Sequence record: MF327006
Strand: one strand, 5' to 3'
Length of the DNA stretch: 64,000 bases
Origin: Shigella phage Sf20
Shown: piece after piece, positions 1 through 64,000 of the stretch
Layout: the number at the start of each line of letters is the position of its first letter
Position numbering within the stretch: position 1 is the stretch's first letter
The notes under the pieces: model-generated
Told to the model about the DNA's origin: nothing
What the model saw: the letters and a program-made list of their open reading frames with translations, nothing else
The model's database searches: none
Translations under genes and position numbers: made by a program

Positions 1-1
1 A

Positions 2-142
2 CCAATGAATGAAATGAGCGTTCATGTTGATATTGGGTCGGATAGATTTGGTAGATATACAGATCTGGTGTATGCCGACCTTGTTATGACATTCCAGCGT
101 GACGCTAGCAGTAATTTTTGGTTTTGGTACGCTGTTCCCTGA
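2..142 (+). CDS. 3' end of an ORF entering from upstream of the window (partial, identity unresolved)
   Basis: Open frame from window edge to TGA at 140-142; no recognisable motif. Confidence 0.25.
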   Translation, partial: PMNEMSVHVDIGSDRFGRYTDLVYADLVMTFQRDASSNFWFWYAVP

Positions 143-174
143 ATTAACCCAAAATTCTCCATAAGGAGGAATGC

Positions 175-327
175 ATGAGTAAGAAAGAAAACAGCTATGT
201 TATGACTCGTAAGGAATACAACGAATTGATGTTAGCATTAGCTTATGCCATTATTCGTTCTGATCATGCAATTAATCTGGTAAACAAAGTTAACCGTAGC
301 GTTGATAATGTTTCTAGGAAGAAGTAA
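175..327 (+). CDS. small hypothetical protein (50 aa)
   Basis: ATG preceded by GGAGG Shine-Dalgarno; followed by hairpin terminator; not in ORF track (<60 aa). Confidence 0.4.
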   Translation: MSKKENSYVMTRKEYNELMLALAYAIIRSDHAINLVNKVNRSVDNVSRKK

Positions 328-336
328 GTTTATTTT

Positions 337-358
337 GGAATCCTTCGGATTCCTTTTT
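337..358 (+). terminator. rho-independent terminator hairpin
   Basis: GGAATCC-TTCG-GGATTCC stem-loop followed by T-run. Confidence 0.5.
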
Positions 359-365
359 CTTTTTG

Positions 366-373
366 TATAAATA
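366..373 (+). promoter_or_regulatory. T4-type late promoter (TATAAATA) for gene 24
   Basis: Exact TATAAATA ~40 nt upstream of the gp24 start; T4 late promoter consensus. Confidence 0.6.
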
Positions 374-410
374 TGATATATCCATTAAGGCAAATACAGG
401 ATTCATAAAC

Positions 411-1652
411 ATGACTCATATTTTTACTGAACTGTTGCGGGAATCTACTTCCTCAGTAGCTAACCAGACAGCGCGACCGCAACTATTATCATTAACTCGC
501 GCGGTAAACAACCTGATTTTCTCTGACCTGGTAGCAATCCAGCCAACGGATCAACCAGTATCTGCATTGTACGGACTACGTTATCTTAATCGTGATGGTC
601 AGATGACTTTCCGAACTGCTGCGACCTACGGTGGCGCGGCTGGTGATCGCACAGAGATTGAAGAGTTTTCAAAAGAAAAATCTTATGACGAAGGCGCACT
701 GTTCAAATCAGGCGATGTTGTATACGAAGTTGTGACCGCTGGTACAGTCGGTGAAGATGCCGAAACTCCAGAATCTGCAATCTTTAAAGGCGTAATGACA
801 AACAAAATTCGTTTCTATAGCGATTGTGCATCGGTAGAATACTTTGAAGATAAAAACACCGAAATTTCGTCTACCTCTATGCAGTTTGACAAGTGGCAAG
901 TTAATGTAGGTTCTCGTAAACTGAAAACCTCGTTCACGACCGAATTGATGCAGGATCTTGAGGCAAGCCAAATCAACTCTGAAAACTCTGTAATTGATCT
1001 TCTGGCTACTGTTGCTTCCGAAGAGATCAACAAAGATATTATTCAGAAGTTGATCACTGTATCATCTCGCTATAAAATTAAAGGGATCACTCCTGATGGC
1101 GTACTTTCTCTCGTTAGCGTTCAGGATGCACCAACACAAGCGCGTGAACTTTACCGCTATGCTTGCGAAATGAGCAATCAAATGTTGCGGACTTCCTCCT
1201 TTGCTGGTACATACGTTTTGGCGTCTTCTCGCGTGGTTGGCCTCCTGCAATCTTCCGGTTGGATGGAAGAAACCGACAATGCTCTAAGCGAAGGTCGTCT
1301 ACGTTGCGGTCTGGAAGTGTACGCAGACACGACAACACCTTTCGATTATATGCTCGTTGGTTGTAAGCACATGATCGGTGATATGGAGAGTGTAGGTTCT
1401 CTGTTCTACTCCCCATATACAGAAGCCGACGGCGCTGGCGCGTATAAGAGCGTAATTGACCCTAATAGCTTCCAGCATCATGTAGCTATTATGAATCGTT
1501 ATTCACTCTCTGTCAACCCATACACATCAAAAGTTGATCAGGAAGAACACCAGGTCATCAAGGGTGACGATTGGGGTAAAATGGCTGGACGTTCAGAAAT
1601 GTCCTACATTTTAGGAATCGAACTGCCACCGCTTGAGATTGACAACGCTTAA
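411..1652 (+). CDS. 24: head vertex protein gp24
   Basis: Strong similarity to T4 gp24 along its length (ELLRESTS..., RYACEMS..., C-terminal MAGRSEMSYILGIELP); ORF-track start at 363 lies inside the late promoter, so the ATG at 411 (MTHIF) is preferred. Confidence 0.9.
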   Translation: MTHIFTELLRESTSSVANQTARPQLLSLTRAVNNLIFSDLVAIQPTDQPVSALYGLRYLNRDGQMTFRTAATYGGAAGDRTEIEEFSKEKSYDEGALFKSGDVVYEVVTAGTVGEDAETPESAIFKGVMTNKIRFYSDCASVEYFEDKNTEISSTSMQFDKWQVNVGSRKLKTSFTTELMQDLEASQINSENSVIDLLATVASEEINKDIIQKLITVSSRYKIKGITPDGVLSLVSVQDAPTQARELYRYACEMSNQMLRTSSFAGTYVLASSRVVGLLQSSGWMEETDNALSEGRLRCGLEVYADTTTPFDYMLVGCKHMIGDMESVGSLFYSPYTEADGAGAYKSVIDPNSFQHHVAIMNRYSLSVNPYTSKVDQEEHQVIKGDDWGKMAGRSEMSYILGIELPPLEIDNA

Positions 1653-2240
1653 CTAAATATCTAACCAAGACAAGTCAGATCCGCCCAAGATTTTTTCGAC
1701 GGCGGATCTATTTTCTTGATGATATAAGTTAAAACATGGTATCCCATGTCTACGGGCAACATAAACAGCAATTCGAGTTCCTCCCGAAACGATTCCATTA
1801 ACTTCTTTCGCCCAAAATATCACACAATCTACAGGGTCATCAAGTGTCTCACCTAAGACTTGAGCAACATTTCTGGAAAACAGATTTTGCATGTATAGCG
1901 GTATAGAACGAGGATTATCATAAACGTGTTCTAATTCATCCATCGCCAGATTCTTTTGTTCTAAGGTTTGCCATGCAATAACATCATGACCGTTATGCTT
2001 GTGGTCATAAAACTTCCAATTTGGAATGAAAATTTTTCTATAATCTGGATCGTAATACTTCATGAAAGCATTGTCCATACCGTAAGCCCCTCCAGAATGC
2101 GCTACAACGCGATTTTCTGACAATACCCTCCCAATGGTACTAGCCATTATCAAAATGTCGCTAGGCGCTTTTCTAGAGCCGATTAAAGCACATCTACGAA
2201 GTGGTTTTACTCCAAATAGATCTTGTAACTGGTCAAACAT
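1653..2240 (-). CDS. Rossmann-fold DprA/SLOG-like protein (hypothetical)
   Basis: GSRKAPSDIL...HSGGAYGMDNAF resembles DprA/SLOG nucleotide-binding cores; GGAGG RBS upstream. Confidence 0.4.
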   Translation of the reverse strand: MFDQLQDLFGVKPLRRCALIGSRKAPSDILIMASTIGRVLSENRVVAHSGGAYGMDNAFMKYYDPDYRKIFIPNWKFYDHKHNGHDVIAWQTLEQKNLAMDELEHVYDNPRSIPLYMQNLFSRNVAQVLGETLDDPVDCVIFWAKEVNGIVSGGTRIAVYVARRHGIPCFNLYHQENRSAVEKILGGSDLSWLDI

Positions 2241-2392
2241 AATATTTCCTCCATAGAAAGCAATATCATACTACAAGTTAATAACAAATACAAGTATCCG
2301 CGTAGCGGAAGCGAGCACAGCGAGCAATAAAACACTTCCAGTAATTGACTAATAAATGTTCGAAACAAATTTTTATTATTCTATAAGATAAG

Positions 2393-2418
2393 TCTTCGTT
2401 TTGATCATAATTTAATCA
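2393..2418. repeat. 26-nt direct repeat copy 1 (TCTTCGTTTTGATCATAATTTAATCA)
   Basis: Identical 26-mer recurs at 2542-2567 in a ~410-bp non-coding region. Confidence 0.7.
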
Positions 2419-2541
2419 TACATGTAAAAACTACACAAAAGGATATCGCTTCGCGAACTCCTACGGAGTATAACATTTGTGTTACAATATGTAGTGATTA
2501 ATAATTAACCAAAGATACATTTTCTATGTTCTAAAGATCTT

Positions 2542-2567
2542 TCTTCGTTTTGATCATAATTTAATCA
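2542..2567. repeat. 26-nt direct repeat copy 2
   Basis: Identical to 2393-2418. Confidence 0.7.
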
Positions 2568-2620
2568 AACAGTATTAATATTGTGCACATGTAAACTAAA
2601 ATTATGTTAATAACAGATAC

Positions 2621-2645
2621 AAAAAAGCCGCCCCGAAGGACGGCT
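2621..2645 (-). terminator. rho-independent terminator hairpin (AGCCG...CGGCT) flanked by A/T runs
   Basis: Stem-loop with A-run on + strand (T-run on - strand), directly downstream of the - strand ORF ending at 2654. Confidence 0.5.
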
Positions 2646-2653
2646 AATGTTAA

Positions 2654-3091
2654 TTATTTGTTGATAACGATCTGATTTCGGCGAATGGTAACATTACTCT
2701 TAGAGATGATCAGATCATCCGGCACTACGTTAGTTTTGTATGGCTGGAAGCGAACAAGCATCTGATTGCGTTTAGACCCTTCCTTAATCTTGATTTCCAT
2801 CTGGATATTGTTGCCTACGTGAGCAACCGCAATTTCACCTTTATTCTCATAGACCCACTTGCTGGTAACGTCTCCTGCAAAAGCCTTAATAACTTGCAAT
2901 GCTTCGTCGTATGCGGTAGAGCTGTGAACTTTCAGAAGGCCAGCCGTAGCAAGACGGGAGCAGGTGATCGCCGGAGATTGCCAAACATCAACATTAATTT
3001 GCTCAATCAGAGTAACACCGCCCGGATCAACTGCTTTGAATGCTTCGAACATTGCCTTTTTCATTGCTACGTGGTTTTTACGGAATTTCAT
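2654..3091 (-). CDS. hypothetical protein (145 aa)
   Basis: ORF with AGAGGTGA RBS upstream, terminator downstream. Confidence 0.5.
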   Translation of the reverse strand: MKFRKNHVAMKKAMFEAFKAVDPGGVTLIEQINVDVWQSPAITCSRLATAGLLKVHSSTAYDEALQVIKAFAGDVTSKWVYENKGEIAVAHVGNNIQMEIKIKEGSKRNQMLVRFQPYKTNVVPDDLIISKSNVTIRRNQIVINK

Positions 3092-3137
3092 AATTAGTCA
3101 CCTCTATTGATTAGTTATTCAGAATATTAATTACAAA

Positions 3138-3413
3138 TCAGGACATTGCCCGTTTGAATGCGTCCATTATAACAGTGTTATTTGGCTTGTCAACACGTTT
3201 TTGAACTTTATTTTTAAATTTTTTGTTGATGTGGTGTTTACGATAAACAACCTTTTCACGGTTGGCGTAAGCCTCGCGTGCGTCTTTTACCATCAACCAT
3301 GCCTTAGCCGCATCTTGTCCGCTGATCCCGCCAATCTTCTTAGCAATATCAACAAAATTAAGACCGTGGTCTTCGCGTAGCATGTAAACCATTAACGCTG
3401 TTTTCTTGTCCAT
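3138..3413 (-). CDS. hypothetical protein with possible helix-turn-helix (91 aa from internal Met)
   Basis: Start MDKKTAL overlaps the upstream stop by 1 nt (TGATG coupling); NFVDIAKKIGGISGQDAAKAW resembles an HTH. Confidence 0.4.
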   Translation of the reverse strand: MDKKTALMVYMLREDHGLNFVDIAKKIGGISGQDAAKAWLMVKDAREAYANREKVVYRKHHINKKFKNKVQKRVDKPNNTVIMDAFKRAMS

Positions 3414-3610
3414 CACTTCGCCCCATTGACGATTAACAGGATAGTGATCAGTACCGGAAACTGGATCATGACAGTGCCAAAAAACCGGATAAACGCATTT
3501 TCTGATTTCCATACATGACATGCGACTAGCTGATAGACCATTGTTGCAACCAAAGCCAGAAAATACATCTCGATTGGTGTTTCTTTGATCAATCGTACAA
3601 TCTCATTCAT
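3413..3610 (-). CDS. small membrane protein (65 aa)
   Basis: Hydrophobic segments; GAGGTGA RBS. Confidence 0.5.
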   Translation of the reverse strand: MNEIVRLIKETPIEMYFLALVATMVYQLVACHVWKSENAFIRFFGTVMIQFPVLITILLIVNGAK

Positions 3611-3737
3611 ACTTCACCTCATACATTCATAAACACAACAACGAATAATACAGTAACAGTTATCAACGCCATTTTCAACCCCATATTCATAATATTTTCT
3701 TCGCCTCACTATGGACAGTAGCATGTCGATGCGTGCC

Positions 3738-3765
3738 ATTATAGGCATCTAAATCGCTCTGTCAA
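3738..3765 (-). promoter_or_regulatory. sigma70-type early promoter (TTGACA-16 nt-TATAAT on - strand)
   Basis: Perfect consensus hexamers read on the - strand, upstream of the 3413..3610 operon. Confidence 0.5.
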
Positions 3766-3769
3766 GCAC

Positions 3770-3801
3770 TAAAAACAAAAAAGCCACCCCGAAGGATGGC
3801 T
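3770..3801 (-). terminator. rho-independent terminator after hoc
   Basis: AGCCACCCCGAAGGATGGCT hairpin with flanking A/T run, just downstream of the hoc stop. Confidence 0.5.
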
Positions 3802-3812
3802 GATAGATTTAA

Positions 3813-5039
3813 TTAAGCAGGATGCGTTTCACGAATGCATAGAACTCGCTCTAACGTATCTCGGTCCAGTTTATGTAAATCTTTGGAATGATACATGAAA
3901 CCATTGCGAGATTCCATGCAAGTGCAATCACTATATTTTTCTTCCGCTGCCGCGATTGTCTCCAGATCTTTGGCGTACTTGCTGGTAGAATAAACTTCTC
4001 GGTCACGCCACTCTAACCCAGCCTCATTGAATTTAACAATCTCGTCAAATACCCACCATCCAATGTAGATAAATGAAGTTTTGCGCCACGGGATCGGGTG
4101 TACGTAACGAAACATTTTATGAAGAGATTCAACAACTTCCATTGAACATTTTCTGCTTGTACTTGATGCAACTTCTACTGTTTCCTCTTCGATCTGTTGA
4201 TATAGTTTAGCAACACACCAGAATTTGGCTGTGTCATCGTAAGTAGCACTCTCTTTGAACAGATGACCGTCTGGCATGATAGAAAATCCTTCCTGTGCTT
4301 CGCCGACCTCACTACCGATCAGAGTCGGTGAGAGTTGCCCCTCGCGCTGCAAATACCAGTTATATTTGATCGTCAAATTAGGCATACCGCTAGAATCGCC
4401 TACAATGTCCTCTGACACAACATAATTAAGTAAAATCTCATTACCTAGTGCCACGGTCTTTGATTCCGCCACATCCTGATCTACGTTCATTGTTGCCAGC
4501 ATGATTTTAGTCGATGCGCTATCGGCTGAATCTTCCGACTCACCCCACACTTTTACAGTATACACGCCGTTTTTATCTGCTGTAAATTCTTTGATTGTAA
4601 TATTCTGTTTTGTGTCTATAACTTCTTCGCCCTTACTCCAACTATAATGTAGTTCATAGTTGTCTGCTGGAGTCTTCCCACCCGAAAATTTTACTGTTGC
4701 ATGTAATTCTACGTCTTTTTGTGATGATACGTAGAAATGCGGCGGTTCGGTGATATTTACGATTAATTCAGCTTCTTCCATGAGGAAAACGTCAGATTCT
4801 ACTGATGTCGTCGTATCGGTATCTTGTACCGTTACTTTATAGCTACCCGCATTTTCACTTGTTGCGTCTGCTACAGTTAGCGTAGCTGTGCTATTTTCAT
4901 GCGGTTGGTCGTCTTTTGTCCATGTATATGTCAAATTGCTGGGTAATGGTTCGTCACCCGTTACAGTCGCCGTTAAGGTGAAACCATCGCCAGCAAGAAA
5001 ACATCTTTTGTCAGATTTAATTGATACTGTGAAAGCCAT
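3813..5039 (-). CDS. hoc: Hoc-like head outer capsid decoration protein (Ig-like repeats plus capsid-binding C-terminus)
   Basis: C-terminal YVHPIPWRKTSFIYIGWWVFDEIVKF...ESRNGF matches the T4 Hoc capsid-binding region; N-terminal repeated Ig-like modules (TYTW, YSWSKGE). Confidence 0.8.
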   Translation of the reverse strand: MAFTVSIKSDKRCFLAGDGFTLTATVTGDEPLPSNLTYTWTKDDQPHENSTATLTVADATSENAGSYKVTVQDTDTTTSVESDVFLMEEAELIVNITEPPHFYVSSQKDVELHATVKFSGGKTPADNYELHYSWSKGEEVIDTKQNITIKEFTADKNGVYTVKVWGESEDSADSASTKIMLATMNVDQDVAESKTVALGNEILLNYVVSEDIVGDSSGMPNLTIKYNWYLQREGQLSPTLIGSEVGEAQEGFSIMPDGHLFKESATYDDTAKFWCVAKLYQQIEEETVEVASSTSRKCSMEVVESLHKMFRYVHPIPWRKTSFIYIGWWVFDEIVKFNEAGLEWRDREVYSTSKYAKDLETIAAAEEKYSDCTCMESRNGFMYHSKDLHKLDRDTLERVLCIRETHPA

Positions 5040-5208
5040 ATAAAGCCACTCCCATAGAAAATCCGAATTTAATTAATTGAAATAGTTGATTGCCATCAAC
5101 CAGATAACCATTGCGAGATTCCAATACATGAGTATTAGAATAGTGATGCAACGAGGCCGAAATAGTATCGATCTCGTCTGGGTATTTGTTCTGTTTGATG
5201 TAATACAT
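5017..5208 (-). CDS. small ORF with Hoc C-terminus-like ESRNGY motif (possible remnant)
   Basis: YYIKQNKYPDE...ESRNGYL echoes the Hoc/neighbour C-termini; no clear RBS. Confidence 0.25.
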   Translation of the reverse strand: MYYIKQNKYPDEIDTISASLHHYSNTHVLESRNGYLVDGNQLFQLIKFGFSMGVALYGFHSIN

Positions 5209-5304
5209 TGATTTTGTTAGACATGTAGTATCCTCTTTTTAATTGCATAACGGAACTACAATTAAAATTATAACAAATATTTCACAACTTTTATCACCCA
5301 AAAA

Positions 5305-6030
5305 TTACTTGAGTGTGTGGAATTGGCTATGTTTAGTCTCTCGCACCTTGACAGACCCATCGCGTTTGATATAATAGATCAGTGACTTGAGGGTGTCGTG
5401 TACATACGCGTGCGGGAAACGCTCTGGATACTTCTTCCAATCTGGAGTATTAACGATCCAGTCGAAAATCCACCACGGGCAGGAGTAGTAACCACGACCG
5501 CCACCGATCAAGCAAATGGTCGGACGGAAGCCAGTAAGATCGCAAAATGAATCAGTGTCATGTGCTGGGGAACGATGCTCTGCTTCGTTAGAGAAAATGT
5601 TGGCTACCGGAGATTCCACTTTAACTTCCGGTGCTTCTTCAACATCTGACTTAACTTCTTCGACCACTGGTTCAACTGCTGGAGATTCTTCTTTTGTTTC
5701 TTCAATGGCGATCTCAGGTTCTTTCATTGCTTCAACCAGAGACGGATCAACTTCGTCGAATACCACTTTATCATCTGCGGTGTCTGCTGCCAGAATAAGA
5801 TCGTTAATACTGGTTCCTTCTGCCGGAGTTTCTTCTTCCATTTCGGAAGCCAGTTTAGTTAATTCGGTTTCTACGAACTCGATCATGTTCTCTAGTGATA
5901 AAGTCTTTTTGACCTTAATATCAAATTGTTTTGCGTAGTCAGCTAATTCTGTTTTAGCTGTTTTCTGTGCTTCTTTGTCGTCGGACGCCGCAATAGCGCG
6001 GAGTTCTTCGAAATATTCTTTATCAAACAT
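5305..6030 (-). CDS. acidic head-associated protein with Hoc-like C-terminal module (Inh-like by position)
   Basis: Acidic low-complexity middle; C-terminal GYYSCPWWIFDWIVNTPDW resembles Hoc IGWWVFDEIVKF; sits between hoc and uvsW as inh does in T4. Confidence 0.45.
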   Translation of the reverse strand: MFDKEYFEELRAIAASDDKEAQKTAKTELADYAKQFDIKVKKTLSLENMIEFVETELTKLASEMEEETPAEGTSINDLILAADTADDKVVFDEVDPSLVEAMKEPEIAIEETKEESPAVEPVVEEVKSDVEEAPEVKVESPVANIFSNEAEHRSPAHDTDSFCDLTGFRPTICLIGGGRGYYSCPWWIFDWIVNTPDWKKYPERFPHAYVHDTLKSLIYYIKRDGSVKVRETKHSQFHTLK

Positions 6031-6056
6031 GTTATTCTCCTGATTGGGGGTGTTTG

Positions 6057-6064
6057 TATAAATA
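6057..6064 (+). promoter_or_regulatory. T4-type late promoter (TATAAATA) for uvsW
   Basis: Exact TATAAATA ~37 nt upstream of the uvsW ATG. Confidence 0.55.
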
Positions 6065-6100
6065 TTTGTATACTGTATTTATTGAGTGAGGCTATTCGCT

Positions 6101-7603
6101 ATGCAAGATATTAAAATTCACTTTCTGAACTACTCCCATGTTCAAATTGAATGTAGCGATTCAATTTTATTAGAAATGCGAGATTATTTTAGTTTTGAAG
6201 TCGAGGGAGCGCGGTTTCAAAAAAGATTTAAGTATGGTGGATGGGATGGGCGTATTCGTCTTTTAGATTACAACGGAAAGCTGCCAATCGGCCTAACTAA
6301 AACCGTGGGAATCTTCGCTAAAAATATGGGCTATAGCGTATGGGTAGATCCTCGCTTATTCGAAAAAGAACAAGTTACAGAAGAAGAAATTACAAAATGG
6401 TGTAATGACTTAGAATTATATTCCGGTGCTAACAGGATCACCCCGCATTGGTATCAATCAAAGGCTGTCTTTGAAGGTATCCATCATAAACGCCGTATGT
6501 TAGTTTTGCCTACGTCCGCTGGTAAATCTGCGATTGCTTGTATGTTGTCTCGCTGGTACTTAGAGAACTACGAAGGGAAAGTGCTGATCATCGTTCCTAC
6601 CACGTCGCTAGTGCTGCAAATGCGTGATGATTTTGTTGATTATCGCCAGTTTCCGTATGAAGCAATTCATACTATCATGAGCGGTACTAGTAAACACGTA
6701 GGTGATCGCCTGATCGTTGTTAGTACGTGGCAATCAGCATGTAAACAGCCTCGTGAGTGGTTCCAACAATTTGGGATGGTAATTGTTGATGAATGTCACA
6801 AAGCCACTGCTAAAAACCTGCTAAACATCGTTACTGATATGGCTCATTGCCAATTTAAGATCGGCATGACTGGTTCCCCTCGTGACGGGAAAGCTAACAT
6901 GATGCAGTATGTCGGGCTTTTCGGTGATATTTCCAAGATCGTGAGTATTGACCGCCTGATGGAAGAAGGGCAGGTGACAAAACTGAAAATTAACTGTCTT
7001 TTCCTTCGTTATACCGATGAGGAATGTAGCGCGGTTAAGGGGCGAGAATATGCGGAAGAGATCAAGTATATTACGTCTAACCCACGACGAAATAAGTTTG
7101 CTTGTAATTTGGCGCTAAAACTCGCTAAGAAGGGCGAAAACGTATTCCTTATGTTCCGCAATACTAAGCACGGAAAACTTATGTATGACGCGTTACAGAA
7201 GGTACACGACAAGGTTTATTATATTGACGGTGGAGTTAAGACAGAAGAACGTGATGAATTTAAGAAAATGGCGGAGGGTGACACCGGGATCATTTGTGTT
7301 GCGTCTTATGGTGTATTCTCTACTGGTGTTTCAATTAAGAATTTGCATCATGTTATTTTCGGTCATCCAGTGAAGGAATCAACTATCGTTCGTCAGAGTA
7401 TCGGTCGTGCATTGCGTAAACATGGTTCGAAAGACATTGCAACGGTCTGGGATCTTATAGATCATCTGGCGGTGAAGACAAAGAGCAAGAATGCTAAGAA
7501 ACAGTTTAGCCACCTTAATTATGCTCTTAAACATGCGCTTGAAAGAATAAAAATTTATAACACCGATCGATTCGAATATGTCACGAAAACAATCGAGATT
7601 TAA
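6101..7603 (+). CDS. uvsW: UvsW RNA-DNA/DNA-DNA helicase (SF2)
   Basis: Near-colinear with T4 UvsW (MQDIKIHF..., PTSAGKS Walker A, DECH box, GKANMMQYVG); ORF-track start at 6086 is a GTG, ATG at 6101 matches the T4 N-terminus. Confidence 0.9.
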   Translation: MQDIKIHFLNYSHVQIECSDSILLEMRDYFSFEVEGARFQKRFKYGGWDGRIRLLDYNGKLPIGLTKTVGIFAKNMGYSVWVDPRLFEKEQVTEEEITKWCNDLELYSGANRITPHWYQSKAVFEGIHHKRRMLVLPTSAGKSAIACMLSRWYLENYEGKVLIIVPTTSLVLQMRDDFVDYRQFPYEAIHTIMSGTSKHVGDRLIVVSTWQSACKQPREWFQQFGMVIVDECHKATAKNLLNIVTDMAHCQFKIGMTGSPRDGKANMMQYVGLFGDISKIVSIDRLMEEGQVTKLKINCLFLRYTDEECSAVKGREYAEEIKYITSNPRRNKFACNLALKLAKKGENVFLMFRNTKHGKLMYDALQKVHDKVYYIDGGVKTEERDEFKKMAEGDTGIICVASYGVFSTGVSIKNLHHVIFGHPVKESTIVRQSIGRALRKHGSKDIATVWDLIDHLAVKTKSKNAKKQFSHLNYALKHALERIKIYNTDRFEYVTKTIEI

Positions 7604-7646
7604 TAAATAGGGGCTTTAATGCCCCTTTATTCTACGGAGATTAAAA

Positions 7647-7883
7647 ATGATTAGCTTTAAACGTTTTTTGGTTGAGGCCGCTATTGACGGTTTCATGCGT
7701 AAGATTTATTCTTGTAATACTATCGAGGGATTAAATGAACTTGAGGCATATTATGAGAAGCGCAAGAAAGAAACAGAATTGAAACCTGCTGATGATATTT
7801 CGATCCGTGATGCCATCGCCGGACGCCGTAAGCAATTGGAAGCGGACAACGAGCCAGAAGATGAGCCGGAAGAGGATTTTTAA
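7647..7883 (+). CDS. uvsW.1: UvsW.1-like small protein
   Basis: 78-aa ORF immediately after uvsW, GGAGA RBS; acidic C-terminus. Confidence 0.6.
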   Translation: MISFKRFLVEAAIDGFMRKIYSCNTIEGLNELEAYYEKRKKETELKPADDISIRDAIAGRRKQLEADNEPEDEPEEDF

Positions 7884-7896
7884 GATATAAAAAAGC

Positions 7897-7915
7897 CCCA
7901 TCATTGATGGGGCAA
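7897..7915. terminator. bidirectional terminator hairpin (GCCCCATCA/TTGATGGGGC)
   Basis: Perfect 9-bp stem flanked by A-run and T/A-rich sequence between convergent genes. Confidence 0.5.
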
Positions 7916-7946
7916 AATAAACCAATTAAAATCGGTTATCAACAAA

Positions 7947-8123
7947 TTACATTAACAGCATTGTTTGCTCTACGAGTTGTTCTTGTTCTTCGCCGTTCGC
8001 ATCTTCACTAATCGAACGTTCTGTTACTAGCTGTAAGCAGTAGCCAGTGTGAACAACGCCGTTTTCTGTCTGGACGGATAACGCATCCTCGACAGGTTGT
8101 TTACAACAAATACAGATTTTCAT
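7947..8123 (-). CDS. small Cys-rich protein (58 aa), downstream of uvsY
   Basis: AGGAGG RBS; MKICICCKQP...YC cysteine cluster; not in ORF track (<60 aa). Confidence 0.4.
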   Translation of the reverse strand: MKICICCKQPVEDALSVQTENGVVHTGYCLQLVTERSISEDANGEEQEQLVEQTMLLM

Positions 8124-8144
8124 AAAAATTCCTCCTGCATGTAT

Positions 8145-8552
8145 TTAGCGTCCAGATTCCAGCATACGCAATTCTATAGCATTCTTGATCGCAAATCCAC
8201 GAGATTTAACGATATCAAGTGCGCGACCAGCAAAATCCATTACCATCTGGTAATATGCAATTTTCGTATCAAGCGGTAAGATCTCGTCGTCTGCTGCCAT
8301 GACAACTTTCAATTCTGATTTCTCATATTCAGCGCGACACCAGTCATCACTGCGGTTAGTGTAAAAATCAAGACGATTTTTCATAGCCTTTTTCTTTTTA
8401 GCCTCAAGTGCAATCGTCTCTCTTTTCGCCTCGCTGTAAATCCTTAACCACTTTGAGTATACTACCGGATTATTCAGCGCCTCCCATTGCAACTTAGTCG
8501 CATCGATCTTCATGTCAGCTTCTAATTGTTCTTTCAAATCGTTTAGGTCCAT
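8145..8552 (-). CDS. uvsY: UvsY recombination mediator
   Basis: Similarity to T4 UvsY (KLQWEALNN, LDFYTNRSD, KSRGFAIK). Confidence 0.85.
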   Translation of the reverse strand: MDLNDLKEQLEADMKIDATKLQWEALNNPVVYSKWLRIYSEAKRETIALEAKKKKAMKNRLDFYTNRSDDWCRAEYEKSELKVVMAADDEILPLDTKIAYYQMVMDFAGRALDIVKSRGFAIKNAIELRMLESGR

Positions 8553-8599
8553 AATATCCCCTTATTCACACTAAGACCTATATCATATCACACACAAAA

Positions 8600-8998
8600 T
8601 CACTTTGCAAGTCTTATGCGTAGTTGTTCAAGATCATCTGGGTTGTCTATTACTGAAAAGTAGATTGATACTATGATTGAGTTATCGTCGTACTGCGGAG
8701 TTACTTCTACTGTCAGGTTTCGGACCCGTGGTTCATAGTTTCGGATCGCCTCATTGATGTTTTTTGATAAGGTATCCACTGTCAGTGGGTTCATGTTCTC
8801 AAACAGTGATTTATTGAGATCGCATCCAAACAGTGGATCAAATGGACGAGATCCCTTGCGAGTAGTCACGATCAGTAGAATAGAATCCTTAACCGCTTTA
8901 ATCCCTATGTTCTTTTTAACGTCGTTATTCCACGATCTGGATATATTGAGATCCAAATCAGTATACATCTGATTAATAGTTGCCATGTTATACCTCAA
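8600..8998 (-). CDS. 25: baseplate wedge protein gp25
   Basis: TTRKGSRPFDPLFGCDL and FSVIDNPDDLEQ match T4 gp25; same length (132 aa). Confidence 0.9.
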   Translation of the reverse strand: MRYNMATINQMYTDLDLNISRSWNNDVKKNIGIKAVKDSILLIVTTRKGSRPFDPLFGCDLNKSLFENMNPLTVDTLSKNINEAIRNYEPRVRNLTVEVTPQYDDNSIIVSIYFSVIDNPDDLEQLRIRLAK

Positions 8999-9624
8999 AG
9001 AATTTTAAGGAAACTGGATAGACCTGATAATGAATATACACCAGATTCCCCGCATTCGCACTTGATCGGTACTGCCAGCGTGATTTGATTTCTTGTTAGC
9101 TCGTCGATCACTTCTTCCACTTTATCCGTGGTAAGCATATCCAGCACGCGGTCAAAGTCCTGTGCGTTCAGGTCGTCTATATTGAATTGCTGATCTCCGA
9201 TCACGATATATTCGATACATGCAATTACCATCTGCATAATATCAACATCTTCTGTAAACTTAGGTTGACGAAATTTGATTTTTACTTGCCCTAAGTCCAG
9301 AATATACGGTTCAACTTCTGGTATCTGTGTGCGTGAAACATCAAGAGAGTATACTTTCTCTTTATTGCATACACCACACACCCAAGTAGCATCAAATTTC
9401 ATCTTATTGAGGCTGTGACACCATAAGAGAAGAAAAATATATTCTGCTTCGCATTTCTCTAGCTCTAATGCATTGATCCCCGTACATTCATGTATGGTCT
9501 CTATAACAACCTCTGACAGCTTGCCAGTCTCTTTTGCTGCTACCAGTTTTTGAAATTCGCCGAAGGTGAAAGCACGGGCGTGTATCAACTTTTCGCCTAA
9601 TTGGATCTTGAACAAGTATTGCAT
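8995..9624 (-). CDS. 26: baseplate hub protein gp26
   Basis: Position and size (209 aa); CxxC motifs; overlaps the gp25 start by 4 nt. Confidence 0.75.
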   Translation of the reverse strand: MQYLFKIQLGEKLIHARAFTFGEFQKLVAAKETGKLSEVVIETIHECTGINALELEKCEAEYIFLLLWCHSLNKMKFDATWVCGVCNKEKVYSLDVSRTQIPEVEPYILDLGQVKIKFRQPKFTEDVDIMQMVIACIEYIVIGDQQFNIDDLNAQDFDRVLDMLTTDKVEEVIDELTRNQITLAVPIKCECGESGVYSLSGLSSFLKIL

Positions 9625-9666
9625 AATAAAACACCCTTTATAAACACATAGAATTATTTAGTATTT

Positions 9667-9674
9667 TATAAATA
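9667..9674 (+). promoter_or_regulatory. T4-type late promoter (TATAAATA) for gene 51
   Basis: Exact TATAAATA ~20 nt upstream of gene 51 in the divergent 26/51 intergenic region. Confidence 0.55.
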
Positions 9675-9694
9675 CCCGAAAGGGGGATTATACC

Positions 9695-10465
9695 ATGAAT
9701 ATTATCCGAATAAAACTACCGGAAGGTGTGCAGAGATTTAAACCATTCACGGTAAAAGATTATAGAGATTTCCTTCTGGTGTCAACTGAAATTAAGATGA
9801 ATCCAGAAGAAGAACAAACGATTCTTGATGAGCTATTAGAAGAAATATATCCAGACGTAGATCCGGCATTTCGTGAATATATTTTCCTGAATGTCTTTAC
9901 TAGTTCAATTGGTAAAACTAAGATACCGCTTTGTTTTACTTGCCCGACTTGCAACAAAGAAAGAAGAATGTTGCTTAACTTACAGGTTGAAGCCCTAAAA
10001 CCAATCGTTCTAGAGGCCGCAGGGCTTAAAATAACTTTCCGGTATGTTAAACCATCAACCGACTATGCAAAAACGTTTCTGGATGCGATAGAGCGTGTAT
10101 CTGATGGTATTAATGATTATCTATGGACTGAATTACCGGAAGAAGTTAGAGAACAGGTTATCGATTCAATCTCATTTGCTGAATTTGAAGAAGTTGTCAA
10201 GCAGATGCACACAATCAAGATCGAACAAAAGATATCTTGTTGTGAAAGTCATGACCTGAAATACATAGGTCTTCTTCCATTATTCAAATTGTTGTTGAAT
10301 CCAGATGAGTTATTCATCTTTTATCGAATAAACCATCTATTGGCAAAATCAAATTATTCTATCAGTGATCTTATGGATATGTTACCCGTCGAGAGAAACA
10401 TTGCACTGACACTGGTCGAGAAAGACGTAAAAGAGGCAAATAATGCAAAGAACGGGGTTTCCTAA
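9695..10465 (+). CDS. 51: baseplate hub assembly protein gp51
   Basis: Position between 26 and 27; CxxC...CxxC motif paralogous to gp26. Confidence 0.7.
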   Translation: MNIIRIKLPEGVQRFKPFTVKDYRDFLLVSTEIKMNPEEEQTILDELLEEIYPDVDPAFREYIFLNVFTSSIGKTKIPLCFTCPTCNKERRMLLNLQVEALKPIVLEAAGLKITFRYVKPSTDYAKTFLDAIERVSDGINDYLWTELPEEVREQVIDSISFAEFEEVVKQMHTIKIEQKISCCESHDLKYIGLLPLFKLLLNPDELFIFYRINHLLAKSNYSISDLMDMLPVERNIALTLVEKDVKEANNAKNGVS

Positions 10466-11552
10466 TGTCTCAATAAAACTTTATCAGGATTATGAGGCAT
10501 TTCTAAATCATCGCTTTATAGAATTGGGCGCTACCTTTGTTACAATGACTCTGCGTGATTCGATTCGTGGGGTGAACGAAGGATTGTTGCAATTCTATGA
10601 TAATAAGGCGATGCATACAAAATTAAACGGGAGAGAGATCATTCAGATTTCGCTATCCACTGCTAATACAGATGAAGTGTTTAACCGAATCTATGGGATC
10701 TCTCATAGTAATGTAACAATTGACCAAAAATCCGACAACATTTTAACATTCCAGTTAAAGAGCTATCACGAATCATTAAACCTTAAATTTTCTCGCTCAT
10801 TGACAAATAACGCGGTTAATAACGTAACTAGCATGATTGATGCCATCTATAAGGAAGTTCCTTTATGGAAACCTACTATAAAGGGTGATAACGTTGTTAT
10901 TCCTCGTTGTCCGTGGGTTAGTACCATAAATGACTATATGGATTTTGTGAGGGCATACGGGCAAAGCGTAGAAACCGAGTCTTTCGTGTATTGCTGGGAA
11001 GATTTTGATGGTATAACGATCGCTGGACACGATACAATATTAAAAAATGAGCCAATACCAGCTATAATCTGTGAGCCTAGACTCATGGGGCAGTTTATTG
11101 ATATGTCGCCTAATCTGATGGTTTTTAATTTCGAGTGGCAGACTAAGAGCAATGCTAAAGTTAAAAATTCATTTAGCAATGTGACATACACAACTATTGA
11201 TTTTGTTACTAAGCAGTATAATAAAATTATTGTTGGTAATGGGGATAATATTGCACACTTTGCTCATGGTGGCGCTTATGGCGATTTAACTTATAAGAAT
11301 GCGTTTTTGGAAGGTTCTAAACTTGCCACAATAGAACAATATGATTCATATGCTACCGCCGTGTGTCACGGTAATTTTTCGTTGCGCCCCGGCATGGTTA
11401 TTCGATTCTTTGATGAGAAGCAACAAGCACGCAATGATTTTATTGTTGACGAAGTGGTGCATGAAATTAGCCGAGAGCAATCATTAACTCACCTGTATAT
11501 GATCGGTAATAGCGAAGAATTACAGGAAGTCAAATTTGAAGGTAAGATATAA
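10443..11552 (+). CDS. 27: baseplate hub protein gp27
   Basis: N-terminus MQRTGFPNVSIKLYQDYEAF...TMTLRDSIRGVNEGLLQFYD matches T4 gp27. Confidence 0.9.
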   Translation: MQRTGFPNVSIKLYQDYEAFLNHRFIELGATFVTMTLRDSIRGVNEGLLQFYDNKAMHTKLNGREIIQISLSTANTDEVFNRIYGISHSNVTIDQKSDNILTFQLKSYHESLNLKFSRSLTNNAVNNVTSMIDAIYKEVPLWKPTIKGDNVVIPRCPWVSTINDYMDFVRAYGQSVETESFVYCWEDFDGITIAGHDTILKNEPIPAIICEPRLMGQFIDMSPNLMVFNFEWQTKSNAKVKNSFSNVTYTTIDFVTKQYNKIIVGNGDNIAHFAHGGAYGDLTYKNAFLEGSKLATIEQYDSYATAVCHGNFSLRPGMVIRFFDEKQQARNDFIVDEVVHEISREQSLTHLYMIGNSEELQEVKFEGKI

Positions 11553-12070
11553 TGACAGAAACTAAACCTATGTTAAAATTTGTTGTTCCTGTAAAAAAAT
11601 TAGAGATAAACGGGAAACATATCAAGATCCCAAAAATGGGGATTAAGCAACATCGATTATTAAAAGATGTTCGTAGCTGTGATGAAACATTAAAGATTCT
11701 TCTTGATTCAATCTGTCCTGGGTTAAACGCTGCCGAGTCTGAATTGGTTATGCTTAACCTTTGTGCGTTTAATGGTAAGTGTCTGGAAGAAAAAGATGGT
11801 CTTAAGCTGTCTGATGTGTATATTTGTACAGAGACTGAATTTACTTTAAATGGTAAAGTCTTTAAATTTAAAAATCCAATGTATACTTCTGACCCCATTA
11901 TCGATGACGCTGATTTCTTGAGTCATCATTATCACGATCCTAGCGTAGACTTCCATGATTTCCCAGCTTTTATTATGGATTGGGCTACAGGATTAAGAAA
12001 AACTATTGCACTGGATACACCGGAAGGTACTATCTATGGTGGAATTAACATATTGGATCGCCTATCATGA
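11552..12070 (+). CDS. 28: baseplate hub distal subunit gp28
   Basis: Size and synteny (27-28-29); translationally coupled. Confidence 0.7.
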   Translation: MTETKPMLKFVVPVKKLEINGKHIKIPKMGIKQHRLLKDVRSCDETLKILLDSICPGLNAAESELVMLNLCAFNGKCLEEKDGLKLSDVYICTETEFTLNGKVFKFKNPMYTSDPIIDDADFLSHHYHDPSVDFHDFPAFIMDWATGLRKTIALDTPEGTIYGGINILDRLS

Positions 12071-13800
12071 ATGACGCATTAACATCATTTCGCGGGATGC
12101 GCAAGGAAGCGGAAGAAAACCCGATTGATAAACTTAACAAATTAGATAAACTTGATTCTATTGATAATTTGCAAGCCGCTACCGAATTGGTGGCTGAGAC
12201 AGTGGAACAAAAATCTAATGAAGTTGTTGGTGCGGTAGAGGATAACACCGCAGCCAATGAATTGACGGCAGAAAATACACAATCTACCGCTGGCAATACC
12301 CAAAAAACTTATGAAGAATTGCAAAAACTCAATAATTTCTCTTCTCAGATGAATGAGAAATTACGTGGTTTTGGTGTTATGATGGAACGTAGATTTGGTG
12401 TTGTCAGTAAAATGGCTAGCGGTATTGGTGCGATTGAAGAAGCATTGAAAAAACCGGAACAACCGCAAACAATGCCATCACCTCAGCCAGTTTTGCCTAC
12501 TGTGCCGGAACAGCCTAATAATGACAACTATCAAGGTCTTCCAAAGAAAAAACCAGATGTTGAGGAACGGAAGAAAAAGAACGCCACAGATAAGCGTAAT
12601 GCAGATTCTATGGAAAATCTTCTTAAAGTTGTTCGTGGAGGATTTAAAGAAACCATAGGTATCTCTAATAAGGTCTTAGGGATGTTATTTAAGATCACTT
12701 TGACCGCTATGGCAGAAGCCGCAAAATGGGGTGCTATTTTGATGGGTATTGTTTTTGTCATTGATACCCTGATGGTTCATTTCAGATATTGGAGCGATTT
12801 ATTCGAGACAAAGTTCAGTGAATTTATGGATAAGGCCGGAGAATGGGCTGGTCCTATTAGCGATATTTTAACTACTGTTCGTCAGGTTCGAGATTATTGG
12901 TCTAAAGGCGAATATGGGGAGTTAATTAAATCTCTTGTTATGGGTATTGGTGATGCATTCTATAAAACCTTTATCCAACTTGATCGAATTATCACTACTG
13001 GTATTGCTAAAATTCTTCGCATGATCCCTGGTATGGGTGATTATGCCGATAAGTTAGAATATGGTGCTTTAAAATCTGCTGTCGCTCAAGGCTATACGCC
13101 AAATGAAAGAGAACTCGAATTAATGGATAAGATCGAGTCTGAACACGAAGAAGACAAATATGGAGAGCGCACAGGATGGACAGGAAAAGCCCGTGATATT
13201 GGCGAAGCTATTGGGGATTCTATTAAGGATAAAGTTAACGAAGGTCTTGTTAGTCTGGGCTGGAGAGATCAAAAGGATGTTGACGCAGAGAAACGACAAG
13301 AAGAATTAAAACGCGGGGAATATAAGTCTGTTTCTGCTGAACAACGATCTGCTAGTCGTAAACTTAGAATTAAAAGCGAGGGCGCGATCAATAATATTAA
13401 TGAAGTTATGGAGAATTTGAGCGGTGACTATGACAAAGAAAGAATGGGAGAGTTGAAAAAGGATATTGATGTTTACCGTGAGCAAGTTCAAGATCCTACA
13501 TTAGTTGAAAGTGATCGTTCTCAGTTAGAGCGTCTTATTGAAAAATTTGATGAGATGTATGCTGATAAAACTAAGGGTGTGGTTCCAACTAATCCTGTTC
13601 CTGCAACTGAAACGGAAACAGCAAAACAAGCGGAACGTACTGAACAAATGCAGAAACAAGCTGCAATCCAGCAACAAACGACAAATCAGACCTCAAACGT
13701 AAATAATACACAAATTGTAACAAACAATAGAACTATTAAACAGGGTGCACCAACAACTAGAATTGATGCTCCCGGTACAATTAATATGGGGAACTTTTAA
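12067..13800 (+). CDS. 29: baseplate hub / tail length determinator gp29
   Basis: Size (577 aa), synteny, coiled-coil rich. Confidence 0.8.
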   Translation: MNDALTSFRGMRKEAEENPIDKLNKLDKLDSIDNLQAATELVAETVEQKSNEVVGAVEDNTAANELTAENTQSTAGNTQKTYEELQKLNNFSSQMNEKLRGFGVMMERRFGVVSKMASGIGAIEEALKKPEQPQTMPSPQPVLPTVPEQPNNDNYQGLPKKKPDVEERKKKNATDKRNADSMENLLKVVRGGFKETIGISNKVLGMLFKITLTAMAEAAKWGAILMGIVFVIDTLMVHFRYWSDLFETKFSEFMDKAGEWAGPISDILTTVRQVRDYWSKGEYGELIKSLVMGIGDAFYKTFIQLDRIITTGIAKILRMIPGMGDYADKLEYGALKSAVAQGYTPNERELELMDKIESEHEEDKYGERTGWTGKARDIGEAIGDSIKDKVNEGLVSLGWRDQKDVDAEKRQEELKRGEYKSVSAEQRSASRKLRIKSEGAINNINEVMENLSGDYDKERMGELKKDIDVYREQVQDPTLVESDRSQLERLIEKFDEMYADKTKGVVPTNPVPATETETAKQAERTEQMQKQAAIQQQTTNQTSNVNNTQIVTNNRTIKQGAPTTRIDAPGTINMGNF

Positions 13801-14858
13801 TGAAAATTAGTGTTATCAATGATGCCGTTGATAGCTTTAAAGCGGGGGTTAAAACCTCCGCTGGTTTTACCTCAAAAAATAAAGGGAAAACATTAACCGC
13901 TCAATTCCCCGCTGAACGTGCTAGCGGTAATGATGCTAGCGGTTATTATATCAACGACTTATATAATAATGGTCTGTTATTCACTGCATACGATTATACA
14001 TCTCGTACTACTGGTTCGTTGCGTGATTTCAGGAAAAAGAAAAATGTTGCTAGCGGTTTTGGCGGTAGCGTTAATATCGCTGGTTTTGATTTAAATTTGG
14101 GTGGGAGAAATGCTGCATTTGACCGAGAGGCAATTGCTAATATTCTTCTTCCTCGTAGTCAATCTGACGTTGACGCTGCCAGCCATAAGTTTAATGATGT
14201 TGGTGAATCTGTTATTTCTCGCGGCGGTGGTACTTTAGGCGGTGCTCTTTCTAATATGGCATCTACTGCCGTTTTTGGTGGTATCGAAAGTATTACTGGT
14301 GGATACCTTGCCGATCACGGTGAACAGATTTATAATACTGCGCGAAGCATGTATGCGGGTGCTGACGCACGAACGAAAAACTACGTATGGCATCTAACCC
14401 CACGTAGTATTGAAGACCTTCGCAATATTCTGATCATATACGAAACGTTTTTAGAATTGTCTTATGGTTCTAGTGGTATTTCCAGCACCGCAAAAGAATT
14501 AAAAGCGGAAGTTGATGCGTGGTATAAAAATACACTATTGAGAAAATCCACTCCAGAGGAAGCGAAGAGAAATGATACTATGTTTGAAGGGATCACCGAT
14601 TTTCTATCAAACGTAATTACTGTATCTAACCCGACAATATGGATGATCTCTAACTTCGGCAAGCGTACATCGTTTGAAGGGCGTAGCGATGCATTTGGTC
14701 CCGCTCAGATCTCAAGTGTACGTCTGGACAAGTCGCCTGATGGTAAGTTTAATGGCCTTGCTATTTCTCCTAACTTGCCGAGTACCTTTGTTCTGGAAGT
14801 AACATTTAGAGAGATCTTGACACTTTCCCGTGGTACTATATTTGGGAGTGCGGCATAA
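13800..14858 (+). CDS. 48: baseplate tail tube cap gp48
   Basis: Size and synteny 29-48-54. Confidence 0.8.
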   Translation: MKISVINDAVDSFKAGVKTSAGFTSKNKGKTLTAQFPAERASGNDASGYYINDLYNNGLLFTAYDYTSRTTGSLRDFRKKKNVASGFGGSVNIAGFDLNLGGRNAAFDREAIANILLPRSQSDVDAASHKFNDVGESVISRGGGTLGGALSNMASTAVFGGIESITGGYLADHGEQIYNTARSMYAGADARTKNYVWHLTPRSIEDLRNILIIYETFLELSYGSSGISSTAKELKAEVDAWYKNTLLRKSTPEEAKRNDTMFEGITDFLSNVITVSNPTIWMISNFGKRTSFEGRSDAFGPAQISSVRLDKSPDGKFNGLAISPNLPSTFVLEVTFREILTLSRGTIFGSAA

Positions 14859-15790
14859 TGTTTGATTTAAATGACTTTAACGAACAAGCCGCTAACCTTG
14901 ACTTTCAGCGATCTAACTTATTCAGCGTGGCATTTGCCACCACTCCAAGTAATAAGACACAAGCGATCCTAGAAAGTATGGGTGGTGCGGTATATGATAT
15001 TATACCAAATGCATTAAATGACTATTTCGGGATTACTCGTGGTGATTATACTGACGCATTAACAAATCTTGCTGTACAGGGTGTTAGGCGTGCTGTTGAT
15101 TCATCTGGTGTCAAAAAGTATCTTTTAGGTGCAATGTCATCCCGCGTAGTTCAATCTCTTCTGGGGCAATTTGATGTTGGTACGTATGCTCTTGACTGGT
15201 TCAATATGGCATATAAGACAAGCGGTCTTCTGGTGTATGCTGTTAAGGTTCCAGAAAACAGATTGAATTATGAAATGGACCGTAACCACAATGCGCCAAA
15301 CATTCGAATTACCGGACGTGATTTTGATCCGCTTGTATTGAGCTTTAGAATGGACTCTAGCGCATCAAACTATAGAGCAATGCAGGATTGGGTTAACTCA
15401 GTAGAAGACCCCGTTACAGGGCTTCGTGCGCTTCCTGTTGACGTTGAAGCAGATATTCAGGTCAACTTACATAACCGAATGGGAGTTCCTCACACGATCA
15501 TGATGTTTAATGGTTGTGTTCCTGTTGGTGTGAGTGCACCGGAATTAAACTATGAAAACAACAACGAAATCACAACATTCGATGTTACTTTCGCATATCG
15601 TTCTATGCAAACTGGTGCTGTAGGAGAGCAAGCCGCGCGAGAATGGATTGAGGATAAGGCAATAAACGCAATAACAAACACTTTCGGCAATAATTTACTT
15701 GATAGTGGGTTATCTGCTGCTGGTAATGCTTTATCGCGTCTAAATGGCGTTGGTGGGCGTGTGGTGAATACTGTCACTAACTGGTTCTGA
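14858..15790 (+). CDS. 54: baseplate tail tube initiator gp54
   Basis: Size and synteny. Confidence 0.8.
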   Translation: MFDLNDFNEQAANLDFQRSNLFSVAFATTPSNKTQAILESMGGAVYDIIPNALNDYFGITRGDYTDALTNLAVQGVRRAVDSSGVKKYLLGAMSSRVVQSLLGQFDVGTYALDWFNMAYKTSGLLVYAVKVPENRLNYEMDRNHNAPNIRITGRDFDPLVLSFRMDSSASNYRAMQDWVNSVEDPVTGLRALPVDVEADIQVNLHNRMGVPHTIMMFNGCVPVGVSAPELNYENNNEITTFDVTFAYRSMQTGAVGEQAAREWIEDKAINAITNTFGNNLLDSGLSAAGNALSRLNGVGGRVVNTVTNWF

Positions 15791-15798
15791 TAAGCGAA

Positions 15799-15826
15799 AG
15801 GCGGGGATTATCCCCCGCCTTTTTAT
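15799..15826. terminator. bidirectional rho-independent terminator (GGCGGGGATTATCCCCCGCC + T-run)
   Basis: GC-rich hairpin between convergent gene 54 and the - strand lipoprotein gene. Confidence 0.6.
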
Positions 15827-16308
15827 TTTGCTAAATCATTGCAATATTTTAGTGCCTTAGTTTGAAATTCTGCGCTGTTAAGTTCTTCATAACGGTCATA
15901 ATCACCGTTTAATGCTGCCTTTCTTGCTTCTTGCTCTATCTGCATGTCAGACATGATAATACAGCGATCCCGTGCTTTCATCTTCTCAAGTTGTATAGAC
16001 TCTTCTTTCTGCTTGCGCAATTCTTCTTGACGCTTCTTTTCTTCTTGTGCTTTCTCTTCCCGCGCTTCTTTGATTGCATCCTTGAACATCTGCGTTTGTG
16101 GTGCTAAACCAACTTTAACGCGATCCACGTCTCGACGTTCCATTTTAGAAATAAAGCACGATTCGATCTGATCATCACTTGCATATGCTGCTTTACATTC
16201 ACGAAGCAAGAAAACCGGATCTGATTTAGCATTCATCATAGCTTCCATGTTGGCACAACCAGTAAGCATGAATGCAGCCGCAAGACCAATCAGTTTAATC
16301 ATTTTCAT
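15823..16308 (-). CDS. putative lipoprotein
   Basis: Signal peptide with lipobox LTGC near N-terminus; lysine/glutamate-rich coiled region. Confidence 0.55.
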   Translation of the reverse strand: MKMIKLIGLAAAFMLTGCANMEAMMNAKSDPVFLLRECKAAYASDDQIESCFISKMERRDVDRVKVGLAPQTQMFKDAIKEAREEKAQEEKKRQEELRKQKEESIQLEKMKARDRCIIMSDMQIEQEARKAALNGDYDRYEELNSAEFQTKALKYCNDLAK

Positions 16309-17129
16309 TTAGTCACCTCACCGAAAATTGTAAATTGTCTACGATTCTCATCGCCGAAAGATTCTACTACGTCGTTTACCTTGACGCAAGTCCCGCGCGG
16401 TAAAATTACTTCACATTCGCAAGGGTTCCATGCAATTGACCCAACAACAAAACCTTTATGATCTTTTACGTCAATTACCCATGATACATTACAAGAATGT
16501 TGCATCTTTCCGGTCATTGATTCATATCGATTCTCACAATAAAGGCTAGTGCTGTTTGATAGCCATCCTCCAAAGATGATCGGTGTCATGCTGGTCGATA
16601 CAAAGTTTTTAAAGGTAAACTCCTTATCTTCAATGATGCGCTCTATTGTCTGAATGTCAAGATGTTGACCGCGATAAAGAGTACCGTTTAACTTTTCGGT
16701 TTTATCCATGACACAATCCATCAAATCAACAATCTCTGATATCTCATCGGTCATGTCTTCTTCCCCTAAGAGAGCACCATTTACCCATTCGTATTGCTCA
16801 GACACATAATCACATATTGCATTATATTCTGCTGGGGTTATGTTGTTATGTTTGTAATGTTTGAATACATTATCTCCAAAGTCTTCGGAGTGTACTTCAT
16901 ACATCACATTAATGATTTTCTTGACAAATCCATAATCTTGTGTCTCACGCTCAAGGAAGCGGATAACCTTCACATAATCATCAAAGTTAATCTGATCGCT
17001 GATCATCTCAGTGATCATGTAACCATTAATCCCCTCAATGTCATATGTTTCGATGTAATTATCCATACGTTCCATCATTGATTCGCGTGATTCTTCTGAA
17101 AGACGAAAATCCTGTAATTTCTTGAACAT
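16305..17129 (-). CDS. ADP-ribosyltransferase (Alt/Mod family paralog)
   Basis: R-S-E triad context: LYRGQHLD, FVSTS, ECEVILPRG; closely mirrors the C-terminal catalytic region of the adjacent alt gene. Confidence 0.65.
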   Translation of the reverse strand: MFKKLQDFRLSEESRESMMERMDNYIETYDIEGINGYMITEMISDQINFDDYVKVIRFLERETQDYGFVKKIINVMYEVHSEDFGDNVFKHYKHNNITPAEYNAICDYVSEQYEWVNGALLGEEDMTDEISEIVDLMDCVMDKTEKLNGTLYRGQHLDIQTIERIIEDKEFTFKNFVSTSMTPIIFGGWLSNSTSLYCENRYESMTGKMQHSCNVSWVIDVKDHKGFVVGSIAWNPCECEVILPRGTCVKVNDVVESFGDENRRQFTIFGEVTK

Positions 17130-17152
17130 TTTAAGCCTCCCATATAACAGAA

Positions 17153-17181
17153 AACGGGGCTAGTATAAAACTAGTCCCCGT
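17153..17181 (-). terminator. terminator hairpin downstream of alt
   Basis: ACGGGGCTAGT...ACTAGTCCCCGT stem-loop with T-run on the - strand. Confidence 0.5.
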
Positions 17182-17207
17182 TTGAGTCAACCATTATTTC
17201 TTAAAAA

Positions 17208-19333
17208 TTACATTTTAAATTTATCTGGCATTGCGTCTACAGATACCAGGTCAGCGATAAGCTGACGTAGAGTTGCCTTATCTGCTTTCTTACGTTCGGT
17301 TTTAGCTTCGCTAATGAAGCTGGAGAAAGACAGGTCAGAAGCAGGTTTAACAACACCTTCACGGATGAATGCATCACCGTCCGCGATCATCTCGCCAGAT
17401 TCTTGTAATGCTGCCAGTTCATTTTTGTTCATAATATGTGCCTCAATGTAATAAGTTTCTTGTGAATCCGTCGATGCCGTAGCACGAGTTACCGTATCAA
17501 AGGATAACACAACACCGCGAGGAAGTAAAATCTCGCATTCTTTGTAAGCAAATGCTTTGTTACCTACTGGCAAGACAGGGATGTTTTCCGCGCCAGCAAT
17601 GGAGAAAGCAACATTAGCGCCACCTTCACCGCGAGAGCCAGCCATAGAATCAACACCAGCAACGGCACTAGCCACGTTTGCATTCCAGCCGCCAAAAATT
17701 CACCGCGAGAGCCAGCCATAGAATCAACACCAGCAACGGCACTAGCCACGTTTGCATTCCAGCCGCCAAAAATGTTAGGTGCAAGGGAAGTGCTCACATA
17801 GTTTTTAAAGTAAAACGCTTTTTGCTTACGTGCAGTTTCCCACATTTGCGACCGGAAGTCCATACCACGATACAGAATAGTACCCGGATCAAGTTTAACA
17901 CCATAGTTAGAGAAGGCATTATCCAGTGCATCGCACATCTTGACCAATTCTTCTGGATCTGCGATTCCCTCAAACTCTTCCAGCTTACGATCAGTTAGGA
18001 AGTTGTTCATATTGATGTATGCTGCATCGGCATATTCGCTCAACACAAAACCTTCCGCGCCTGGCAGATCAAGATCAATATCTGCCATCATTTCACCCAT
18101 GTTGCTAGCAATTGCTTCAAACATACCGGAGGCAACATTACGTAGGGCATCGGTTTTAATCTGGGTGATATGACTACGCAGCATTTCAGCTTTTACATCT
18201 GCTGGCATAGACTGGTCTACTCGATCCATTGCCAAGGCGGTGATCTTGTTTTCGAATACTTCCTCGCTCATGATTTCTTTTAAGCGTTTGACCGAGGCTG
18301 CGATAACTTCCGCAGACAATGGGTCATATTGATCCTGAACTTTTACCAGTTCGCTTACTGCGTATTTTGCATCGGCTTCGCTTTCAAAAATAGTACGCAT
18401 GAAACCATAGCGAGTGATAATATCACTTGTCCAGTCATTCAGAGAACGGGCGGTTGAACGTTCTAAGGCTTGACGGTCAATCAGAGTATTAAACTGTTTC
18501 TTAGGTTCTGCTTCGGTGATATCTTCTTCCGGTTTAAGATTAATTTTTTCTGGATGATTCACATAGTCGCTGTTATAGGTCGCTTGAGTTTTCAGCATTT
18601 CTTCTTTAGTCAAACGAGATTTAGCCGCTACGCGTTGTTCTGCTTCCGCGTTTCGTTCTTCTTCTGACACAAGACTAGCCGCATACGCCTCATCTTTAGT
18701 CAGAGATTCACCAGTAGCCTTAGATACCCAGCGATCACCTAAATCACTTTCTACTTTAGTGAACAAGGATTCATCAAGTTTAATCCCTTTAATCTTATCA
18801 ATCGCCATCCCGCGACGCTTGACAACAACTAAAGCGATCTTTTTGCTGGTCATTACTTCCTGCTGGAATACTTCAAACTTCGGTGTACGACGCACCAAAC
18901 GCTCTATAACGCGCTTAACCAGTTCGGTCTTACCTTTCATGCGGGATACGTTAAAACGGAACATAACAGCGTCTAATTGAGCTTTACGGGCTGTTTCCAT
19001 AACCACATCAAAAGCACTTGCCATAACTGCAATCGGGTTATCGCCTAGACCATTTTTAAGCTGTATAATACGACCGCTTTTGTTCATTTCGCACAGTACA
19101 ACATGTGCGGTCTTGTCACCCATACGAATGATTTTAGGTGTTTTGTTGGTGAAGTTGCAAAGACGGACAATCACATCTTTATCGCGTGTCTGTACTGCAA
19201 AAAGCTGTTTAGGATTCTGCTTAGGCTTTAAGCACTGTACAGGAGCAATACTGCCAAAGTTTTCTTCCTCTTCCGTCAACAGCCATTTCTCGAAAGATTC
19301 AATCATTAGATCGTCGATTTCTAAGTTAAACAT
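17208..19333 (-). pseudogene. alt: alt ADP-ribosyltransferase, reading frame split by a 74-bp tandem duplication (ORFs 17564..19333 and 17208..17675)
   Basis: Upstream ORF ends ...FKNYVSTSLAPNIFGG...VAGVDSMAGSRGE then garbage; downstream ORF begins ASAVAGVDSMAGSRGE... and carries ECEILLPRG; removing one repeat copy gives a 684-aa protein (T4 Alt is 682 aa). Confidence 0.75.
17625..17772. repeat. perfect tandem duplication, 2 x 74 bp (17625-17698 and 17699-17772)
   Basis: Unit TTCACCGCGAGAGCCAGCCATAGAATCAACACCAGCAACGGCACTAGCCACGTTTGCATTCCAGCCGCCAAAAA repeated head-to-tail; 74 is not a multiple of 3. Confidence 0.9.
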
Positions 19334-19379
19334 TTTATATCCTCTAGTTGATAACCTATAAACCTATATTTATGAAAAC

Positions 19380-19400
19380 GGGGCTTAACGCCCCCTTTTT
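19380..19400. terminator. bidirectional terminator hairpin (GGGGCTTAACGCCCC + T-run)
   Basis: GC stem with A-run before and T-run after. Confidence 0.5.
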
Positions 19401-19401
19401 A

Positions 19402-19614
19402 TTATAATGCACCATCAAGCAATTGCTCTAAGGTGTATCCTGAATAGTCTTTTTCAATCAGGATATATTTTCCTACTCGTTTAATACAACCACGCATTTC
19501 AACGTATTCTGCGTAGTTGATGGTACGAGTTGTTCCATCTTCCAGTAATGCAGTACCGATTTCGTTAATGCGGTCATAAGTTACGTCGGTAATGATGATT
19601 TCGATGTTAGCCAT
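19402..19614 (-). CDS. hypothetical protein (70 aa)
   Basis: Internal ATG with AGGAG RBS directly downstream of a palindromic-spacer promoter; the ORF-track start lies inside that promoter. Confidence 0.5.
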   Translation of the reverse strand: MANIEIIITDVTYDRINEIGTALLEDGTTRTINYAEYVEMRGCIKRVGKYILIEKDYSGYTLEQLLDGAL

Positions 19615-19650
19615 TTGATACTCCTTAGTAGTTCGTTTCGGTATGTGTGC

Positions 19651-19679
19651 ATTATAGGGGATCACCGATCCCCTGTCAA
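19651..19679 (-). promoter_or_regulatory. early sigma70-type promoter with palindromic spacer (stem-loop type)
   Basis: On - strand: TTGACA, 17-nt spacer GGGGATCGGTGATCCCC (perfect palindrome), TATAAT; A-rich UP-like tract upstream. Confidence 0.55.
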
Positions 19680-19686
19680 CAACTTT

Positions 19687-20241
19687 TTAGTTATTTTTTA
19701 ATTGTTCATCTTGCAATAATGCAATCACATGCTGGCGATGTTCTTCCGATTGAGGTACACCGAAAAAGTTTGTTTTGTAGAAATACTCTAATCGGTCTTC
19801 TCGTGTGCTCTCTTCCATCATGATCGCGGGTAGTCCGAGATTTCGGAAACGTCGCTTTTCTGCTGGCGTAAAATCACTGTAATACAACATAGAATCATCA
19901 TTACAAGCAATGCTAAACTCATCCTTCATAAAGGAGAATATTGCGTTTAAACGCTGTTTACCGTCCACGATTTCGATCTCATAGCGAGAGCCATCATCAA
20001 TCTTAGCCATTGCGATAGCACCAACCGGAAAATCATTAATCAGGTTTTCAATAAACATACGTTTGTTTTCGGTGTCCCATACTAAAGGACGCTGATAATC
20101 TGGGTTCATGTTGATATAGCCATCTTCTAACCATGCTTCGTAAACAGAGATAACAAAGTTTTTAGTATTGGTATAGTAGCGGCGTTTAGGCGTTAAACGG
20201 TTCATGTTATAGTCTCCTGAATGGGTCATCACGTAAATCAA
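19687..20241 (-). CDS. DUF262 (ParB-like nuclease superfamily) domain protein
   Basis: DYQRPLVWD and IVDGKQRL motifs resemble the DUF262/GmrS N-terminal domain signature (DGQQR). Confidence 0.55.
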   Translation of the reverse strand: MIYVMTHSGDYNMNRLTPKRRYYTNTKNFVISVYEAWLEDGYINMNPDYQRPLVWDTENKRMFIENLINDFPVGAIAMAKIDDGSRYEIEIVDGKQRLNAIFSFMKDEFSIACNDDSMLYYSDFTPAEKRRFRNLGLPAIMMEESTREDRLEYFYKTNFFGVPQSEEHRQHVIALLQDEQLKNN

Positions 20242-20536
20242 TATCTTTTAAGAACTCATCCCATGAATGGCGGATATTGTTCTTAATTCTCCAGATGAGC
20301 GCAGGGATTGAACGCTCTCCCATCTGGAAGTATGGATCATATGATCCGTATGCCCAATATGCTACTACAATTCCACAATCAGAGCAATAGTATTCTATTT
20401 CACTTGCTGGCGACCAAAGTCCATCAATATGATCGGTGATCTTGCTTTCGATGTTATGGCTATGACAATCAGGGCAACGGATGCAATGACCTTGTTTATC
20501 GTAATTTGACGTTAGCGAATACTTAAACAATCTCAT
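20207..20536 (-). CDS. zinc-ribbon protein (two CxxC pairs)
   Basis: CIRCPDC...CSDCG; overlaps the downstream gene start, operon-like. Confidence 0.45.
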   Translation of the reverse strand: MRLFKYSLTSNYDKQGHCIRCPDCHSHNIESKITDHIDGLWSPASEIEYYCSDCGIVVAYWAYGSYDPYFQMGERSIPALIWRIKNNIRHSWDEFLKDIDLRDDPFRRL

Positions 20537-21252
20537 TATAGATCCTTATTTGCTTCAAATACTGCCTTTGCGAATCCTCGCGGGGTAAGTGACCTTATAG
20601 TCTTTGTTTTCGTTCCTTTCCCGCCTAGCTTAGAATGCTGTTTACTGTACCCTTTATTAATCTGCAACGGTTTCTTTTCTGGCATTATAAAGCCTTGTCC
20701 GGTCCATAAGCAAGTCTTTTTTGGGTACATATCACGGGCGGCAATATACTCAGGAAACGTAGGATGCTTATCATCTTCCGGCAAATAACCGCCATATTCC
20801 CACGGATGGAACATATAATCAGGCTTACGCCACATGCTAGAGATAACGCTTACAGGATTCTCTATCATGTAGGGAACTCCTAGCCATTCACCCAAATAAG
20901 CGGTTATTTTAGCTGCCCGTACATCATGAACTTGAATCAATGGTCCTTGTTCTCGTTTCTTTCGTTCAAAGTGCGCAGCGCCACTAACAGCTAAATTGGT
21001 GCACGGTGGGAATGCAAAGATAATATCCGGTTTCCCCCATTCAAGGTCCATTGCTCTTTCCAGCCAGTTCAAATCAATCCATGTGTTTACATAGGTAATG
21101 TTTGGATGTTCAAATCTGGTATTATACTTTTTGTATGTGCCGTGGTCGCCATCATCAGCATTAAAGCAGATCACCTTATGACCTGCTTTAGCCCATTCTA
21201 GCCCCATTATCCCCGATCCGTCAAAGTTACAGAATATTAATTTTTGTTTCAT
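20536..21252 (-). CDS. DNA cytosine-5 methyltransferase-like protein (catalytic core only)
   Basis: Motif I-like FDGSG, motif IV-like PPC (catalytic Cys), motif VI-like ENP, with spacing typical of C5-MTases; no large target recognition domain. Confidence 0.45.
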   Translation of the reverse strand: MKQKLIFCNFDGSGIMGLEWAKAGHKVICFNADDGDHGTYKKYNTRFEHPNITYVNTWIDLNWLERAMDLEWGKPDIIFAFPPCTNLAVSGAAHFERKKREQGPLIQVHDVRAAKITAYLGEWLGVPYMIENPVSVISSMWRKPDYMFHPWEYGGYLPEDDKHPTFPEYIAARDMYPKKTCLWTGQGFIMPEKKPLQINKGYSKQHSKLGGKGTKTKTIRSLTPRGFAKAVFEANKDL

Positions 21253-21494
21253 ATACGCCCCTTTAATCCAACACAGATTTTAGAAGGTTCTTTGCCGTGC
21301 CACATTAAGTAAAGTCCGTTAATGCGGCCTTGTTTTGTATATGATTCTTTTCTGATCTTCTTATAGTGTCGTGTTTCCTCAGCCGATTGTTTAGAATACC
21401 AATCATAAAGGAAGATGAACAAAGGCCACCCATTAGCGGCCTTAATGCAGTTATTCAAAAATTCCTTATTGCGTTTAATTAATTTTCTTTTCAC
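21249..21494 (-). CDS. hypothetical protein (81 aa)
   Basis: ORF translationally coupled to the MTase-like gene. Confidence 0.4.
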   Translation of the reverse strand: MKRKLIKRNKEFLNNCIKAANGWPLFIFLYDWYSKQSAEETRHYKKIRKESYTKQGRINGLYLMWHGKEPSKICVGLKGRI

Positions 21495-21742
21495 GCTGCC
21501 CCCATTGGTTTGATAGTAACAGAATCTAAAAGACCTTTGTTAGCCAGTTCGCGGCAAGTTTTCAGATCCGCAACTTCCCAACCAGCCGCAATCAGGTTAT
21601 CAATCAGGCTGTTAGCAACTTCTTCGCTCATGAAAGAGCACTGTTTGCCGATGGTGTAGCGTACACGCTGTAATTTCAGTTTACGGAAGCCTTTAACGTT
21701 CAGGTCTTTAGCGATTTTCTTTGCGGTTTCGATGTTAGCCAT
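21491..21742 (-). CDS. hypothetical protein (83 aa)
   Basis: ORF with GGAGAATCAAAC RBS and promoter upstream. Confidence 0.45.
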   Translation of the reverse strand: MANIETAKKIAKDLNVKGFRKLKLQRVRYTIGKQCSFMSEEVANSLIDNLIAAGWEVADLKTCRELANKGLLDSVTIKPMGAA

Positions 21743-21782
21743 TGTTTGATTCTCCTAAGTGGTATCTCGTCTTGATGGTTGT

Positions 21783-21811
21783 ATTGTAGGGGAGTTATCC
21801 TCCCCTGTCAA
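21783..21811 (-). promoter_or_regulatory. early promoter with stem-loop spacer
   Basis: - strand: TTGACA, spacer GGGGAGGATAACTCCCC, TACAAT. Confidence 0.5.
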
Positions 21812-21825
21812 CACTTTTTATAAAA

Positions 21826-21993
21826 TTATTTGTTAATTTCTGGTGCGTTGCTAGGATAGTAACCTTCTTTAACACCCAGATATTTTGCAACCATCCCTAC
21901 AATCTTCTGTGCTACTACAATGTCAAATTTCAGATAATCTTCGCCGTGGGTTTCAATGATATATGCTTCACATGCTGCTTTAGTCTCGAACAT
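21826..21993 (-). CDS. small hypothetical protein (55 aa), paralog of 25593..25760
   Basis: MFETKAACEAYIIETHGEDYLKFDIVVAQK... ~85% identical to the 25593 copy; GGAGAATCAAA RBS; below the ORF-track cutoff. Confidence 0.5.
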   Translation of the reverse strand: MFETKAACEAYIIETHGEDYLKFDIVVAQKIVGMVAKYLGVKEGYYPSNAPEINK

Positions 21994-22026
21994 TTTGATT
22001 CTCCTATTTCGTTTCGTTATGTGTGT

Positions 22027-22055
22027 ATTATAGGGGATCTCCCGATCCCCGTCAA
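22027..22055 (-). promoter_or_regulatory. early promoter with stem-loop spacer
   Basis: - strand: TTGACG, spacer GGGATCGGGAGATCCCC, TATAAT. Confidence 0.5.
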
Positions 22056-22069
22056 CAACTTTTTTAAAA

Positions 22070-22351
22070 TTATTCGTGATTAGTTTCGATGTTGTGCATT
22101 TTGCACCAGTTCAGCCAATCACCCAGATCCTGATAGTTAATGCTTTTATCTGCTGCCATCGTTTTTGTCTTGATACCCATATGTGCGTTATGAGTAAGCA
22201 TTTTTACAGTGAACTCAATTTTATCACCTTTAGCTTTAACATCAACCAGTTTGGTCCACTGGCTACCAGCGCCGCGAATGTTCATACCAACGATGTTTCC
22301 GATGTATGCTTCTTTGTTTTTCAGGATTTCGGTTGCTTTGATGAATTTCAT
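22070..22351 (-). CDS. hypothetical protein (93 aa)
   Basis: ORF behind its own promoter and RBS. Confidence 0.45.
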   Translation of the reverse strand: MKFIKATEILKNKEAYIGNIVGMNIRGAGSQWTKLVDVKAKGDKIEFTVKMLTHNAHMGIKTKTMAADKSINYQDLGDWLNWCKMHNIETNHE

Positions 22352-22372
22352 TTTTGATTCTCCAGTTCGTTT

Positions 22373-22401
22373 CGGTATGTGTGTATTATGCTATGTTCTT
22401 A
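22373..22401 (-). promoter_or_regulatory. early sigma70-type promoter
   Basis: - strand: TTGACA, 17 nt, CATAAT, A-tract upstream. Confidence 0.45.
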
Positions 22402-22421
22402 CTTTGGTGTCAACAACTTTT

Positions 22422-22691
22422 TTAGATATTTTCAGAAATAAATTTTAAAACTTGACGTAAATGTTTCTCATCTTTGATAGTCGCCGGAAGTTCTTCTTTT
22501 ACTTCCTGTGCAAGATAGATATTTCCGTTCCAAGTGAAAGATCCGTCTTCGTTTACGCGATAGCTGAACATCCACTCGCAATCATTTTCGATTTCATATA
22601 CACACAGAAGGGTGTAATCGTTAAAGCTATTGATTTCAAGGTCGAAGCCGTGACGTTTTGCAAAGTTGGTAGTGGTTTTAGTCAGAGCCAT
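22422..22691 (-). CDS. hypothetical protein (89 aa)
   Basis: ORF with AGGAGAATCAAACA RBS. Confidence 0.45.
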   Translation of the reverse strand: MALTKTTTNFAKRHGFDLEINSFNDYTLLCVYEIENDCEWMFSYRVNEDGSFTWNGNIYLAQEVKEELPATIKDEKHLRQVLKFISENI

Positions 22692-22728
22692 TGTTTGATT
22701 CTCCTAAATGGTATCTCGTTTCGATGGG

Positions 22729-22757
22729 TGTATTATGCTATAGGCCGGATCTGGTGT
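22729..22757 (-). promoter_or_regulatory. early sigma70-type promoter
   Basis: - strand: TTGACA, 17 nt, CATAAT; conserved leader CATCGAAACGAGATAC. Confidence 0.5.
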
Positions 22758-22767
22758 CAATGCCTTT

Positions 22768-22797
22768 TTTAAAAAAGCCGACACTAAGGTCGGCACA
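22768..22797. terminator. terminator hairpin GCCGACACTAAGGTCGGC (same hairpin recurs near 23270)
   Basis: Perfect 6-bp GC stem flanked by A-run and T-run. Confidence 0.5.
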
Positions 22798-22799
22798 TT

Positions 22800-23111
22800 T
22801 TAAAAATTCTTGCTATATATGCAAGCCTCATAATCTAGAGGATGACCGCCAATCCTACCCGGCTTAATATTCCAACCGCATCGATATTTGCTGACCATGC
22901 TAACAGTTTCGGTTCTTAGAGCATTTCTTTGCAAATCATACCCCCTAAATTCTTGTCTATAAGGACAGTCCGCTTTGCAAGTTGGCGGTTCTACGTCATT
23001 TAGAGGGTCGGAAGCAGTTGGCTTTATTATCAATTCTTTGTTTGCAATAATCATAAGCACATCCCATTGAAGACAATTTAACATCTTCGCAATAAGTGTT
23101 GAATCCGTCAA
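22800..23111 (-). CDS. hypothetical Cys-containing protein (start uncertain)
   Basis: ORF overlaps the upstream gene by >100 nt; true start probably internal. Confidence 0.3.
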   Translation of the reverse strand: MTDSTLIAKMLNCLQWDVLMIIANKELIIKPTASDPLNDVEPPTCKADCPYRQEFRGYDLQRNALRTETVSMVSKYRCGWNIKPGRIGGHPLDYEACIYSKNF

Positions 23112-23187
23112 ACACGATCACTTCGTATTTGACTCCATCAGCGATAGCTTTTACTTTATACCATCCATGCTTGTATAAAATCTTCAT
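22996..23187 (-). CDS. hypothetical protein (63 aa)
   Basis: GAGGA RBS; promoter upstream. Confidence 0.45.
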   Translation of the reverse strand: MKILYKHGWYKVKAIADGVKYEVIVFDGFNTYCEDVKLSSMGCAYDYCKQRIDNKANCFRPSK

Positions 23188-23304
23188 CTTTATTTCCTCG
23201 ATCTCGTTTCGATGGGTGTATTATGCTATAGGCTAGACCAGGTTGTCAACAACTTTTTTAATTTTTTGGAAATAAAAAGCCGACACTAAGGTCGGCTAAT
23301 AAAA

Positions 23305-23613
23305 TCATTTAGACAAGTAATCATTCTGTGCAATACGGTCGGCGTATGCTGGTGTTATGTCAATCGCCAGCACTTTAACGCGTGCTTTCTTGCGACCTGG
23401 GTTTTCTCGTAACCAGTGCTCATGACCGTGAACATTTTTATACTTTGATGCTTCTTCAAATGTACGGATCGGACCTGGGTAATCAGCGTAAAGGATCTCT
23501 AGGTCTTCGGTGATGTAAAAATATACATCGTAATTACTGTTCTCTAGTTTAAGCAGAGAGTTGCGAAATTGTGGTAAATTCTCGCGGGTAAATTCAACTA
23601 CAAGATTTTTCAT
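23305..23613 (-). CDS. HxHW-motif family protein, copy 1
   Basis: HGHEHW...VKVLAIDI shared with five neighbouring paralogs. Confidence 0.5.
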   Translation of the reverse strand: MKNLVVEFTRENLPQFRNSLLKLENSNYDVYFYITEDLEILYADYPGPIRTFEEASKYKNVHGHEHWLRENPGRKKARVKVLAIDITPAYADRIAQNDYLSK

Positions 23614-23663
23614 AGTGATATCCTCATTCAGATAGATTAAAAGGGGGCTTAACGCCCCGTATA

Positions 23664-23951
23664 TTAAAACAGTCCTTCCTGTACACCGTAGTAGAGTTCA
23701 TCGCTGATAATTTCATTAATGCGACGGTGTGCATATTCCTGATTTGCGAAGTTATCAGCAAGTTCTACTTTAGTTTCGCCGTCATGAGTCCATTTAGTGA
23801 TAACTTTACCATCTGCAAATTTGAAGTTGAACTCTTTAGCTACTGCATCGCGTACCAGACGTGCGAACTTGTTGTTACGGATTGCATTATCGGTTTCGTG
23901 TGCAGCGTGAGCGAATTTGTTAACTTTCAGAGTGATAGTAATGTATGCCAT
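23664..23951 (-). CDS. hypothetical protein (95 aa), AKEFN-motif family
   Basis: LVRDAVAKEFNFKF resembles LIREVRKALAKEFNTKI of 26978..27289. Confidence 0.45.
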   Translation of the reverse strand: MAYITITLKVNKFAHAAHETDNAIRNNKFARLVRDAVAKEFNFKFADGKVITKWTHDGETKVELADNFANQEYAHRRINEIISDELYYGVQEGLF

Positions 23952-24032
23952 AATTTGATTCTCCTAGTTAGAAAGTGTATCTCGTTTCGATGGGGATATT
24001 ATGCTATATCCCCGATCCGGTGTCAACACTTT

Positions 24033-24311
24033 TTATAAAATAATTTTTTGATATTTTTCTATGATGTTCGTGTAAGTCACATCAACCGCTAGCACCGTTG
24101 CTTCGAATCCACCGTTTAGCCAATGGCTATGATCATGATCGTGAAAGAAACCTAGACCAGTACGAAGACCTTCTTTATATTCTGCGCGTACATTCAGTTT
24201 GTCGTCGATAAACAGATAAAACCATGAATTTTTACTAGGATTGATGATACAACCTTTCAGATTAGGGAGAATATCACGACTAAGAATAAACTTATCACCT
24301 ACTTTGAGCAT
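24033..24311 (-). CDS. HxHW-motif family protein, copy 2
   Basis: Internal start MLKVG with GAGGAAA RBS; HDHDHSHW...TVLAVDV. Confidence 0.5.
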   Translation of the reverse strand: MLKVGDKFILSRDILPNLKGCIINPSKNSWFYLFIDDKLNVRAEYKEGLRTGLGFFHDHDHSHWLNGGFEATVLAVDVTYTNIIEKYQKIIL

Positions 24312-24325
24312 AATATTTTCCTCAC

Positions 24326-24634
24326 TTATAAAGTTTGACCGTTGTTTTTCGCGTAATGCTGAATGCGTGCTTGATCTGCTTCCGCTGGTGATAGATTCCA
24401 TGCGATCACTACAACTTCTGACGCATCATGATCATTATCACTTACCCAATGATTATGATTCATACAATTGTTTGCTATCGCGTGAGCAAATGATCTCATT
24501 ACCGGAGACGTATAATCATAGTAACGGATTTTCAGATTTTCATCAACGTACAAGTAGATCGTATACGGCTTATATTCAGTAACCAGTAACAGACAGTTAC
24601 GCAATTCTGGGAAAATCTTTTTAGTTAATTTCAT
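24326..24634 (-). CDS. HxHW-motif family protein, copy 3
   Basis: Internal start MKLTKK with GAGGA RBS; NHNHW...VVVIAWN. Confidence 0.45.
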   Translation of the reverse strand: MKLTKKIFPELRNCLLLVTEYKPYTIYLYVDENLKIRYYDYTSPVMRSFAHAIANNCMNHNHWVSDNDHDASEVVVIAWNLSPAEADQARIQHYAKNNGQTL

Positions 24635-24635
24635 T

Positions 24636-24854
24636 TTATAATCCTCGGTCGCGGCTATAGTAAACGGTACGCCATACAATTTCATGTTTCGTGTCGCTCC
24701 AGCACACGATCTCATTTACTCTTAAATCTTTGTTATCAACAAAAGATGAACATTGTGACGCTTCTTTCATCATTTTATCTGCTGTTTTCTCATCAAATAC
24801 AGCACAGATTTCTTTATACACTCGATAATCTTTGAATTGACTCTGAATACCCAT
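24636..24854 (-). CDS. hypothetical protein, KMMKEAS family copy 1
   Basis: Paralogous to 24814..25077 (SQFKDYRVYKEI...KMMKEASQC); start uncertain. Confidence 0.4.
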   Translation of the reverse strand: MGIQSQFKDYRVYKEICAVFDEKTADKMMKEASQCSSFVDNKDLRVNEIVCWSDTKHEIVWRTVYYSRDRGL

Positions 24855-25077
24855 AATTAACACCATTCCAACCAATTGTTTTTGAGAAAACGTTTATCCA
24901 CTGTTGAGTGTAACATGTTTCTTTCCATGATACAATACGAGTAGAATAATGGTTTTTGTTTCCAGAAAAGGACGGGCATTTTGATGCATCTTCCATCATC
25001 TTTTCGGCGAACTCTGGTGCGTATACTCGCAGGATCTGTTGATATGCTTTGTATTCTTTAAATTTGCTCATAATCAT
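24814..25077 (-). CDS. hypothetical protein, KMMKEAS family copy 2
   Basis: SKFKEYKAYQQI...KMMEDASKC. Confidence 0.4.
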   Translation of the reverse strand: MIMSKFKEYKAYQQILRVYAPEFAEKMMEDASKCPSFSGNKNHYSTRIVSWKETCYTQQWINVFSKTIGWNGVNYGYSESIQRLSSV

Positions 25078-25336
25078 TCACTACCTTATCAGCTTCTTTT
25101 GTTGTTTTTACATCAACTGCGATAACTCGTAAAGGTTCGTCATGGTTCCACCAGTGGTCATGAATATCAGCTTGTGATTTATCACCAAAGGAATCACGAA
25201 TATCATTTTTACATTTATAGCTAATGTGACCTTCATAGTCAACATAAAGGTAATTATCGAAAATCGGCGTTTTTAAGATCATACCGAAAAATCTTTCTTT
25301 GTGTGTCTTATCCAGCGTTGCAGTAATTCGCATCAT
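25058..25336 (-). CDS. HxHW-motif family protein, copy 4
   Basis: IHDHWW...RVIAVDV. Confidence 0.5.
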   Translation of the reverse strand: MMRITATLDKTHKERFFGMILKTPIFDNYLYVDYEGHISYKCKNDIRDSFGDKSQADIHDHWWNHDEPLRVIAVDVKTTKEADKVVNDYEQI

Positions 25337-25592
25337 AATATATTCCTCTTAGAAAGGGATGGTCATTTCTTGAGCTTGTACGTTCTCGTTAGGATTAAAC
25401 TTCATCCAGCCGATATTGTCTACCAGCATATGCACATTTTTATCATATCCTACGTGGGTAGTCAATACTGTATGTGCTTTACCTTCAATGATGAGTTCCA
25501 TGTACTTCTGAACTTCGATAGCTTTCATTTTGATTCTCCGTTTGTTGTCTTGATGGGAGTATCTTACTACTCCCTTTAATCATTGTCAACTA

Positions 25593-25760
25593 TTATTTGT
25601 TAATTTCTGGTGCGTTGCTCGGATAGTAACCTTCTTTAACACCAAGATATTTTGCAACCATTCCGGTGATCTTCTGTGCTACTACGATATCGAATTTCAG
25701 GTAGTCTTCACCGTGGTTTGCTACAATGTACGCTTCGCATTCTGCTTTAGTCTGGAACAT
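25593..25760 (-). CDS. small hypothetical protein (55 aa), paralog of 21826..21993
   Basis: MFQTKAECEAYIVANHGEDYLKFDIVVAQK...; internal start directly downstream of a palindromic-spacer promoter. Confidence 0.5.
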   Translation of the reverse strand: MFQTKAECEAYIVANHGEDYLKFDIVVAQKITGMVAKYLGVKEGYYPSNAPEINK

Positions 25761-25804
25761 TTTTGATTCTCCTATATCTCGTTGGTATGTGTGCATTATA
25801 GGGG

Positions 25805-25833
25805 ATCGGTGATCCCCTGTCAACAACTTTATA
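25805..25833 (-). promoter_or_regulatory. early promoter with palindromic spacer
   Basis: - strand: TTGACA, GGGGATCACCGATCCCC, TATAAT. Confidence 0.55.
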
Positions 25834-26122
25834 ATGCTTTATATGCGTATTTCATAAATTTGTCTGCCACTTCATTGGCATGTTCAGATTCTACGCCTGA
25901 TTCGAGAACAATAGCTAGGTCGGTTTCGTCATTCCCGCCGTACCAATGATTTGATGTTCGATTTTTTTCAATTGGAAAGTGGTCACTTTTATCTGTGCGA
26001 CAAAATACATCTAAATGCTCGTCGATGTAAAAGATCCAATCTTCATAAAGAATAACGGTATTAGCAAGATTTTTATTGCCTTCAACGAAAGGTTCGGCTA
26101 CAAACAAATTAGTATGTTCCAT
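25829..26122 (-). CDS. HxHW-motif family protein, copy 5
   Basis: Internal start MEHTNLF with GAGGAAAA RBS; TSNHW...LAIVLESG. Confidence 0.45.
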   Translation of the reverse strand: MEHTNLFVAEPFVEGNKNLANTVILYEDWIFYIDEHLDVFCRTDKSDHFPIEKNRTSNHWYGGNDETDLAIVLESGVESEHANEVADKFMKYAYKAL

Positions 26123-26138
26123 AGTATTTTCCTCAAAA

Positions 26139-26330
26139 TTATACAGCTTCGTAAACTTCCCAATGTCCAACACCAGCACGCTTAACGAAAAGGTTTTCTT
26201 TGATGTTATTCATAAACGTCTGGATGGATTTAATGCGGTTTGAAGGTTTCCATTCTTCGTTGGCATTGCGTCGATACATCATAACATTACCAGTTCGCTT
26301 ATATTCAGCAACCATTTTAAGACCACACAT
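26139..26330 (-). CDS. hypothetical protein (63 aa)
   Basis: ORF in operon-like spacing. Confidence 0.35.
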   Translation of the reverse strand: MCGLKMVAEYKRTGNVMMYRRNANEEWKPSNRIKSIQTFMNNIKENLFVKRAGVGHWEVYEAV

Positions 26331-26387
26331 AATATTATCCTCAATTTGTGGGAGAGTATTACCCCTCCCAATGATTGTTATGTTATA

Positions 26388-26708
26388 TCACACAAAATGG
26401 CGTGTCAATGCTTCTTTTGCGGTTCCGCTAAGACTTTCGATCTCGCCTGGCATAACATCAACCGCCAGAACTTCTACAACATCCTCGGACCCTAACCAGT
26501 GAGTATGACCTTTGTAGAACTTGATAACCAGACTACCTTCCTCGTCCCATTTAACGCTATCGCTAGCCCACCACACATCACAGTCGATAAAGTTGATGTA
26601 AAGCACACTACGCCACATTGAATTAATTACTTTCAATATTGCGCCTTTCATCTCTTCCACGGTATGGTCTTCCATTTTGAAGACCTCACCTACCTGAACT
26701 TTTGCCAT
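26388..26708 (-). CDS. HxHW-motif family protein, copy 6
   Basis: GHTHWLGSEDVVEVLAVDV. Confidence 0.5.
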   Translation of the reverse strand: MAKVQVGEVFKMEDHTVEEMKGAILKVINSMWRSVLYINFIDCDVWWASDSVKWDEEGSLVIKFYKGHTHWLGSEDVVEVLAVDVMPGEIESLSGTAKEALTRHFV

Positions 26709-26725
26709 TTAGTCACCTCTCTTTA

Positions 26726-26905
26726 TTACATAACAATCACGCCAGCCGTTGAAAGTTGATGTTTCAACTGAGCATTTTCTGCTACCGTCAAATCAATGAT
26801 TTCTTGTGACGCTGCAATCATATAGCCATTGGTGATATTGTTTTGCATCAGTTCAATGGTTTCTTCGTTGTAGCGGATTTTAGCGATGATTTCGTTGAAG
26901 TTCAT
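26726..26905 (-). CDS. small hypothetical protein (59 aa)
   Basis: ATG with AGGAGAATCAATT RBS; promoter upstream. Confidence 0.4.
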   Translation of the reverse strand: MNFNEIIAKIRYNEETIELMQNNITNGYMIAASQEIIDLTVAENAQLKHQLSTAGVIVM

Positions 26906-26939
26906 AATTGATTCTCCTAGTTCGTTTCGGTATGTGTGT

Positions 26940-26969
26940 AGTATAGGGGAGTTTAACCTCCCCTGTCAA
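26940..26969 (-). promoter_or_regulatory. early promoter with stem-loop spacer
   Basis: - strand: TTGACA, GGGGAGGTTAAACTCCCC, TATACT. Confidence 0.5.
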
Positions 26970-26977
26970 CAACTTTT

Positions 26978-27289
26978 TTAAAGTTTTTCCATGATAACGG
27001 TCATAATTACATCTTCTGCGCGAGCGGTCAGATTATCAGCGTCAGCATGTGGGCGGTTGGTTGTTACAGAGATAACACCGTTGCGCACTGGTTTGATATT
27101 GATATCAAGATGATCCGCGAAACGTTCGCCAGTTACAGAATGAATTTTGGTGTTAAATTCTTTTGCCAGTGCCTTGCGAACTTCACGAATCAGGATAGCG
27201 TTTTTCAGTTGGTTCTCCGCGCTCATGGTCTTCTGGGTGTTCATGGTTCCGTCGAAGTCAATCATTGGCAGCGTTACGATGTATTTCAT
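26978..27289 (-). CDS. hypothetical protein (103 aa), AKEFN-motif family
   Basis: Paralogous motif with 23664..23951. Confidence 0.45.
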   Translation of the reverse strand: MKYIVTLPMIDFDGTMNTQKTMSAENQLKNAILIREVRKALAKEFNTKIHSVTGERFADHLDINIKPVRNGVISVTTNRPHADADNLTARAEDVIMTVIMEKL

Positions 27290-27334
27290 TTTTGATTCTC
27301 CGTTTAAGAAAGTGTGTTTCGTTTTGATGTGTGT

Positions 27335-27363
27335 AGTATAGGGGATACGTGATCCCCTGTCAA
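27335..27363 (-). promoter_or_regulatory. early promoter with palindromic spacer
   Basis: - strand: TTGACA, GGGGATCACGTATCCCC, TATACT. Confidence 0.5.
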
Positions 27364-27376
27364 CAACTTTTTTGAA

Positions 27377-27721
27377 TTATTTTTTCATGAGCTTAATGGC
27401 TTCTTCCATAGCCAGCACATTTCGATAGTTAGGGTATCGTGTTAGATCGTCATACATTCGCTTAAGGGTGGAAACTTCCTCAAACTCTGGGTTTTCTAGA
27501 TACAGTTGAACAAATTGTTTCTCTACCATCTCTGCTTTTAGCTTGTCTGCTTGTTCCTGTTCATATGATTTCGTTGGACCCAACACCAACAAAATGATAA
27601 AGGTGATCAACGGGCTAATGATCAATGATAGGATAACATAACCGATAACGCTACGGTTTAAACGGCTTGCATACATGCCTACCAGGAAAACAAAAAGGAT
27701 ATAGATAAACAGAAAGAACAT
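27377..27721 (-). CDS. membrane protein (two N-terminal TM helices)
   Basis: Hydrophobic N-terminal 50 aa followed by a charged coiled region. Confidence 0.5.
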   Translation of the reverse strand: MFFLFIYILFVFLVGMYASRLNRSVIGYVILSLIISPLITFIILLVLGPTKSYEQEQADKLKAEMVEKQFVQLYLENPEFEEVSTLKRMYDDLTRYPNYRNVLAMEEAIKLMKK

Positions 27722-27728
27722 ATAATGG

Positions 27729-28202
27729 TTACTCCTTATTTTCGCGCTCGTACTTTTCGAAATAAAATTCTACTGGCTGGTCATTAATTGACAGCAATCC
27801 AAAGCGTTTAGCCGCTCGCAATCCCATATTGCGCTGAATGTACTTCTGGAAGTTCTCGCGTATACACTTACGCCAGTATTCTAAGCCCATACAGCTTTTA
27901 TAAAGATTGCATTGCACACACGCCGGATTCATGTTATCAAGTATATCATGTTCCGGTTTATGCATTCCTACAACCTTATACTTCCACGATCCATCATCAT
28001 TACGGGCAATTCGTCCATTTTCATCATAGACTACCTTTGAGCGTCGCAATACTGGTTTGATGTGGTCTGCGTGCCAGCGATCCCCTAGTTCCTCGCCACA
28101 ATAGGCACAACGTCCACCATATTTCATTTTCAGGATCTGTCGTTGCTCTTTCTTTGACAATTTTTTAGGTTTAGGGGCTTTCGCCCCTTCATTATCACAC
28201 AT
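27729..28202 (-). CDS. HNH endonuclease (freestanding homing-endonuclease-like)
   Basis: CAYCGEELGDRWHADHIKP...CVQCN: HNH/zinc-finger signature. Confidence 0.7.
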   Translation of the reverse strand: MCDNEGAKAPKPKKLSKKEQRQILKMKYGGRCAYCGEELGDRWHADHIKPVLRRSKVVYDENGRIARNDDGSWKYKVVGMHKPEHDILDNMNPACVQCNLYKSCMGLEYWRKCIRENFQKYIQRNMGLRAAKRFGLLSINDQPVEFYFEKYERENKE

Positions 28203-29697
28203 CGAATACCTCTTTTACTGTATTTGCAGTGGTCTTGTCGTAGCGAATACGTTTGATGATTGGGAGAAATAAAGAGAACTCCGGTTCATCTTCTTTACGT
28301 GATTTGCTGCGAATGTACCCGTTGCATGTCATCTCAATGACTTTTCCAATCAGGTTATGACGGTCAGCCCATAACATTTCTCGGTCGAGTTCATTTCGAC
28401 GATCGAACGGAATTACACGTTCAGTACCATCATCACCTTTTTCGGTTGTAGTGTCGGTTAATCCCGATCCGGTGTTAGTCATCATTCGTCCGCACGCACT
28501 ACGGACAGTAAAACCGCCTACCTTATTGGGGTCTTTACTATGCGGATATACATCAACAATTTCCGCGTCGAAGTCAATCACTTCTTTAAATTTAACCTGA
28601 TCTTTACTACGGCGATCTTCAAATACACCATGTAAATTTTTAAGGATAATACCTTCTAAGCCCATGTTTACATAGCGATGATATACTTCGCGAGCTTCAT
28701 CTATATTGTTAACTACAGTGTTTTCGATTATCTGAACACGAGGATCGTTAAGTTCTTCAACAATCTGTTTTAGTTCTTCGAATCGATCTTTATATTGCTT
28801 CGTTGCTTTCTCGTTTCCGTAATACACATCACGGTCGATAACATCCCAGACAGTGTAAACAATACATTGGGCTTCTTCTTTTGGAATAGTTCCTTTCAGT
28901 GATTTGTTGAGGATACCATTTCCGGTCTGACGATCTGCAACAACGGATTCTTTTACTGCTTCCGCTACTGGCGTTAATGGCATTTCCTCTTCTTCAAATA
29001 TCCATGACAGAGTACCATCATAAACGCTTTCAACGAAGTTCTGCGCTGGTGTTTGCGAAAGGGTAGGCATATATACCAATTCCCCATCTAGAACAATTCC
29101 ACGGCCTCGTAGACGCTCTAGAACAGCAAACAAATCATCAAGTCCCTGATAGGTATTACCTGAACGGGTATAGATTGCTAATGTTTCCCCGTCAATATCA
29201 GCCATCCCACGAGCGCCATCGCTTTTAAGTTGTGCATACGCCGGATACTTGATATTAGCAATAGTCTTATCAGAACATGACGATGCAAGGTGGCACGGTT
29301 GCTGAGGGATCAGTTTCTTCCATACCTTGTTTGCAGTGGTAGCGGAACAACCACATTCCAGATCACGATTCAGGACCATCATTGCAACTTTAGCATCATC
29401 CTCTGACAAGCAAGTCAGAGTATCGGTAACTAGCTGTAATGCTGCATTACCAGTTACTTGACGCGTGGCAAGTTTATTTTTAAAGACCTGTAATGCACCG
29501 GATAAAGACAATACAGACGAATAGCGAGATGGTTTATCGTATTTCTTTACGCCAAACGTAACCTGTTTGCAATATGCCAGATAAAAGCATTCTTTCAGCG
29601 TTTCATTGCTTGCTGATTCTTTCAGAATCTTTTCTTTCAGCGATGTTTTGTCTGTTGCTGCAAGCTGATTAATGATATTAAGAATTGACATTTTCAC
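28195..29697 (-). CDS. 30: ATP-dependent DNA ligase gp30
   Basis: Adenylation motif KSDGARG (KxDGxR), size 500 aa, synteny alt-30-31. Confidence 0.85.
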   Translation of the reverse strand: MKMSILNIINQLAATDKTSLKEKILKESASNETLKECFYLAYCKQVTFGVKKYDKPSRYSSVLSLSGALQVFKNKLATRQVTGNAALQLVTDTLTCLSEDDAKVAMMVLNRDLECGCSATTANKVWKKLIPQQPCHLASSCSDKTIANIKYPAYAQLKSDGARGMADIDGETLAIYTRSGNTYQGLDDLFAVLERLRGRGIVLDGELVYMPTLSQTPAQNFVESVYDGTLSWIFEEEEMPLTPVAEAVKESVVADRQTGNGILNKSLKGTIPKEEAQCIVYTVWDVIDRDVYYGNEKATKQYKDRFEELKQIVEELNDPRVQIIENTVVNNIDEAREVYHRYVNMGLEGIILKNLHGVFEDRRSKDQVKFKEVIDFDAEIVDVYPHSKDPNKVGGFTVRSACGRMMTNTGSGLTDTTTEKGDDGTERVIPFDRRNELDREMLWADRHNLIGKVIEMTCNGYIRSKSRKEDEPEFSLFLPIIKRIRYDKTTANTVKEVFDV

Positions 29698-30157
29698 CTC
29701 GTTTTGTTAAACGTTCACGAATATCATTGAGGATACTACAAAATTCCGATTCAGTCAATATAGTCTTTAACGGATCAGTTCCACCTATACTATGACGTAA
29801 TTTCTTATTTCCGGTAGAGAGTAATGCTTTACAAAATTCTGGGTTATTCCGTGCCATCGTAACAAATGCCAGATGTACCAGTCTGTAATAATGCTCACTC
29901 ATTCGATGAATAGGGCGACCCTGAAAATATAACATGTGATTCTCAATCTTTTCAGTTCTTCCGGTTCTTTTTGCTTTGCCACCGTGCATCAAAAAGATTT
30001 CTCTTTGTCTCTGAGGGTTCTTAAATCTTAGCCCCTGTAAAAATCCTTCTGTGCTGTTAATATCGCAACCAAATAGACGGAATGGTCTTTTATTGAAATT
30101 ACTCAATTCACCCGATGGATAAGGTCCACCCGCATAGATATCAATTTCAGAAGTCAT
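29678..30157 (-). CDS. NADAR/YbiA-like (DUF1768) protein
   Basis: LSNFNKRPF...EGFLQGLRF and ALLSTGNKKL match the YbiA/NADAR family signature. Confidence 0.65.
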   Translation of the reverse strand: MTSEIDIYAGGPYPSGELSNFNKRPFRLFGCDINSTEGFLQGLRFKNPQRQREIFLMHGGKAKRTGRTEKIENHMLYFQGRPIHRMSEHYYRLVHLAFVTMARNNPEFCKALLSTGNKKLRHSIGGTDPLKTILTESEFCSILNDIRERLTKRGENVNS

Positions 30158-30393
30158 TGAAACTAATCTCGCTAATCAGAGAGAACGGATCATAATCGTC
30201 ATTAGGAATATCGATAGTAATCGAATGAGGATTTACCCATACACCAAACTGGTCTTCTTCGGTGAATACTTCGGTATGGATTTCGTGGATGTTTACATTC
30301 ATAGTTTTCATAATAAAATTCCTTAATAATCAATAACTTACAAAATCATATAGCCAAAATATAGGCGGGATTATTTCCCGCCGTTTAAAATCA

Positions 30394-30717
30394 TTAACCG
30401 TAAACTACCACAATATTCTGTTTGTGCGTTACAGTCCATTTCAGGTCGATCTCTTCTTCCTTCTTAACGCCGTTAATAACGTCTGGATGAGGAACTTTAT
30501 TCATCTTGCCATGTGGCAGTAGAACAGTTTTACCCAGCAATTCTTTATCTACCGTCTCGCCAATATCAATAATCTTACCTACCAGCGGAATCTCGCCCAT
30601 AGTGCGCTTTTGCTCAATAATGATTCCCATAGAGCTTTTTACTTCGGTCCCTGCGCTTTCTGCTTTAGCTTCGATAATTACATAATCACCAAGTGCTTTA
30701 GGAGTTTTAACGGTCAT
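30394..30717 (-). CDS. 31: gp31 head assembly co-chaperonin (GroES-like)
   Basis: ALGDYVIIE, GIIIEQKRTMGEIP, KVPHPDV align with T4 gp31; size 107 aa. Confidence 0.7.
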   Translation of the reverse strand: MTVKTPKALGDYVIIEAKAESAGTEVKSSMGIIIEQKRTMGEIPLVGKIIDIGETVDKELLGKTVLLPHGKMNKVPHPDVINGVKKEEEIDLKWTVTHKQNIVVVYG

Positions 30718-30758
30718 AATTTTATTACCTCTTCAAATCAATACAGTTTAATGATGAA

Positions 30759-31079
30759 TTATTTATAAATTTCGACGATCTGCGCTGGAGTCAGCCCGTC
30801 TACATTAATCAGACTATCAAGCCCAAAACTACGGAAACCTTCAACTGCAATTTCATATACTGGCAAAGATGTTTCTGATTCTTTACGCGGTTTTTCAACA
30901 TTAGGAACTAACCACTTTTCGTATGTTTCAAACGGCATCAGTGCCGGATCTCGCGTGGCGATCATCTCACGGACAGTACCATCTTTCTTAGTAAACTGCA
31001 AAGAGTGAGTACCGACCGAAAACATTTTCTTTAGTGCTTCACGAAGTGCGATATTATCAACTTGTTCAGTCATTATCAA
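30759..31079 (-). CDS. hypothetical protein (106 aa)
   Basis: ORF between gene 31 and cd. Confidence 0.45.
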   Translation of the reverse strand: MIMTEQVDNIALREALKKMFSVGTHSLQFTKKDGTVREMIATRDPALMPFETYEKWLVPNVEKPRKESETSLPVYEIAVEGFRSFGLDSLINVDGLTPAQIVEIYK

Positions 31080-31572
31080 TACCCTTCAAATCAGTCAATA
31101 ATGCTTTTGGAATACGCGTGATCGTAATATCTGCATTATTCAGAATATCAGCCCAATCACGCCCACCATTTCGGTCATATGTGTCGCAATAGTATAAATG
31201 TTTAATTCCACTGTTTGCAATTGCTTTAGCGCAATCTGGACACGGTGAAGCAGTACACCACATACTAGCGCCTTCAATCGATACCCCGCTACGGGCAGCA
31301 AACAAAATAGCATTTAATTCAGCGTGGATCTCGTTTTTCTGTGACCATGCACTATGCTCTGGTCGTTTTTCTGGGATCATTTTGCCGTCATCATCCAGCC
31401 AACCGTTTTTATGTGCATGACAGCTACAATTTACTTGCCCTGCTGGAGTTCCGTTAAATCCAGTAGAAATGATTCGCCCGTCTTTTTCGATCAGTGCGCC
31501 TACCTTCCACGAAACACATTTAGAGTTCTTTGCGATCAGATAGGCGATCTGCATGTAAGTTTGTGACAACAT
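31066..31572 (-). CDS. cd: dCMP deaminase
   Basis: Zinc-binding deaminase motifs HAELNAI and PCPDC. Confidence 0.85.
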   Translation of the reverse strand: MLSQTYMQIAYLIAKNSKCVSWKVGALIEKDGRIISTGFNGTPAGQVNCSCHAHKNGWLDDDGKMIPEKRPEHSAWSQKNEIHAELNAILFAARSGVSIEGASMWCTASPCPDCAKAIANSGIKHLYYCDTYDRNGGRDWADILNNADITITRIPKALLTDLKGIDND

Positions 31573-31593
31573 AATATAATCCTCACATAGTAA

Positions 31594-31797
31594 TTAACCG
31601 TATACGCGAAAGTATTCTACTGATCCGTCGCTATACTGTTTTACATTGAATGTATTCACACCATGATTATTTCTCATGATGACATATACACTGCGACGTT
31701 CATCGCTAAACGGCATAACTGGCGCTGGTTCAATATCAACACTAAAACCACGTTTAGCAAGTGCTTCGCCTAATTGCTTGAGTTTATCGGTAAACAT
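31594..31797 (-). CDS. hypothetical protein (67 aa)
   Basis: ORF coupled to pseT. Confidence 0.4.
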   Translation of the reverse strand: MFTDKLKQLGEALAKRGFSVDIEPAPVMPFSDERRSVYVIMRNNHGVNTFNVKQYSDGSVEYFRVYG

Positions 31798-32675
31798 TAA
31801 AAGTCTCCGTAGTTAACCTGAAAACATTCTACACCAATTGAGCGGTACATGTCAACCACTTGATCACGGTCATCTACTGCCAAAACAACATGATAACGCG
31901 GTGCAATTTCAGAGAAGAAAATCTCTTTCTTTACTTCATGATCAGGACGACGATCATTAGTTTCACGCTGGAAGTGATCGCTAGGTTCAATACCCTGTTC
32001 ACGCAGCCATTGCAGAGTATCTTCTTCGCAAACATCCTCACGCCCTGAGCATGTAATGATACGATAACCATTATCACGATACAGTTTAAGCATTTCGATC
32101 ACTTGCGGACGCGGTTTATCTTCTTTGACCTTTGTCCAGTCAAACGGATGACGACCGCCCTTATCCGCTAATGTCCCATCAATATCAAAGATCACCGCTT
32201 TCGGTAGCATGGTATTCGGTTTGTATACTTCTTGACCCATATATTCCTGCATCAGATAAAATTGGTTACGCAAATGAGAAAGTGGAATTGCTTTCTCGCC
32301 GCGATAGAAATTACGTTTCTTTAGTGTCTCAAACGGTTCATTGAACACTTGTTCAGTATACACCGCGTTAAATTCTTTTGCAAGTTCTTTGTAGAATACA
32401 CGATGTTTTTCTTTCAGGTTGGTATCAGAGATAATGAGACTCAATCCGCGTGATAGAGTCTCACGAGCAATCATTCTCTGAATAGACTCTACCAGCTTTT
32501 CTTTTTCCTTAGTATACTTGTATTTCAAAAGTGAGTCAACACCAAACAACATAAGACGAAGATCATCACGATTCACATTACGATAATTACTAAACCGTTT
32601 ACATGTTTCCATAGCCCATGTAGTTTTACCGGACCCAGAACAACCAACGGTTAAAATCACTTCACATTTCGGCAT
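31797..32675 (-). CDS. pseT: polynucleotide 5'-kinase/3'-phosphatase
   Basis: P-loop GCSGSGKTTWA, HAD motif IFDIDGTLA, C-terminal LAVDDRDQVVDMYRSIGVECFQV as in T4 Pnk; start MPKCEV with AGGAG RBS. Confidence 0.9.
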   Translation of the reverse strand: MPKCEVILTVGCSGSGKTTWAMETCKRFSNYRNVNRDDLRLMLFGVDSLLKYKYTKEKEKLVESIQRMIARETLSRGLSLIISDTNLKEKHRVFYKELAKEFNAVYTEQVFNEPFETLKKRNFYRGEKAIPLSHLRNQFYLMQEYMGQEVYKPNTMLPKAVIFDIDGTLADKGGRHPFDWTKVKEDKPRPQVIEMLKLYRDNGYRIITCSGREDVCEEDTLQWLREQGIEPSDHFQRETNDRRPDHEVKKEIFFSEIAPRYHVVLAVDDRDQVVDMYRSIGVECFQVNYGDF

Positions 32676-33127
32676 TATTTCTCCTTCGGTTTGCACCGTT
32701 CCTCATTAAGTTCTTTGCGATAATAACACATGATCAACTTACTTTCAAGTGTATATCTCTTGATATCCGCAAGCCAGACTCTGAATTTTTGGGAGTCCTC
32801 CCACGACATAGAAACTCTAGGTTTACCGTCTATTGTATCCACTTTCAGGTCAATGTCAACTTTTTCTATTGGTGCTGGTAGTGGTGGATGTAATTTCGGT
32901 TCCTGTGAATAATGGTCCATTGTACACGAAGAAAGAGCAAATACAATAGGCACAGCGAAGACATGGATTATGGCGGTCTGAAAATTCTTATGTGCTTTCT
33001 TAAACAACCAGTGTATCACGAAAATTGAAAACACCATAAGGATAATAATGCTTGCACCTATCCCCAGATAATCAACCAGATTAAAATTGCTTATCTGCTC
33101 TTGCGTAGGCAATATTTCTATGCTCAT
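32675..33127 (-). CDS. putative outer-membrane spanin / lipoprotein
   Basis: Hydrophobic N-terminus then lipobox-like LSSC and a Pro-rich segment; adjacent to i-spanin-like gene, as pseT.2/pseT.3 are in T4. Confidence 0.35.
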   Translation of the reverse strand: MSIEILPTQEQISNFNLVDYLGIGASIIILMVFSIFVIHWLFKKAHKNFQTAIIHVFAVPIVFALSSCTMDHYSQEPKLHPPLPAPIEKVDIDLKVDTIDGKPRVSMSWEDSQKFRVWLADIKRYTLESKLIMCYYRKELNEERCKPKEK

Positions 33128-33447
33128 TTAGTAGCCTCCTTTAATTCTTCGGTAAACTCCTTAAATGAATCATTAAGCTGTTTCTCTACCAACTTGGGTT
33201 TTTGTGCTACTACATATCCTCGTGTAGCGTCTTTCATTGCTTTGTTTTGTTCTTCTGCAAACTTAGTTCTTATTCCGTACATCTCCTTTTGTAGTGAGTC
33301 TACAACCTTCATCTTTTCATCTGTCTTTTTCTTATACTCTGTAAATTCCTGATTCAGTCGATCTACCTCCTTTTTATTTTCCCACCACATATTGCCACCT
33401 ACCCCCAGCAACACAGATATGATAACAATGTATATCAGCTTTGACAT
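33124..33447 (-). CDS. putative inner-membrane spanin (N-terminal TM plus coiled coil)
   Basis: Start MSKLIYIVIISVLLGV (TM) then charged coiled coil; position next to pseT. Confidence 0.4.
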   Translation of the reverse strand: MSKLIYIVIISVLLGVGGNMWWENKKEVDRLNQEFTEYKKKTDEKMKVVDSLQKEMYGIRTKFAEEQNKAMKDATRGYVVAQKPKLVEKQLNDSFKEFTEELKEATK

Positions 33448-33491
33448 ATTACCCCCAACGACAAAAGGCGGGGAACTAGCCCCGCTTATTA

Positions 33492-34661
33492 TTACCAATC
33501 AATCTTATCAGCCGGAATCAGTTTCTTATAATTCCGTAGATAGTAAGTTTTCATTGAAGCCAGAATACGGTCATAATCAAGACCATCAAATGCAATCATC
33601 AGACACATGAAAATATATGCTTGTGCATCACCGTGTTTACGTGATTCGATAGTCGCATTTGATGCATATGTCTTTCTGTCTTCTCCCGCGTGTGCGTTAT
33701 AAAATTCTGTTGCTGTCGTGAAGGCATTGCGAAGAATAGACCTGAATGCTTCCTCGAATAGCTCGATTCGTTCCAGTGCTTCCGGTTCGCCTTCATATGC
33801 AGCACGCAAATCATCGGTTTCGCTTTCTACGACATAGTAGATCAGGTTATTAGGAAACATCGATGTGTTTTTAATGTTATGCACACCAATATACCATTCA
33901 CTCTTCACTTTGAACAGTTGACCGTCTTTAGTGCGTGCAACAATTCCTTCGATACCTTCTGCGGTCCGAACTTCATCAAGAATATTGCTAAAACGCGCTG
34001 AATCAACCTGTAGCGCATTTACCAGATGAGGACGTAGGATTGCGTCAGCAAATAGCATTTGATGCGGTACGTACTCTCCTGTGACGTTATGGCGTACATT
34101 CAGAAGTGTTAGCGACGGTTCAGAATATTCTACAACAATTCGGTTGCTGGGTGCTGTATATTCAAAGTTGAAAGTATAATCAGACCCAATATCAGCAATC
34201 TTAGCGCGTAGATCCGCATACTTCTCTGAATACAGAAGACCGTTTGCTCTCTCTGCCTGGCTTGAGTACAAGGCCGCTTTAGACTTCAACTGAACATAGC
34301 CGTTATCAATGTATGTGCTTACTAGACTACCGTCCATTTTGTCCATGACCATTTCCACATCTTCCGGCTTAAAGCGAGCGCGATCATTCTCACCCAAATT
34401 AAAAAACTTCTCCATAGGACGAGATGCGATGCGGACCGGACGACCTTTATCGTCAATTTCAAACATGATCCCGCGACACTCTAACGCATCTGGTTTATTC
34501 CACATTTCAGGTTTGCTCAAGTACAGATAGCTAAAAATGCGCATACGGGTTTGCATCGCCGTAATTTCATCTTTGTAATAGAACGTATCAGATCCGTCAC
34601 ATAGTGCCATCAGATTTTTGAACAATGCTAAAACTTTTTTGTTGTTTTCTTTTGTTGACAT
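33492..34661 (-). CDS. rnlA: RNA ligase 1
   Basis: Nucleotidyltransferase lysine motif KMDGSL; size 389 aa; synteny. Confidence 0.8.
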   Translation of the reverse strand: MSTKENNKKVLALFKNLMALCDGSDTFYYKDEITAMQTRMRIFSYLYLSKPEMWNKPDALECRGIMFEIDDKGRPVRIASRPMEKFFNLGENDRARFKPEDVEMVMDKMDGSLVSTYIDNGYVQLKSKAALYSSQAERANGLLYSEKYADLRAKIADIGSDYTFNFEYTAPSNRIVVEYSEPSLTLLNVRHNVTGEYVPHQMLFADAILRPHLVNALQVDSARFSNILDEVRTAEGIEGIVARTKDGQLFKVKSEWYIGVHNIKNTSMFPNNLIYYVVESETDDLRAAYEGEPEALERIELFEEAFRSILRNAFTTATEFYNAHAGEDRKTYASNATIESRKHGDAQAYIFMCLMIAFDGLDYDRILASMKTYYLRNYKKLIPADKIDW

Positions 34662-35058
34662 AATTTGTGTTCCATTCTGGTTTAAATTTGGTGATCAAAA
34701 CAGGTTCTTCGATATCGGCAGTGCTTATAATATCTTTACCCGTTGGATTCTCAATATATAACTCAAAGCACTGGCGGTAATAGAATGTTACTGTCTTACC
34801 TTCCTCTAGCGCCTTATGAATATTCTTACTCTTGCGAGTATCCGCTGTTGGTGTTTGTCTGTTAATGCTAGTCCGGTAATAATTGATCCGCTTTCTGAGA
34901 TTGACAGTCTGACCAATATATACCAGTTCATCATCAACAACAATAGCGTAAAGAACATTTAAACGGTTCTTCTGAGGCGGCAGAATCACATCACCATCTT
35001 TACACTCTAAACATGAATATTTAACGAATCCATAGTTTTCTATTAGCTCATTAATCAT
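34597..35058 (-). CDS. denA: endonuclease II (GIY-YIG family)
   Basis: NVLYAIVVDDELVYIGQTVNLRKRINYYRT closely matches T4 EndoII. Confidence 0.8.
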   Translation of the reverse strand: MINELIENYGFVKYSCLECKDGDVILPPQKNRLNVLYAIVVDDELVYIGQTVNLRKRINYYRTSINRQTPTADTRKSKNIHKALEEGKTVTFYYRQCFELYIENPTGKDIISTADIEEPVLITKFKPEWNTNYVNKRKQQKSFSIVQKSDGTM

Positions 35059-35108
35059 TATCCTTTCCTCACGTCACAACAAAGGCGGGATTTCTCCCGC
35101 CCACCTTA

Positions 35109-35507
35109 TTAACTTTCCAGAATATCGCGAGCTTCGTTACGATCCTTGATGATTTTCAAGACAAATTCCAGTTTTTCTTTGTTCAGCGTTCCATTTTCCA
35201 TTGCTTCTTTGACGGTAAACACTCCGCCACCTTGCCCGTATACAGTGACAGTGATTTCACCTAACATCGTGGTATGAAAACCGCCAATTTTCGGTGATTC
35301 GAAAGAAACAATTACCTCGCGAACAGTATTACCGTCGTTGATTTCTGAGAGGGTAATGTCGTTTTTGTAGGCGGTTGCTTTAACCATACGGATCAGCATA
35401 GTCTGATCTGGGGAGATGGTCATTTTGTCCATTGCATGTTGCAATGCAGCGTAACCGAAAACTTTAACGAAGTCCAGAACGTCTTTGCGAGTTTGAAATT
35501 TAATCAT
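35109..35507 (-). CDS. hypothetical protein (132 aa)
   Basis: ORF behind promoter-like element at ~35541-35569. Confidence 0.45.
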   Translation of the reverse strand: MIKFQTRKDVLDFVKVFGYAALQHAMDKMTISPDQTMLIRMVKATAYKNDITLSEINDGNTVREVIVSFESPKIGGFHTTMLGEITVTVYGQGGGVFTVKEAMENGTLNKEKLEFVLKIIKDRNEARDILES

Positions 35508-35540
35508 CTTGATACTCCTTAGTTGTTTTGGTATGGGAGT

Positions 35541-35569
35541 ATCTTACTACTCCCGTGATATGCTGTCAA
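35541..35569 (-). promoter_or_regulatory. early promoter overlapping stem-loop GGGAGTAGTAAGATACTCCC
   Basis: TTGACA on - strand with hairpin in the spacer/-10 region; same hairpin recurs at ~25541 and ~62470. Confidence 0.4.
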
Positions 35570-35794
35570 CTGCTTTTTTATGCAACCGCAAACATCAACA
35601 TTTGAACATTCTTGGCTGTCTGGCTTTCAAAGTTCTGACATTCTTTGATAATGTCCTCTACTTTCTCGCCGGAGATCTCCGCGTAAGTTTCGATTGCCAT
35701 TTTCAGTACCGCGTCAAAGTTGTTCATTTGATTCTCCTTAAAGTGTATTTCGTTTCGATGGGGGTATATTACTACCCCCGTTTCATGCTGTCAA

Positions 35795-36013
35795 CTACTT
35801 TTTAATGACAAGTTCGAATTTTGCTACCTTGCGTCCTCGTTTATTGAAAGCAACCCACGGACGGTTTTCAATGTAGAACAATTCTTCACCAATAATGAAT
35901 ACTGGCTGATTGTAAAGGCGACCCATCAGGTCACGCTGGCGAATGGTAGTAGATTCGTATACTTCGCCTACTACAAAGTGCTTGCTGATAGAGTCGGTGC
36001 AAGTAAATTTCAT
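35795..36013 (-). CDS. hypothetical protein (72 aa)
   Basis: ORF with promoter cassette upstream. Confidence 0.4.
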   Translation of the reverse strand: MKFTCTDSISKHFVVGEVYESTTIRQRDLMGRLYNQPVFIIGEELFYIENRPWVAFNKRGRKVAKFELVIKK

Positions 36014-36082
36014 TTTGATTCTCCTTTGTTTCGTTTCGATGGGGGTATATTACTACCCCCGTTATTCAGTGTCAACTACTTT

Positions 36083-36301
36083 TTACTTGTTGTATTCATT
36101 CCACCATTGGGTTAGCTTATCAATTATTTTTGTGTTTCTATCCAACTTCTCCCACCGTTTTCTAGGGTTTATCAACCGGAATAGGTAAGGTGTACTTGTT
36201 AAGTGAACTCGGTCAATGTAGTGATTGATGTACTGCTTTTCGATTCTAAGTTTCATCTTTTTACGATGAAAATATGCAATGACTTGTTCTTCTGTTTCCA
36301 T
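36083..36301 (-). CDS. hypothetical protein (72 aa)
   Basis: ORF with promoter cassette upstream. Confidence 0.4.
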   Translation of the reverse strand: METEEQVIAYFHRKKMKLRIEKQYINHYIDRVHLTSTPYLFRLINPRKRWEKLDRNTKIIDKLTQWWNEYNK

Positions 36302-36402
36302 ATGTTCCTCCGTTTCGATGTGCGTATTATGCTATGGTAAGATCAGATTGTCAACACCCAATAACAAAAAAAGTCGCCACTATGGGCGACTTTGAACAAA
36401 CA

Positions 36403-36879
36403 TTAATCATGACCGTGATTTGCAATATCCGCTCGCGTCTTATCTTTGTGATTTCCTACGTCAAAGACACGATAACCATTTTCACGCAAAACTTTAATCA
36501 CTTCTGGGTTATCCTCAAAGACTCCGACAACTTCATCTTTATCAAAGGATTTAATTACCTCTAATTTGATGTGATAGTCTTTACGGGAATCGGTACGGCC
36601 TCTCATAAAGATTTTATCAAAACACACCCCGTTAGAAATCAACCAATCAATTGTTTCCATGTAAGCATGTGAACTTCGTCCGGTGAGGATGTAAATCAAA
36701 TGCCCGTTGTCGGAAAGAGCATTAATAACACGAATTACATCGTAAATGGGGGAATCTCCCCCACATGCCTTGTTATATTCGATCCATGACTCGACTTTAT
36801 CAAGATTTTCGGTTGGCATCTTTGCTAGTCGATGTGTTGGATCTGTGATTGTAAAATCTAAATCGACAAAATATATCAT
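36403..36879 (-). CDS. HAD-superfamily phosphatase-like protein
   Basis: N-terminal DxDxT motif (VDLDFTIT) and ILTGRS motif II. Confidence 0.55.
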   Translation of the reverse strand: MIYFVDLDFTITDPTHRLAKMPTENLDKVESWIEYNKACGGDSPIYDVIRVINALSDNGHLIYILTGRSSHAYMETIDWLISNGVCFDKIFMRGRTDSRKDYHIKLEVIKSFDKDEVVGVFEDNPEVIKVLRENGYRVFDVGNHKDKTRADIANHGHD

Positions 36880-38036
36880 AGATATTTCCCGAATCGGTTG
36901 TAGTCATCGTCTGTTAAATCGGTATTAACCTGAGATACCAGATACATAATCTCTACTTCCTGCGCTGCATTCTGTACTTCGTCAGAGTTCAACCATTTAC
37001 GCATCCACGGTAACGGATGACGACGAACACTAAACGGGCTTTTCAGTCCGGCAGCACGCATACGGGAATCTGCCAGGTATTCTACATAGGTTTTCAGAAT
37101 TTCCGGTGACAGGTTAGGAATTGCCCCCATTGCGAATAGGTGGTCTACCCATTCTTTTTCTTGCTCGACAACATCCAGAAAGATTTTCGTTGCTTCGCCT
37201 TCAAGTTCTTCCGCAATCTGTTTCCACTCATCACCATCAACCCCCGTTTGCCATTGACGAATAATGTATTGTGTGCCTTTTAAGTGAAGTTGTTCATCAC
37301 GCGCAATAAATTTCATGATCTTCGCGTTACCTTCCAGTAAACCACGTTCGGCAAAGCTGAAAGTACATGCAAAGGACACATAAAAACGAATTGCTTCCAG
37401 TGCATTGACGCAGTGTGCACACAGATAAATCGAAGCCATCAGATCTCGTTTTGTATCTTCAAAAAATCTTCTTGCATCATCTAATGCTGTCTGGTCGTCT
37501 CGTTCTTCCCAATAGCGGAGATCTTCTTTTGCATTCTCATACTTACGAATCCAATAAAGAACATCATCATAATATTTCCCGATAGATTCCGCTCGCTTCA
37601 TGATAGCAGGGTTATCGATGATCTGGTCGAACTCACTAGCCGGATCAATGAAACAGTTACGCATAATGTGTGTATAGCTTCGGCTATGAATCGTTTCGCT
37701 GAATGTCCATGTTTGCAACCATGTATCGAGAGTTGGATCAGATACAATTGGACCAAATGCTGCGGACGGTGCGCGACCTTGAATAGAATCAAGTAATGTC
37801 TGATACTTCAAGTTTTCAGTAAAGAAACGCTTTTCAACGTCACCCATATTAAGATATTGAATGCGGTCGGTTGCAAGTGAAATTTCTTCTGGACGCCAGA
37901 AAAATGACAATTGCTTTTCGATCAGTTCTTCAAATACTTGATGACGCTGAATATCATAGCGAGCGATACCCAACCCACTACCCAGAAACATTGGTTCGTT
38001 CATAATATCAACATGTTCGCGGTTAAATACGCTCAT
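36876..38036 (-). CDS. nrdB: ribonucleotide reductase small subunit
   Basis: Di-iron/tyrosyl radical protein architecture, size 386 aa, synteny with nrdA. Confidence 0.85.
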   Translation of the reverse strand: MSVFNREHVDIMNEPMFLGSGLGIARYDIQRHQVFEELIEKQLSFFWRPEEISLATDRIQYLNMGDVEKRFFTENLKYQTLLDSIQGRAPSAAFGPIVSDPTLDTWLQTWTFSETIHSRSYTHIMRNCFIDPASEFDQIIDNPAIMKRAESIGKYYDDVLYWIRKYENAKEDLRYWEERDDQTALDDARRFFEDTKRDLMASIYLCAHCVNALEAIRFYVSFACTFSFAERGLLEGNAKIMKFIARDEQLHLKGTQYIIRQWQTGVDGDEWKQIAEELEGEATKIFLDVVEQEKEWVDHLFAMGAIPNLSPEILKTYVEYLADSRMRAAGLKSPFSVRRHPLPWMRKWLNSDEVQNAAQEVEIMYLVSQVNTDLTDDDYNRFGKYL

Positions 38037-38050
38037 TAATTCACCTCACT

Positions 38051-38218
38051 ATCACTTTTTAACACAAAAGAACTTAGTATTTCTGTTTATTTCGTTATCC
38101 TGTTGCAATTCCTGCACGGCTTCAAAACAGCTTTGATGTGATGAAAACTCCACGCTGGTAACAGTTCCTTTATTATATGATCCTACGCTAACGGAAAGCA
38201 ATAACCATAATGTAGCCA
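38051..38218 (-). CDS. small protein MATLWLL... (55 aa), tandem paralog A
   Basis: Hydrophobic N-terminus; paralogous to 38218..38391; TAATG coupling. Confidence 0.4.
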
Positions 38219-38391
38219 TTAGTTCACCTTTTGTTTTTCAACGCAATATAGATTCATAAAGCGTTTATTGTCTTCGCGGATAATCTCGCGAGCTTTAACG
38301 CAATCCTGCTTTGTTGCAAACTCAATGATTGACATATTTCCGTAATTATACATTGAATTGCTTATTGCAATCAATAACCATACAGTAGCCA
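38218..38391 (-). CDS. small protein MATVWLL... (57 aa), tandem paralog B
   Basis: Same architecture as 38051..38218 (MATxWLL, EF, C...C). Confidence 0.4.
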
Positions 38392-38559
38392 TTATCCTAC
38401 AACCTCAAAACATTTATCATCGGGAAGAATAACCCATTCTACGCCGTATTCATCCTCAACGTAGTAGCAAGTCCCATCATATCGAGCCTCATATACATTA
38501 CCGACAACAAAGCTATCAGCTAGCTCAAAATCTACAGCAACACATTTTAATTTGGTCAT
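38392..38559 (-). CDS. small hypothetical protein (55 aa)
   Basis: Internal start MTKLK with GAGGA RBS downstream of a promoter cassette. Confidence 0.4.
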   Translation of the reverse strand: MTKLKCVAVDFELADSFVVGNVYEARYDGTCYYVEDEYGVEWVILPDDKCFEVVG

Positions 38560-38627
38560 AATAAAATCCTCACTTGTTTTTGATGGTTGTATTATAGCGG
38601 GGATTTCTCCCCGCGTCAACACTTATT

Positions 38628-40871
38628 TTACAGCTTGCAAGATGAGCACTCGCTAGCGTCTTCCGTACCATCTGCACCGTCGCGAACGTTCGCATAATAC
38701 AGGGTTTTCAGACCGTAATATTGAGCAAACAACATATCATCTAACACATCAGCAATATCGACTTTACCAGTCTTATAAGTGCTTGGATCGTATGATGTAT
38801 TGGAACTAATCGCCTGATCCACAAACTTCTGCATGATCGCTGCCAGTGTCAGATAGGGCTTGTTACCTTTCTTGATCAGTGTCCAAAGCAGGTCAATAAC
38901 ATCAGCATTATTCTCTACGTTCGGAATAACCTGATTAAATTGCCCTTCTTTCGATCCTTTAACCGATACAATCCCGCGAGGCGGTTCAATACCGTTTGTG
39001 CTGTTAGATACCTGAGAAGACGACTCACAAGGCATCAGAGCCGAAAGCGTACTATTACGAATGCCATATTTTTTCAGGTCTTCGCGCAGTTCTTCCCAAT
39101 CCATCTCATACACAGGATCAACCAGTTCATCTACTGTCTTTTTGTACCAGTCGATAGGCAGTTCACCGCGTCCATAACGTGTTTCGTGCATCAGTTCGCA
39201 AGCACCCTTCTCTTTAGCCAGTTGCACACTAGCCTTAATCAGAGCATATTGCAAGCGTTCAAACGTTTTATGCGTAAACTCGTTAGCGTCTTCATATGTG
39301 AAGAAATTATCCGCTAGATATGACGCAAAGTTAGTCACACCAACACCCAGAGAGCGACGTTTTTTGGCTGTCAGAGCTTGTTCTACAGGATAATCCTGAT
39401 AATCTAACAGGTTGTCAAGTGCACGCACCATAACCATAGCAATGCGTTCTACTTCTTCCATGTTTTCGATATCGAAATTACCTAAAACATATGCTGCCAA
39501 AGTACATAGGCTAATTTCTGAATCATCACGACCCATCGGTTTTGTAGGCAGAGCAATTTCACAACACAGGTTAGATTGTTTAATCGGTGCTACATTACGA
39601 ATAAACGCCCCGTGATTGTTCATGTTGTCTGTGAACGTTGGGTAGATTCGACCAGTGTTAAAACGTTCAATTGCCACCGCTAAAAACAGGTCTTCGGCTT
39701 TAACACGAGTTTTACGAACACTCGGATCTTTTTCCAGTTTTTCGTAAAGCTGGCGGAAACCTTCCTCATCTCGGAAGTATAGATCCCACAACAAGCCACC
39801 TGCAATATCTGGACTAAACAGAGTAATGTAATCCCGTTTAAGGAATCGCTCTACCATCAGGTTATTAATCTGTACGCCGTAGTCAAGATGGCGAATGCGG
39901 TTATCTTCCACGCCCTTATTGTTCTTTAACACAATCAGACTTTCAAACTCTAAATGCCACATTGGGTAATAGAGTGTCGCTGCCCCGCCACGAATACCGC
40001 CTTGTGAGCATGACTTAACGGCAGTCTGAAAATGTTTCCAGAATGGGATAACGCCAGTATGACGAACTTCACCATGCCCGATCTTAGATCCTTCCGCGCG
40101 AATCATGCCAGCGTTGATACCGATACCAGCACGCTTGCTAATATACTTAATGATTGCATTTGCGGTTTCATTAATACCCTGCAATGAGTCATCACTTTCA
40201 ATCACCACACACGAACTAAATTGGCGTGTTGGAGTACGCACACCCGCCATAATCGGAGTAGGCAGAGAGATTTGCTTATTCGCAACAGCATTATAAAAAT
40301 CAATCACATGTTCAAGTCGATTTTCTGTCTCTTCTTGATGCAAGCACATACCGATCAGCATATACGCAAATTGCGGTGTTTCAATGATTTTCTTAGTGCT
40401 GCGATCCTGAACAAGATATTTCTCTTTTAACTGCATCGCACCAGCATAGGTCATTTTAAAATCAAGTTTATGGTCGATGAATTTCTCCAGATATTCCACT
40501 TCTTCACGGGAATACTTTTGCAGAATTTCGCGATCATATTTTCCGGTTGCAATATTACGCTCAATATGGCTGTAAAAATCAATCGGTTGGAATTGACCGT
40601 ATACTGATTTGCGAAGCGCGAACATTGCAAGGTTACTTGCTACATATTGATAATCGGGTGTTTCTACAGTGATGTTATCTGCGGCGACCTTAATCAATAC
40701 TTTCTGGATATCATTGGTAGACATACCTTCTGTCAGAAGTGGTTCAACCATATCAAACAATTCATATGGATCAACGTTATGACCTTCGGCTGCCGCTTCC
40801 AGAATTTTCATCACTTTTTCTTTTTCAAACGGAACAGTCAGACCGGAAGACTTAACAACATTTTTAATCAT
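38628..40871 (-). CDS. nrdA: ribonucleotide reductase large subunit
   Basis: 747 aa; N-terminal ATP-cone, catalytic NLCCEI and C-terminal Cys pair CSSC. Confidence 0.9.
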   Translation of the reverse strand: MIKNVVKSSGLTVPFEKEKVMKILEAAAEGHNVDPYELFDMVEPLLTEGMSTNDIQKVLIKVAADNITVETPDYQYVASNLAMFALRKSVYGQFQPIDFYSHIERNIATGKYDREILQKYSREEVEYLEKFIDHKLDFKMTYAGAMQLKEKYLVQDRSTKKIIETPQFAYMLIGMCLHQEETENRLEHVIDFYNAVANKQISLPTPIMAGVRTPTRQFSSCVVIESDDSLQGINETANAIIKYISKRAGIGINAGMIRAEGSKIGHGEVRHTGVIPFWKHFQTAVKSCSQGGIRGGAATLYYPMWHLEFESLIVLKNNKGVEDNRIRHLDYGVQINNLMVERFLKRDYITLFSPDIAGGLLWDLYFRDEEGFRQLYEKLEKDPSVRKTRVKAEDLFLAVAIERFNTGRIYPTFTDNMNNHGAFIRNVAPIKQSNLCCEIALPTKPMGRDDSEISLCTLAAYVLGNFDIENMEEVERIAMVMVRALDNLLDYQDYPVEQALTAKKRRSLGVGVTNFASYLADNFFTYEDANEFTHKTFERLQYALIKASVQLAKEKGACELMHETRYGRGELPIDWYKKTVDELVDPVYEMDWEELREDLKKYGIRNSTLSALMPCESSSQVSNSTNGIEPPRGIVSVKGSKEGQFNQVIPNVENNADVIDLLWTLIKKGNKPYLTLAAIMQKFVDQAISSNTSYDPSTYKTGKVDIADVLDDMLFAQYYGLKTLYYANVRDGADGTEDASECSSCKL

Positions 40872-40940
40872 ATTACCTCACTTCATATTTTAGCAGGAAC
40901 AAGTTTATCCTCCATATTGGGGGCTTTCGCCCCCCTTTGT

Positions 40941-42173
40941 TTATACTGCCATTTGAGCGGTGATTGCTGGATGGCTTTGATAGTTGTGAATTTTAAAGTC
41001 TTTCGGAGTCTTTGTCAATACCTCATCTAAAGATTTAAATTCCGGCAACTCAATTGTTGGTTTATCAAACGGAACACGGCTTAACTGTTCCATAACTTGA
41101 TCAAAGTGGTTTTTGTAAATGTGAGTATCTCCACCAGAGAAAATCAGTTCTCCTACCTCAAGATCACACATTTTCGCTATGATGTGAGTTAACAGCGCAT
41201 AGCTGGCGACGTTAAAGGGCAAGCCCAAAAAGCTATCTACGCTTCTCTGAAACCACATGCAAGATAGTTTACCTTCATTGACATAGAATTGCACGAAAGG
41301 ATGACATACACCTAATACAGCATTATGTGTTCCTTGTACGTTCCATGAGTCAATGATGATACGTCGATCCGTTGGATTGTTTTTAATTTGTTCAATCACG
41401 TTTTGTAACTGGTCTTCCCAAATCTTCGGGCGATAGACATATTCTTCATCGTCTTTAGTGCTCGATGTGTCTACGTCCATACTAGCAAAGATCGTGGTAT
41501 CTGGTGCTAAAATATCCCCACCCAGATAATCACTATCAAGCAGATAACCGAAATAACCATCATCTACCCATTCCTGGAATCCCCACAAGCAATATGCATC
41601 ATTAACAAAATTAGATTGAGTCTTCCAGTGATCGGCTACTAAGAATTGATTATATTCAGAATCAAACTCTTCATAACGCATACCACGCCAGATAGCACAT
41701 AAACGGTCTTCTGTGTCATTGGTTGGCGTAAAGTCTTCTACCCACGGGTGTTTAAATGTATGTGTATATTTGCTCTTAACGCGCTTAATTTTGATTTCAC
41801 CATGTGGATGAATCGGTTTGCGTCGCCACGCCATACCATACATATTGCCGACATTATAACCATTGAATCGCAAAGGATTCTTTTCTTTCATATCAAGACA
41901 GTTGCCGCGCCAAATGTCGAAGGCTTCTTCGTCAAACTTGCCGCGTGTAATTTCTTGTAAGCGACGGCGATCAAGTGATCCCTCCATAAACCATAGCAAC
42001 TCGCCAATTACAGAGGCTGTAGCCATCTTTTTAGTGGTCAGTAAGGGGAAACCCTTGCTTAAGTCAATTCGCATTTCTGCACCGAATTTAGAGAGCGTAC
42101 CTACCCCCGTGCGGTCTTCACGAGGCCAGCCATTATCAAGAACATCACGCAACAGTTTCAAATATTCTTTCAT
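40941..42173 (-). CDS. td: thymidylate synthase with ~100-aa internal insertion
   Basis: DRTGVGTLS, DRRIIIDSWNV, CHPFVQFYV, LPFNVASYALL; extra ~100 aa between WRR and DQLQNVIEQ. Confidence 0.85.
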   Translation of the reverse strand: MKEYLKLLRDVLDNGWPREDRTGVGTLSKFGAEMRIDLSKGFPLLTTKKMATASVIGELLWFMEGSLDRRRLQEITRGKFDEEAFDIWRGNCLDMKEKNPLRFNGYNVGNMYGMAWRRKPIHPHGEIKIKRVKSKYTHTFKHPWVEDFTPTNDTEDRLCAIWRGMRYEEFDSEYNQFLVADHWKTQSNFVNDAYCLWGFQEWVDDGYFGYLLDSDYLGGDILAPDTTIFASMDVDTSSTKDDEEYVYRPKIWEDQLQNVIEQIKNNPTDRRIIIDSWNVQGTHNAVLGVCHPFVQFYVNEGKLSCMWFQRSVDSFLGLPFNVASYALLTHIIAKMCDLEVGELIFSGGDTHIYKNHFDQVMEQLSRVPFDKPTIELPEFKSLDEVLTKTPKDFKIHNYQSHPAITAQMAV

Positions 42174-42408
42174 CCCACTTCCCCTTTTTCTTTGCTTTCT
42201 TACGCAGTTTTGCTACTGTCTCGCTAATGTTAATAAAAATATCGTCTGGACCGAATACAGTAACAGGTCTTGATATATCGCTATTTTCTTGTACAGGAAA
42301 CCATGACGCTTTCGATTCATCATAGAGATATTGCAACCCGTAAAGATCTTCTGCTACTGCGTAGTTTTCATGGGTTGCCGACCATAATCGAATAATATTG
42401 ATTTTCAT
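42145..42408 (-). CDS. hypothetical protein (87 aa)
   Basis: ORF between frd and td. Confidence 0.4.
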   Translation of the reverse strand: MKINIIRLWSATHENYAVAEDLYGLQYLYDESKASWFPVQENSDISRPVTVFGPDDIFINISETVAKLRKKAKKKGKWDERIFETVA

Positions 42409-42501
42409 TATTGTTCCCGTCCGCAGTGTAAACACCGACTACCAGCAAACATCAAAGATTCACCACAATGTTTGCACTCATAATCTGTCAGAATTTTCAT
42501 G

Positions 42502-43071
42502 TTACGCCTTCTTACGTTCTAAAATTTGTTCGCTGATCAGGTAATCATCAAGGAAGTAATTATGTTCTTCTTTTGTTGCAAAGTCAAAATATAATTCCTG
42601 AATCATTTCCTTAGAGATACCAACATCATATTCGAACGGATCATTAATTCCTGCTCGTTGAACATACGTTAACACAATACGGTCCGCAAAGTCAACCGCT
42701 TTTTCAATCAGGGAAGGTCCGCCGATAACACTTACCAAACCTTGCGTTTTCTCTAGGGCTTTTAACAGATCCTTCAATTCAATTCCAGTATACACATCAG
42801 GTTGGTCGCCGTTTTTAGCTTTCGGTTCTGGCTTGTTGGTATCGGTGCTAACAACCACATTCAAACGTCCCCAAAGTGCTTTAGGCAGACTTTCAAAGGT
42901 ATTGCGTCCCATTACTACCGCAGAAAAATCAACCTCGCCAATAGTGCGCATTTTAAAGTTTTCCATGTCCTTTTTGATTGGACGCCCCCACGGTAAACCG
43001 CCTTTAAAACCAAAAGCCCAATTTTCATCTGACATTTTAGTGTCACCAATCGCAAATACACATTGAATCAT
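42502..43071 (-). CDS. frd: dihydrofolate reductase
   Basis: GGLPWGRP motif and size 189 aa; synteny frd-td. Confidence 0.85.
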   Translation of the reverse strand: MIQCVFAIGDTKMSDENWAFGFKGGLPWGRPIKKDMENFKMRTIGEVDFSAVVMGRNTFESLPKALWGRLNVVVSTDTNKPEPKAKNGDQPDVYTGIELKDLLKALEKTQGLVSVIGGPSLIEKAVDFADRIVLTYVQRAGINDPFEYDVGISKEMIQELYFDFATKEEHNYFLDDYLISEQILERKKA

Positions 43072-43086
43072 AATATAAATCTCCCA

Positions 43087-43449
43087 TCAAATCAGTTTGA
43101 AATAGTTTTCGTTTACATTTTCTTCTGTGATTGCTGTCTTAAATTCTTGACCGTTATCCGGTGTGATGAAATAACGGTCAGAATAATCACGAAAACGTTT
43201 TAAGTGAGATACCCCAACATTAACACCATTTTCCCAAAAACGAAAGGTAATCATTTTTGGTTCATATCGATAGTCGCTGGTTAACACAGTACCATCACCG
43301 CGACGGGCTTCATAAACCGTAATACATTCACGATTAGCGGCTTTAAGACATTCTTCAATAGTGCCGCACGAGATAATACTTAATTTTTCATCTACGATTT
43401 GTTCTACAGTCCACATAATATAATCCTCTCTTTGTTTCGATATGTGCAT
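43087..43449 (-). CDS. hypothetical protein (120 aa)
   Basis: ORF. Confidence 0.45.
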   Translation of the reverse strand: MHISKQREDYIMWTVEQIVDEKLSIISCGTIEECLKAANRECITVYEARRGDGTVLTSDYRYEPKMITFRFWENGVNVGVSHLKRFRDYSDRYFITPDNGQEFKTAITEENVNENYFKLI

Positions 43450-43463
43450 TATACACTATTGCG

Positions 43464-44309
43464 TTACGCTGTCAACTCTTTTTCAAAAGATTTTACGATA
43501 TACATTAAATTTCTAATTTCGGACGGTGGGATTGTCTCTGTCCACCCGTCCGGCATAACTTTTTGCGATACGTGGCGTGTTTTATTACTAAGTTTTTGTC
43601 GAACAATACCCTCTAATTTTAGGGGTATGTTTCCATCTTTAGTTGTTAACGTATGGAATATAAAGTGACGAACGGAAGACACGCTGGATTGCTGTTTCAT
43701 CCTTTCCTCGGCTTTTTTGTTAGTGATTCCGAACTTATACCCGACAATACAACCCCAATTATCAACCAGTTTTTGTATATAAAAGGTTCCTGGTTTTCTT
43801 TTATCATAACCTCCTTTTTGAGTGGGACATTTCGGACACTGCATATCATCTAAAGATGCGACATATTTGCCATGAACGCAGCAATCCATACTTAGATTCT
43901 TTTCTCTTGCATTAATATACCCATTAATAAATCCATTGGATTTTACTTTTTCATTATGAGAACAAAATTCATCAATTCGTATATTTGCTGATATAACATT
44001 TTTTCTTCTCATTCGTTCCATCCAACATTCTTGACAACCACCTCCCCCATTTTTAAGTATATCGATAGTGGTTAATTTTTGCTTGTGGTTTGGATTTAAT
44101 CCACAAGCAATTTTAATTTTAGATCGTACACCAGACCACTCATAGAATCCCAAATATATCATATCTCCGCTTTTTATTTTTGGCGAATTTAATGCTTCAT
44201 TTTCAATCTCAATTGGAGATTTTGAATTATAGTAATGGATATATTCTATATCTTTAGCAAATCTGGTGTTCATTTTGTCCTCCGTTGTTTCTATGCTTGC
44301 ATTATACAT
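43464..44309 (-). CDS. T5orf172/GIY-YIG-like domain protein with Cys-rich N-terminal region
   Basis: C-terminal GTFYIQKL...VGYKFGITNKKAEERMK...GWTETIPP resembles T5orf172 (MUG113) domain; N-terminal CQEC and CPKC pairs. Confidence 0.45.
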   Translation of the reverse strand: MYNASIETTEDKMNTRFAKDIEYIHYYNSKSPIEIENEALNSPKIKSGDMIYLGFYEWSGVRSKIKIACGLNPNHKQKLTTIDILKNGGGGCQECWMERMRRKNVISANIRIDEFCSHNEKVKSNGFINGYINAREKNLSMDCCVHGKYVASLDDMQCPKCPTQKGGYDKRKPGTFYIQKLVDNWGCIVGYKFGITNKKAEERMKQQSSVSSVRHFIFHTLTTKDGNIPLKLEGIVRQKLSNKTRHVSQKVMPDGWTETIPPSEIRNLMYIVKSFEKELTA

Positions 44310-44328
44310 TATCTCGGATCAGTGTCAA
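44301..44328 (-). promoter_or_regulatory. early sigma70-type promoter
   Basis: - strand TTGACA, 16 nt, TATAAT upstream of 43464..44309. Confidence 0.45.
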
Positions 44329-44354
44329 CACCTTTTTCATAAAAATTTAGGCAA

Positions 44355-44381
44355 TAAAAAAGCCTCCCCTTCGGGGAGGCT
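44355..44381 (-). terminator. terminator hairpin after gene 32 (AGCCTCCCC-TTCG-GGGGAGGCT)
   Basis: Perfect GC stem followed by T-run on - strand. Confidence 0.6.
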
Positions 44382-44391
44382 ATAAAATTCA

Positions 44392-45366
44392 TCACATCGC
44401 TAACAGAGAGTCCAGGTCATCCAGATCAGAAGCGGAGGAAGTACCGCCACCCAGGTCCAGAGATGCCATCAGGTCATCAGCGGAAGAATCTAACGCCGTG
44501 CTAGCTGCATTAATACCAACTACAGTGCTAGCTGCGGTCATACCAGAATCGAATGCATTCATCTGTGCGTCAAAATCGTCAAGCTGGCTGTTAATCGCTG
44601 CCGCAGCACTGGAAGCCGCAGCACCAGCTACCATAGAAACGCCCATAGTTTTCTTAAATTTGGTTTCCAGTTCATCGAACGGTTTAAACTGGCTAGGCGC
44701 TACAATCTCACTCAGATCAACCATGTTTTCCATCAGATATTTCTGATATGCTTCGTCTTCAATTTTCGGAAGCTGTGATTGCTGCATGAAACGAGAATCA
44801 TCATAGTTCTGGTGTTTATCAACCTTCTTAGCTTTCAGGAGGAAGTTAGCACCAGAGAACACACAAGTTACATCGACCGGAACTTCGCCCATATCGGTAT
44901 TCACGTTAACCATTGCAACGATCTTATCATAAATTTTCTGACCGAAGCGGAATTTGAATACCTTACCTTCATTTTCTGGTGCTTGAGGATCTTTCAGTAC
45001 CAGAATATTTGCGTAGTAAGACGCTTTACGCTTAATCAGTTGCCATTCGGTTTTATCGGTATTGTACAGGTCTTTTTCGTTAATATATTTGCACACAGGG
45101 CAAGAATCAAAATCACCGTGGGTGCTGGAGCAGTTTTCCCAATACCATTTACCATTAACTTTGAAGGAATGGTTTACCAGTTTCACAATCGGCAGACCGT
45201 CTTCTGTCTTAGACGGCAGGAAGCGAATCAGTGCTTCACCGTTACCTGCTGCATCAGTCTTAATCTTCCACTCTTTCGGATCTTCTTTGGAGAAACCGTT
45301 GCCACCTTTCAGTGCGGCCAGTTGAGCTTGCAGTTTGGAAGAATCTTGGCGTTTAAACATATTCAC
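44392..45366 (-). CDS. 32: single-stranded DNA-binding protein gp32
   Basis: Extensive identity to T4 gp32 ([47 protein letters not shown]). Confidence 0.95.
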
Positions 45367-45396
45367 TATTCCTTCTTTTGATTGATTTACTAGACT

Positions 45397-45424
45397 ATTA
45401 TACAGATTTAAATTTACTTGTCAA
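45397..45424 (-). promoter_or_regulatory. sigma70-type promoter upstream of gene 32
   Basis: - strand TTGACA, 16 nt, TATAAT. Confidence 0.45.
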
Positions 45425-46101
45425 CTATTTGTTTCGGCTTTTAATTGAGATATTTCTTTACACTCTTTAACTACTTTAACAAATAATGCTCTTGCTTTTG
45501 CGGCGTCAATAACAAGTAGTTTCTTGTACGCCTTCATTTTAACACTATAAGTTTGCCAAATCAAGTCTTTGGCTACCTTATCGTGTTCGTCGATTATATT
45601 TAGAAAGCTATCTAACAACATAAACGACTCAAACGATATAATCCGATTTTGCAGTAGTTTAAAAATACCGCTTGTTTCGGTTGCGGGATTATATGTAATT
45701 AGCTCTTTAAGAGTAACCCCGCGTTTCTCGGAGAAGTATACCAGACTTTTAATGTCATCGTCAAATCGTGTTGCTGCATCGGTTATCTTTCCTATGTATT
45801 CCATATAAAAGCCGTATGCGTCAACATCAGTGATTTCACCTACCCATGCATCGGTATTAGCTACCAGATTGCTTAGGAATAGGAAGTATAATTCTCTTAG
45901 ATTGTACTTTTCCGCTAATTTTGCGAAATAATACTTATCTCTGCGTTTATTGAATGCGGCATCAGACAACCGCATCCTCCAATTGTATTTTACGCAATCA
46001 TAACGCCCGTTCATGTGAGCTTTCATCATGCAATATAACATATACACAGATTTAGCATTAATTCGCATATCTGGATCTGGAGGAAGACGGTTTCTGATCA
46101 T
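45421..46101 (-). CDS. 59: gp59 helicase loader
   Basis: KSVYMLYCMMKAHMNGRYDCVKYNW...RRDKYYF...FLSNLVAN...SFLNIIDEHD match T4 gp59. Confidence 0.9.
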   Translation of the reverse strand: MIRNRLPPDPDMRINAKSVYMLYCMMKAHMNGRYDCVKYNWRMRLSDAAFNKRRDKYYFAKLAEKYNLRELYFLFLSNLVANTDAWVGEITDVDAYGFYMEYIGKITDAATRFDDDIKSLVYFSEKRGVTLKELITYNPATETSGIFKLLQNRIISFESFMLLDSFLNIIDEHDKVAKDLIWQTYSVKMKAYKKLLVIDAAKARALFVKVVKECKEISQLKAETNS

Positions 46102-46110
46102 ACATACCCC

Positions 46111-46365
46111 TTAAATATCGAGAGTGTTGGTCGGTTCGTCGATCACTCCCTTCCTGAGCGTTCTATTTACTATACATTCTTGTGTGATCTTGTCAATAAT
46201 GGACACCGGAATATACTTCTGATAGTGACCATATTCTATAGAGTTTTCCTCTACAAACTGAGTTGTCGCTTCAAGATAAGTCAATCCCTCTTCAACAACC
46301 AGTTTTTCGATTGCAAGACCGTTTGCTGTTTTATTCGCGGCTTTTACCGCATGTTCATTAAGCAT
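46111..46365 (-). CDS. 33: gp33 late transcription co-activator
   Basis: YLEATTQFVEENSI matches T4 gp33; synteny 59-33-dsbA. Confidence 0.65.
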   Translation of the reverse strand: MLNEHAVKAANKTANGLAIEKLVVEEGLTYLEATTQFVEENSIEYGHYQKYIPVSIIDKITQECIVNRTLRKGVIDEPTNTLDI

Positions 46366-46633
46366 TGAACACCCGATCATAGAGTTCTACCGCTTCATCG
46401 CGTTCTGCTTCGAAGGTTTCGCGCTGTTGCTGGTGATACAGTTTAAACAGAATGCCCCACATTTTACCATCTACGCCTAATTCTTCTTTAGCACGCTGTT
46501 TGATCTCTTTGATCTTATCGCCATATGCTTCTTGAATGGTTTTCTGATCGCTGGCTTCTTTAATCAGTTGTGCCAGGGTGTTTCCGTGCACTGCTTCGTC
46601 AAATACTACTTTTTCTTTTTTCTGTTCAGTCAT
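46358..46633 (-). CDS. dsbA: DsbA dsDNA-binding protein
   Basis: VFDEAVHG...IKEASD...AKEELGVDGKM...FEAE...VELYDRVF match T4 DsbA. Confidence 0.8.
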   Translation of the reverse strand: MTEQKKEKVVFDEAVHGNTLAQLIKEASDQKTIQEAYGDKIKEIKQRAKEELGVDGKMWGILFKLYHQQQRETFEAERDEAVELYDRVFNA

Positions 46634-46637
46634 AATA

Positions 46638-47237
46638 TTAACCCTCTTTAGTCATTAATTGAAAACCACGTTCAGCTTTTGATATTTCGCTAGGACTTAA
46701 ATCGTCACCAACATATCCTAGCATCATTTCTCGGATAATGTCAAGTGCTTTTTCATCACCTGATTTTAACTCGAACTCAAGTTCATAATGAGCAGTGTCG
46801 CCCAATCCTTCGCCTACTTTGCCATAATAGAAAGTGTCTTTGCACATTTCCACTATACCACAACCCATATCTAGAGTCAATGACTTGCGATATGTCATTA
46901 CTTGCATTATTGCAGTGATATAGTCGGAGTTTACCCCTAGACAATCAATAAAATGGACGAACTCATCCCAATTTGAAAATGTCATTTCCTCGCGGTTGAA
47001 TAGTCCAGATTCATTATCACCCATTTTGACCATGATCTCTGATTTTCTACAGTCAAGTCGTGCATAAATTCCTTTTTGACGTAGCGCATGATCTTCGGTA
47101 TCATAATAAAATTCGTGTTTTAATATGTTATCTCGGTCTAATAGATTGTACCCGTCATACATTGCCACCCACAAATCACAGATTGTTTCTACACCATCCT
47201 GTGAATGGGCATAGTATTTTAATTCAAGTTCTTTCAT
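46638..47237 (-). CDS. CYTH-like (triphosphate tunnel metalloenzyme) domain protein
   Basis: N-terminal ExExK-like KELELKYY and a later acidic strand ELEFELK; ~200 aa. Confidence 0.45.
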   Translation of the reverse strand: MKELELKYYAHSQDGVETICDLWVAMYDGYNLLDRDNILKHEFYYDTEDHALRQKGIYARLDCRKSEIMVKMGDNESGLFNREEMTFSNWDEFVHFIDCLGVNSDYITAIMQVMTYRKSLTLDMGCGIVEMCKDTFYYGKVGEGLGDTAHYELEFELKSGDEKALDIIREMMLGYVGDDLSPSEISKAERGFQLMTKEG

Positions 47238-47247
47238 ATGTCAACCC

Positions 47248-48195
47248 TTAGAACTCACCAATTTTCTGCAACATTTTAACTAACGCATTTGTTACAAAAT
47301 AGTTATAAATTTTACCGCGTGGTGCTGGTTTAGATTTCTCCCATGCTAACAAAATTTCATATTCGATGTTATCAGGAATAAATTCAAAATCAATAAGTTC
47401 GCGGTTTTCGTCAAAGCGTCGTGCTTCTTCCTCTGTCATCAAAGACTTTGGATCTTCGGCATCGAAAATTTGCTCTAACCATTTGGTTGCAATTGGTTTA
47501 GCTCTTTCTCCTTCCAGTCGTGAGATAATGAAATCACTACGGCACTTGATCGAAGCCACACCGTCTTTTGCGTCACCCTTAACACATTTTACCATAAGGT
47601 CTTTGTAAGGGCTACCATATTTGCATTTCTTCCATGCTTTCTGTACTGGTGCCCACTGTTTCACATTTTTGTATTTGTGTAACTGTGTGTAGTCACCATC
47701 GCCGGAGTTGATTAGCACCTGGCGACCTTCTACAGAAAACTTTTTAGTTAACACAGCGATTATATCATCCGCTTCAACTTTGTCAACCTTAATAACGTGA
47801 TAAGGCATGTTCTCTTTAAACTCTTCGGTGATCTTATTGATCGCAGCAAAGATCATCTCCCAATCACGCGGATCTGCGTCTCGTTTTTCCTTACGGTTGC
47901 GTTTATAGTAAGGTGCGATATCACGTCGCCAGTAACCTTTGCTTGAATCAAAGGCAAGTACCGTAATTGGGTATTGCTCTTTGAATTTTGTCATATTATA
48001 ACGCATGGTGTCAAGGATAAGATGACGAATCATGCCTTCATTAATAGGATCTTCCGGTTTAAAGGTATGCGAGATAGTAGCAATCATAAGCTGCGACATA
48101 TCAATCAAATGCACACCTTCCGGCAGTTTATCTTCTGGATCATCAAAAAAATCATTAAGTGTAGCGGTAGTTTTTGTAAACGGGTTATACGTCAT
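47248..48195 (-). CDS. rnh: RNase H (5'-3' exonuclease, FEN family)
   Basis: GYWRRD, YYKRNR, VDKVEADDIIAV, SGDGDYTQLHKY, PPRGKIYNYF match T4 RNase H. Confidence 0.9.
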   Translation of the reverse strand: MTYNPFTKTTATLNDFFDDPEDKLPEGVHLIDMSQLMIATISHTFKPEDPINEGMIRHLILDTMRYNMTKFKEQYPITVLAFDSSKGYWRRDIAPYYKRNRKEKRDADPRDWEMIFAAINKITEEFKENMPYHVIKVDKVEADDIIAVLTKKFSVEGRQVLINSGDGDYTQLHKYKNVKQWAPVQKAWKKCKYGSPYKDLMVKCVKGDAKDGVASIKCRSDFIISRLEGERAKPIATKWLEQIFDAEDPKSLMTEEEARRFDENRELIDFEFIPDNIEYEILLAWEKSKPAPRGKIYNYFVTNALVKMLQKIGEF

Positions 48196-48197
48196 AA

Positions 48198-48383
48198 TTA
48201 AGTTCTCTCCACTCTCACAACAACATATTCGCCAAACGAGTTAGATACTTCACGATCATACCCGTATTTCTCCATAACTCGCAGAATTGCATTGTTTAAT
48301 TCGGCACGGAAATAATTATAATCCTTATCAGGGATTCTGTCAACTACCCATTTTGCACCTTCTGACAAATCAACTTTAACCAT
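48198..48383 (-). CDS. hypothetical protein (61 aa)
   Basis: ORF coupled to rnh. Confidence 0.35.
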   Translation of the reverse strand: MVKVDLSEGAKWVVDRIPDKDYNYFRAELNNAILRVMEKYGYDREVSNSFGEYVVVRVERT

Positions 48384-48421
48384 AATATATCATCCTCTTT
48401 TGTTTCTATCAAGCCTCATTT

Positions 48422-48429
48422 TATAAATA
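48422..48429 (+). promoter_or_regulatory. T4-type late promoter (TATAAATA) for gene 34
   Basis: Exact TATAAATA ~30 nt upstream of the gene 34 ATG; AAGGAGA RBS follows. Confidence 0.6.
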
Positions 48430-48457
48430 TGAACATACTATAAAAGGAGACCCAATA

Positions 48458-51400
48458 ATGGCAGATTTTTCTCAACATTTCAAGGCCACATTTGGCTTTG
48501 ACGCTGGTAATGAAAAGGTCGTCAATGTAGCATTGGCTGATAAGAATGTCAACACCGATGCGGTCAACGTTGAATTTTTCAATTACCATAATGGTATTAC
48601 TCAGTATGACACAACTCGCGGTTATGATCAATACGGAACTACAATCTATCAAAACCGTCCGTATTATGCAAAAGAAGATATCACAAAGCCAGCAGGTGAT
48701 TTTGACCCGACTAAATGGCAAGCACTGCGCACGGACCCACGTTGGGATTATATTGCAGCAACTTCCGGTGATACTCCTTTAAAGTCTGGTGATTATATCG
48801 CAGCAGATGGTCAATTTGCAAACTTGACTTTCTCTATGCCAACTAAACCAGCAGAGGGAGACACTATAACAGTAAAAGATATCGGTGGCAAGTGTGGTGT
48901 TAACGAATTATCGTTCTTGAGTTCAGGACATGAGTTTTACCATAACGGTAATGTGTATAACCGAAAATGGTATTGCACTACCCCGTATGCAATGAACTAT
49001 TTCATCTTTGTTCGTAATCGTTGGCATGTTTATCAGACGGGAACAGAGCCGCGCGGTGTGTACGCACAGCCAGCGATTGATGCTATTCAAATGCAGAATG
49101 GTGATCAGGTATTTCGTCGTAGTTCGTTGGGTAATATTACCTTAGTGCTTCCTAAGTTTGCCAACAATGGCGACATGATCCAGACTACAGACCTTGACGG
49201 ATTAACCGCAACCAACCACGTTACGGTTAAAGTTCATGAGCACGCAGAAGAACAATCAATTGGCACGTCCGGTCTAAAAGAGATTATCGGTAAGCGTAGC
49301 GGTCATGGTGTATTCATCTTTGACAAGACGGAAAACTTATGGCGTTTGTGGGATGGTGATCAGTCTGTTCGTCTTAAACCGATCATCGATGACACTCGCT
49401 TGCAACCTAATAGCTATGTTGCTGTATTTGGTGATCGTGATGTTACTCTGACGCTGCCGACCAATGTCGAGCCGGGTGATCGTATTCAAGTTTCTATGCA
49501 GTATATGCACGGAAACCAGAATTGCCGTATTATCACCGCCACAGAGGATACAAAAATCCTTATGCCGAAAAACATGGTTCAGTTTCCGAAGCGTAGCGAG
49601 TACCCATTCAACGGGACCGACACATGGAAGGAAGTGTCTGAATTGTCGTTCAATGCGGCTAGTGATTATGTACCTTATCTGGAGTTCTCTTATTCAGAAG
49701 GTGATGATGGTAAGAAATACTGGTTGGTGGCACATGCTCACCCGATTGTAGAACGAGTAGATCCGACTCGTAAAGATCGTGTTGGTGTAATTGCACTGGC
49801 TACCCAGGATGAAACAAACAAAAACCATGAAGAGAATCCTAGCGACGAAGTTGCGGTAACACCAAAAATGCTGGCTAATAAAACCGCCAACGAAACTCGA
49901 CGCGGTATTGCTCGCATTGCGACTCAAGCGGAAACGCATCAAGATACTGGTTCCAACTTCCTGGATGATGTTATCGTTACGCCTAAAAAGTTAAATGACT
50001 GTGTTGCTACCGAAGCCCGTCGTGGCGTGATGGAAATTGCAACCCAGCACGAAACCAATGAAGGTTTAGACGATACCCGCGCTATTACTCCTAAGAAATT
50101 AGAAGAACGTCGCGCTTCCGAAGATCTCGCTGGTATTGCTGAAATTGTTCAGGCTGGCGGTAGTGCTGCCGCTCGACGTGGCGAAGCTGGTACAGGGATC
50201 TATAACATCAACGACCATGTTAAAATTGTTACGCCACAAAACATCAACGAAGTCAAGGCGACCGAAACTTCCCGTGGTGTTGGCTATCTGGCAACTGACG
50301 CGGAAGTGCAAGGGGCTACAGAATCAACCCCGCAAGATGCTTTACTAATCACGACTCGCACGCTAACGAAACGTACTGCTACCGAATCGCGCACTGGTAT
50401 CGCTGAAATTGCAACTCAGGAAGAAACAAACTTAGGTCAAAGTGATAGCCATATCATCACGCCTAAAAAGCTGCATACTCGCCGCGCAACGGAAACTTTA
50501 CATGGTTTAGCAGAAATTGCAACTCAACCGGAATTTGACGCAGGTCTTGACGATGCTCGCATTTCTACCCCATTGAAGATTAAAACCTTCTTTGAGAATG
50601 CACAGCGTTTGAAAGTAGATCCGACTCAGGGGCTTAACCTTACTGGTGATTTGTGGCAAGGTATCATGATCAGCGGTCTGGATGCAACCGAAGACACAAA
50701 AGGTGTCGCTAAAGTTGCTACTACTCAGCTTACGGATGCTGGTCAAGATGATACTACAATCATCACGCCTAAAAAGCTGCAAGGCAAAAAGGCAACCGAA
50801 GGTAAAGAAGGTATTATCCGAGTTGGTACTCAAGCCGAAACCGTGGCTGGTGCACTGGCTAATGTAGCAATTTCTCCGAAGAACTTCAAATATGTTGTTC
50901 AGACAGAGGATACATGGAAAGCAACCGAATCGCGTCGTGGCTTCTTGAAAGTTGCTACTCAGGAAAACTGTTTTGTTGGTGATAATCTGCAAGGTTCTAC
51001 TCAAGAACTAGGAAACTACCAGCATGACGGAATTGCTGTTACCCCGAAAGGATTAAACTACGCACTTGCTAATTTCTTACCTAAGATGGCAACCGCTCAG
51101 AATAGTTTGAAATTGGGTAACGTAGAGGCCGCTAAATGGGCGCGTAGAGACATTGACCAGACCATAGAGAGCAATTACACGTTTAATAAAAAAGTTAACG
51201 TGAAGGGCGATTTAGAGTGCTTAAAATCAGGTTCCTTTGAAACTCTGTCTGTGACTAAGAACTCGACCGATGTTCCGAGTAATGGTCATCTGGTGTTGGG
51301 TGAGCGTGGAGTTGACGGTCACACCGGAATTACTCTGCATGGCACAACCGCATCGGAAGGCATGAAAAACTCTTGGTCGATTATCGTTGGTGGTACGGGA

Positions 51401-52530
51401 ACAGCGCAAGTTGTTGATAGTGATGCTATCGCTTTCGGTAAAATCAATGATGGTGGAGTCGTTGAGCATTACGCCTTTGCTATGAAACACAATGGCGACG
51501 CGACAGCATATAGAGACTTTATTGCAGGTCGTAACCTGTATGCGAAACAAGGCGGTTTATACATTGTTGACCAGTCTAATCCGGCAATGACTCGTTCCCC
51601 AGATGGTATGCTGAATATCGGTCACGGTGGAAGTGTTAACATCAAGGCAGGTCATCAAACGTTAACTACAGAGATCGCCGGACAGAAATATCAGATCGTA
51701 CACGCAGGAAACGCTGACGAAGTTCTTAACCGTCAGTTTGTTAAGAATGCTGGCGATACAATGGTCGGTAAGCTGACTATGGATAATGCGCCTATTGTTT
51801 CTGTTAAGCATGAAGCTAGCGCGGCAACCGCTCCGGCAATCGGTAACATCGGTTTCTGGAATATGCGAGTTACTACCCAGAACATCAAAGAAACTTATCC
51901 AGAGAAGAAAAACGGTACTCTGATGCAATGGGGTACTGACGCGGACGGGCTTACCCAGCTTTGGTCCCCTGATGGTACTCATAAACATTATATCCGTTCC
52001 GGTACTGGCGGGGACAGAAATATCAGATCGTACACGCAGGAAACGCTGACGAAGTTCTTAACCGTCAGTTTGTTAAGAATGCTGGCGATACAATGGTCGG
52101 TAAGCTGACTATGGATAATGCGCCTATTGTTTCTGTTAAGCATGAAGCTAGCGCGGCAACCGCTCCGGCAATCGGTAACATCGGTTTCTGGAATATGCGA
52201 GTTACTACCCAGAACATCAAAGAAACTTATCCAGAGAAGAAAAACGGTACTCTGATGCAATGGGGTACTGACGCGGACGGGCTTACCCAGCTTTGGTCCC
52301 CTGATGGTACTCATAAACATTATATCCGTTCCGGTACTGGCGGTCAATGGACCGCATGGGGTGAAATTTACACCAAACAGAACAAACCTACCGCTCAGGA
52401 AATCGGGGCAGTAGTTGCAGAAGGTGGTTTAATGAACTCTATGACGGTTCGTGATTGGATCAAAGTTGGTAATGTTAAAATCATCGCCAATAATCTGACT
52501 CGTACCGTAGACTTTATCTGGGAAGACTAA
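48458..52530 (+). pseudogene. 34: long tail fiber proximal subunit gp34, reading frame interrupted by a 332-bp tandem duplication (ORFs 48458..52108 and 52093..52530)
   Basis: 1216-aa ORF ends ...GTHKHYIRSGTGG + out-of-frame tail; next ORF repeats MVGKLTMDNAP...HYIRSGTGG then continues; deleting one repeat copy restores ~1246 aa (T4 gp34 is 1289 aa). Confidence 0.75.
51680..52343. repeat. perfect tandem duplication, 2 x 332 bp (51680-52011 and 52012-52343)
   Basis: Both copies read identically by eye from GGACAGAAATATCAGATCG... to ...CCGTTCCGGTACTGGCGG; 332 is not a multiple of 3. Confidence 0.85.
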
Positions 52531-52563
52531 TTAAAGGGGGCGAAAGCCCCCTATGGGGTTATT

Positions 52564-53703
52564 ATGACACAAGATATAGAATTACGCAACACTGGAATTA
52601 GGTTTGCGCATTTCGACGAAGACTCTGCGACATTTACCAGCATTTCAGAAAATAACTCTGTGATGTATAAGCTGGAAGTGCGCGGATCTAATGCGGATTC
52701 TACCAAACCAGCAAGGATTAGATTTAATGGAGTGGAGATCGTTGGCGCTGGCTATGAAAATGGCCTAAATTTGAAAGTTCTTACTCCAACTGGACAACTA
52801 CACGAAGAAAAGGTATTCTATGGTCGCGGTGCTGTTTTGGCAATGCGTGATTATCTTTCTTTGCTGAAAGGTGATTATATCATTGCGATGGCAACTCATG
52901 GAGAATTGTTTGCAGATCCGATAAGTGATGTTGTATTTTCTAAGATGGGATCTGTATCATTCCCGAATCACATTTTGTTACAGCAAATGCCTCGTGTATC
53001 ATATGCAGCAATTTATTCTACTAAAATGGGTAAAATTGTGTGCGAAGGGATGCAAGCGACCCACGGGGAAGGACAAGATTCATCTATACAAATTGAGAAG
53101 GTTTATGATACTATAGATGATCTTGCTATAACAGGAACACCACAACGATTTTTAGATTATCCGGTTGAGTATGTTAGCGAAGATGCCGAACATTTCGAGC
53201 TAATACAATGGCCTCATGATGAGATCAGCGCACCACTTGAATATTTTAACATAAAGGCAGGTGACAAACTATCATTATCATTTGAATTGTTCCGTGATAG
53301 TGCCGCAGCCGCAGCCAACGTAACAGCGCGTTTCTATCACAACTATTTTACTGATGGACAATACAAAACTGGCGTTCGATACAATGCCAGCAAAAAAGAT
53401 CAATGGGAAAAGTTTGAAGCCGTCTATACCGTGCCGGAAGGTGTCGATAGTGTAGTAACTGGTTGTATCAGATATCCAACCAACTCAAATGAAGGTATTG
53501 TTAAAATTAGAAACATACTAATAACGCCGATCAGTGGAGTCGTCAAAACTACTGGTCCTACTTCATTTGGTGTTAATGGTGTTAGAACAACTCATATTCA
53601 GGATAACGGTGATTTTACTAACCCTGTAATGAGTCTTCTTAAGCTGCCTAGAGACAATAAACATATCACATCCAACAACTTTAAAGAGTTCGATGTTGAT
53701 TAA
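52564..53703 (+). CDS. 35: long tail fiber hinge connector gp35
   Basis: Size (379 aa) and synteny 34-35-36-37. Confidence 0.65.
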   Translation: MTQDIELRNTGIRFAHFDEDSATFTSISENNSVMYKLEVRGSNADSTKPARIRFNGVEIVGAGYENGLNLKVLTPTGQLHEEKVFYGRGAVLAMRDYLSLLKGDYIIAMATHGELFADPISDVVFSKMGSVSFPNHILLQQMPRVSYAAIYSTKMGKIVCEGMQATHGEGQDSSIQIEKVYDTIDDLAITGTPQRFLDYPVEYVSEDAEHFELIQWPHDEISAPLEYFNIKAGDKLSLSFELFRDSAAAAANVTARFYHNYFTDGQYKTGVRYNASKKDQWEKFEAVYTVPEGVDSVVTGCIRYPTNSNEGIVKIRNILITPISGVVKTTGPTSFGVNGVRTTHIQDNGDFTNPVMSLLKLPRDNKHITSNNFKEFDVD

Positions 53704-53713
53704 CATTTTTAAC

Positions 53714-53745
53714 AAGCCGATCCATGTGGTCGGCTTTATTTTTAT
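53714..53745 (+). terminator. terminator hairpin after gene 35 (AAGCCGATC...GGTCGGCTT + T-run)
   Basis: Stem-loop followed by TTTATTTTTAT. Confidence 0.5.
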
Positions 53746-53864
53746 ACAGTTGGTTAAATTGTAACCAAAACGAAGAAAGATCTTTAGAATATAGAAAAGT
53801 TTGTTTCGGTTAAAAATTAGTCAGTGCCGTAGGCACGTCGCGAAGCGATATTTTGTTAACATTC

Positions 53865-53872
53865 TATAAATA
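53865..53872 (+). promoter_or_regulatory. T4-type late promoter (TATAAATA) for gene 36
   Basis: Exact TATAAATA ~35 nt upstream of the gene 36 ATG. Confidence 0.55.
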
Positions 53873-53905
53873 CTCGGAACTATAACTAATTTTTGAGGTT
53901 ACTTT

Positions 53906-55396
53906 ATGGCAGATTTGAAACATGGATCTACTGTAGGCGGATCTCCCATTTGGACGCAAGGAAACTTGACGATCCAGCCAGCGGGGGATCAGCTTTTCTA
54001 CAAAGGTCATAAAATCTATACCGCTTTTGATAGACCTTCGGCTACCGATTTTGATGCTGTTAGTGCATCCGAAGGTGGCACATTTCAAAAGCAAGTTCAT
54101 TTCGAGGAAGGTTTAAGCGTAGGTAGCGCATCGGCTGGAGAAACCAAAAAGAATGGTATCTTTAAAGGTCAGAGCGACGCTGCTAATTTTGACGGCGTAA
54201 GCTGGGGTTTGCATTCATGGAAGTCAATCGGCTTTGTTAATGCCCGTGATGGCGTTATCATGGCGTATATTGACACCACAACGGGCGAATTTAAGTCTAA
54301 AGGGACTATCGAAGGGACAACCATTAAAGACACAGGTCAACGCGTCTATAGCCCTGTTAATAAACCAACGAATAATGATTTAGATTTGGTGTCTCGTCGC
54401 GGTGATACCCTAACAGGAACATATAATTTAAACACTGTCACTGTTAAACTATCGGTTGATTCGAAATTAATTGCAAGGGAACGTGATTTAATTAATTTTG
54501 ATGCGACTAAGATCTATTATGGTAACGTTCTTGATACGTTGGTCTTCCGAAGTAAAGATGAGCCTACCATTTTTGTTAATGGCAGAGAAGGTCGTTTTTA
54601 TCACACCAACAATAAACCAACTAAAGCCGATGTTGGGCTAGGCAATGTCACCAATGATGCACAGGTTAAACGTGCTGGTGATATTATGGAAGGTAACTTG
54701 CAAGCGCCTAGAATGTTGGCGACAAACGATCCTGCTGGTCCTAATGAATTGGTTCGTTTGAGCTACTTTGAGAGAAAATCAATGGTAGCAAATCCAACCA
54801 TCATTGGAAACGTTGATTGGAACACTCTTATTAATCGCGGTATCTATCGTGTGGAAAATGCTGGGTCGGGTACTAATAAACCGTCTGATAGCTATTATAA
54901 TGGCGTTTTGATGGTATATCGCCCAGAAGATGCGGTCGGTACTCGTCGAATTGTTCAGGTGTATTATCCTGAATCTATTGACCATCCGATGTGCTGGCGT
55001 TCGTGTTCTAATGAATCCTGGACTGCATGGAACTATGTAGATCACCGTAAATTAGCCGATATTCGCTATGTTAACGTAACTGGCGATACCATGACAGGAC
55101 CGTTAACTGTTCCGGCTGCAAATGGCGTTAGAACAGCTAAAACTAACTATAACGGGGATAACTGTTATGCGGCGTTAAGCGGTGCTGATGGCACTGCGAT
55201 GATTCACCGCATTAGTGATATTAAAGGGACCGAAAAGCTGGGGATCACCCACGACTCAAAGGTCGTGTTTTTCCGTTCTAGAAACAATACTCAAACCGTG
55301 GACCGCTATCAGCTTTATCATGAAGGTAATAAACCTACTCCGGCTGATGTTGGAGCGGTTCCACTTAATGCGGTGATTGATTTTGGTACTTTCTAA
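53906..55396 (+). CDS. 36: long tail fiber distal subunit gp36 (extended, 496 aa)
   Basis: N-terminus MADLKHGSTVGGSPIWTQGN matches T4 gp36 MADLKVGSTTGGSVIWHQGN. Confidence 0.8.
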   Translation: MADLKHGSTVGGSPIWTQGNLTIQPAGDQLFYKGHKIYTAFDRPSATDFDAVSASEGGTFQKQVHFEEGLSVGSASAGETKKNGIFKGQSDAANFDGVSWGLHSWKSIGFVNARDGVIMAYIDTTTGEFKSKGTIEGTTIKDTGQRVYSPVNKPTNNDLDLVSRRGDTLTGTYNLNTVTVKLSVDSKLIARERDLINFDATKIYYGNVLDTLVFRSKDEPTIFVNGREGRFYHTNNKPTKADVGLGNVTNDAQVKRAGDIMEGNLQAPRMLATNDPAGPNELVRLSYFERKSMVANPTIIGNVDWNTLINRGIYRVENAGSGTNKPSDSYYNGVLMVYRPEDAVGTRRIVQVYYPESIDHPMCWRSCSNESWTAWNYVDHRKLADIRYVNVTGDTMTGPLTVPAANGVRTAKTNYNGDNCYAALSGADGTAMIHRISDIKGTEKLGITHDSKVVFFRSRNNTQTVDRYQLYHEGNKPTPADVGAVPLNAVIDFGTF

Positions 55397-55401
55397 TTTT
55401 A

Positions 55402-55427
55402 GCGGGGATTATCTCCCCGCTTTTCTA
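55402..55427 (+). terminator. hairpin AGCGGGGATTATCTCCCCGCT + T-run
   Basis: GC-rich stem-loop between genes 36 and 37. Confidence 0.45.
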
Positions 55428-55466
55428 AATAATGTTATTCTAATAACCGTTTAAGGATTTTATAAA

Positions 55467-58406
55467 ATGGCAGATTTAAGCAGAATCCAATTTAAACGTA
55501 CTAGCACTAAAGGCCGTCGACCTGATGCTGGTACGATGAATCCGGGGGAATTGGCAATCAACCTTGCGGATCAATATCTTCTTACTAAAAATGATTCCGG
55601 TGCTATTATCAATTTAAGTTGTCCTCCGGTTTATGACCGCGATGTTACAATGGCAGGTAAGGTTAAAGGTAATAATTATATCTTAAGTAAAACCGCCAAC
55701 TATCTGGAAGATCAGACAGCGAGAGACCTTAACTACTTTGGTGCTTTCCGTACCAATGGTCTTGACGGTTTTCTCGAACTCACGCTAAACGTTCCTCATT
55801 CTTCTGGTGTTCAGCATGGTCGAGGATTTACTTTCCAGTATGGACACACAGGAAACCGTGTAGAAACTTATGGTTATAATAAAGAAGGACAAAAAGCATT
55901 TAGCTATAAAATGTATCATGAAGGTGATAAACCTACCCCATCGGAATTGAACGTTTATAGCAAACAAGAAGTTGACCGTATGTTTGTTAAAACCGTTAAA
56001 CTTGCTACAGTTCCTGTTGATATCGTTGACGGTTATTTTAAATTAGCAACTGCAATGATTCCGCAAAACGGTCGTAGTGTATTTTTCCGTATTCATGGTG
56101 GTAACGGATATAACGTTACCGCATACGATCAAGTTGATATTGTAGAAATTGTTATTCGCAGTGGAAATAATCGTCCTAAAGGTGTTAACGTTATTGCATA
56201 CCGACGAAATACAAACAAATCATTTGATGTTTTGGCTGTTAATACTTCTGGTGATAACTATGATATCTACGTGAAATATCAGCGTTACACTGATAACGTT
56301 ATTGTTGAATTTGGTAAAAGTGTTGATGTTGATCTGGTAGTCCATGACGTTCCCGACTTTGTTGTTGATCGTCCTGCTGGCGATAATGTTATTGGCGGTC
56401 GCGCGGTAACTCTTTTCAACACAGAAAATAAACGTGGTGTGTTGAGTTTTGACGATAACACACAAAATAGTTATGATATTGTTCACTTGAGTAATGATAA
56501 AGGTACTGGTCGGAAATATATTCGTAAATTCCGCAGTAACTATAATGAAATGATCTGGCATGAGACGGTTCAAGGTTCTACCTATCGACTCGCCACGGGT
56601 AGTACCGATGCTCAGGAGATTCTAACCGTTGAATCTGTTAGCTCAATTGCTGGAACTCATAAAGGTAATATTATTTCTGGACGTATGCTGTTAAATGGCG
56701 GTAGTAATGTTATTACCTTGCGGCGTCCTGCTGGTCAATCCAACCATATTGCGTTTCAAGATAATCGTACTGGAGATATTACCCGTCAAGGATGGATCGG
56801 TTATGCCAATGCTGATACTAACATTTTTGAATGGTATAGTGATGTAGGTGGCAGTTCTATTCGTCAACATATTGACGGACAGATCGAACTTGCAACCGGT
56901 AACACAAAACGCGTTTATACTAACGCTCAATTCATCTCAATGAATAGCGACGCCTACCGCATGCTCTACGGTAATTATGGTGCATTCTGGCGTAATGACG
57001 GCGTTAAAGTTTATCTTCTTTCTACTGCCGAAAATGATAAATTGGGCGGGTGGAATGCCTATCGTCCATTCATTTATGATTTAACTTCCGGTAACGTTCA
57101 ATTAGGCGGTGATGGTAACGAAGAAGCATTAACGTTAGAACGTGCTTCTCGTGCCGCTCGATTTAGTAATGACGTTTACATTAAGAAAGGGCTTTTGACT
57201 TTCGACGCTGGTCGTGCTGGATCTCGCGATTATATTCGATTTAATCATTGGGGTGATAGCAATAATGCTCGTGATAACGTTTTGTACATAGAAGATAGTC
57301 AAGGCCGACATTTTAGTACAGAACGTGCGATGGGTACTGGTGCTCTTAAAGCATACTTCTTAGGCGATCTTGAAGTCGGTGGTAAGTTTACTTGGGGTAA
57401 AAATACAGCTACATCTAGCTTTAATATCCGTGCATGGGGTGCTGATGCTCGTAAACAGGTATTAGAATGTGCTGATGAAAGCGGTTGGCATTGGTATACC
57501 CAACGACCGGGCGGTCCTGGTACTGATGCAATTGAATTTTCTATTAACGGTACGGTTAAGCCTAAAGCAATTCATACTGGCGGCAATATCACTATCAACG
57601 GTGCTGATATTGAGTTTAAACGCGCTGGCAATAAGCATTTATGGTTTAGAGATCCAAACGGATTAGAATTGGGTTTGATTTATTGTGATGATGCTGGTGT
57701 TATTCGTGTCCGTGGTGAGAAGTCGACCGAAGTGTGGAAATTCTCGGCAAAACAGATTCATTTAGAAACGGGTACTGCTGGTAACGGTGTTGGTTTAATC
57801 CGTGGTGCAGTTGGTGGTGGTGCGTGGACTCAATGGAGAGACCGTGGTACTGGCTTACAGGTTGACTGCCAACAATCAGAAAACTCAGCACACAACATAT
57901 GGCGAGCGACTCATCAAGGTAAGTACCATCTTGCAGCAATGGGTGTTCATGCATCTGGTGGTAGTGTTGCTAATACCGTTGTTCGCTTACATGTTCATGA
58001 CTCAAACTATGATTTCACTGCTGTTGGTGACTTCACCGCAGGTCGTAACGGTTCGTTTAACGATGTGTACATTCGTTCTGATGCTCGCCTTAAAATCAAC
58101 AAGGAAGAGTATAAAGAGAATGCCACCGATAAAGTTAATCGCTTAACTGTATACACCTATGACAAGGTTAAATCTTTAACCGACCGTACTGTCATTGCTC
58201 ATGAAGTTGGCATTATCGCACAGGATCTTGAGAAAGAATTGCCGGAAGCAGTAACAACCTCGAAGATCGGAGACGGTGATACACCAGAAGAGATCTTAAC
58301 AATTTCTAACTCTGCTGTCAACGCTCTTTTAATTAAGGCGTTTCAGGAAATGAGCGAAGAATTGAAAGCCGTTAAAGCTGAACTAGCGGAACTTAAAAAG
58401 AATTAA
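55467..58406 (+). CDS. 37: long tail fiber distal subunit / receptor-binding protein gp37 with C-terminal intramolecular-chaperone-like domain
   Basis: N-terminus MADLSRIQFKRTSTKGRRPDAG...GELAINL matches T4 gp37; C-terminal ~110 aa begins SDARLK and ends in a coiled coil, resembling peptidase S74 chaperone domains. Confidence 0.8.
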   Translation: MADLSRIQFKRTSTKGRRPDAGTMNPGELAINLADQYLLTKNDSGAIINLSCPPVYDRDVTMAGKVKGNNYILSKTANYLEDQTARDLNYFGAFRTNGLDGFLELTLNVPHSSGVQHGRGFTFQYGHTGNRVETYGYNKEGQKAFSYKMYHEGDKPTPSELNVYSKQEVDRMFVKTVKLATVPVDIVDGYFKLATAMIPQNGRSVFFRIHGGNGYNVTAYDQVDIVEIVIRSGNNRPKGVNVIAYRRNTNKSFDVLAVNTSGDNYDIYVKYQRYTDNVIVEFGKSVDVDLVVHDVPDFVVDRPAGDNVIGGRAVTLFNTENKRGVLSFDDNTQNSYDIVHLSNDKGTGRKYIRKFRSNYNEMIWHETVQGSTYRLATGSTDAQEILTVESVSSIAGTHKGNIISGRMLLNGGSNVITLRRPAGQSNHIAFQDNRTGDITRQGWIGYANADTNIFEWYSDVGGSSIRQHIDGQIELATGNTKRVYTNAQFISMNSDAYRMLYGNYGAFWRNDGVKVYLLSTAENDKLGGWNAYRPFIYDLTSGNVQLGGDGNEEALTLERASRAARFSNDVYIKKGLLTFDAGRAGSRDYIRFNHWGDSNNARDNVLYIEDSQGRHFSTERAMGTGALKAYFLGDLEVGGKFTWGKNTATSSFNIRAWGADARKQVLECADESGWHWYTQRPGGPGTDAIEFSINGTVKPKAIHTGGNITINGADIEFKRAGNKHLWFRDPNGLELGLIYCDDAGVIRVRGEKSTEVWKFSAKQIHLETGTAGNGVGLIRGAVGGGAWTQWRDRGTGLQVDCQQSENSAHNIWRATHQGKYHLAAMGVHASGGSVANTVVRLHVHDSNYDFTAVGDFTAGRNGSFNDVYIRSDARLKINKEEYKENATDKVNRLTVYTYDKVKSLTDRTVIAHEVGIIAQDLEKELPEAVTTSKIGDGDTPEEILTISNSAVNALLIKAFQEMSEELKAVKAELAELKKN

Positions 58407-58448
58407 GGAAAACTCCCAGGGAAGGGAAACTACTAAGGAGAAACGGCT

Positions 58449-58688
58449 ATGGTCTATAATATCGTCATTGGTGCTTTGTCTAGTTTCGGAATGAAACTAT
58501 TGTCAAAGTTAATTAGTGAAAAGATGCTCACTAAAATTTTCTTCTATTGCGCTCGTCGTCTTGCGGCCTATACCAATACGCCAATTGATGATCGTTTTGT
58601 GGAAGAACTTTATAAGGAGTTTAATAAAGATCAGTCAGAAGATAGTAACGAGCAAGATAAACCTAGTGATAGTCAACTACCTAAATAA
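58449..58688 (+). CDS. hypothetical small protein (79 aa) in the position of gene 38
   Basis: GGAG RBS; hydrophobic N-terminus, acidic C-terminus. Confidence 0.4.
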   Translation: MVYNIVIGALSSFGMKLLSKLISEKMLTKIFFYCARRLAAYTNTPIDDRFVEELYKEFNKDQSEDSNEQDKPSDSQLPK

Positions 58689-58721
58689 GAGTACACTGTC
58701 ATAGTTATCTTAGGGCATTAT

Positions 58722-59378
58722 ATGCAAGTTTCTGAAAAAGGGAAAGACTTTGCTATCTCAAATGTCCTGCGCGCTATTTTCACAACTAAAAGCACGGAGT
58801 TGCTCGTACTTCGTGTTTTTGCTGCCGTCGTGTTGTCCATATTGGCATTTGTCGTTTATAGTAAAAACGAGTTATTTGCGCTTTATAAAGAGACTCGTTA
58901 TGAGACTTATGCTCACATTCTCCAGGTAGAGAAAGACCGCAATTTTGATAATGCAGCACAGGAGCAGTTACAGATAGTTCATGTGTCGGCTGATGCCGAT
59001 TTTTCTGCTGTTTTTAGTTTTCGTCCGAAAAACCTAAACTATTTTGTTGATTTGGTGGCATATGAAGGAAAGCTACCGCATACAATCGATGAAAAGAATT
59101 TAGGCGGATTCCCTATCAATAAAACGAGTGAAGAATATCGTAGACATCTTTTAGGTAAATCATATTTTACCGATAAAGATTTCCAGTATATTCCATCAAG
59201 AGAAAAGAAATTAGAGAATATCGATATAGGTTTCATGTATTCTTGTCCTATATTCAATCTCGATAATGTCTATTCTGGTAGTATCGCCATTTCATGGAAG
59301 AATAAACCGGATATTGACATTGAGAATTTAGATACTCTTTGCAATCAATCTGCCAGAATCCTCGGAAGGATTAGATAA
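58722..59378 (+). CDS. t: holin T
   Basis: 218 aa, same length as T4 T; KNELFALYKETRYETYAHILQVEKDR...QLQIVHVSADADFSAVFSFRPKNLNYFVDLVAYEGKLP...YSCPIFNLDN...ARILGR match T4 holin. Confidence 0.9.
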   Translation: MQVSEKGKDFAISNVLRAIFTTKSTELLVLRVFAAVVLSILAFVVYSKNELFALYKETRYETYAHILQVEKDRNFDNAAQEQLQIVHVSADADFSAVFSFRPKNLNYFVDLVAYEGKLPHTIDEKNLGGFPINKTSEEYRRHLLGKSYFTDKDFQYIPSREKKLENIDIGFMYSCPIFNLDNVYSGSIAISWKNKPDIDIENLDTLCNQSARILGRIR

Positions 59379-59384
59379 CTTAAA

Positions 59385-59415
59385 GGGGAAGCCTTTCGGC
59401 CTCCCCTTCTTTTTA
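59385..59415 (+). terminator. rho-independent terminator after t
   Basis: GGGGAAGCC-TTTC-GGCCTCCCC hairpin followed by TTCTTTTTATT. Confidence 0.55.
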
Positions 59416-59661
59416 TTGGCGCATAGAAGCCCCTGAATCACATTTTGACGCTGTATGATGAAAACATGTAGCGTACCAGTCATCGGCTTGTTTGTCTTCG
59501 TCAGAAAACGCGTAATTGCGTTGTATGCCGTTTTCTACTTTGACCAGTGCAATAGCTGTTTCTGGAAGATCAATCAATCGGACAAAATCACCGTCTTCCC
59601 ACTCCACACGGGCAATATCATAGCCCATCTCAAAGTATACAATCGCTTGTTCTAATTTCAT
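59413..59661 (-). CDS. hypothetical protein (82 aa)
   Basis: ORF. Confidence 0.4.
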   Translation of the reverse strand: MKLEQAIVYFEMGYDIARVEWEDGDFVRLIDLPETAIALVKVENGIQRNYAFSDEDKQADDWYATCFHHTASKCDSGASMRQ

Positions 59662-59987
59662 TCTGGAAACTTCCCGTAAACATTCTCTGCCAGCTTACGT
59701 GCATCTTTTACAATATCTTTCATATAATGACTATAATTTTTAGCTAGATCAATGATGCAATCAACAAAGAAGTAATAGCGTCGCAGTGCTACCAGCTCAA
59801 CATCTTCAAGATGACCATTTTCTCCAATCGCTGAAATATGTTTAAATTCCTTTCGGATCGCGTCCATCGCTACATTAACTTCTTTTATAATATCTTTCGT
59901 ATTATATGCACCTCGACTAATCAAAATTTTGGTTAGGTCTTCTGCTTTTTCGTGAAAGTTGTCAATTTCAAACTCGATCATAATCAC
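59658..59987 (-). CDS. hypothetical protein, ENxxGKF family copy 1
   Basis: Paralogous to 60096..60428 (C-terminal AENVYGKFPE vs TENIFGKF). Confidence 0.45.
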   Translation of the reverse strand: MIMIEFEIDNFHEKAEDLTKILISRGAYNTKDIIKEVNVAMDAIRKEFKHISAIGENGHLEDVELVALRRYYFFVDCIIDLAKNYSHYMKDIVKDARKLAENVYGKFPE

Positions 59988-60095
59988 CTCTCATAATTTC
60001 ACGCTGTTGTTTCAACATTTTTTCGTGGTTTGCTAATTCTATACCTTGTAATAGCATAACCAGTGCAATTTTCAATGATTCATCATCTTTCATAA

Positions 60096-60428
60096 TCAAA
60101 ATTTACCGAAAATATTCTCTGTCATAATTCTTGCTTCGTCGATTATTTTCGTCATGTTCATGGTGTAGTTATGATCATTTAGTGCTTTAATAACAACGAG
60201 CAAGGAATCTAAAAACACTCGATACCGGGTATATTCTACGCTATTTGTGAATACCGATGTTTTCTCTACTTTATCGATCAGATAGCCTAAAGCCGATAGC
60301 GCCTCGTTTACTTCCCTTGTTACTTTATCGGCGCTAAACAACACCGGATAAAGACGCGGTGTGATTAACCGCGCTGCCTCTTTCAATTCGGTCGCTTTCC
60401 ATGATTCATATTTGTCATAGTTAAACAT
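60096..60428 (-). CDS. hypothetical protein, ENxxGKF family copy 2
   Basis: Paralog of 59658..59987. Confidence 0.45.
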   Translation of the reverse strand: MFNYDKYESWKATELKEAARLITPRLYPVLFSADKVTREVNEALSALGYLIDKVEKTSVFTNSVEYTRYRVFLDSLLVVIKALNDHNYTMNMTKIIDEARIMTENIFGKF

Positions 60429-60440
60429 TGTATAATCTCC

Positions 60441-60773
60441 TTACAGATGAAAACCTGTTACGATCACCGCATCGATCATACCGTTAGGAATAAACGGTTC
60501 GCCATCTTTTATTTCAACTTTGAATTGATGCCATTTCGCTAATACTTCTTCCGGTACACCCAGCGATTCAGCGTCTGCTTTAGTTTCATCCATAATCCAA
60601 CTAGGCTGCATGAGAGCATAGTTTACATAGTCCATTTCTGGGGTCATGTCATCAATGTTAATATATTTGCAGTTGACGCGTTTCAGAATTTCAAATTCTT
60701 TATTGTCAACCTGTACCATGTATAATTCAGTAGTTTCTGGAATCAGTTCCCACACAATCAGTACATTTTTCAT
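60441..60773 (-). CDS. hypothetical protein (110 aa)
   Basis: ORF. Confidence 0.45.
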   Translation of the reverse strand: MKNVLIVWELIPETTELYMVQVDNKEFEILKRVNCKYINIDDMTPEMDYVNYALMQPSWIMDETKADAESLGVPEEVLAKWHQFKVEIKDGEPFIPNGMIDAVIVTGFHL

Positions 60774-60781
60774 AGTTCACC

Positions 60782-61150
60782 TCACTTAACAAAGATTTTC
60801 TTTAATGCTTTCAGGATCGTTGCTTCCGGCGCTTCTTCCGGTGGAGGAAGCAATTCTACCACTTCCTCTTCCAACTCGATATAGTCTACCAGATATTCTA
60901 CATAGAATGCAAGTGCTTCCATGAAATTAGATGCTACATCCGATTCACCACACGCGCCTACATGCATTGTATAAACATCACTGCGATCAAGTTTGTGGAT
61001 GCTTCCCAGATAGTTTCGGTTATACCAGACTTCCCACACTTTCAACTTTCCGGTTTTTGTTGATGTTTTATAATCGGTTTCGTAATGATGTAATTGACGT
61101 TGCAGATCATTGATAATAACACATTTTTCGTAATTGTTTTGAATTTCCAT
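60782..61150 (-). CDS. hypothetical protein (122 aa)
   Basis: ORF. Confidence 0.45.
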   Translation of the reverse strand: MEIQNNYEKCVIINDLQRQLHHYETDYKTSTKTGKLKVWEVWYNRNYLGSIHKLDRSDVYTMHVGACGESDVASNFMEALAFYVEYLVDYIELEEEVVELLPPPEEAPEATILKALKKIFVK

Positions 61151-61160
61151 GATGCAATCC

Positions 61161-61352
61161 TCACTTATCGTTCAGAAGTTCTAAAACTTTCTGTCGTACT
61201 TTGTCAATATTAGTTGATTCAAAAACTGTACGGTATCCCCAGCTTTGACCGTATGAGCGGTTGCAATCTCCATATCCCCATTGTTCAACCTGATAGTATT
61301 CAAGGAATGGGTGCTGCCGAACTATGATACCATCGCGATTAAAAATTACCAT
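61161..61352 (-). CDS. hypothetical protein (63 aa)
   Basis: ORF. Confidence 0.35.
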   Translation of the reverse strand: MVIFNRDGIIVRQHPFLEYYQVEQWGYGDCNRSYGQSWGYRTVFESTNIDKVRQKVLELLNDK

Positions 61353-61375
61353 AATATAATCCTCACGTCAACAAC

Positions 61376-61663
61376 TTATTTTCGGTTGTGGTCACGATAT
61401 GTTTTAAAATATCCCTCGTACCACGGTAAAATATCTGGATTTTTACCACTATACAGACCTTTAACCATCATGTCAATAAGGCCATCTGGTGTTTGATAGT
61501 TTCCCGCTTTTATAAGCTCTCTGATTAAAATCTCTCTGTATATGTCTTTCGGATCTTCGTAATCAACTTGTATTGTGGTTGTGGTCTCATTCAATTTGGT
61601 TTCTGGAGTATCTCGGATCGCATCCCACCAATCTTTTGTGATCTTCATGTTATTGAATTGCAT
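61376..61663 (-). CDS. hypothetical protein (95 aa)
   Basis: ORF. Confidence 0.4.
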   Translation of the reverse strand: MQFNNMKITKDWWDAIRDTPETKLNETTTTIQVDYEDPKDIYREILIRELIKAGNYQTPDGLIDMMVKGLYSGKNPDILPWYEGYFKTYRDHNRK

Positions 61664-61674
61664 AATTTAACCTC

Positions 61675-62433
61675 TTACTTGCAAACGTATTGATCTACAT
61701 CAATTGCGCCACCGAATGTAGGATGACGTTTTTCGAATCGAATAGTTCCGTCGTTTGGTTCGAAAACGGAGTATTCATATAGATCTTTCTTGCCAACATT
61801 CTTATAAAACCCGCCTTTAGTCATAACGGTTTCTTGTACGTTTGCTTTGTGTACGTTGTATTCATCAATGTATACAAAATCAACCATCTTCCCATTTTTA
61901 ATGGTTACTTTAAGATCTCCTGGTTGGTTTCCATATTTTGCATACAGTGGGGCTTCTTTAATTTTGGTGGAAATTCCATCTTTCATACTCCACTCATAAC
62001 GAACGGTGCATTGATAGGTAAAAGTTTCGACCTTCGGTTCTTCTACCACTTTTGCTTCCTGTTTCGGTTGTTCTTCTTCAACCTTCGCAGAAGTCTCTGA
62101 ATAGCTTTCTGACGCGGTTTCTTCTTTAGGTAATACATTCATCAAGTTTTGGATTTGAGCGTTATATACAGCCTCCAGTGGCTGAATCTGCCCGATATTG
62201 ATCATTGTATCACGAACAGTTTTATTCCAGTTGCGTTGCTCTTGTTTAAGAGACGGATCAATCTTAACAGCCTTAACATACACCTCATGAAGTTTAGAGT
62301 CCAGTGCGGAGATAGACTCATTAGCACAAATAAACTTCTCTGATTTGGTAGTAGCTTTAGCGCAATCAAAGGACGCAGCGTTAGCACCGAAAGCAGTAGC
62401 AGAAAGAACGATAGCAGCGATAATGTTTTTCAT
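61675..62433 (-). CDS. secreted protein with DUF1311 (LprI-like) N-terminal domain
   Basis: Signal peptide MKNIIAAIVLSATAFGANA; FDCAKATTKSEKFICANESISALDSKLHEVY resembles the DUF1311 C...C...L.Y signature. Confidence 0.5.
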   Translation of the reverse strand: MKNIIAAIVLSATAFGANAASFDCAKATTKSEKFICANESISALDSKLHEVYVKAVKIDPSLKQEQRNWNKTVRDTMINIGQIQPLEAVYNAQIQNLMNVLPKEETASESYSETSAKVEEEQPKQEAKVVEEPKVETFTYQCTVRYEWSMKDGISTKIKEAPLYAKYGNQPGDLKVTIKNGKMVDFVYIDEYNVHKANVQETVMTKGGFYKNVGKKDLYEYSVFEPNDGTIRFEKRHPTFGGAIDVDQYVCK

Positions 62434-62507
62434 AATATATTCCTCAGTGTTTTGTCTTGATGGGAGTATCTTACTACTCCCTTAATCCGGTGTCAACTAC
62501 TTTTAAA

Positions 62508-62768
62508 TTATTTTCGCCATTCACCGGAAACAATAAAGTTTGTAAAGTGAACGTGGTCCGTGATAACGTCATTAAGTACCATATGCGGATATGCTTTAGT
62601 GTAATCACGTTTACGATCAGTCATCCAACCAACGAAAGTCGGTGCAAAGTACGGCACACCGTCAGATGATGCCATATTAAACCATTTATCAGCCATAAAT
62701 GCAGCCGCCCTAAGATTTTTAATTGAAGTAGTGCGACTAATTTCAAAAACTTTATCGGTAAAATTCAT
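62508..62768 (-). CDS. hypothetical protein (86 aa)
   Basis: ORF behind promoter cassette at ~62470-62500. Confidence 0.4.
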   Translation of the reverse strand: MNFTDKVFEISRTTSIKNLRAAAFMADKWFNMASSDGVPYFAPTFVGWMTDRKRDYTKAYPHMVLNDVITDHVHFTNFIVSGEWRK

Positions 62769-63028
62769 TTTAAGCCCCCCGCTCGTGCATTAATACGCAT
62801 TTTCTGCATAGCCATGATCTGGTTTACTGCTTCTTCTTTACGTTCTTGCGTGATAACGTGACCAGATTCCGTAAACTCTCCCGCAACTTCTTCTACGATC
62901 TCGCGAACTTGAGAACGTCCAAAGATGCGGTTTCCTTCGTAGCTCATAAATTCAGTCACTACTTGCTCGATAGATTTCATGTGATTCTCCTTCTTTCGTT
63001 TGGTATGGGAGTATAATACTACTCCCAT
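62765..63028 (-). CDS. hypothetical protein (87 aa)
   Basis: ORF behind promoter cassette at ~63015-63045. Confidence 0.4.
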   Translation of the reverse strand: MGVVLYSHTKRKKENHMKSIEQVVTEFMSYEGNRIFGRSQVREIVEEVAGEFTESGHVITQERKEEAVNQIMAMQKMRINARAGGLK

Positions 63029-63044
63029 TTCTTTACGTCAACAA

Positions 63045-63206
63045 CTATTTTAAATTATTTTCGACCTTCACCCATTCCGCGTATTCTTGCGCGGCTACTT
63101 TCGGATTTAGTCCGTCTTCGTACATTGCATCAAGTAATTCTTTGTCGGTGGGCTTATACCCTAGATAAGCCTCCACCTGATTTTTCCAAATTTTATACCA
63201 GTTCAT
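63045..63206 (-). CDS. hypothetical protein (53 aa from internal Met)
   Basis: Start chosen to abut the upstream gene stop; the ORF-track start has no RBS. Confidence 0.3.
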   Translation of the reverse strand: MNWYKIWKNQVEAYLGYKPTDKELLDAMYEDGLNPKVAAQEYAEWVKVENNLK

Positions 63207-63210
63207 ATTA

Positions 63211-63483
63211 TCACCAGTCAAGAGCGCGTGTCTCTGCGTCTTCCCATGCTTGATCCATAACAGCCTTGAAAACATATTCTAAAGTATCATCTTTAGAGAA
63301 TCCGAAGATTTTAGACGGAATATCTTCAATTGCTACTCCCGCAACTTCTGCATTACGCGCTTGACAATAATGCAACTCTAAGTTATCGAGATAGCGACCG
63401 CCTAATTTCTCCATATCATCCCAGCATTTCCAGTAACCTACTTTATTTGCAATTGCTAACACTTTGCTGTTTTCGTTGCTCAT
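63211..63483 (-). CDS. hypothetical protein (90 aa)
   Basis: Start MSNENSKV with AAGGAGA RBS directly downstream of a promoter. Confidence 0.45.
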   Translation of the reverse strand: MSNENSKVLAIANKVGYWKCWDDMEKLGGRYLDNLELHYCQARNAEVAGVAIEDIPSKIFGFSKDDTLEYVFKAVMDQAWEDAETRALDW

Positions 63484-63593
63484 CTTTGATTCTCCTTTTG
63501 TTTGGTATGTGTGTATTATGCGAGGCTGGATTCGTGAAGTCAACAACTTTTTAAAATAAAAAAGCCGACCACAAGGATCGGCTTAATAATCAG

Positions 63594-63989
63594 TTACTTA
63601 CTAAATTTCTTTTTGGCTTCGTCTACCGCATGAGATGCCAGTACCGCAGCCGCATGTGCGCTTTTATCTGTGTTGCAGAGAACGCCCAGATAAACATCAC
63701 GCCAAAGTTTAATCATCTCGTAGATCATATCAATATCATTTTCTTGTTTGTTGGCGATGCTATTCGTCGTTATCTGGTAAGGTAACGGCTTGATCTGTAC
63801 TGGTTCCGCCATCGGGCTAATCGGTTTCGGATCAGTCATAATAGGTGCTGTTGTGGGTGGTGTTTTCCATACATCATTATTCCACGGTTTAATCGTTGTA
63901 TCGTAAAGTTTATAAGGATTTTTGTCTGGATTAACCATCCAGGCATGATGAGTACCCAAACCATTTGAAGTAATGCGTCGTTCAGTCAT
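63594..63989 (-). CDS. hypothetical protein (131 aa)
   Basis: ORF preceded by terminator hairpin GCCGACCACAAGGATCGGC at ~63565-63585. Confidence 0.45.
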   Translation of the reverse strand: MTERRITSNGLGTHHAWMVNPDKNPYKLYDTTIKPWNNDVWKTPPTTAPIMTDPKPISPMAEPVQIKPLPYQITTNSIANKQENDIDMIYEMIKLWRDVYLGVLCNTDKSAHAAAVLASHAVDEAKKKFSK

Positions 63990-64000
63990 ACTTTCCCTCC

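Follow-up and report, generated by a model that had tools for sequence, protein, structure and literature searches.

Among NADAR proteins, the phage group of De Souza and Aravind consists of the gp30.3 proteins, which carry a histidine in the last strand, where the YbiA type has glutamate and the DarG1/DarT-associated type aspartate (PMC11125620; PMC11543638). The superfamily as a whole shares three conserved residues, among them the serine of the LSNF motif (PMC12945103). In vitro, gp30.3 of phage T4 cleaves guanine-ADP-ribose but not thymidine-ADP-ribose (PMC11125620), nor is cytidine-ADP-ribose hydrolyzed (PMC12945103). Resistance of T-even phages to DarTG1 was mapped by Johannesman et al. 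(Nat Commun 2025) to gene 30.3, renamed adfN, and T4 AdfN removes ADP-ribose from DarT1-modified DNA (PMC11825919). The substitutions E36A and K43A each impair T4 AdfN, with K43A giving just a partial rescue, and function is reduced when the last 15 residues are missing, whether through a natural frameshift in RB69 or through truncation of T4 AdfN (PMC11825919). T4 AdfN is fully effective only in T-even infections, irrespective of cytosine modification (PMC11825919), and may therefore need another phage factor. T4 AdfN gives uninfected cells no rescue from DarT1, and on DarTG1 hosts T5 and Bas25 benefit from it only slightly. A transposon screen found T4 adfN to be dispensable on K-12 and needed on a DarTG1 host (bioRxiv 10.1101/2025.11.20.689424). 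In the DarG1 antitoxin of E. coli C7, the K95R substitution keeps hydrolysis of guanine-ADP-ribose (G-ADPr) in vitro but abolishes rescue of cells from DarT1 (PMC11543638). Literature pairing Krischvirus, RB49, or JSE with DarTG, DarT1, or DarTG1 was sought, and nothing relevant was found.

A gp30.3 Ortholog in Shigella Phage Sf20

The window analyzed here is a 64,000-nt stretch of Shigella phage Sf20 (sequence record MF327006). It contains an ORF that is very probably the Krischvirus ortholog of T4 30.3 (adfN), encoding an orphan-antitoxin enzyme that would clear replicating phage DNA of the ADP-ribose that DarT1 attaches to guanines. The gene and its landmarks are as follows:

29678..30157, minus strand: 30.3/adfN ortholog, a 159-aa single-domain phage-type NADAR, with the ATG start of the ORF listing
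30095..30106, minus strand: LSNF motif, aa 18-21, including the superfamily-conserved Ser19 (family alignment)
30023..30049, minus strand: active-site helix EGFLQGLRF, aa 37-45 (T4 pairwise and profile alignments)
30047-30049, minus strand: Glu37 codon, equivalent to T4 E36
30026-30028, minus strand: Arg44 codon AGA, T4 counterpart K43
29792..29824, minus strand: LLSTGNKKLRH, aa 112-122, last helix and strand, ending at His122
29792-29794, minus strand: His122 codon, aligned with T4 H123, the phage NADAR hallmark
29687..29752, minus strand: C-terminal α-helix, aa 136-157, intact (DSSP on the model and T4 alignment)

A first-pass annotation made from the sequence alone had called a gene at exactly these coordinates, and the ORF is real: it begins with ATG and matches both PF08010, "Bacteriophage protein GP30.3" (E = 6.5e-38; 130.1 bits against a cutoff of 36; profile positions 2-138 of 138), and phrog_652, a group of unknown function (E = 9e-45), far beyond chance. 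The three motifs cited in that annotation, LSNFNKRPF, EGFLQGLRF, and LLSTGNKKL, are all present, at aa 18-26, 37-45, and 112-120 of the 159-aa protein. BLASTP against T4 gp30.3 gave 38% identity over 151 columns and residues 3-150 (E = 6e-30), and within the two regions compared, T4 gp30.3 has no match in the window other than this ORF. The gene was also checked for an internal ORF in another frame comparable to T4 30.3′; a frame scan of 29678..30157 found no open stretch longer than 37 codons in the other frames.

The same annotation had placed the protein in the NADAR/YbiA (DUF1768) family. Membership of the NADAR superfamily and fold stands, but strict membership of PF08719 (YbiA/NADAR/DUF1768) does not, the score of 15.6 bits (E = 0.02) lying below the cutoff of 35.1, and the protein belongs to the sister family PF08010. 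Since the PF08719 score is below threshold, the NADAR relationship rests on the profile and fold evidence given below. The match to NCBIfam NF053876, "NADAR family anti-phage protein," is likewise far below threshold (E = 0.016; 14.3 bits; cutoff 240), and both subthreshold matches were taken as hints only. PADLOC gave no match for the 30.3 ortholog.

A word-indexed protein search gave just seven relatives; the family statistics and structure alignment needed HMMER, run exhaustively against 1.84 billion representatives, which found 967 clusters at E ≤ 0.001. By tblastn, relatives were detected in 1509 phage records, mainly T4-like phages of Escherichia, Klebsiella, Aeromonas, Acinetobacter, and Vibrio. 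In a megablast of positions 29000-31000, 59 phage records matched at 95-99% identity, and every one is an RB49/JSE-like Krischvirus phage of Escherichia or Shigella; the record's taxonomy places this genus in the Straboviridae outside the Tevenvirinae. The 30.3 copy is intact in 59 of 59 Krischvirus records, with protein identity of at least 95%, and in most of them the ORF is labeled "hypothetical protein."

Of the 155 family representatives, some half exceed 200 aa (P0014, P0045, P0059, P0064, and P0147 among others). In some, the gp30.3-type NADAR is joined to a calcineurin-like metallophosphoesterase, a UPF0227 α/β-hydrolase, Lgt, or BspA-type LRRs, and other long representatives carry two NADAR domains in tandem or have unannotated stretches of ~300 aa added. 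Some of the long NADAR fusions may be gene-calling fusions.

Fold and Conserved Residues

When the PDB was searched with the single sequence, the top match was DltA (E = 7e-4), which proved misleading, as a profile search gave YbiA and Phytophthora NADAR. The best two matches to the profile of 80 family members were E. coli YbiA (2b3w; E = 1.9e-4) and Phytophthora NADAR (8bau; E = 0.08), and in the profile alignments the LSNF and E-x6-K motifs are in register with both structures, the LSNF of the 30.3 product pairing with FSNF in YbiA and with LSNF in PnNADAR. An AlphaFold2 model built from the family alignment is of very high confidence, with a mean pLDDT of 95.9 and a pTM of 0.90, and Foldseek of the model against the PDB returned 2b3w (E = 1.4e-5) and 8bau (E = 1.5e-3), with nothing further below E = 2.9. 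The 30.3 product as modeled has the NADAR fold. The first-pass annotation had named lack of a NADAR fold on structure prediction as an outcome that would count against its assignment; the predicted fold is present, because Foldseek returns 2b3w and 8bau for the model.

Residue conservation was counted in the alignment columns of 160 domain matches from the 155 representatives:

Ser19 (T4 Ser18): serine in 150 of 160
Asn20 (T4 Asn19): asparagine in 152 of 160
Glu37 (T4 Glu36): glutamate in 154 of 160
Arg44 (T4 Lys43): lysine in 144 of 160, arginine in 10 of 160
His122 (T4 His123): histidine in 153 of 160

Ser19 and Glu37 are conserved and are separated by 18 residues, the same spacing as S69 and E87 of SCO5665, its substrate-channel serine and glutamate. 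The conserved His122 occupies the position of the last-strand glutamate of the YbiA type (Pn E125). The alignment reaches the final residue of T4 gp30.3, and residues 136-157 form a C-terminal helix in the model; the helix that is lost in RB69 is thus retained here. The diphosphate-binding lysine, found seven residues past the glutamate (T4 K43, Pn K50, EcC7 K95), is absent and is replaced conservatively by Arg44. Several distinct lineages, 39-68% identical to the Sf20 protein, likewise have arginine at this column, and because they keep the serine, glutamate, and histidine, Arg44 looks tolerated. A quantitative effect is nevertheless possible, since DarG1 K95R works in vitro but fails in cells.

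Gene Neighborhood

The features adjoining 30.3 in the window are the following:

28195..29691, minus strand: gene 30, ATP-dependent DNA ligase, directly downstream of 30.3 (PF01068, phrog_114, JSE annotation)
29678..29691, minus strand: 14-nt overlap of the 30.3 3′ end with the ligase ATG (sequence and JSE ligase annotation)
30147..30311, minus strand: 54-aa ORF upstream of 30.3, a hypothetical protein in JSE (ORF listing; phrog_15277, E = 3.7e-42)
30364..30382, minus strand: GC-rich hairpin with a T-run after it, in the gap separating gene 31 from the 54-aa ORF (consensus scan)

The ligase matches PF01068 (E = 2.8e-22) and phrog_114 (E = 1.4e-141). Its start is more probably the ATG at 29691, which is preceded by GAGG and is the start annotated in phage JSE; the overlap with 30.3 is accordingly 14 nt, whereas the alternative GTG at 29697 would make it 20 nt. 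The overlap between the two genes reported in the first-pass annotation is therefore real yet small, and it is in itself unremarkable. The GAGG, the ligase ribosome-binding site, falls within 30.3. On the other side, the stop of the 54-aa ORF and the start of 30.3 overlap by 11 nt, making translational coupling likely, and overlaps this short would fit coupled translation within one minus-strand gene block. The 54-aa protein is conserved and acidic, and phrog_15277 is a group of unknown function; no similarity was found to T4 30.4, which holds the equivalent position. The hairpin at 30364..30382 is terminator-like in sequence, although the consensus scan gave no more sites than did shuffled sequences. 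In a promoter scan of 27500-32000, sites were no commoner than in shuffled sequence, and no minus-strand site was found between gene 31 and the 54-aa ORF.

Phage JSE annotates the ORF as gene 30.3, within the one-strand order pseT, cd.2, cd, 31.1, 31, small ORF, 30.3, 30 (ligase), and HNH endonuclease. The T4 order is broadly alike, but 30.1 and 30.2 sit between 30.3 and 30. Homologs of T4 30.1, 30.2, and 30.4, which are possible partner genes, were not detected anywhere in the window at E ≤ 0.1. The HNH endonuclease gene of the window (27729..28202, minus strand; PF01844; phrog_2118, E = 5e-54) overlaps the ligase stop by 8 nt and is possibly a homing endonuclease insertion; JSE too has it downstream of the ligase gene, and the corresponding place in T4 is occupied by alt.1 and alt. 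The gp31.1 homolog (30759..31079, minus strand) belongs to the WYL_2/Sm-like SH3 β-barrel family (PF10902, E = 1.2e-9), and the label "tail fiber protein" that it bears in several records is probably wrong.

As the first-pass annotation had noted, the phage encodes ADP-ribosyltransferases: an Alt ortholog, frameshifted in the window, and a 274-aa PF03496 protein. The alt gene (17208..19333, minus strand) contains a perfect 74-nt tandem duplication at 17625..17773 (2.0 copies, 100% match), and because 74 is not a multiple of three, the reading frame is shifted: the ORF at 17564..19333 (589 aa) stops early with a partial ADP-ribosyltransferase domain, and the remainder lies in another frame at 17208..17675. 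The duplication is absent from the best 12 Krischvirus records, in each of which the 351-nt query spans 277 nt. Either it arose recently and inactivates the gene, or it is an artifact of assembly. The second ADP-ribosyltransferase (16305..17129, minus strand; PF03496, E = 4.3e-16) is intact, lies just downstream of alt, and is labeled "similar to C-terminal part of T4 Alt" in RB49.

Proposed Function and Alternatives

By analogy with the T4 ortholog and other NADARs, the 30.3 product is predicted to be a guanine-ADP-ribose glycohydrolase with an anti-DarTG1 role. It would be a stand-alone, core-only NADAR-fold enzyme expressed from a minus-strand gene block shared with the DNA ligase gene. In an infected DarTG1-type host, DarT1 would ADP-ribosylate phage DNA at the guanine N2 amino group, blocking replication; the phage NADAR would then bind the ADP-ribose and cleave the guanine-ribose N-glycosidic bond, giving back unmodified DNA. 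Glu37 and His122 are expected to act at the distal ribose and Arg44, replacing the usual lysine, at the diphosphate. The first-pass suggestion that the protein could counter host ADP-ribosylating, DarT-type toxins agrees with what has been demonstrated for T4 gp30.3/AdfN (PMC11825919; PMC11125620; bioRxiv 10.1101/2025.11.20.689424) and would hold for Sf20 by analogy; the experiment it proposed was the right one and has already been carried out with the T4 ortholog. Several points count against an AdfN-type role: the identity to T4 AdfN is 38%, the lysine is replaced by Arg44, the T4 neighbors 30.1, 30.2, and 30.4 are absent, PF08719 is below threshold, PADLOC is blank, T4 AdfN is possibly partner-dependent, and DarG1 K95R fails in vivo. 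All alternative explanations nonetheless rank well below the AdfN-type explanation.

Of these alternatives the one that survives best, though we think it unlikely, is that the same fold and chemistry serve a wider or different target, such as guanine ADP-ribose on RNA or other guanine-directed toxins or defenses, with DarTG1 one of several. NADARs of all four families, the T4 phage NADAR included, are reported to act on G-ADPr in both RNA and DNA (PMC12945103), and the family is very large, with 967 representative clusters, and extends over phages of many hosts. However, the sole in vivo phenotype demonstrated for an ortholog concerns DarTG1 hosts, and the literature cited here shows no other phage defense that ADP-ribosylates guanine.

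It is improbable that Arg44 marks a weakened or nonprotective variant with a NADAR fold that is too inefficient for protection or that binds instead of catalyzing. The scarcity of arginine at this column (10 of the 160 matches, against 144 with lysine), the inability of DarG1 K95R to rescue cells from DarT1 toxicity despite its in vitro activity (PMC11543638), and the partial rescue by T4 K43A (PMC11825919) would all fit such a loss. Yet the recurrence of arginine in several lineages with serine, glutamate, and histidine suggests tolerance, arginine preserves the positive charge required for diphosphate binding, and the gene is intact in every one of the 59 Krischvirus records. Four codons differ between the window and JSE 30.3 alleles, three synonymously and one nonsynonymously, a count too small to decide the matter.

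Returning to the AdfN-type explanation, a speculative extension of it, which we hold to be doubtful, is that the lysine-to-arginine change at the diphosphate position, recurrent in a minority of gp30.3-type NADARs, marks a functional subtype. If so, the Arg44 subtype might differ from T4 AdfN in efficiency, partner dependence, or substrate range, being tuned, for example, to another guanine-ADP-ribosylating toxin or to RNA, and the Krischviruses would be a natural test of the in vitro activity of DarG1 K95R versus its in vivo failure. Arg44 thus poses a small, directly testable question about the conserved lysine in NADAR catalysis in vivo.

The first-pass annotation had also raised regulation of the phage's own Alt/Mod-type modifications, and for this we found no support. 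That the 30.3 product erases the phage's own protein ADP-ribosylation is very improbable, even though the Alt ortholog and the 274-aa ADP-ribosyltransferase are encoded on the same strand of the window ~10-13 kb away and T4 alt lies near genes 30 and 30.3. In the literature cited, the one activity reported for the T4 NADAR is on ADP-ribose linked to guanine in nucleic acids, and NADAR substrates are nucleobase-linked ADP-ribose and riboflavin intermediates, with neither hydrolysis of protein-linked ADP-ribose nor a direct negative test of it reported. T4 adfN is nonessential on plain K-12, its phenotype being limited to DarTG1 hosts (bioRxiv 10.1101/2025.11.20.689424), and the nearest relatives of the family are DarT1-associated antitoxins (PMC11825919).

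Least credible of all is that the protein, like YbiA, serves as a housekeeping N-glycosidase for reactive intermediates of the riboflavin pathway. Sequence profile and fold both give E. coli YbiA as the top match, but the last-strand glutamate defining YbiA is a histidine here, PF08719 is subthreshold, gp30.3-type phage NADARs group closest to DarG1 and not YbiA (PMC11825919), and a lytic phage has no evident need of riboflavin damage control.

The gene is already known, being catalogued as 30.3 and PF08010, and is probably an ordinary phage counterdefense gene; its presence in a Krischvirus, the direct abutment on the ligase gene, and the arginine in place of the conserved lysine are mildly new. 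The ORF can reasonably be relabeled an AdfN-type NADAR, putative anti-DarTG1 DNA ADP-ribosylglycohydrolase, which has little importance beyond annotation. RB49/JSE-group phage-therapy candidates are predicted to be resistant to DarTG1-carrying E. coli.

Comparison with Known Systems

YbiA (2B3W) and Phytophthora NADAR (8BAU) belong to PF08719 and carry the last-strand glutamate, whereas the 30.3 product has histidine and scores 15.6 bits against the PF08719 cutoff of 35.1. YbiA has a housekeeping riboflavin role, and enzymes of the YbiA/NADAR type also strip cytidine-ADP-ribose, which the T4 phage NADAR does not. The DarG1 proteins of E. coli C7 and Geobacter/Trichlorobacter lovleyi (PDB 8BAT) have an N-terminal extension and a last-strand aspartate, and the DarG1 gene adjoins that of its DarT1 toxin; the 30.3 product, in contrast, is core-only at 159 aa with His122 in the last strand, and its gene, an orphan carried by a lytic phage, is flanked by the 54-aa ORF and the ligase gene. 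AdfN(Bas32) and AdfN(Bas60) of T5-like and Vequintavirinae phages are likewise phage orphan NADARs that counter DarTG1 through guanine de-ADP-ribosylation, but they fall in other clades (archaeal-like and bacterial stand-alone-like), were independently acquired, and need no other phage factor (PMC11825919).

The closest system is T4 gp30.3, or AdfN (anti-DarT factor NADAR), also a PF08010 protein with a core-only single domain of ~155 aa. The Krischvirus protein differs from it in having Arg44 for K43 and nine extra C-terminal residues, and the locus differs in the direct overlap of 30.3 with the ligase gene, from which 30.1 and 30.2 separate it in T4, and in having no counterpart of T4 30.3′. 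The two proteins have in common the serine, glutamate, and histidine positions and the C-terminal helix, and in both phages 30.3 lies between gene 31 and the ligase gene 30 on the same strand.

Follow-up and report, generated by a model that had tools for sequence, protein, structure and literature searches.

Very probably (we put the probability at about 0.9), the slot between pseT and rnlA in Shigella phage Sf20 (sequence record MF327006) is that of a Krischvirus phage which carries a spanin pair without alc, whose genome as a whole lacks gene 42, the α- and β-glucosyltransferase genes, alc, denB and arn, and whose DNA contains ordinary cytosine; the last point follows from the lack of this set of genes in the lineage. 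For this isolate, the analysis covered a stretch of 64 kb (hereafter the window), and the absence from the whole genome is taken from RB49, which is 98% identical over a 4.2-kb region, and from three papers on the genus. The coordinates of the features are collected in Table 1.

Table 1. Features of the window discussed in the text, with the matches or sequence characters that define them.
Feature	Position	Strand	Evidence and remarks
C5-cytosine-methyltransferase-like protein, 238 aa (RB49p189 homologue)	20536..21252	-	PHROG 757 'DNA methyltransferase', E 2e-90
pseT (polynucleotide kinase/phosphatase)	31797..32675	-	Downstream slot boundary; PHROG 505, E 2.6e-114; RB49 annotation
Predicted o-spanin precursor gene, 150 aa (T4 pseT.2 homologue)	32675..33127	-	PHROG 812 'Rz-like spanin', E 1.5e-32
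Putative internal lipoprotein (signal peptidase II) signal, codons 43-68	32924..33001	-	Basic loop KKAHK, hydrophobic h-region, lipobox LSS|C68
Lineage-specific N-terminal extension, o-spanin codons 1-42	33002..33127	-	Acidic tail and predicted extra transmembrane helix (about residues 17-42)
Predicted i-spanin gene, 107 aa (T4 pseT.3 homologue)	33124..33447	-	PHROG 739 'Rz-like spanin', E 6.3e-27
Terminator-like hairpin GCGGGGCTAGTTCCCCGC, then CTTTTGT	33468..33485	-	GC-rich; terminator scan; in the rnlA–i-spanin spacer
rnlA (RNA ligase 1 / gp63)	33492..34661	-	Upstream slot boundary; PHROG 562, E 1.4e-123
denA (endonuclease II homologue)	34597..35058	-	PHROG 1111, E 2e-52; GIY-YIG Pfam match; retained despite no hmC genes

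By its sequence, the window is part of the genome of a Krischvirus, an RB49-like relative of T4. The region 31000-35200 is matched by 58 Krischvirus records at 95–99% identity, and identity to RB49, JSE and Delraymugoa, all members of this genus, is 98–99%. Among the matches listed, 25 Krischvirus records align to this region as a single collinear block of 4200–4206 nt, so that none of them has an insertion in the slot. The resemblance to RB49-type phages that had been suggested from the letters alone is therefore literally correct, because the window is itself Krischvirus sequence.

The products of the two boundary genes share 44% (PseT) and 43% (RnlA) identity with their T4 counterparts in tblastn, and the 3' end of denA overlaps the annotated start of rnlA. 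Between these boundaries, the slot (32675-33498) is made up of two adjacent minus-strand ORFs, 33124..33498 (124 aa when read from a TTG) and 32675..33127 (150 aa). In T4, the gene order is pseT, pseT.1, pseT.2, pseT.3, alc, rnlA, in agreement with the earlier note's premise that alc lies between pseT and rnlA. However, the T4 slot carries the pseT.2/pseT.3 pair too, with pseT.1 downstream of the pair and alc upstream, and these are the only two T4 slot genes missing here. Therefore, the observation that the slot holds only a spanin-like pair stands, whereas the pair should not be seen as a substitute for alc, since it occupies this place in T4 as well. The order pseT, pseT.2, pseT.3, rnlA is identical in RB49 (NC_005066), JSE, Phi1 and Delraymugoa, at 98–99% nucleotide identity, and in these genomes both slot genes are already annotated as pseT.2/pseT.3 and 'Rz-like spanin'. 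The locus in the window shows no substantial difference from theirs.

The spacer from rnlA to the pseT.3 homologue measures 44 nt and contains the terminator-like hairpin, whose stem is kept, with a different loop, in a divergent relative (L012/L013). The T4-type late promoter motif TATAAATA does not occur in the slot, its six occurrences in the whole window being at chance level, and sigma-70-like promoters are not enriched (15 found against 10.8 expected).

Nothing in the window resembles T4 Alc; only the genomic position where the gene would be expected corresponds. In tblastn, T4 Alc reaches at best an E-value of 6.6 against the window and of 0.36 against the complete genome of RB49, and seven related loci gave no match. 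A spacer of 44 nt leaves no room for a remnant of the gene, and a remnant was ruled out by this length together with the lack of tblastn signal. The alc-less slot is common to six relatives, among them the divergent metagenomic L012/L013. The claim that alc is missing between pseT and rnlA is thus borne out by the tblastn searches, the short spacer and the collinear relatives. Alc itself is present in 1137 phage records, from phages of Escherichia, Klebsiella, Acinetobacter, Aeromonas and other hosts. T4 Alc brings transcription to an end on DNA that contains cytosine, and hence in a phage with such DNA it would work against the very genome that encodes it. The lack of alc and the lack of modification genes travel together as one trait.

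On homology to T4, the two slot ORFs are a T4-type two-component spanin pair, as had been proposed from a transmembrane plus coiled-coil protein and a lipoprotein-like ORF, and we infer their function from the tested T4 pair. The two genes are adjacent and non-embedded ('separated'), with the i-spanin gene first; the o-spanin start and the i-spanin stop overlap as ATGA, and the o-spanin stop and the pseT start as TAATG. Pfam and NCBIfam scans of both proteins gave no meaningful match, while precomputed domain matches name PF26831 (Phage_T4_Spanin). The pair would perform the final lysis step of the phage. The i-spanin would be held in the inner membrane by its N-terminal transmembrane domain (TMD) and the o-spanin in the outer membrane as a lipoprotein attached through Cys68, so that together they could span the periplasm and, after removal of the murein by the endolysin, disrupt the outer membrane.

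The i-spanin is 35% identical to T4 PseT.3 over 93 aa (tblastn, E 6e-10), and the T4 i-spanin family is known to include RB49, JSE and Phi1 (PMC6139136). The only hydrophobic segment of this protein spans residues 1-22 (KD 1.86); the TMD would occupy about residues 4-22, followed by a predicted helical periplasmic domain, and the protein contains no cysteine. Its true start is almost certainly ATG 33447 (MSKLIYIV...) and not TTG 33498, to judge from a GGGGG Shine-Dalgarno-like run upstream of the ATG, from the overlap of the TTG with the rnlA stop and the hairpin, and from Delraymugoa, PTE-Eco09 and W115, in which the gene is annotated with a length of 324 nt, i.e., with the same start. In contrast, the RefSeq annotation of RB49 begins pseT.3 at an internal Met (88 aa), by which the TMD is lost.

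The o-spanin shows 48% identity to residues 29-99 of T4 PseT.2 (tblastn, E 5e-19), and its PHROG match covers residues 53-150 only. The lipobox LSSC, located by a lipobox regular expression and hydropathy, corresponds to residues 65-68, of which L65 and C68 do not vary across the alignment. Near the C-terminus, C134 (invariant) and C145 (nearly so) are the counterparts of T4 C87 and C98, both essential in the T4 o-spanin (PMC6139136). The whole protein has the same sequence as its JSE counterpart (100% identity), and the mature part evolves with an omega of 0.098 between the window and L012. A scan of IMG/VR for relatives of the o-spanin retrieved two near-identical loci only.

What sets this o-spanin apart is its N-terminal extension, with a lipoprotein signal that is atypical in place, being internal and behind an extra TMD. 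The extension region of the query is covered only by the 58 Krischvirus records. Metagenomic relatives with as little as 61–63% identity still conserve it. Its hydrophobicity reaches a KD maximum of 2.56, and AF2 predicts a helix at residues 17-44. These features suggest that the o-spanin of the Krischvirus lineage could be made as an unusual precursor, with an acidic N-terminal tail and a transmembrane helix, a basic loop and the internal LSS|C68 signal, inserted as an N-out membrane hairpin; we would give this model about an even chance. In the predicted topology the basic loop would be cytoplasmic, and cleavage by signal peptidase II would free a normal 83-aa lipoprotein and leave a two-helix peptide of 67 residues in the inner membrane.

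Alternatively, translation may begin at codon 41 and yield a canonical prolipoprotein of 110 aa, in which case the 150-aa ORF would not be the functional precursor and the first 40 codons would be an untranslated or minor-product leader, or belong to a dual-start regulatory form. Read from this codon, (M/L)FKKAHKNFQTAIIHVFAVPIVFALSS|C is a textbook lipoprotein signal, and codon 41 is ATG (Met) in six of the six close relatives compared and TTG (Leu) in the window. Nevertheless, P0007 and P0008 have Ile at this position, and codon 41 is not preceded by a Shine-Dalgarno sequence, whereas AGGAGG or AGGAG stands before codon 1 in both the window (AGGAGG, 7 nt upstream) and the divergent L012. In addition, even at divergences that saturate synonymous sites, the extension stays in frame and retains the acidic tail, the hydrophobic helix and the motif F-N-L..LG.G. 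This saturation, found in the dN/dS comparison of the window with L012, allows only a qualitative statement on the constraint acting on the extension. We regard this alternative as rather unlikely. Its dual-start, holin-like form, with a start at codon 41, was weakened by the missing Shine-Dalgarno sequence and by the Met that P0007 and P0008 do not conserve, but it stays a rival explanation.

If the long, hairpin-forming precursor is real, its pre-sequence could delay or regulate spanin maturation, and the leftover 67-residue peptide could itself contribute to lysis. Such a pre-sequence is not mentioned in the spanin survey (PMC6139136), and a conserved extra TMD before an o-spanin lipoprotein signal may be new. 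It would represent a testable variation on spanin maturation, of possible specialist interest.

Regarding DNA modification, T4 proteins served as tblastn queries for the window and for the complete genome of RB49. These searches recovered pseT, rnlA, denA, cd, gp56 and dam, but not alc, pseT.1, a-gt, b-gt, denB, arn or ndd. The gp42 query gave, in both the window and RB49, a weak paralogous match to the thymidylate synthase td (E 0.008-0.009), and the α- and β-glucosyltransferases gave no match better than E 0.7 in either sequence. For gene 42, the glucosyltransferase genes and alc, which the earlier note had proposed to look for in the complete genome, no homologue turned up in the window or across the entire genome of RB49. 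The absence of gp42 from the window, which the same note had also pointed out, is confirmed but carries no weight alone: the window is syntenic with the T4 region from gene 24 to just before gene 52, and T4 carries 42, a-gt and b-gt at 24-38 kb, outside that region, so that synteny predicts only alc and arn for the window.

The DenA and gp56 homologues retained in this genome are each 49% identical to their T4 counterparts. T4 DenA and gp56 are tied to the exclusion of cytosine, and their retention counts against a reading of the DNA as unmodified in its cytosines. Homologues of DenA and of the dCTPase gp56 have been regarded as non-diagnostic for an hmC system, and groups XV and XVI (RB43, RB49) possess only these two (PMC8056088).

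Published data on the genus agree with the gene content. HpaII and NheI digest RB49 DNA, which is described as being without hmC and ghmC (PMC4041780), Krischvirus phages have neither the hmC transferase nor endonuclease IV and transduce plasmids (PMC12115623), and Krischvirus TB34 contains canonical bases by HPLC-MS (PMC13390438). Palindrome counts provide a further, independent indication. C/G-containing palindromic hexamers occur in the window at an observed/expected ratio (O/E) of 0.65, and 13 of the 43 are absent, including TCCGGA, GAATTC, AAGCTT and GGATCC; in T4 the ratio is 0.975 and none is absent. Within the window, the corresponding ratios are 0.87 for AT-only palindromes and 1.005 for non-palindromes, while CCWGG falls to 0.33-0.46. 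The avoidance is seen in RB49 as well as in the window, and not in T4, and it is the pattern expected of DNA in which type II restriction enzymes can recognise the cytosines. A literature search on palindrome avoidance in RB49 gave nothing relevant. The hint of unmodified DNA in the earlier note is thus in line with the RB49 gene content, the digests, the HPLC-MS and the palindromes.

The window also encodes, as had been noticed, a C5-cytosine-methyltransferase-like protein, an assignment that holds by its motifs and predicted fold. Its match to PF00145, at 14.4 bits (E 0.027), falls short of the gathering threshold of 22 bits and covers motifs I-IV only; a few family members carry a precomputed PF00145 match. 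Nevertheless, the FxGSG, PPC and ENP motifs (F10, G12, S13, G14, P82, P83, C84, E131, N132, P133) are invariant in 29 family members. A PDB search by sequence gave no match; the AF2 model (pLDDT 88.6) finds its best PDB folds in DNMT3A/3B, DNMT2 and DIM2 (E 2e-7 to 1e-3, TM about 0.45-0.5). The predicted enzyme may add site-specific 5mC. In other phages, a C5-methyltransferase performs the first step of a TET-type route, and its presence here favours a rival view in which hypermodified cytosine (hmC or glycosyl-hmC) would be made by a pathway without gp42 and the known glucosyltransferases, the loss of alc then being unrelated to base composition.

Such a pathway is also favoured by a recent report on Krischvirus SAP, in which, although the known genes are lacking, 5-hmdC and α-gentiobiosyl-mdC were detected together with sensitivity to the type IV enzyme BrxU, without candidate genes (PMC13390438, 2026). 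If real, this modification would mean that gene content is no predictor of modification in Krischvirus. However, SAP shares 99.96% identity with TB34, whose bases are canonical, and the modification profile of SAP is that of seven Tequatrovirus phages of the same collection (PMC13390438), a coincidence that possibly reflects a mixed lysate. HpaII and NheI both cleave the DNA of RB49 (PMC4041780), so that those sites at least are unmethylated, and the extreme avoidance of C/G palindromes in the window and RB49, as opposed to T4, indicates unmodified cytosines long exposed to restriction. This signature is an independent argument on the report of hmC-type bases in SAP, and we consider a hidden hypermodification pathway very improbable. 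Finally, that alc and the hmC genes simply sit in the roughly 100 kb of the genome outside the window is hardly credible: only 64 kb were available, and in T4 the region of synteny does not include 42, a-gt and b-gt, but the complete RB49 genome lacks alc and the hmC genes by tblastn, two independent papers say likewise for Krischvirus, and the position next to the spanin genes where alc is annotated in other genera is empty here.

We class the window as Krischvirus sequence with cytosine-containing DNA. This reading explains its avoidance of restriction sites, its C5-methyltransferase-like gene and the transducing ability known for these phages. For RB49-type phages, annotation and literature already document the lack of alc and of the hmC pathway, the unmodified DNA and the pseT.2/pseT.3 spanins.

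With respect to known lysis systems, the pair shares with that of T4 the slot adjoining pseT, the gene order, the ATGA junction and an i-spanin with an N-terminal TMD and no cysteine, as well as a lipobox Cys followed by a mature o-spanin of 83 aa with two conserved C-terminal cysteines. In contrast, the T4 o-spanin precursor has 99 aa against 150 aa here, the surplus being the TMD and loop before the lipoprotein signal. The T4 pseT.3/pseT.2 pair complements lambda Rz/Rz1, and RB49 belongs to both T4 spanin families (PMC6139136). The likeness to Rz/Rz1 is one of functional class, an inner-membrane protein with an outer-membrane lipoprotein; there is no sequence similarity, and the lambda genes are nested, whereas here they are separate and adjacent.

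The interval between pseT and rnlA contains exactly two minus-strand ORFs, which are a known, already annotated spanin pair whose function is predicted from sequence. They belong to PHROG families 739 (i-spanin, E 6e-27) and 812 (o-spanin, E 1.5e-32), both named 'Rz-like spanin'. When proteins translated from the T4 record were used in local tblastn searches, T4 PseT.3 matched the i-spanin gene (35% identity, E 6e-10) and T4 PseT.2 the o-spanin gene (48% identity, E 5e-19). The i-spanin protein has a single N-terminal hydrophobic segment and no cysteine; the o-spanin has a LSSC lipobox with Cys68, two C-terminal cysteines (C134 and C145) and a mature part of 83 aa, the same length as in T4 PseT.2. 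The matching cysteine pair is essential in T4 PseT.2, lambda Rz/Rz1 are complemented by T4 pseT.3/pseT.2, and the T4 i- and o-spanin families include RB49, JSE and Phi1 (Kongari et al., PMC6139136). Homology, TMD-like segment, lipobox and cysteines thus bear out the earlier note's description of a spanin-like pair.

A megablast of window positions 31000-35200 against 50,697 phage records matched 58, every one a Krischvirus (RB49-like) coliphage, with at least 80% query coverage and 95-99% identity, each of the matches listed forming a single collinear piece. The closest were Delraymugoa and Aragogtheria (98.8%), and RB49 and JSE stood at 98.1%. RB49 positions minus 95,931 approximate window positions, and therefore the window spans gene 24 to just short of gene 52.

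For the i-spanin, the biologically sensible start is the ATG at 33447, preceded by GGGGG, which gives a 107-aa product beginning MSKLIYIVIISVLLGVGG; the annotations of Delraymugoa, PTE-Eco09 and W115 use the same start. The RB49 RefSeq pseT.3 starts 19 codons further in, at an internal Met, and thereby loses the transmembrane segment that an i-spanin needs. This RefSeq start is probably an annotation error, the window and other Krischvirus records favouring the 107-aa product. The o-spanin stop shares TAATG with the pseT ATG, so the true pseT start is 32675, and the GTG at 32696 was rejected. The stem of the terminator-like hairpin is kept in the divergent metagenomic contigs L012 and L013, where the loop differs and is shorter. 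At the other end of rnlA, T4 DenA homology extends to 34651 and T4 RnlA homology begins at 34625, so the denA/rnlA overlap looks partly real, whereas the two genes are separated in T4.

Features of the pseT-rnlA region and other genes discussed (window positions, except RB49 entries, which refer to segments of its joined genome)
Feature	Position	Strand	Remarks
i-spanin ORF, mechanical call	33124..33498	-	TTG start
o-spanin ORF	32675..33127	-	150 aa; ATG overlaps i-spanin stop (ATGA)
o-spanin extension and lipoprotein signal	32924-33127	-	~42-residue extension with extra transmembrane helix, then internal LSS-C68
o-spanin codon 41	33005-33007	-	TTG (Leu) in the window
Terminator-like GC-rich hairpin	33468-33485	-	GCGGGGCTAGTTCCCCGC then CTTTTGT (T-run); within 44-nt rnlA-pseT.3 spacer
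denA 3' end/annotated rnlA 5' end	34597-34661	-	65-nt overlap, different frames
DUF262 gene	19687-20241	-	184 aa
Cys-rich ORF	20207-20536		109 aa
C5-methyltransferase-like gene	20536-21252	-	238 aa
Thymidylate synthase td	40941-42173	-	410 aa
RB49 RefSeq pseT.3	L001 34055-34321		88 aa
RB49 gene 56	L003 9490-10008		outside the window

The o-spanin ORF is longer than the 99 aa of T4, with about 50 extra N-terminal residues ahead of the lipoprotein signal. An acidic tail (residues 1-16, net charge -2) and a strongly hydrophobic helix (~17-42, KD maximum 2.56) are followed by a basic loop (KKAHK), the h-region and the lipobox, and a predicted structure of low-to-moderate confidence (AF2, pLDDT 67) has helices at 17-44 and 47-67, a disordered linker, a beta-hairpin and a long helix. 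Within the phage collection, this part of the query is covered only by the 58 Krischvirus records; metagenomic relatives at 82%, 73% and 61-63% identity share the architecture (151-155 aa, LSSC lipobox, 83-aa mature part), and one 98-aa relative is of the short canonical form. From the positive-inside rule, the likeliest topology of the precursor is an N-out hairpin with Cys68 facing the periplasm. Lgt and LspA could process this hairpin, freeing a normal lipoprotein, and a 67-residue two-helix peptide would remain in the inner membrane.

Translation might conceivably begin at codon 41 instead, or at both starts; this codon is ATG in RB49, Delraymugoa, PTE-Eco09, W115 and two IMG/VR contigs, and from it the sequence reads as a textbook prolipoprotein signal. 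However, codon 41 is Ile in more distant relatives and has no Shine-Dalgarno. In the window and in L012 alike, a strong one (AGGAGG or AGGAG) stands before codon 1, and the internal starts all lack one. The pre-sequence of the full-length precursor is possibly a new feature and represents a modest, testable lead; the spanin survey (PMC6139136) does not mention a comparable one.

As the earlier note had stated, no alc lies between pseT and rnlA, where neither ORF gave a significant tblastn match to T4 Alc, and the T4 record does place alc there, between pseT.3 and rnlA. The suggested whole-genome search was run on RB49: T4 Alc, PseT.1, gp42, alpha-gt, beta-gt, DenB, Arn and Ndd had no significant tblastn match in the window or the complete concatenated RB49 genome, the sole signal among the T4 modification queries coming from gp42, which weakly matched the paralogous thymidylate synthase. 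Homologues of PseT, RnlA, DenA and Cd are present in both, and those of gp56 and Dam occur in RB49 beyond the window-equivalent region. The window does lack a dCMP hydroxymethylase, but this absence alone is uninformative, since T4 genes 42, beta-gt and alpha-gt, at 24-38 kb, fall outside the stretch of the T4 map that shares synteny with the window; the weight for the missing hmC genes is carried by the RB49 search. Alc and PseT.1 are also absent from six further related loci, including metagenomic contigs with an o-spanin only 63% identical, which share the order denA, rnlA, i-spanin, o-spanin, pseT, cd.2, cd. Elsewhere Alc is common: it turns up in 1137 phage records, whose hosts include Escherichia, Klebsiella, Acinetobacter and Aeromonas, and is frequently annotated adjoining a spanin gene. 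The product of RB49 gene 56, a dCTPase/dUTPase homologue, is 49% identical to T4 gp56; that this gene and denA are kept in a phage using dCTP is an oddity, also remarked on previously (PMC8056088).

The 238-aa protein, a homologue of RB49p189, has no Pfam match at default settings, PF00145 remaining below threshold (14.4 bits). PHROG places it in family 757, and it also falls within a family of over 7,000 proteins, some of which bear the name C-5 cytosine-specific methylase. The FxGSG, PPC and ENP motifs are invariant in 29 members of this family, and the AF2 model of the 238-aa protein is confident (pLDDT 88.6), with DNMT3A/3B, DNMT2 and DIM2 as closest folds. Motifs and fold therefore justify its earlier label as C5-methyltransferase-like. 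Two genes away, with the Cys-rich ORF between, the DUF262 product comprises only the N-terminal domain of GmrSD type IV restriction enzymes (Pfam GmrSD_N, E 6e-20). The td product greatly exceeds T4 Td in length. The Pfam TS domain matches its RB49 orthologue in two stretches, of which the second begins only at residue 254 (profile position 110), pointing to a large in-frame insertion.

The proposal of unmodified or methylated, rather than glucosyl-hmC, DNA agrees with the literature, RB49 gene content and palindrome avoidance, and the reading of an RB49-type phage with unmodified DNA is supported as correct. Groups XV and XVI (RB43, RB49) have only DenA and dCTPase/dUTPase homologues, without Alc and DenB, and encode a DNA-cytosine methyltransferase (PMC8056088). 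In Krischvirus, hmC transferase and endonuclease IV are missing, and RB49 is able to transduce plasmids (PMC12115623). RB49 DNA contains neither hmC nor ghmC and is cut at its unblocked HpaII and NheI sites (PMC4041780), and HPLC-MS of Krischvirus TB34 showed canonical nucleosides (PMC13390438).

Observed counts of palindromic hexamers were also compared with Markov expectations. In the window, C/G-containing palindromes gave O/E 0.65, with 13 of 43 absent (expectation of at least 5), compared with 0.87 (0/8) for AT-only palindromes and 1.005 (8/3583) for non-palindromic hexamers; C/G-containing palindromes gave 0.63 (19/52 absent) in the whole RB49 genome and 0.975 (0/44) in T4 (99 kb). TCCGGA (22 expected), GAATTC (18), AAGCTT (13) and GGATCC (12) are among those missing from the window, and CCWGG is rarer than expected (O/E 0.33-0.46). 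On the established view of restriction avoidance, type II sites that contain cytosine are expected to be lost selectively where cytosines are unshielded. This loss supports unmodified cytosine independently of gene absence, a useful corroboration, and speaks for a long history of exposed cytosines in the Krischvirus lineage. For GATC the contrast is the opposite, with strong avoidance in T4 (O/E 0.33) and none in the window (1.04).

A 2026 paper reported Krischvirus SAP to contain 5-hmdC and alpha-gentiobiosyl-mdC and to be cut by BrxU, found no responsible genes and called the result unexplained (PMC13390438). Hypermodification of the DNA of the phage studied here by an unknown route, as reported for SAP despite the absent known pathway genes, is a rival reading but very improbable given the palindrome signature, the 99.96% identity of SAP to unmodified TB34 and a modification profile equal to that of seven Tequatrovirus phages of the same collection (PMC13390438). 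From this profile, we suspect that the SAP preparation was a mixed lysate.

A spanin slot without alc and unmodified DNA in RB49-type phages are thus both already published. The T4 record has the order pseT, pseT.1, pseT.2, pseT.3, alc, rnlA, denA, that is, the same spanin pair in the same slot, from which the window differs only by the missing alc and pseT.1.

Follow-up and report, generated by a model that had tools for sequence, protein, structure and literature searches.

The closest described counterparts of the small genes considered here are in phage RB49, whose genome (RefSeq NC_005066) carries RB49p232 (NP_891803) and RB49p231 (NP_891802), both labelled "hypothetical protein". The genes had thus been annotated already and are not new. 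Their products fall into PHROG 5579, a protein family with no function assigned, and literature searches by locus tag, PHROG number, and the family name DUF1482 returned nothing on these genes. The Krischvirus orthologs of RB49p232 and RB49p231 occupy the same position between nrdA and nrdB, with coordinates that agree with the annotation, and we found no material difference among them. In T4 the same genomic slot reads nrdA-mobE-nrdB.1-nrdB. The earlier statement that T4 has a homing endonuclease at this position is thus broadly right, whereas the intron that was also placed there, the I-TevIII intron, lies inside nrdB. The T4 genes mobE and nrdB.1 share the slot but not their sequences with the small genes, as judged from a comparison with NrdB.1 and from a scan of 111 kb of T4 non-structural regions with the family profile, which found no member (best E 0.25).

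The window analyzed here is the whole stretch of 64,000 nucleotides from Shigella phage Sf20 (record MF327006), and it is about 98% identical to RB49-like phages. A 1.9-kb region is 97–99% identical to RB49, Phi1, GEC-3S, and many others, and the source is a Krischvirus. With both strands read, the gene order on the minus strand is td, nrdA, orfA, orfB, orfC, nrdB, and a small phosphatase gene (table 1). The starts and stops of the small genes interlock: orfA and orfB share a TAATG stop/start overlap at 38392, and orfB and orfC share another at 38219. Purine-rich, Shine-Dalgarno-like sequences (GAGG/AGGA and GGTGA) precede the starts of the small ORFs, and after a gap of 15 nt behind orfC, nrdB starts behind GAGGTGA. 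These overlaps, together with the BLASTP comparison given below, confirm the central claim of the original prediction, that between nrdA and nrdB lie two small ORFs in tandem that are homologous and translationally coupled. The translations that it gave for the two ORFs were exact, but its coordinates were one base off. No plus-strand ORF of at least 30 aa overlaps the pair, no third copy of either gene is found in the 64-kb window, and an Rfam scan of 36300..41100 returned noise only, with no match to an RNA family.

Table 1. Features of the nrdA-nrdB interval and its surroundings (positions in the window)
Feature	Position	Strand	Description
td	40941..42173	-	410 aa, thymidylate synthase
nrdA	38628..40871	-	ribonucleotide reductase gene upstream of the small-gene cassette
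sigma-70-type promoter (putative)	38591..38619	-	TTGACG-17 nt-TATAAT, just downstream of nrdA
orfA	38392..38559	-	55 aa, MTKLKCVAVDF..., = RB49p233; first gene of the cassette
23-nt direct repeat, upstream copy	38372..38394	-	TAATGGCTACnnTATGGTTATTG; stop of the preceding gene and codons 1-7 of orfB
orfB	38219..38392	-	57 aa, MATVWLLIAISNSMYNYG..., = RB49p232, PHROG 5579
23-nt direct repeat, downstream copy	38199..38221	-	TAATGGCTACnnTATGGTTATTG; start of orfC
orfC	38052..38219	-	55 aa, MATLWLLLSVSVGSYNKG..., = RB49p231, PHROG 5579
nrdB	36876..38036	-	aerobic ribonucleotide reductase small subunit, per the RB49 and GEC-3S annotation
HAD phosphatase gene	36403..36879	-	158 aa; overlaps the nrdB stop; last gene of the unit
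terminator-like hairpin and T-run	36370..36393	-	3' of the phosphatase gene

Several lines of evidence, well beyond what chance would give, show that orfB and orfC are genuine paralogous genes. The two products are 38% identical (69% positives, E 9e-16 in a single BLASTP comparison), and both match the PHROG 5579 profile from end to end, orfC at E 1.2e-24 (residues 2–55 on positions 1–52 of the 52-position profile) and orfB at E 2.5e-23. We propose that a PHROG 5579 member was duplicated in tandem long ago to give the pair. Of 58 phage records with a match to the 586-bp cassette, 54 have it in full, at 92–99% DNA identity. Substitutions in a sample of 9–11 of the Krischvirus genomes that carry it are concentrated at third codon positions, with 4, 1, and 8 variable sites at positions 1, 2, and 3 of orfB and 10, 5, and 22 in orfC, and dN/dS is 0.06 for orfB and 0.17 for orfC. 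Both reading frames are thus under purifying selection. Together with the ribosome-binding sites, the coupling, and the conservation across phage families, such selection indicates that both ORFs are probably translated. Conservation in related phages, the lack of which the original prediction had named as grounds for its refutation, was found: the pair is kept in Krischvirus, and homologs exist in other phage families.

The interval varies among Krischvirus genomes in ways that bear on how much the phage depends on the pair. JSE keeps orfA and has a gene for a 215-aa homing endonuclease where orfB and orfC would be (contig L014, 2804–3451); FL15 and AV108 match only the part from the promoter to orfA, and apparently keep orfA as JSE does. 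All three small genes, followed by a homing endonuclease gene, precede nrdB in phiS (L015, 945 onwards) and G5211 (L020, 885 onwards). A precise deletion of 173 nt, with ends in the 23-nt repeats at the 5' ends of orfB and orfC, is seen in G37-3 (L012) and FL20 (L013), and it leaves a single hybrid gene in which MATV is joined to WLLLSVS... The hybrid copy in these two phages is evidently a product of recombination between the 23-nt repeats. A metagenomic sequence of 44 aa (P0017) is likewise an orfB/orfC hybrid; the helix and Cys31 are missing from it, and it is probably dead. Because JSE has a homing endonuclease gene instead of the pair, and G37-3 and FL20 keep one hybrid copy, the pair is dispensable for a viable phage and its copy number is plastic. 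Judged from these genomes, the Krischvirus nrdA-nrdB gap is a small hot spot in which paralogs recombine and homing endonucleases insert. Two further observations were made in the deletion-bearing genomes. The 179-aa gene upstream of nrdB in G37-3 (2679–3218) is annotated as hypothetical, at a site that is otherwise recurrent for endonuclease insertions, and orfA is disrupted in FL20 by a 2-nt deletion.

The signals that flank the cassette are consistent with transcription as a unit. The putative promoter matches the consensus at 11 of 12 positions, and a perfect 18-nt hairpin, GCGGGGAGAAATCCCCGC (38597..38614), forms its spacer. The whole site is invariant in four Krischvirus genomes. The annotation of GEC-3S labels it a promoter and that of Makalu_003 a terminator, and because genomes annotate the site differently we suggest that it may act as both. 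At the other end, a terminator is annotated in GEC-3S and G37-3 at the position equivalent to the hairpin and T-run behind the phosphatase gene, and this hairpin is the probable end of a transcription unit of orfA, orfB, orfC, nrdB, and the phosphatase gene. Given a promoter-like site upstream and a terminator-like hairpin after the last gene, the five genes look like one early transcription unit, in which nrdB is probably co-transcribed with orfC.

Of the neighboring genes, orfA is unrelated in sequence to orfB and orfC and has a dN/dS of 0.18. It matches phrog_16302 (E 2.7e-40). A match to DUF7244, a family that a 2026 paper (PMC13164509) assigns to the SH3 clan, stays below threshold, with 21.4 of the 27 bits required. 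The product of the last gene matches Pfam HAD_PNKP (E 2.9e-13) and is a stand-alone PNKP-type phosphatase with no kinase domain. It is 39–43% identical to the product of a gene of T1-like Tempevirinae (L004, 2465–3004; L005, 2471–3001) that is named 'pnk' or, in phage Motto, 'putative morphogenetic protein'. Upstream of nrdA, td encodes 410 aa, and RB49 annotates the same length of 1233 nt. Mature T4 Td has about 286 aa, and an internal insertion of roughly 120 residues would therefore be implied.

An exhaustive profile search of 1.84 billion representatives collected 56 relatives at E ≤ 1e-3, nearly all of them 50–70 aa long, and 48 of the 56 match PHROG 5579 as well. The collected relatives extend that family by metagenomic forms of 60 aa, which are longer at the C-terminus and have an E-[RK]-F motif. 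Two longer sequences, P0021 (775 aa) and P0038 (351 aa), gave several profile matches each and were dropped as repetitive, low-complexity sequences whose matches are probably spurious. A word-index homolog search found Krischvirus-type sequences only, and searches of Pfam, NCBIfam, and PDB sequences with both proteins and 54–56 relatives gave nothing above noise. The family consensus reads M-x-x-x-T-x-W-L-L-I-x-x-S-x-G-x-Y-N-x-G-x-V-...-E-x-F-...-C-(about 18)-C-V, in which W5, L7, S11, N16, G18, and F25 are each at least 90% conserved, and the invariant cysteines are Cys31 and Cys50 in orfB and Cys31 and Cys52 in orfC. Both products share the MAT-WLL start, the EF, and the two cysteines that had been described for the two ORFs, and also Y-N-x-G.

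The family reaches three phage families, with homologs in T1-like phages, T7-like phages, and metagenomes. In Drexlerviridae, the homologs of Tempevirinae (PHB17 gp10, Motto_70, Henu7, and others) lie directly after 'pnk' and overlap it, as found by tblastn against isolated phages. The Koutsourovirus SDFMU_EhYP (Autographiviridae) has an unannotated ORF of 56 aa, 47% identical, between its ATPase and DNA polymerase genes. Uncultured phages, large and small, have members next to genes for helicase, family A polymerase, ThyX, ligase, exonuclease, and a Pnk-like kinase. The homologs always lie within blocks of replication or nucleotide-metabolism genes, as read from the loci with gene context, since the metagenomic contigs with distant members are mostly too short to provide one. 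One uncultured phage contig of 176 kb (L024) holds two diverged copies, at 4559–4741 and 5001–5180, one gene apart; around these copies lie repeated small genes of the pattern MNERIKEL...FAELIV.EC...HFGVEE. A search of 185,579 bacterial and archaeal genomes for W-L-L-x-[AS]-[IV]-S-x-G-x-Y-N-x-G, with two degenerate DNA motifs, gave no match; this absence carries little weight, because the looser of the two recovers only three viral contigs. On the sequences collected, the family appears so far to be confined to phages.

AlphaFold2, run with an alignment of only 56 sequences as input, gave confident models for both proteins (pLDDT 89.7 and pTM 0.71 for orfB; 93.3 and 0.72 for orfC). The predicted topology of orfB is beta(5–11)-beta(20–25)-alpha(28–41)-beta(46–52), and that of orfC is the same except that the helix spans 28–39 and is followed by a short turn, with the last strand at 48–54. 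Both are thus predicted to be compact, soluble, intracellular beta-beta-alpha-beta mini-domains of about 55 residues, in which the WLLI N-terminus is predicted to be the first strand of the sheet and no export signal. A search of BFVD with the model returned many uncharacterized phage proteins of 50–70 aa at TM-scores of 0.7–0.85, and the predicted fold is thus a common phage mini-domain without a characterized member. One of the matches (TM 0.72) bears the name DUF1482 (PF07358), a family of similar size with the same predicted beta-beta-alpha-beta architecture and, like PHROG 5579, of unknown function. Membership in DUF1482 was rejected, as the window proteins have no match to it and 1 of 54 relatives matches at E 0.11, below the gathering threshold.

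Among solved structures, Foldseek found generic alpha/beta matches in PDB, the best at E 1.2, and no solved relative. The periplasmic domain of MzrA (PDB 4pwu) resembles the models only in that it shares a small alpha/beta fold of a common kind, with 12% identity; ClpS, PII-like, and designed proteins score nearly as well, and MzrA, unlike orfB and orfC, has a true transmembrane anchor before its domain. Two phage proteins of similar length (50–60 aa), Dmd of RB69 (PDB 5i8j) and p56 of phi29/PZA (PDB 2le2, 4l5n), offer an analogy only, since their structural matches are not significant (TM 0.41–0.46, E 2.7–4.6) and there is no sequence similarity. Both are sheet-plus-helix proteins that are expressed early and bind one target protein, p56 as a dimer. 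Two other identities were considered and rejected. A thioredoxin- or glutaredoxin-type reductant does not fit proteins that have no CxxC, cysteines 19–21 residues apart, no Pfam match, and a predicted fold of three strands and one main helix instead of the thioredoxin fold. A homing endonuclease does not fit proteins of only 55–57 aa with no HNH or GIY-YIG Pfam domain.

We favor the hypothesis that orfB and orfC encode small cytoplasmic binding proteins, made early, which act on a host or phage target and are possibly dimeric. We consider this account, for which Dmd and p56 serve as the model, more likely than not, and our confidence in any particular target is much lower. The two genes would be transcribed with nrdB and the HAD phosphatase gene from the sigma-70-type promoter downstream of nrdA, and the small ORFs would be translated by coupling through the TAATG overlaps. 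Their products would then fold into the beta-beta-alpha-beta domain, with WLLI as its first strand. Two features deduced from the predicted topology suggest how such a domain might work. In a beta-alpha-beta crossover, a helix starts close to where the strand after it has its C-terminal end, so that Cys31, at the helix start, and Cys50 or Cys52, in the last strand, would be neighbors and would probably be joined in a disulfide or contribute half of a shared metal site. Furthermore, because one helix can cover only one side of a three-stranded sheet and the other, hydrophobic face stays exposed, and because the near-invariant W5 and L7, two residues apart on the first strand, would lie on one side, this face may be the dimer or partner interface of homo- or heterodimers. 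The proteins would act by binding another protein, of the host or of the phage, which is the usual mode for phage proteins of this size. The role is argued by analogy because the fold searches return only generic alpha/beta matches.

The main competitor of this binding-protein hypothesis is the one that the N-terminus itself invites. The original prediction described a signal-like N-terminus and suggested that the products may be small secreted or membrane peptides, and in its strongest form this would mean a very short Sec signal or membrane anchor followed by a mature peptide of about 40 residues with one disulfide, located in the periplasm or the inner membrane and serving, for example, in superinfection exclusion or in the modulation of an envelope sensor. 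Behind the hydrophobic start there are indeed small residues (S-x-G/S), such as a signal peptidase site would have, and these belong to the highly conserved loop S-x-G-x-Y-N-x-G. The two invariant cysteines could form a disulfide, and invariant pairs of cysteines in proteins this small are more typical of disulfide-stabilized proteins outside the cytoplasm than of those within it. Sec signals have a positive n-region, a hydrophobic core of about 10–15 residues, and a freely varying sequence, and neither the window proteins nor the family show this combination. The product of orfB has a strictly hydrophobic run of 7 residues and that of orfC one of 5, and the family median is 7. The N-termini of orfB and orfC, which begin MAT, are uncharged, and the net charge before the run is 0 in 47 of the 56 members, +1 in five, and negative in four. 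A transmembrane helix, taken as about 19 consecutive residues with a mean Kyte-Doolittle value of at least 1.6, is found in neither protein, the maximum 19-residue mean being 0.76 for orfB and 0.81 for orfC against a family median of 0.9, and a single member of the 56 reaches 1.6. Conservation in the family is highest over residues 1–20 (mean entropy 1.78 against 2.63 bits), with W5 at 91%, L7 at 98%, and S11 at 91%. Cleaved signal peptides normally retain hydrophobic character only, and the conservation at the N-terminus is therefore the opposite of their pattern. In both paralogs, residues 5–11 are modeled as a strand (block pLDDT 87–90), and even the MzrA match, at only 12% identity, includes that strand in the domain. 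We conclude, on sequence and on the predicted structures, that the N-terminus resembles a signal peptide misleadingly, and we consider export or membrane insertion unlikely.

Hypotheses that derive a role from the neighboring genes fare less well still. The position between nrdA and nrdB, the probable co-transcription with nrdB, and the two invariant cysteines might suggest factors specific to ribonucleotide reductase, either a two-Cys redox partner or a subunit that assembles or regulates NrdA/NrdB. We regard this as very improbable, because homologs occur without reductase genes, in Tempevirinae, Koutsourovirus, and metagenomic phages, and because JSE keeps nrdA and nrdB and has neither small gene; the wide spacing of the cysteines, with no CxxC motif, and the lack of a family member in the T4 regions scanned argue in the same direction. 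A link to the stand-alone PNKP-type phosphatase, or to RNA or nucleotide-end repair more generally, with the small proteins as regulators of the enzyme or as a means against a nuclease-based defence of the host, has more in its favor. The phosphatase genes of Krischvirus and Tempevirinae are homologous; the Tempevirinae member directly follows and overlaps its phosphatase gene, and in Krischvirus the pair is one gene away in the same operon. In the 176-kb contig, a Pnk-like kinase (AAA_33) lies 2.5 kb upstream of the family members, as does a possibly HAD-like gene (BLASTP E 0.003 to the window phosphatase, no Pfam match). Such a phosphatase is, however, lacking within about 5 kb at the other family loci examined, JSE has the phosphatase gene but neither orfB nor orfC, and co-location in nucleotide-metabolism blocks may be incidental; the link seems to us quite improbable. 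That the ORFs are due to chance, or are functionless, decaying remnants, might be argued from their very short length, the lack of an annotated function, and their loss or fusion in some relatives, down to the hybrid without Cys31. The low dN/dS of both genes, the same invariant residues across three phage families and many metagenomes, and the confident structure predictions for both paralogs leave this reading next to no probability, and the conservation data effectively refute it.

The binding-protein hypothesis can be extended to a more specific proposal, to which we attach a low probability and which we offer as speculation. The cysteine pair of PHROG 5579 might bridge a dimer or heterodimer by a disulfide or a metal ion, and the family might be a counter-defence protein or a regulator tied to a module of PNKP-type phosphatase and end repair, with the Krischvirus pair diverged for two targets or as an obligate heterodimer.

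The genes orfB and orfC are ordinary accessory genes, already annotated as hypothetical in RB49 and dozens of relatives, and their family is catalogued. What the present analysis adds is the misleading look of a signal peptide, the reach across three phage families, the two invariant cysteines, and a confidently predicted fold without a solved relative, as well as the view of the Krischvirus nrdA-nrdB gap as a hot spot of paralog recombination and homing endonuclease insertion. If it is true that the family inhibits a host defence or regulates an enzyme of nucleotide metabolism or RNA repair, a widespread orphan family would thereby be given a name.

Follow-up and report, generated by a model that had tools for sequence, protein, structure and literature searches.

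A probable relic of an unspliced, in-frame homing-endonuclease-like element in the thymidylate synthase of Shigella phage Sf20

Introduction

To our knowledge, homing endonuclease genes are thought to persist in essential genes only by way of a self-splicing intron or intein, and otherwise to lie between genes. The nearest precedent for the locus described here is the ShiLan domain, an unspliced homing insertion in an actinobacteriophage DNA methylase (Arsenault, Gosselin & Gogarten, Genes 2025, PMC11855218). In-frame residence has been hinted at so far only by this 2025 case, in which the nuclease is out of frame (PMC11855218). Inteins, the T4 td intron with I-TevI, and free-standing or gene-splitting homing endonucleases can be regarded as functional analogues.

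Here, we analysed the thymidylate synthase (TS) gene td in a stretch of 64,000 nucleotides (the window) from Shigella phage Sf20 (sequence record MF327006), an RB49-like, T4-type phage of the genus Krischvirus. The td sequence of the RB49 genome (AY343333) is public and is annotated plainly as td, and in the literature on td of RB49 and Krischvirus, on in-frame homing endonucleases and on domain insertions in TS we found no paper on the td insert. We propose that this insert is probably a fixed, folded, nuclease-dead relic of an unspliced, in-frame homing element.

Results

The td gene is a single ORF at 40941..42173 (stop codon included) on the minus strand, which an earlier note on this DNA had not given, and it encodes a ThyA-type thymidylate synthase of 410 aa. 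It is flanked upstream by frd (dihydrofolate reductase, 42502..43071) and downstream by nrdA (38628..40871), both of which carry these annotations in RB49 and Phi1. The product matched the thymidylate synthase family PF00303 in Pfam (E 1.1e-84), with the match split into two stretches, and ThyA in a sequence comparison with PDB (E 1e-68), and residues 1-82 and 110-264 of E. coli ThyA aligned with td residues 1-82 and 254-410. The N-terminal part of the TS core (aa 1-118, 41820..42173) follows E. coli ThyA through residues 1-82 and onward and ends in GNMYGMAWRR, and the C-terminal part (aa 254-410, 40944..41414), which aligned with ThyA 110-264 at 165 bits and has an ω of 0-0.06, contains the catalytic Cys290. 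In a 31-sequence alignment, R21, E58, W88, Y112, R270/R271, C290, R310, D313, N321, H351 and Y353 are invariant and collinear; the product belongs to the ThyA family (PF00303), with the catalytic Cys and the dUMP- and folate-binding residues in place. The earlier note had described a continuous 410-aa ORF with all core motifs present and co-linear, and both the ORF list and this alignment agree with it. A G[NDE]MY signature is present in 23 insert-bearing TS (P0024 and P0025 are without it) and in none of 95 normal-length TS. Phages Whisky and MIZ6 have an identical td ORF (100%) and RB49 one that differs slightly (99.5% identity), and the insert is present in all 58 Krischvirus-type records.

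The two parts of the core are separated by a single block of 135 aa (aa 119-253, 41415..41819), which is homologous to inserts in the TS of phages UE-S1 and D69 and lies between WRR and DQL, with the junctions WRR/KPIH and KIWE/DQL. In the 31-sequence alignment, this block replaces 4-10 residues of normal-length TS (27 in P0027). Since 135 aa stand where normal TS have 4-10, the insert amounts to ~125-135 aa, and the size of ~100 aa given in the earlier note was too low; its reading of the extra residues as one insertion rather than scattered small indels holds. Approximately 18 more residues than in E. coli ThyA are due to small indels outside the insert. The insert has no foreign base composition and, because its GC content and that of the window are both 40.3%, GC is uninformative on origin.

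AlphaFold2 modelled the full-length Td with a pLDDT of 93.5 and a pTM of 0.91, and the insert alone with a pLDDT of 93.9. The model shows a long ribbon of two strands (118-130 and 245-254) that bears a compact domain. The ascending strand of this β-ribbon stalk (aa 119-130, KPIHPHGEIKIK, 41784..41819; pLDDT ~90) contains a P.PHG motif that is kept in most insert-bearing TS of the 31-sequence alignment, and the descending strand (aa 245-253, YVYRPKIWE, 41415..41441), after which the DQL helix begins, contains a (V/Y)RPxI motif that is kept in the insert-bearing TS. Between the strands lies a globular central block (aa 131-244, 41442..41783), defined by the model, by columns invariant with free-standing proteins and by a conservation table; it is composed of a helix at 153-170, short helices at 181-204 and a β-hairpin at 210-213/228-231, and it keeps W162, M165, V179, W183, N188, F189, D213 and D215. 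Within the block, LDSD (aa 212-215, 41529..41540) is a degenerate form of a near-invariant L-D-K-D in the conservation table, and SEYN (aa 172-175, 41649..41660) is a four-codon in-frame indel that is polymorphic in Krischvirus in the codon alignment of 7 td genes and sits in the loop of the eroded R-C-Y motif region, where pLDDT falls to 73-76. Modelling had been suggested in the earlier note, and it predicts, with high confidence, a folded domain that stands out from the TS body on a ribbon stalk.

The dN/dS values from 7 Krischvirus td genes were 0.1-0.5 for the insert (ω ~0.2) and 0-0.08 for the TS core, and the insert is under purifying selection at the amino-acid level. Positions 40500-42600 had no Rfam match at E<=1, and so no match to a group I intron ribozyme, and no Hint/intein domain was found by Pfam scans of Td and of the insert. 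We rejected a group I intron of the T4 td type on the Rfam result, on a frame that is open in more than 80 diverged homologues and on ω < 1; an intein was rejected on the missing Hint domain, on the wrong residues at the two junctions and on a predicted fold that consists of a ribbon and an alpha/beta block. The earlier note had argued against both an intron and intein boundary residues, and we came to the same view. A hidden out-of-frame endonuclease of the ShiLan type was also rejected, since no alternate-frame ORF of at least 80 aa was found (the largest has 70 aa in the Krischvirus insert and 79 aa in the UE-S1 insert) and the homology to endonuclease-like proteins is carried by the in-frame translation of the insert.

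Searched alone, the insert matched no Pfam or NCBIfam family and had a marginal match to PHROG phrog_2081 (E 0.2). In tblastn against phages, the insert matched its 58 copies in Krischvirus and TS genes from two further groups of phages, namely jumbo phage UE-S1 (TS of 517 aa, E 2e-12) and Vibrio phages D69 and D148 (TS of 477 aa, E 2e-5; gene misannotated as 'HNH endonuclease'); the TS of both groups have a larger insert at the same site as Krischvirus. The UE-S1 insert matched three PHROG families that bear the label 'HNH endonuclease', namely phrog_2081 (E 4e-32), phrog_953 (7e-25) and phrog_374 (8e-21), and free-standing relatives of it occur in 1,307 phage records. The Krischvirus insert scored 131-135 bits against two profile HMMs (131 bits with the one built from TS inserts) and matched the profile of the phrog_2081/953/374 module family over its central block; its membership in this family is by way of intermediates, because the direct phrog_2081 match reaches only E 0.2. 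A large protein database contained 25 clusters of long TS (401-613 aa), every one with a single insert after WRxx and before (V/Y)RPxIxxDQL. On these comparisons, at least 80 other phage TS clusters carry an insert of 240-280 aa at this site, and the Krischvirus insert is homologous to these inserts but truncated. The earlier note had seen a possible novel inserted domain on the TS surface, which stands as far as an inserted folded domain goes, but the insert is not an orphan. Measured against the refuting condition in the earlier note (a common and known insert), it is common, because the same site is filled in at least 80 other TS clusters, but not known, as we found no family model or paper.

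The long forms (240-280 aa) have three parts, which are an N-terminal beta-rich subdomain (consensus G.Y.V.GK...V.KF..TGSY...IKD..PSVEGVGYLG), the central block (W..M..R.Y ... VC.RW.NF.NF ... LWGFQE.VD ... LDKDY.G..YSP.TC.F...N) and a C-terminal subdomain (LNGGG.GFK.Y..G..F.S...L...RG). The short forms, including Krischvirus, are made up of the ribbon and the central block only, and free-standing relatives of 174-224 aa aligned over their full length with the N-terminal subdomain and the central block. Among 1.84 billion proteins, the TS-insert profile matched 13,139 cluster representatives at E<=1e-3, and the best 146 new matches were classified. TS-hosted modules made up 58 of the 146, and all of these break the TS profile at one position (about 118-127 of 281); another 58 were free-standing proteins of up to 310 aa in which the module is nearly the whole protein, and 30 were other long proteins, mostly with two tandem modules. 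The TS profile is broken at one position in 25/25 long TS as well as in 58/58 TS-hosted representatives. The long non-TS proteins also carry AP2 and I-HmuI NUMOD-like domains, which are DNA-binding modules of homing endonucleases. Free-standing members lie at primase/polymerase and terminase/portal junctions, next to an intein-containing polymerase, and between two 'DNA packaging' ORFs, inside a split terminase; these are typical positions of classic homing endonucleases.

Pfam HNH gave no match for the Krischvirus insert, the long inserts or the free-standing members, and the canonical HNH residues, a D/H-H general-base His that closes beta1 and an Asn/His metal ligand in the next helix, were not found: the family consensus is L-D-K-D (L-D-S-D in Krischvirus), and N182 of the family is D in Krischvirus. 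The 'HNH' label is a PHROG annotation, and the nuclease activity of family members is putative. No Pfam, NCBIfam or PDB entry covers this module family of over 13,000 clusters, neither Foldseek against PDB nor a profile search of PDB sequences matched a solved structure, and a profile search of the window found no second copy of the module.

The family shows presence/absence polymorphism at the td site. P0024 (552 aa) and the insert-less P0029 (276 aa) share 89% identity in the TS core, and the contigs that encode them (L014 and L016) share a syntenic ORF-ORF-DHFR-TS arrangement with ~79% DNA identity on both flanks. Between these flanks, 853 nt in L014 replace 25 nt in L016, a clean net in-frame gain of 276 codons at WRxW/xDQL. 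Such site-specific presence/absence, as expected of a homing element, was seen for the family and not within Krischvirus. Among long forms, the central block is often more similar than the TS core (P0015-P0016, 0.73 vs 0.55; P0016-UE-S1, 0.71 vs 0.49; D69-UE-S1, 0.53 vs 0.35), and the reverse is found for P0021-UE-S1 (0.40 vs 0.72). Since the similarities of insert and core are discordant, the histories of the insert and its host differ. At near-invariant family positions, the TS-hosted long forms are as conserved as the free-standing members, which suggests the same functional constraint on both. Taken together, presence/absence at the site and the discordant similarities argue that the complete td element behaves as a site-specific mobile element.

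Decay of the Krischvirus copy was assessed at 42 positions that are conserved at >=60% in 146 full-length members. The Krischvirus copy keeps 17 of the 42, mostly in the hydrophobic core (W105, W131, V127, F137, M108, L159, F176 and W150 in family numbering) and, beside it, D140, D160, D162 and T173. Near-invariant polar residues are replaced (R111E, C112E, Y113F, K161S, Y169L, S170A, C174T and N182D), and the polar motifs R-C-Y, D-K-D, Y-S, T-C and N of the family read E-E-F, D-S-D, L-A, T-T and D in Krischvirus; D160, K161 and D162 are each 98-99% conserved in the 146 full-length members. Both flanking subdomains are absent from the Krischvirus copy, and its AlphaFold2 model is missing the helix that follows the hairpin in the long forms. 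Full-length modules are basic (median net charge +7 to +8, pI 9); the Krischvirus insert has a net charge of -12 and a pI of 4.7, and its central block (net charge -11, pI 4.05) falls below the family minimum of -6 in the 146 full-length members. Because the charge is strongly acidic and outside the family range, DNA binding and nuclease activity have likely been lost from the Krischvirus copy.

The closest long form by TS features is P0008 (524 aa), and P0006 (401 aa) is a more distant short form. Both show frd-td-nrdA-nrdB synteny, with NrdA 61% and 74% identical to that of Sf20, respectively, and contigs L017 and L018 have the same DHFR-TS-NrdA synteny as Sf20, with NrdA at 61-74% identity. 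The shared frd-td-nrdA-nrdB arrangement points to descent from a long form within T4-like phages. The cores of the short forms P0009/P0013 are 72% identical to that of the long-form UE-S1 and only 53% identical to Krischvirus td. The short forms are polyphyletic, with P0009/P0013 nearer to UE-S1, and therefore reduction to the ribbon and central block took place at least twice.

Discussion

We consider it likely that the td insert of Sf20 is a degenerate remnant of a homing-endonuclease-like gene that sits in frame in a surface loop of TS and is permanently translated and unspliced. An endonuclease-like gene would have entered td in frame, in the surface loop between the WRxx helix and the DQL helix, and would be translated as a lasting part of TS with no splicing at the RNA or protein level. 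The complete element of 240-280 aa would carry the N-terminal subdomain, the central block (with its R-C-Y, L-D-K-D, Y-S, T-C-x-F and N motifs) and a C-terminal NUMOD-like DNA-binding subdomain, all on the β-ribbon, and harm to TS would be avoided by the geometry of this ribbon stalk and not by splicing. We infer that the ancestor was an active endonuclease. After fixation, its nuclease and DNA-binding functions would have decayed by substitutions and in-frame deletions; in the RB49-like lineage, in-frame deletions would have stripped both flanking subdomains, the putative catalytic and zinc-ligand residues would have been substituted, and the surface would have turned strongly acidic. The ribbon would be left with only the central block's hydrophobic core, as a knob that folds stably and stands clear of TS, and since this knob is held off the enzyme body, we propose that TS catalysis is retained. 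Inside td, only deletions that leave a foldable unit would be tolerated, which would explain the kept hydrophobic core, the ω of ~0.2 and the convergent minimal form. The relic may thus persist mainly since an important enzyme tolerates only fold-preserving in-frame deletions.

The same insert could instead be an exapted domain, that is, a relic of a homing-endonuclease-like insert that now has a selected function in Krischvirus, for example an acidic surface that docks Td to partners in dNTP synthesis or replication, or a DNA-mimic surface. The insert is fixed in 58/58 genomes, its ω of 0.1-0.5 is clearly below 1, its predicted fold is confident, its charge is more negative than in any of the 146 full-length relatives, suggestive of directional change, and at least two independent long-to-short reductions converge on the ribbon and central block. 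However, ω is ~10x as high in the insert as in the TS core and the insert still segregates an in-frame indel, the other short forms are not acidic (P0009 +5, P0013 +6 and P0005 -2) and have no common derived property, and having to remain folded within an important enzyme accounts for the constraint just as well. We regard exaptation as unlikely. An ω of ~0.2, genus-wide fixation and the acidic shift, which fit an acquired function equally well, were counted against the relic reading.

It is very unlikely that the 135-aa insert is still an active element that binds or nicks DNA site-specifically and either promotes homing of td or shuts out competing phages. The family behaves as mobile and the Krischvirus copy retains D160, D162, T173 and the hydrophobic core, but the N-terminal and NUMOD-like C-terminal subdomains are gone, as are six near-invariant polar residues, the net charge is -12 and the genus shows no presence/absence polymorphism. 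The retention of D160 and D162 was counted against a dead relic. More improbable still is the removal of the insert from mature Td by a non-canonical intein, an in-frame intron or translational bypass, with a product of normal size. There are inteins that contain HNH (cited in 10.1101/2025.01.02.630785), the td ORF is unbroken just as intein-bearing ORFs are, and phage td genes are known hosts of group I introns, as in T4. However, no Rfam family matches at E<=1 and there is no Hint domain, the junctions (K/P...E, then D) differ from those of inteins (C/S...HN, then C/S/T), the predicted ribbon and alpha/beta block are not Hint-like, and purifying selection acts on the amino-acid sequence. Finally, an elaboration of the TS 'small domain' that is specific to this lineage and unconnected with mobile elements is hardly credible: TS length varies in this general region (264-321-aa chains among the PDB matches) and Lactobacillus casei TS has a ~50-aa insert in its 'small domain', but that insert presumably lies upstream of the GxVYG motif and thus at a site different from the td insert after WRxx, and the td insert has significant sequence and structural homology to free-standing non-TS proteins.

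The td inserts suggest a further solution to persistence in an important gene, namely that an element can reside in frame as a surface domain which the enzyme tolerates. Such homing-endonuclease-like domains, unspliced and in frame at a single site in phage TS, appear to be an undescribed class. As a broader and tentative proposal, the td inserts may represent an undescribed lifestyle of homing endonucleases, with no ribozyme or splicing, in which a lasting domain of the enzyme is kept harmless by its stalk, the nuclease might be paired through the TS homodimer, and the Krischvirus insert would be a nuclease-dead end stage whose acidic surface is either frozen or recruited. The whole series is found in one host enzyme, from a full-length and apparently mobile form through partly deleted forms to a minimal fixed relic; TS offers an excellent structural and enzymological background, and the relic occurs in a genus of well-studied E. 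coli phages. It therefore becomes possible to test whether a nuclease works while fused inside another enzyme, how selfish insertions decay, and whether they become new protein domains. The analysis also draws attention to the over 13,000 clusters of this uncharacterised nuclease-like family and corrects misannotations of TS genes as 'HNH endonuclease' or 'hypothetical protein'.

Comparison with known systems

The minimal HNH restriction endonuclease PacI (PDB 3M7K) has a marginal similarity to the module, with no Foldseek match and no sequence similarity, and its Tyr and Cys residues are missing from the Krischvirus copy. The T4 td intron with I-TevI occupies the same host gene and likewise involves a homing endonuclease that exploits a conserved gene of nucleotide metabolism. 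However, Sf20 td has no ribozyme and the endonuclease family differs (GIY-YIG in T4); we take the T4 intron to lie close to the active site, in the C-terminal half of td, and hence at another site than the td insert.

Free-standing phage homing endonucleases, such as T4 mob/seg and I-HmuI-like HNH proteins with NUMOD/AP2 domains, resemble the td family in that homologous small proteins are found between or inside conserved genes. The td module differs in being embedded in, and translated with, the product of its target gene, and its family is without the canonical HNH His (D-K-D instead) and without a Pfam HNH match, its nuclease being putative. Like inteins and mini-inteins, the td insert is in frame at a fixed site of a conserved enzyme, and in both cases the endonuclease part decays to a minimal form. 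In contrast to inteins, it has neither a Hint domain nor splice-junction residues and presumably is never excised, and harm would be avoided by a surface loop and a ribbon stalk rather than by splicing.

The ShiLan domain is likewise read through in frame without stop codons and is neither an intron nor an intein (PMC11855218). It is also predicted to remain in its host protein as a hairpin-like protrusion, and it has a sporadic, homing-like distribution (PMC11855218). The two systems differ in host enzyme, insertion site and nuclease family, and the Krischvirus copy would be a decayed relic fixed in its genus. In ShiLan, the HNH lies in another reading frame and the in-frame product is only a loop, whereas the in-frame product of the td insert is itself an endonuclease-like module.

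Occurrence of the module in other genes and in tandem

The homing-endonuclease-like module carried by td has relatives outside thymidylate synthase (TS). In Yersinia phage fPS-85, the free-standing module-family member g045 (locus L011, 1507-2040) is flanked by two ORFs, each annotated 'Phage DNA packaging', and the terminase gene of this phage appears to be split by the g045 element. Among the best 146 new of 13,139 cluster representatives in the profile search, 30 are long proteins other than TS, and the majority of these (P0125, P0129-P0132, P0139, P0153 and others) contain two tandem modules in one chain, which suggests that modules normally work in pairs. The matches of the long TS insert in Tenacibaculum phage PTm5 (H220) and Vibrio phage 193E37-1 (H216) hit differently annotated regions, with the annotations 'thymidylate synthase and pyrimidine hydroxymethylase' and 'putative tRNA nucleotidyltransferase'. 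The two regions may be further host genes that contain the module, or may adjoin it.

Variation of the TS host gene

Within the same best 146 representatives, 8 of the 58 TS-hosted members (P0136, P0138, P0179, P0204, P0219, P0231, P0255 and P0264) show a second gap of roughly 15-50 residues in the TS match at profile position ~173, and this position looks like a second insertion hotspot of phage TS. In Vibrio phage D69, and likewise in D148, a CDS annotated 'HNH endonuclease' (L002, 2138-3571, in D69) encodes a 477-aa TS-like protein with the insert. The D69 TS core has diverged to an unusual degree (38% identity, with DRTG changed to TRSG and RR to RY), so this protein may not synthesize dTMP in the conventional way.

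The td gene of phage JSE (L008, 347-1570) was compared with those of other Krischvirus phages. Divergence is far higher in its C-terminal TS core (dS 0.8-1.1, dN 0.13) than in the N-terminal core and the insert, where dS is 0.03-0.36. This indicates that JSE td is a recombinant, mosaic gene.

Genes around td

In the window, a 96-aa conserved ORF on the minus strand (42145-42435; phrog_16012, function unknown; RB49ORF236c) shares 29 nt with the start of td. A 281-aa endonuclease-like ORF, also on the minus strand (43464-44309; phrog_681 'endonuclease', E 2e-46), is a free-standing gene located upstream of frd, at a distance of ~0.4 kb, and has no relation to the module inserted in td. On the other side of td, the spacer to nrdA is only 69 nt (40872-40940) in the window, whereas in phages SFHK24 (L007, 1616-1805) and E26 (L009, 1603-1793) an additional ORF of ~100 aa separates the two genes.
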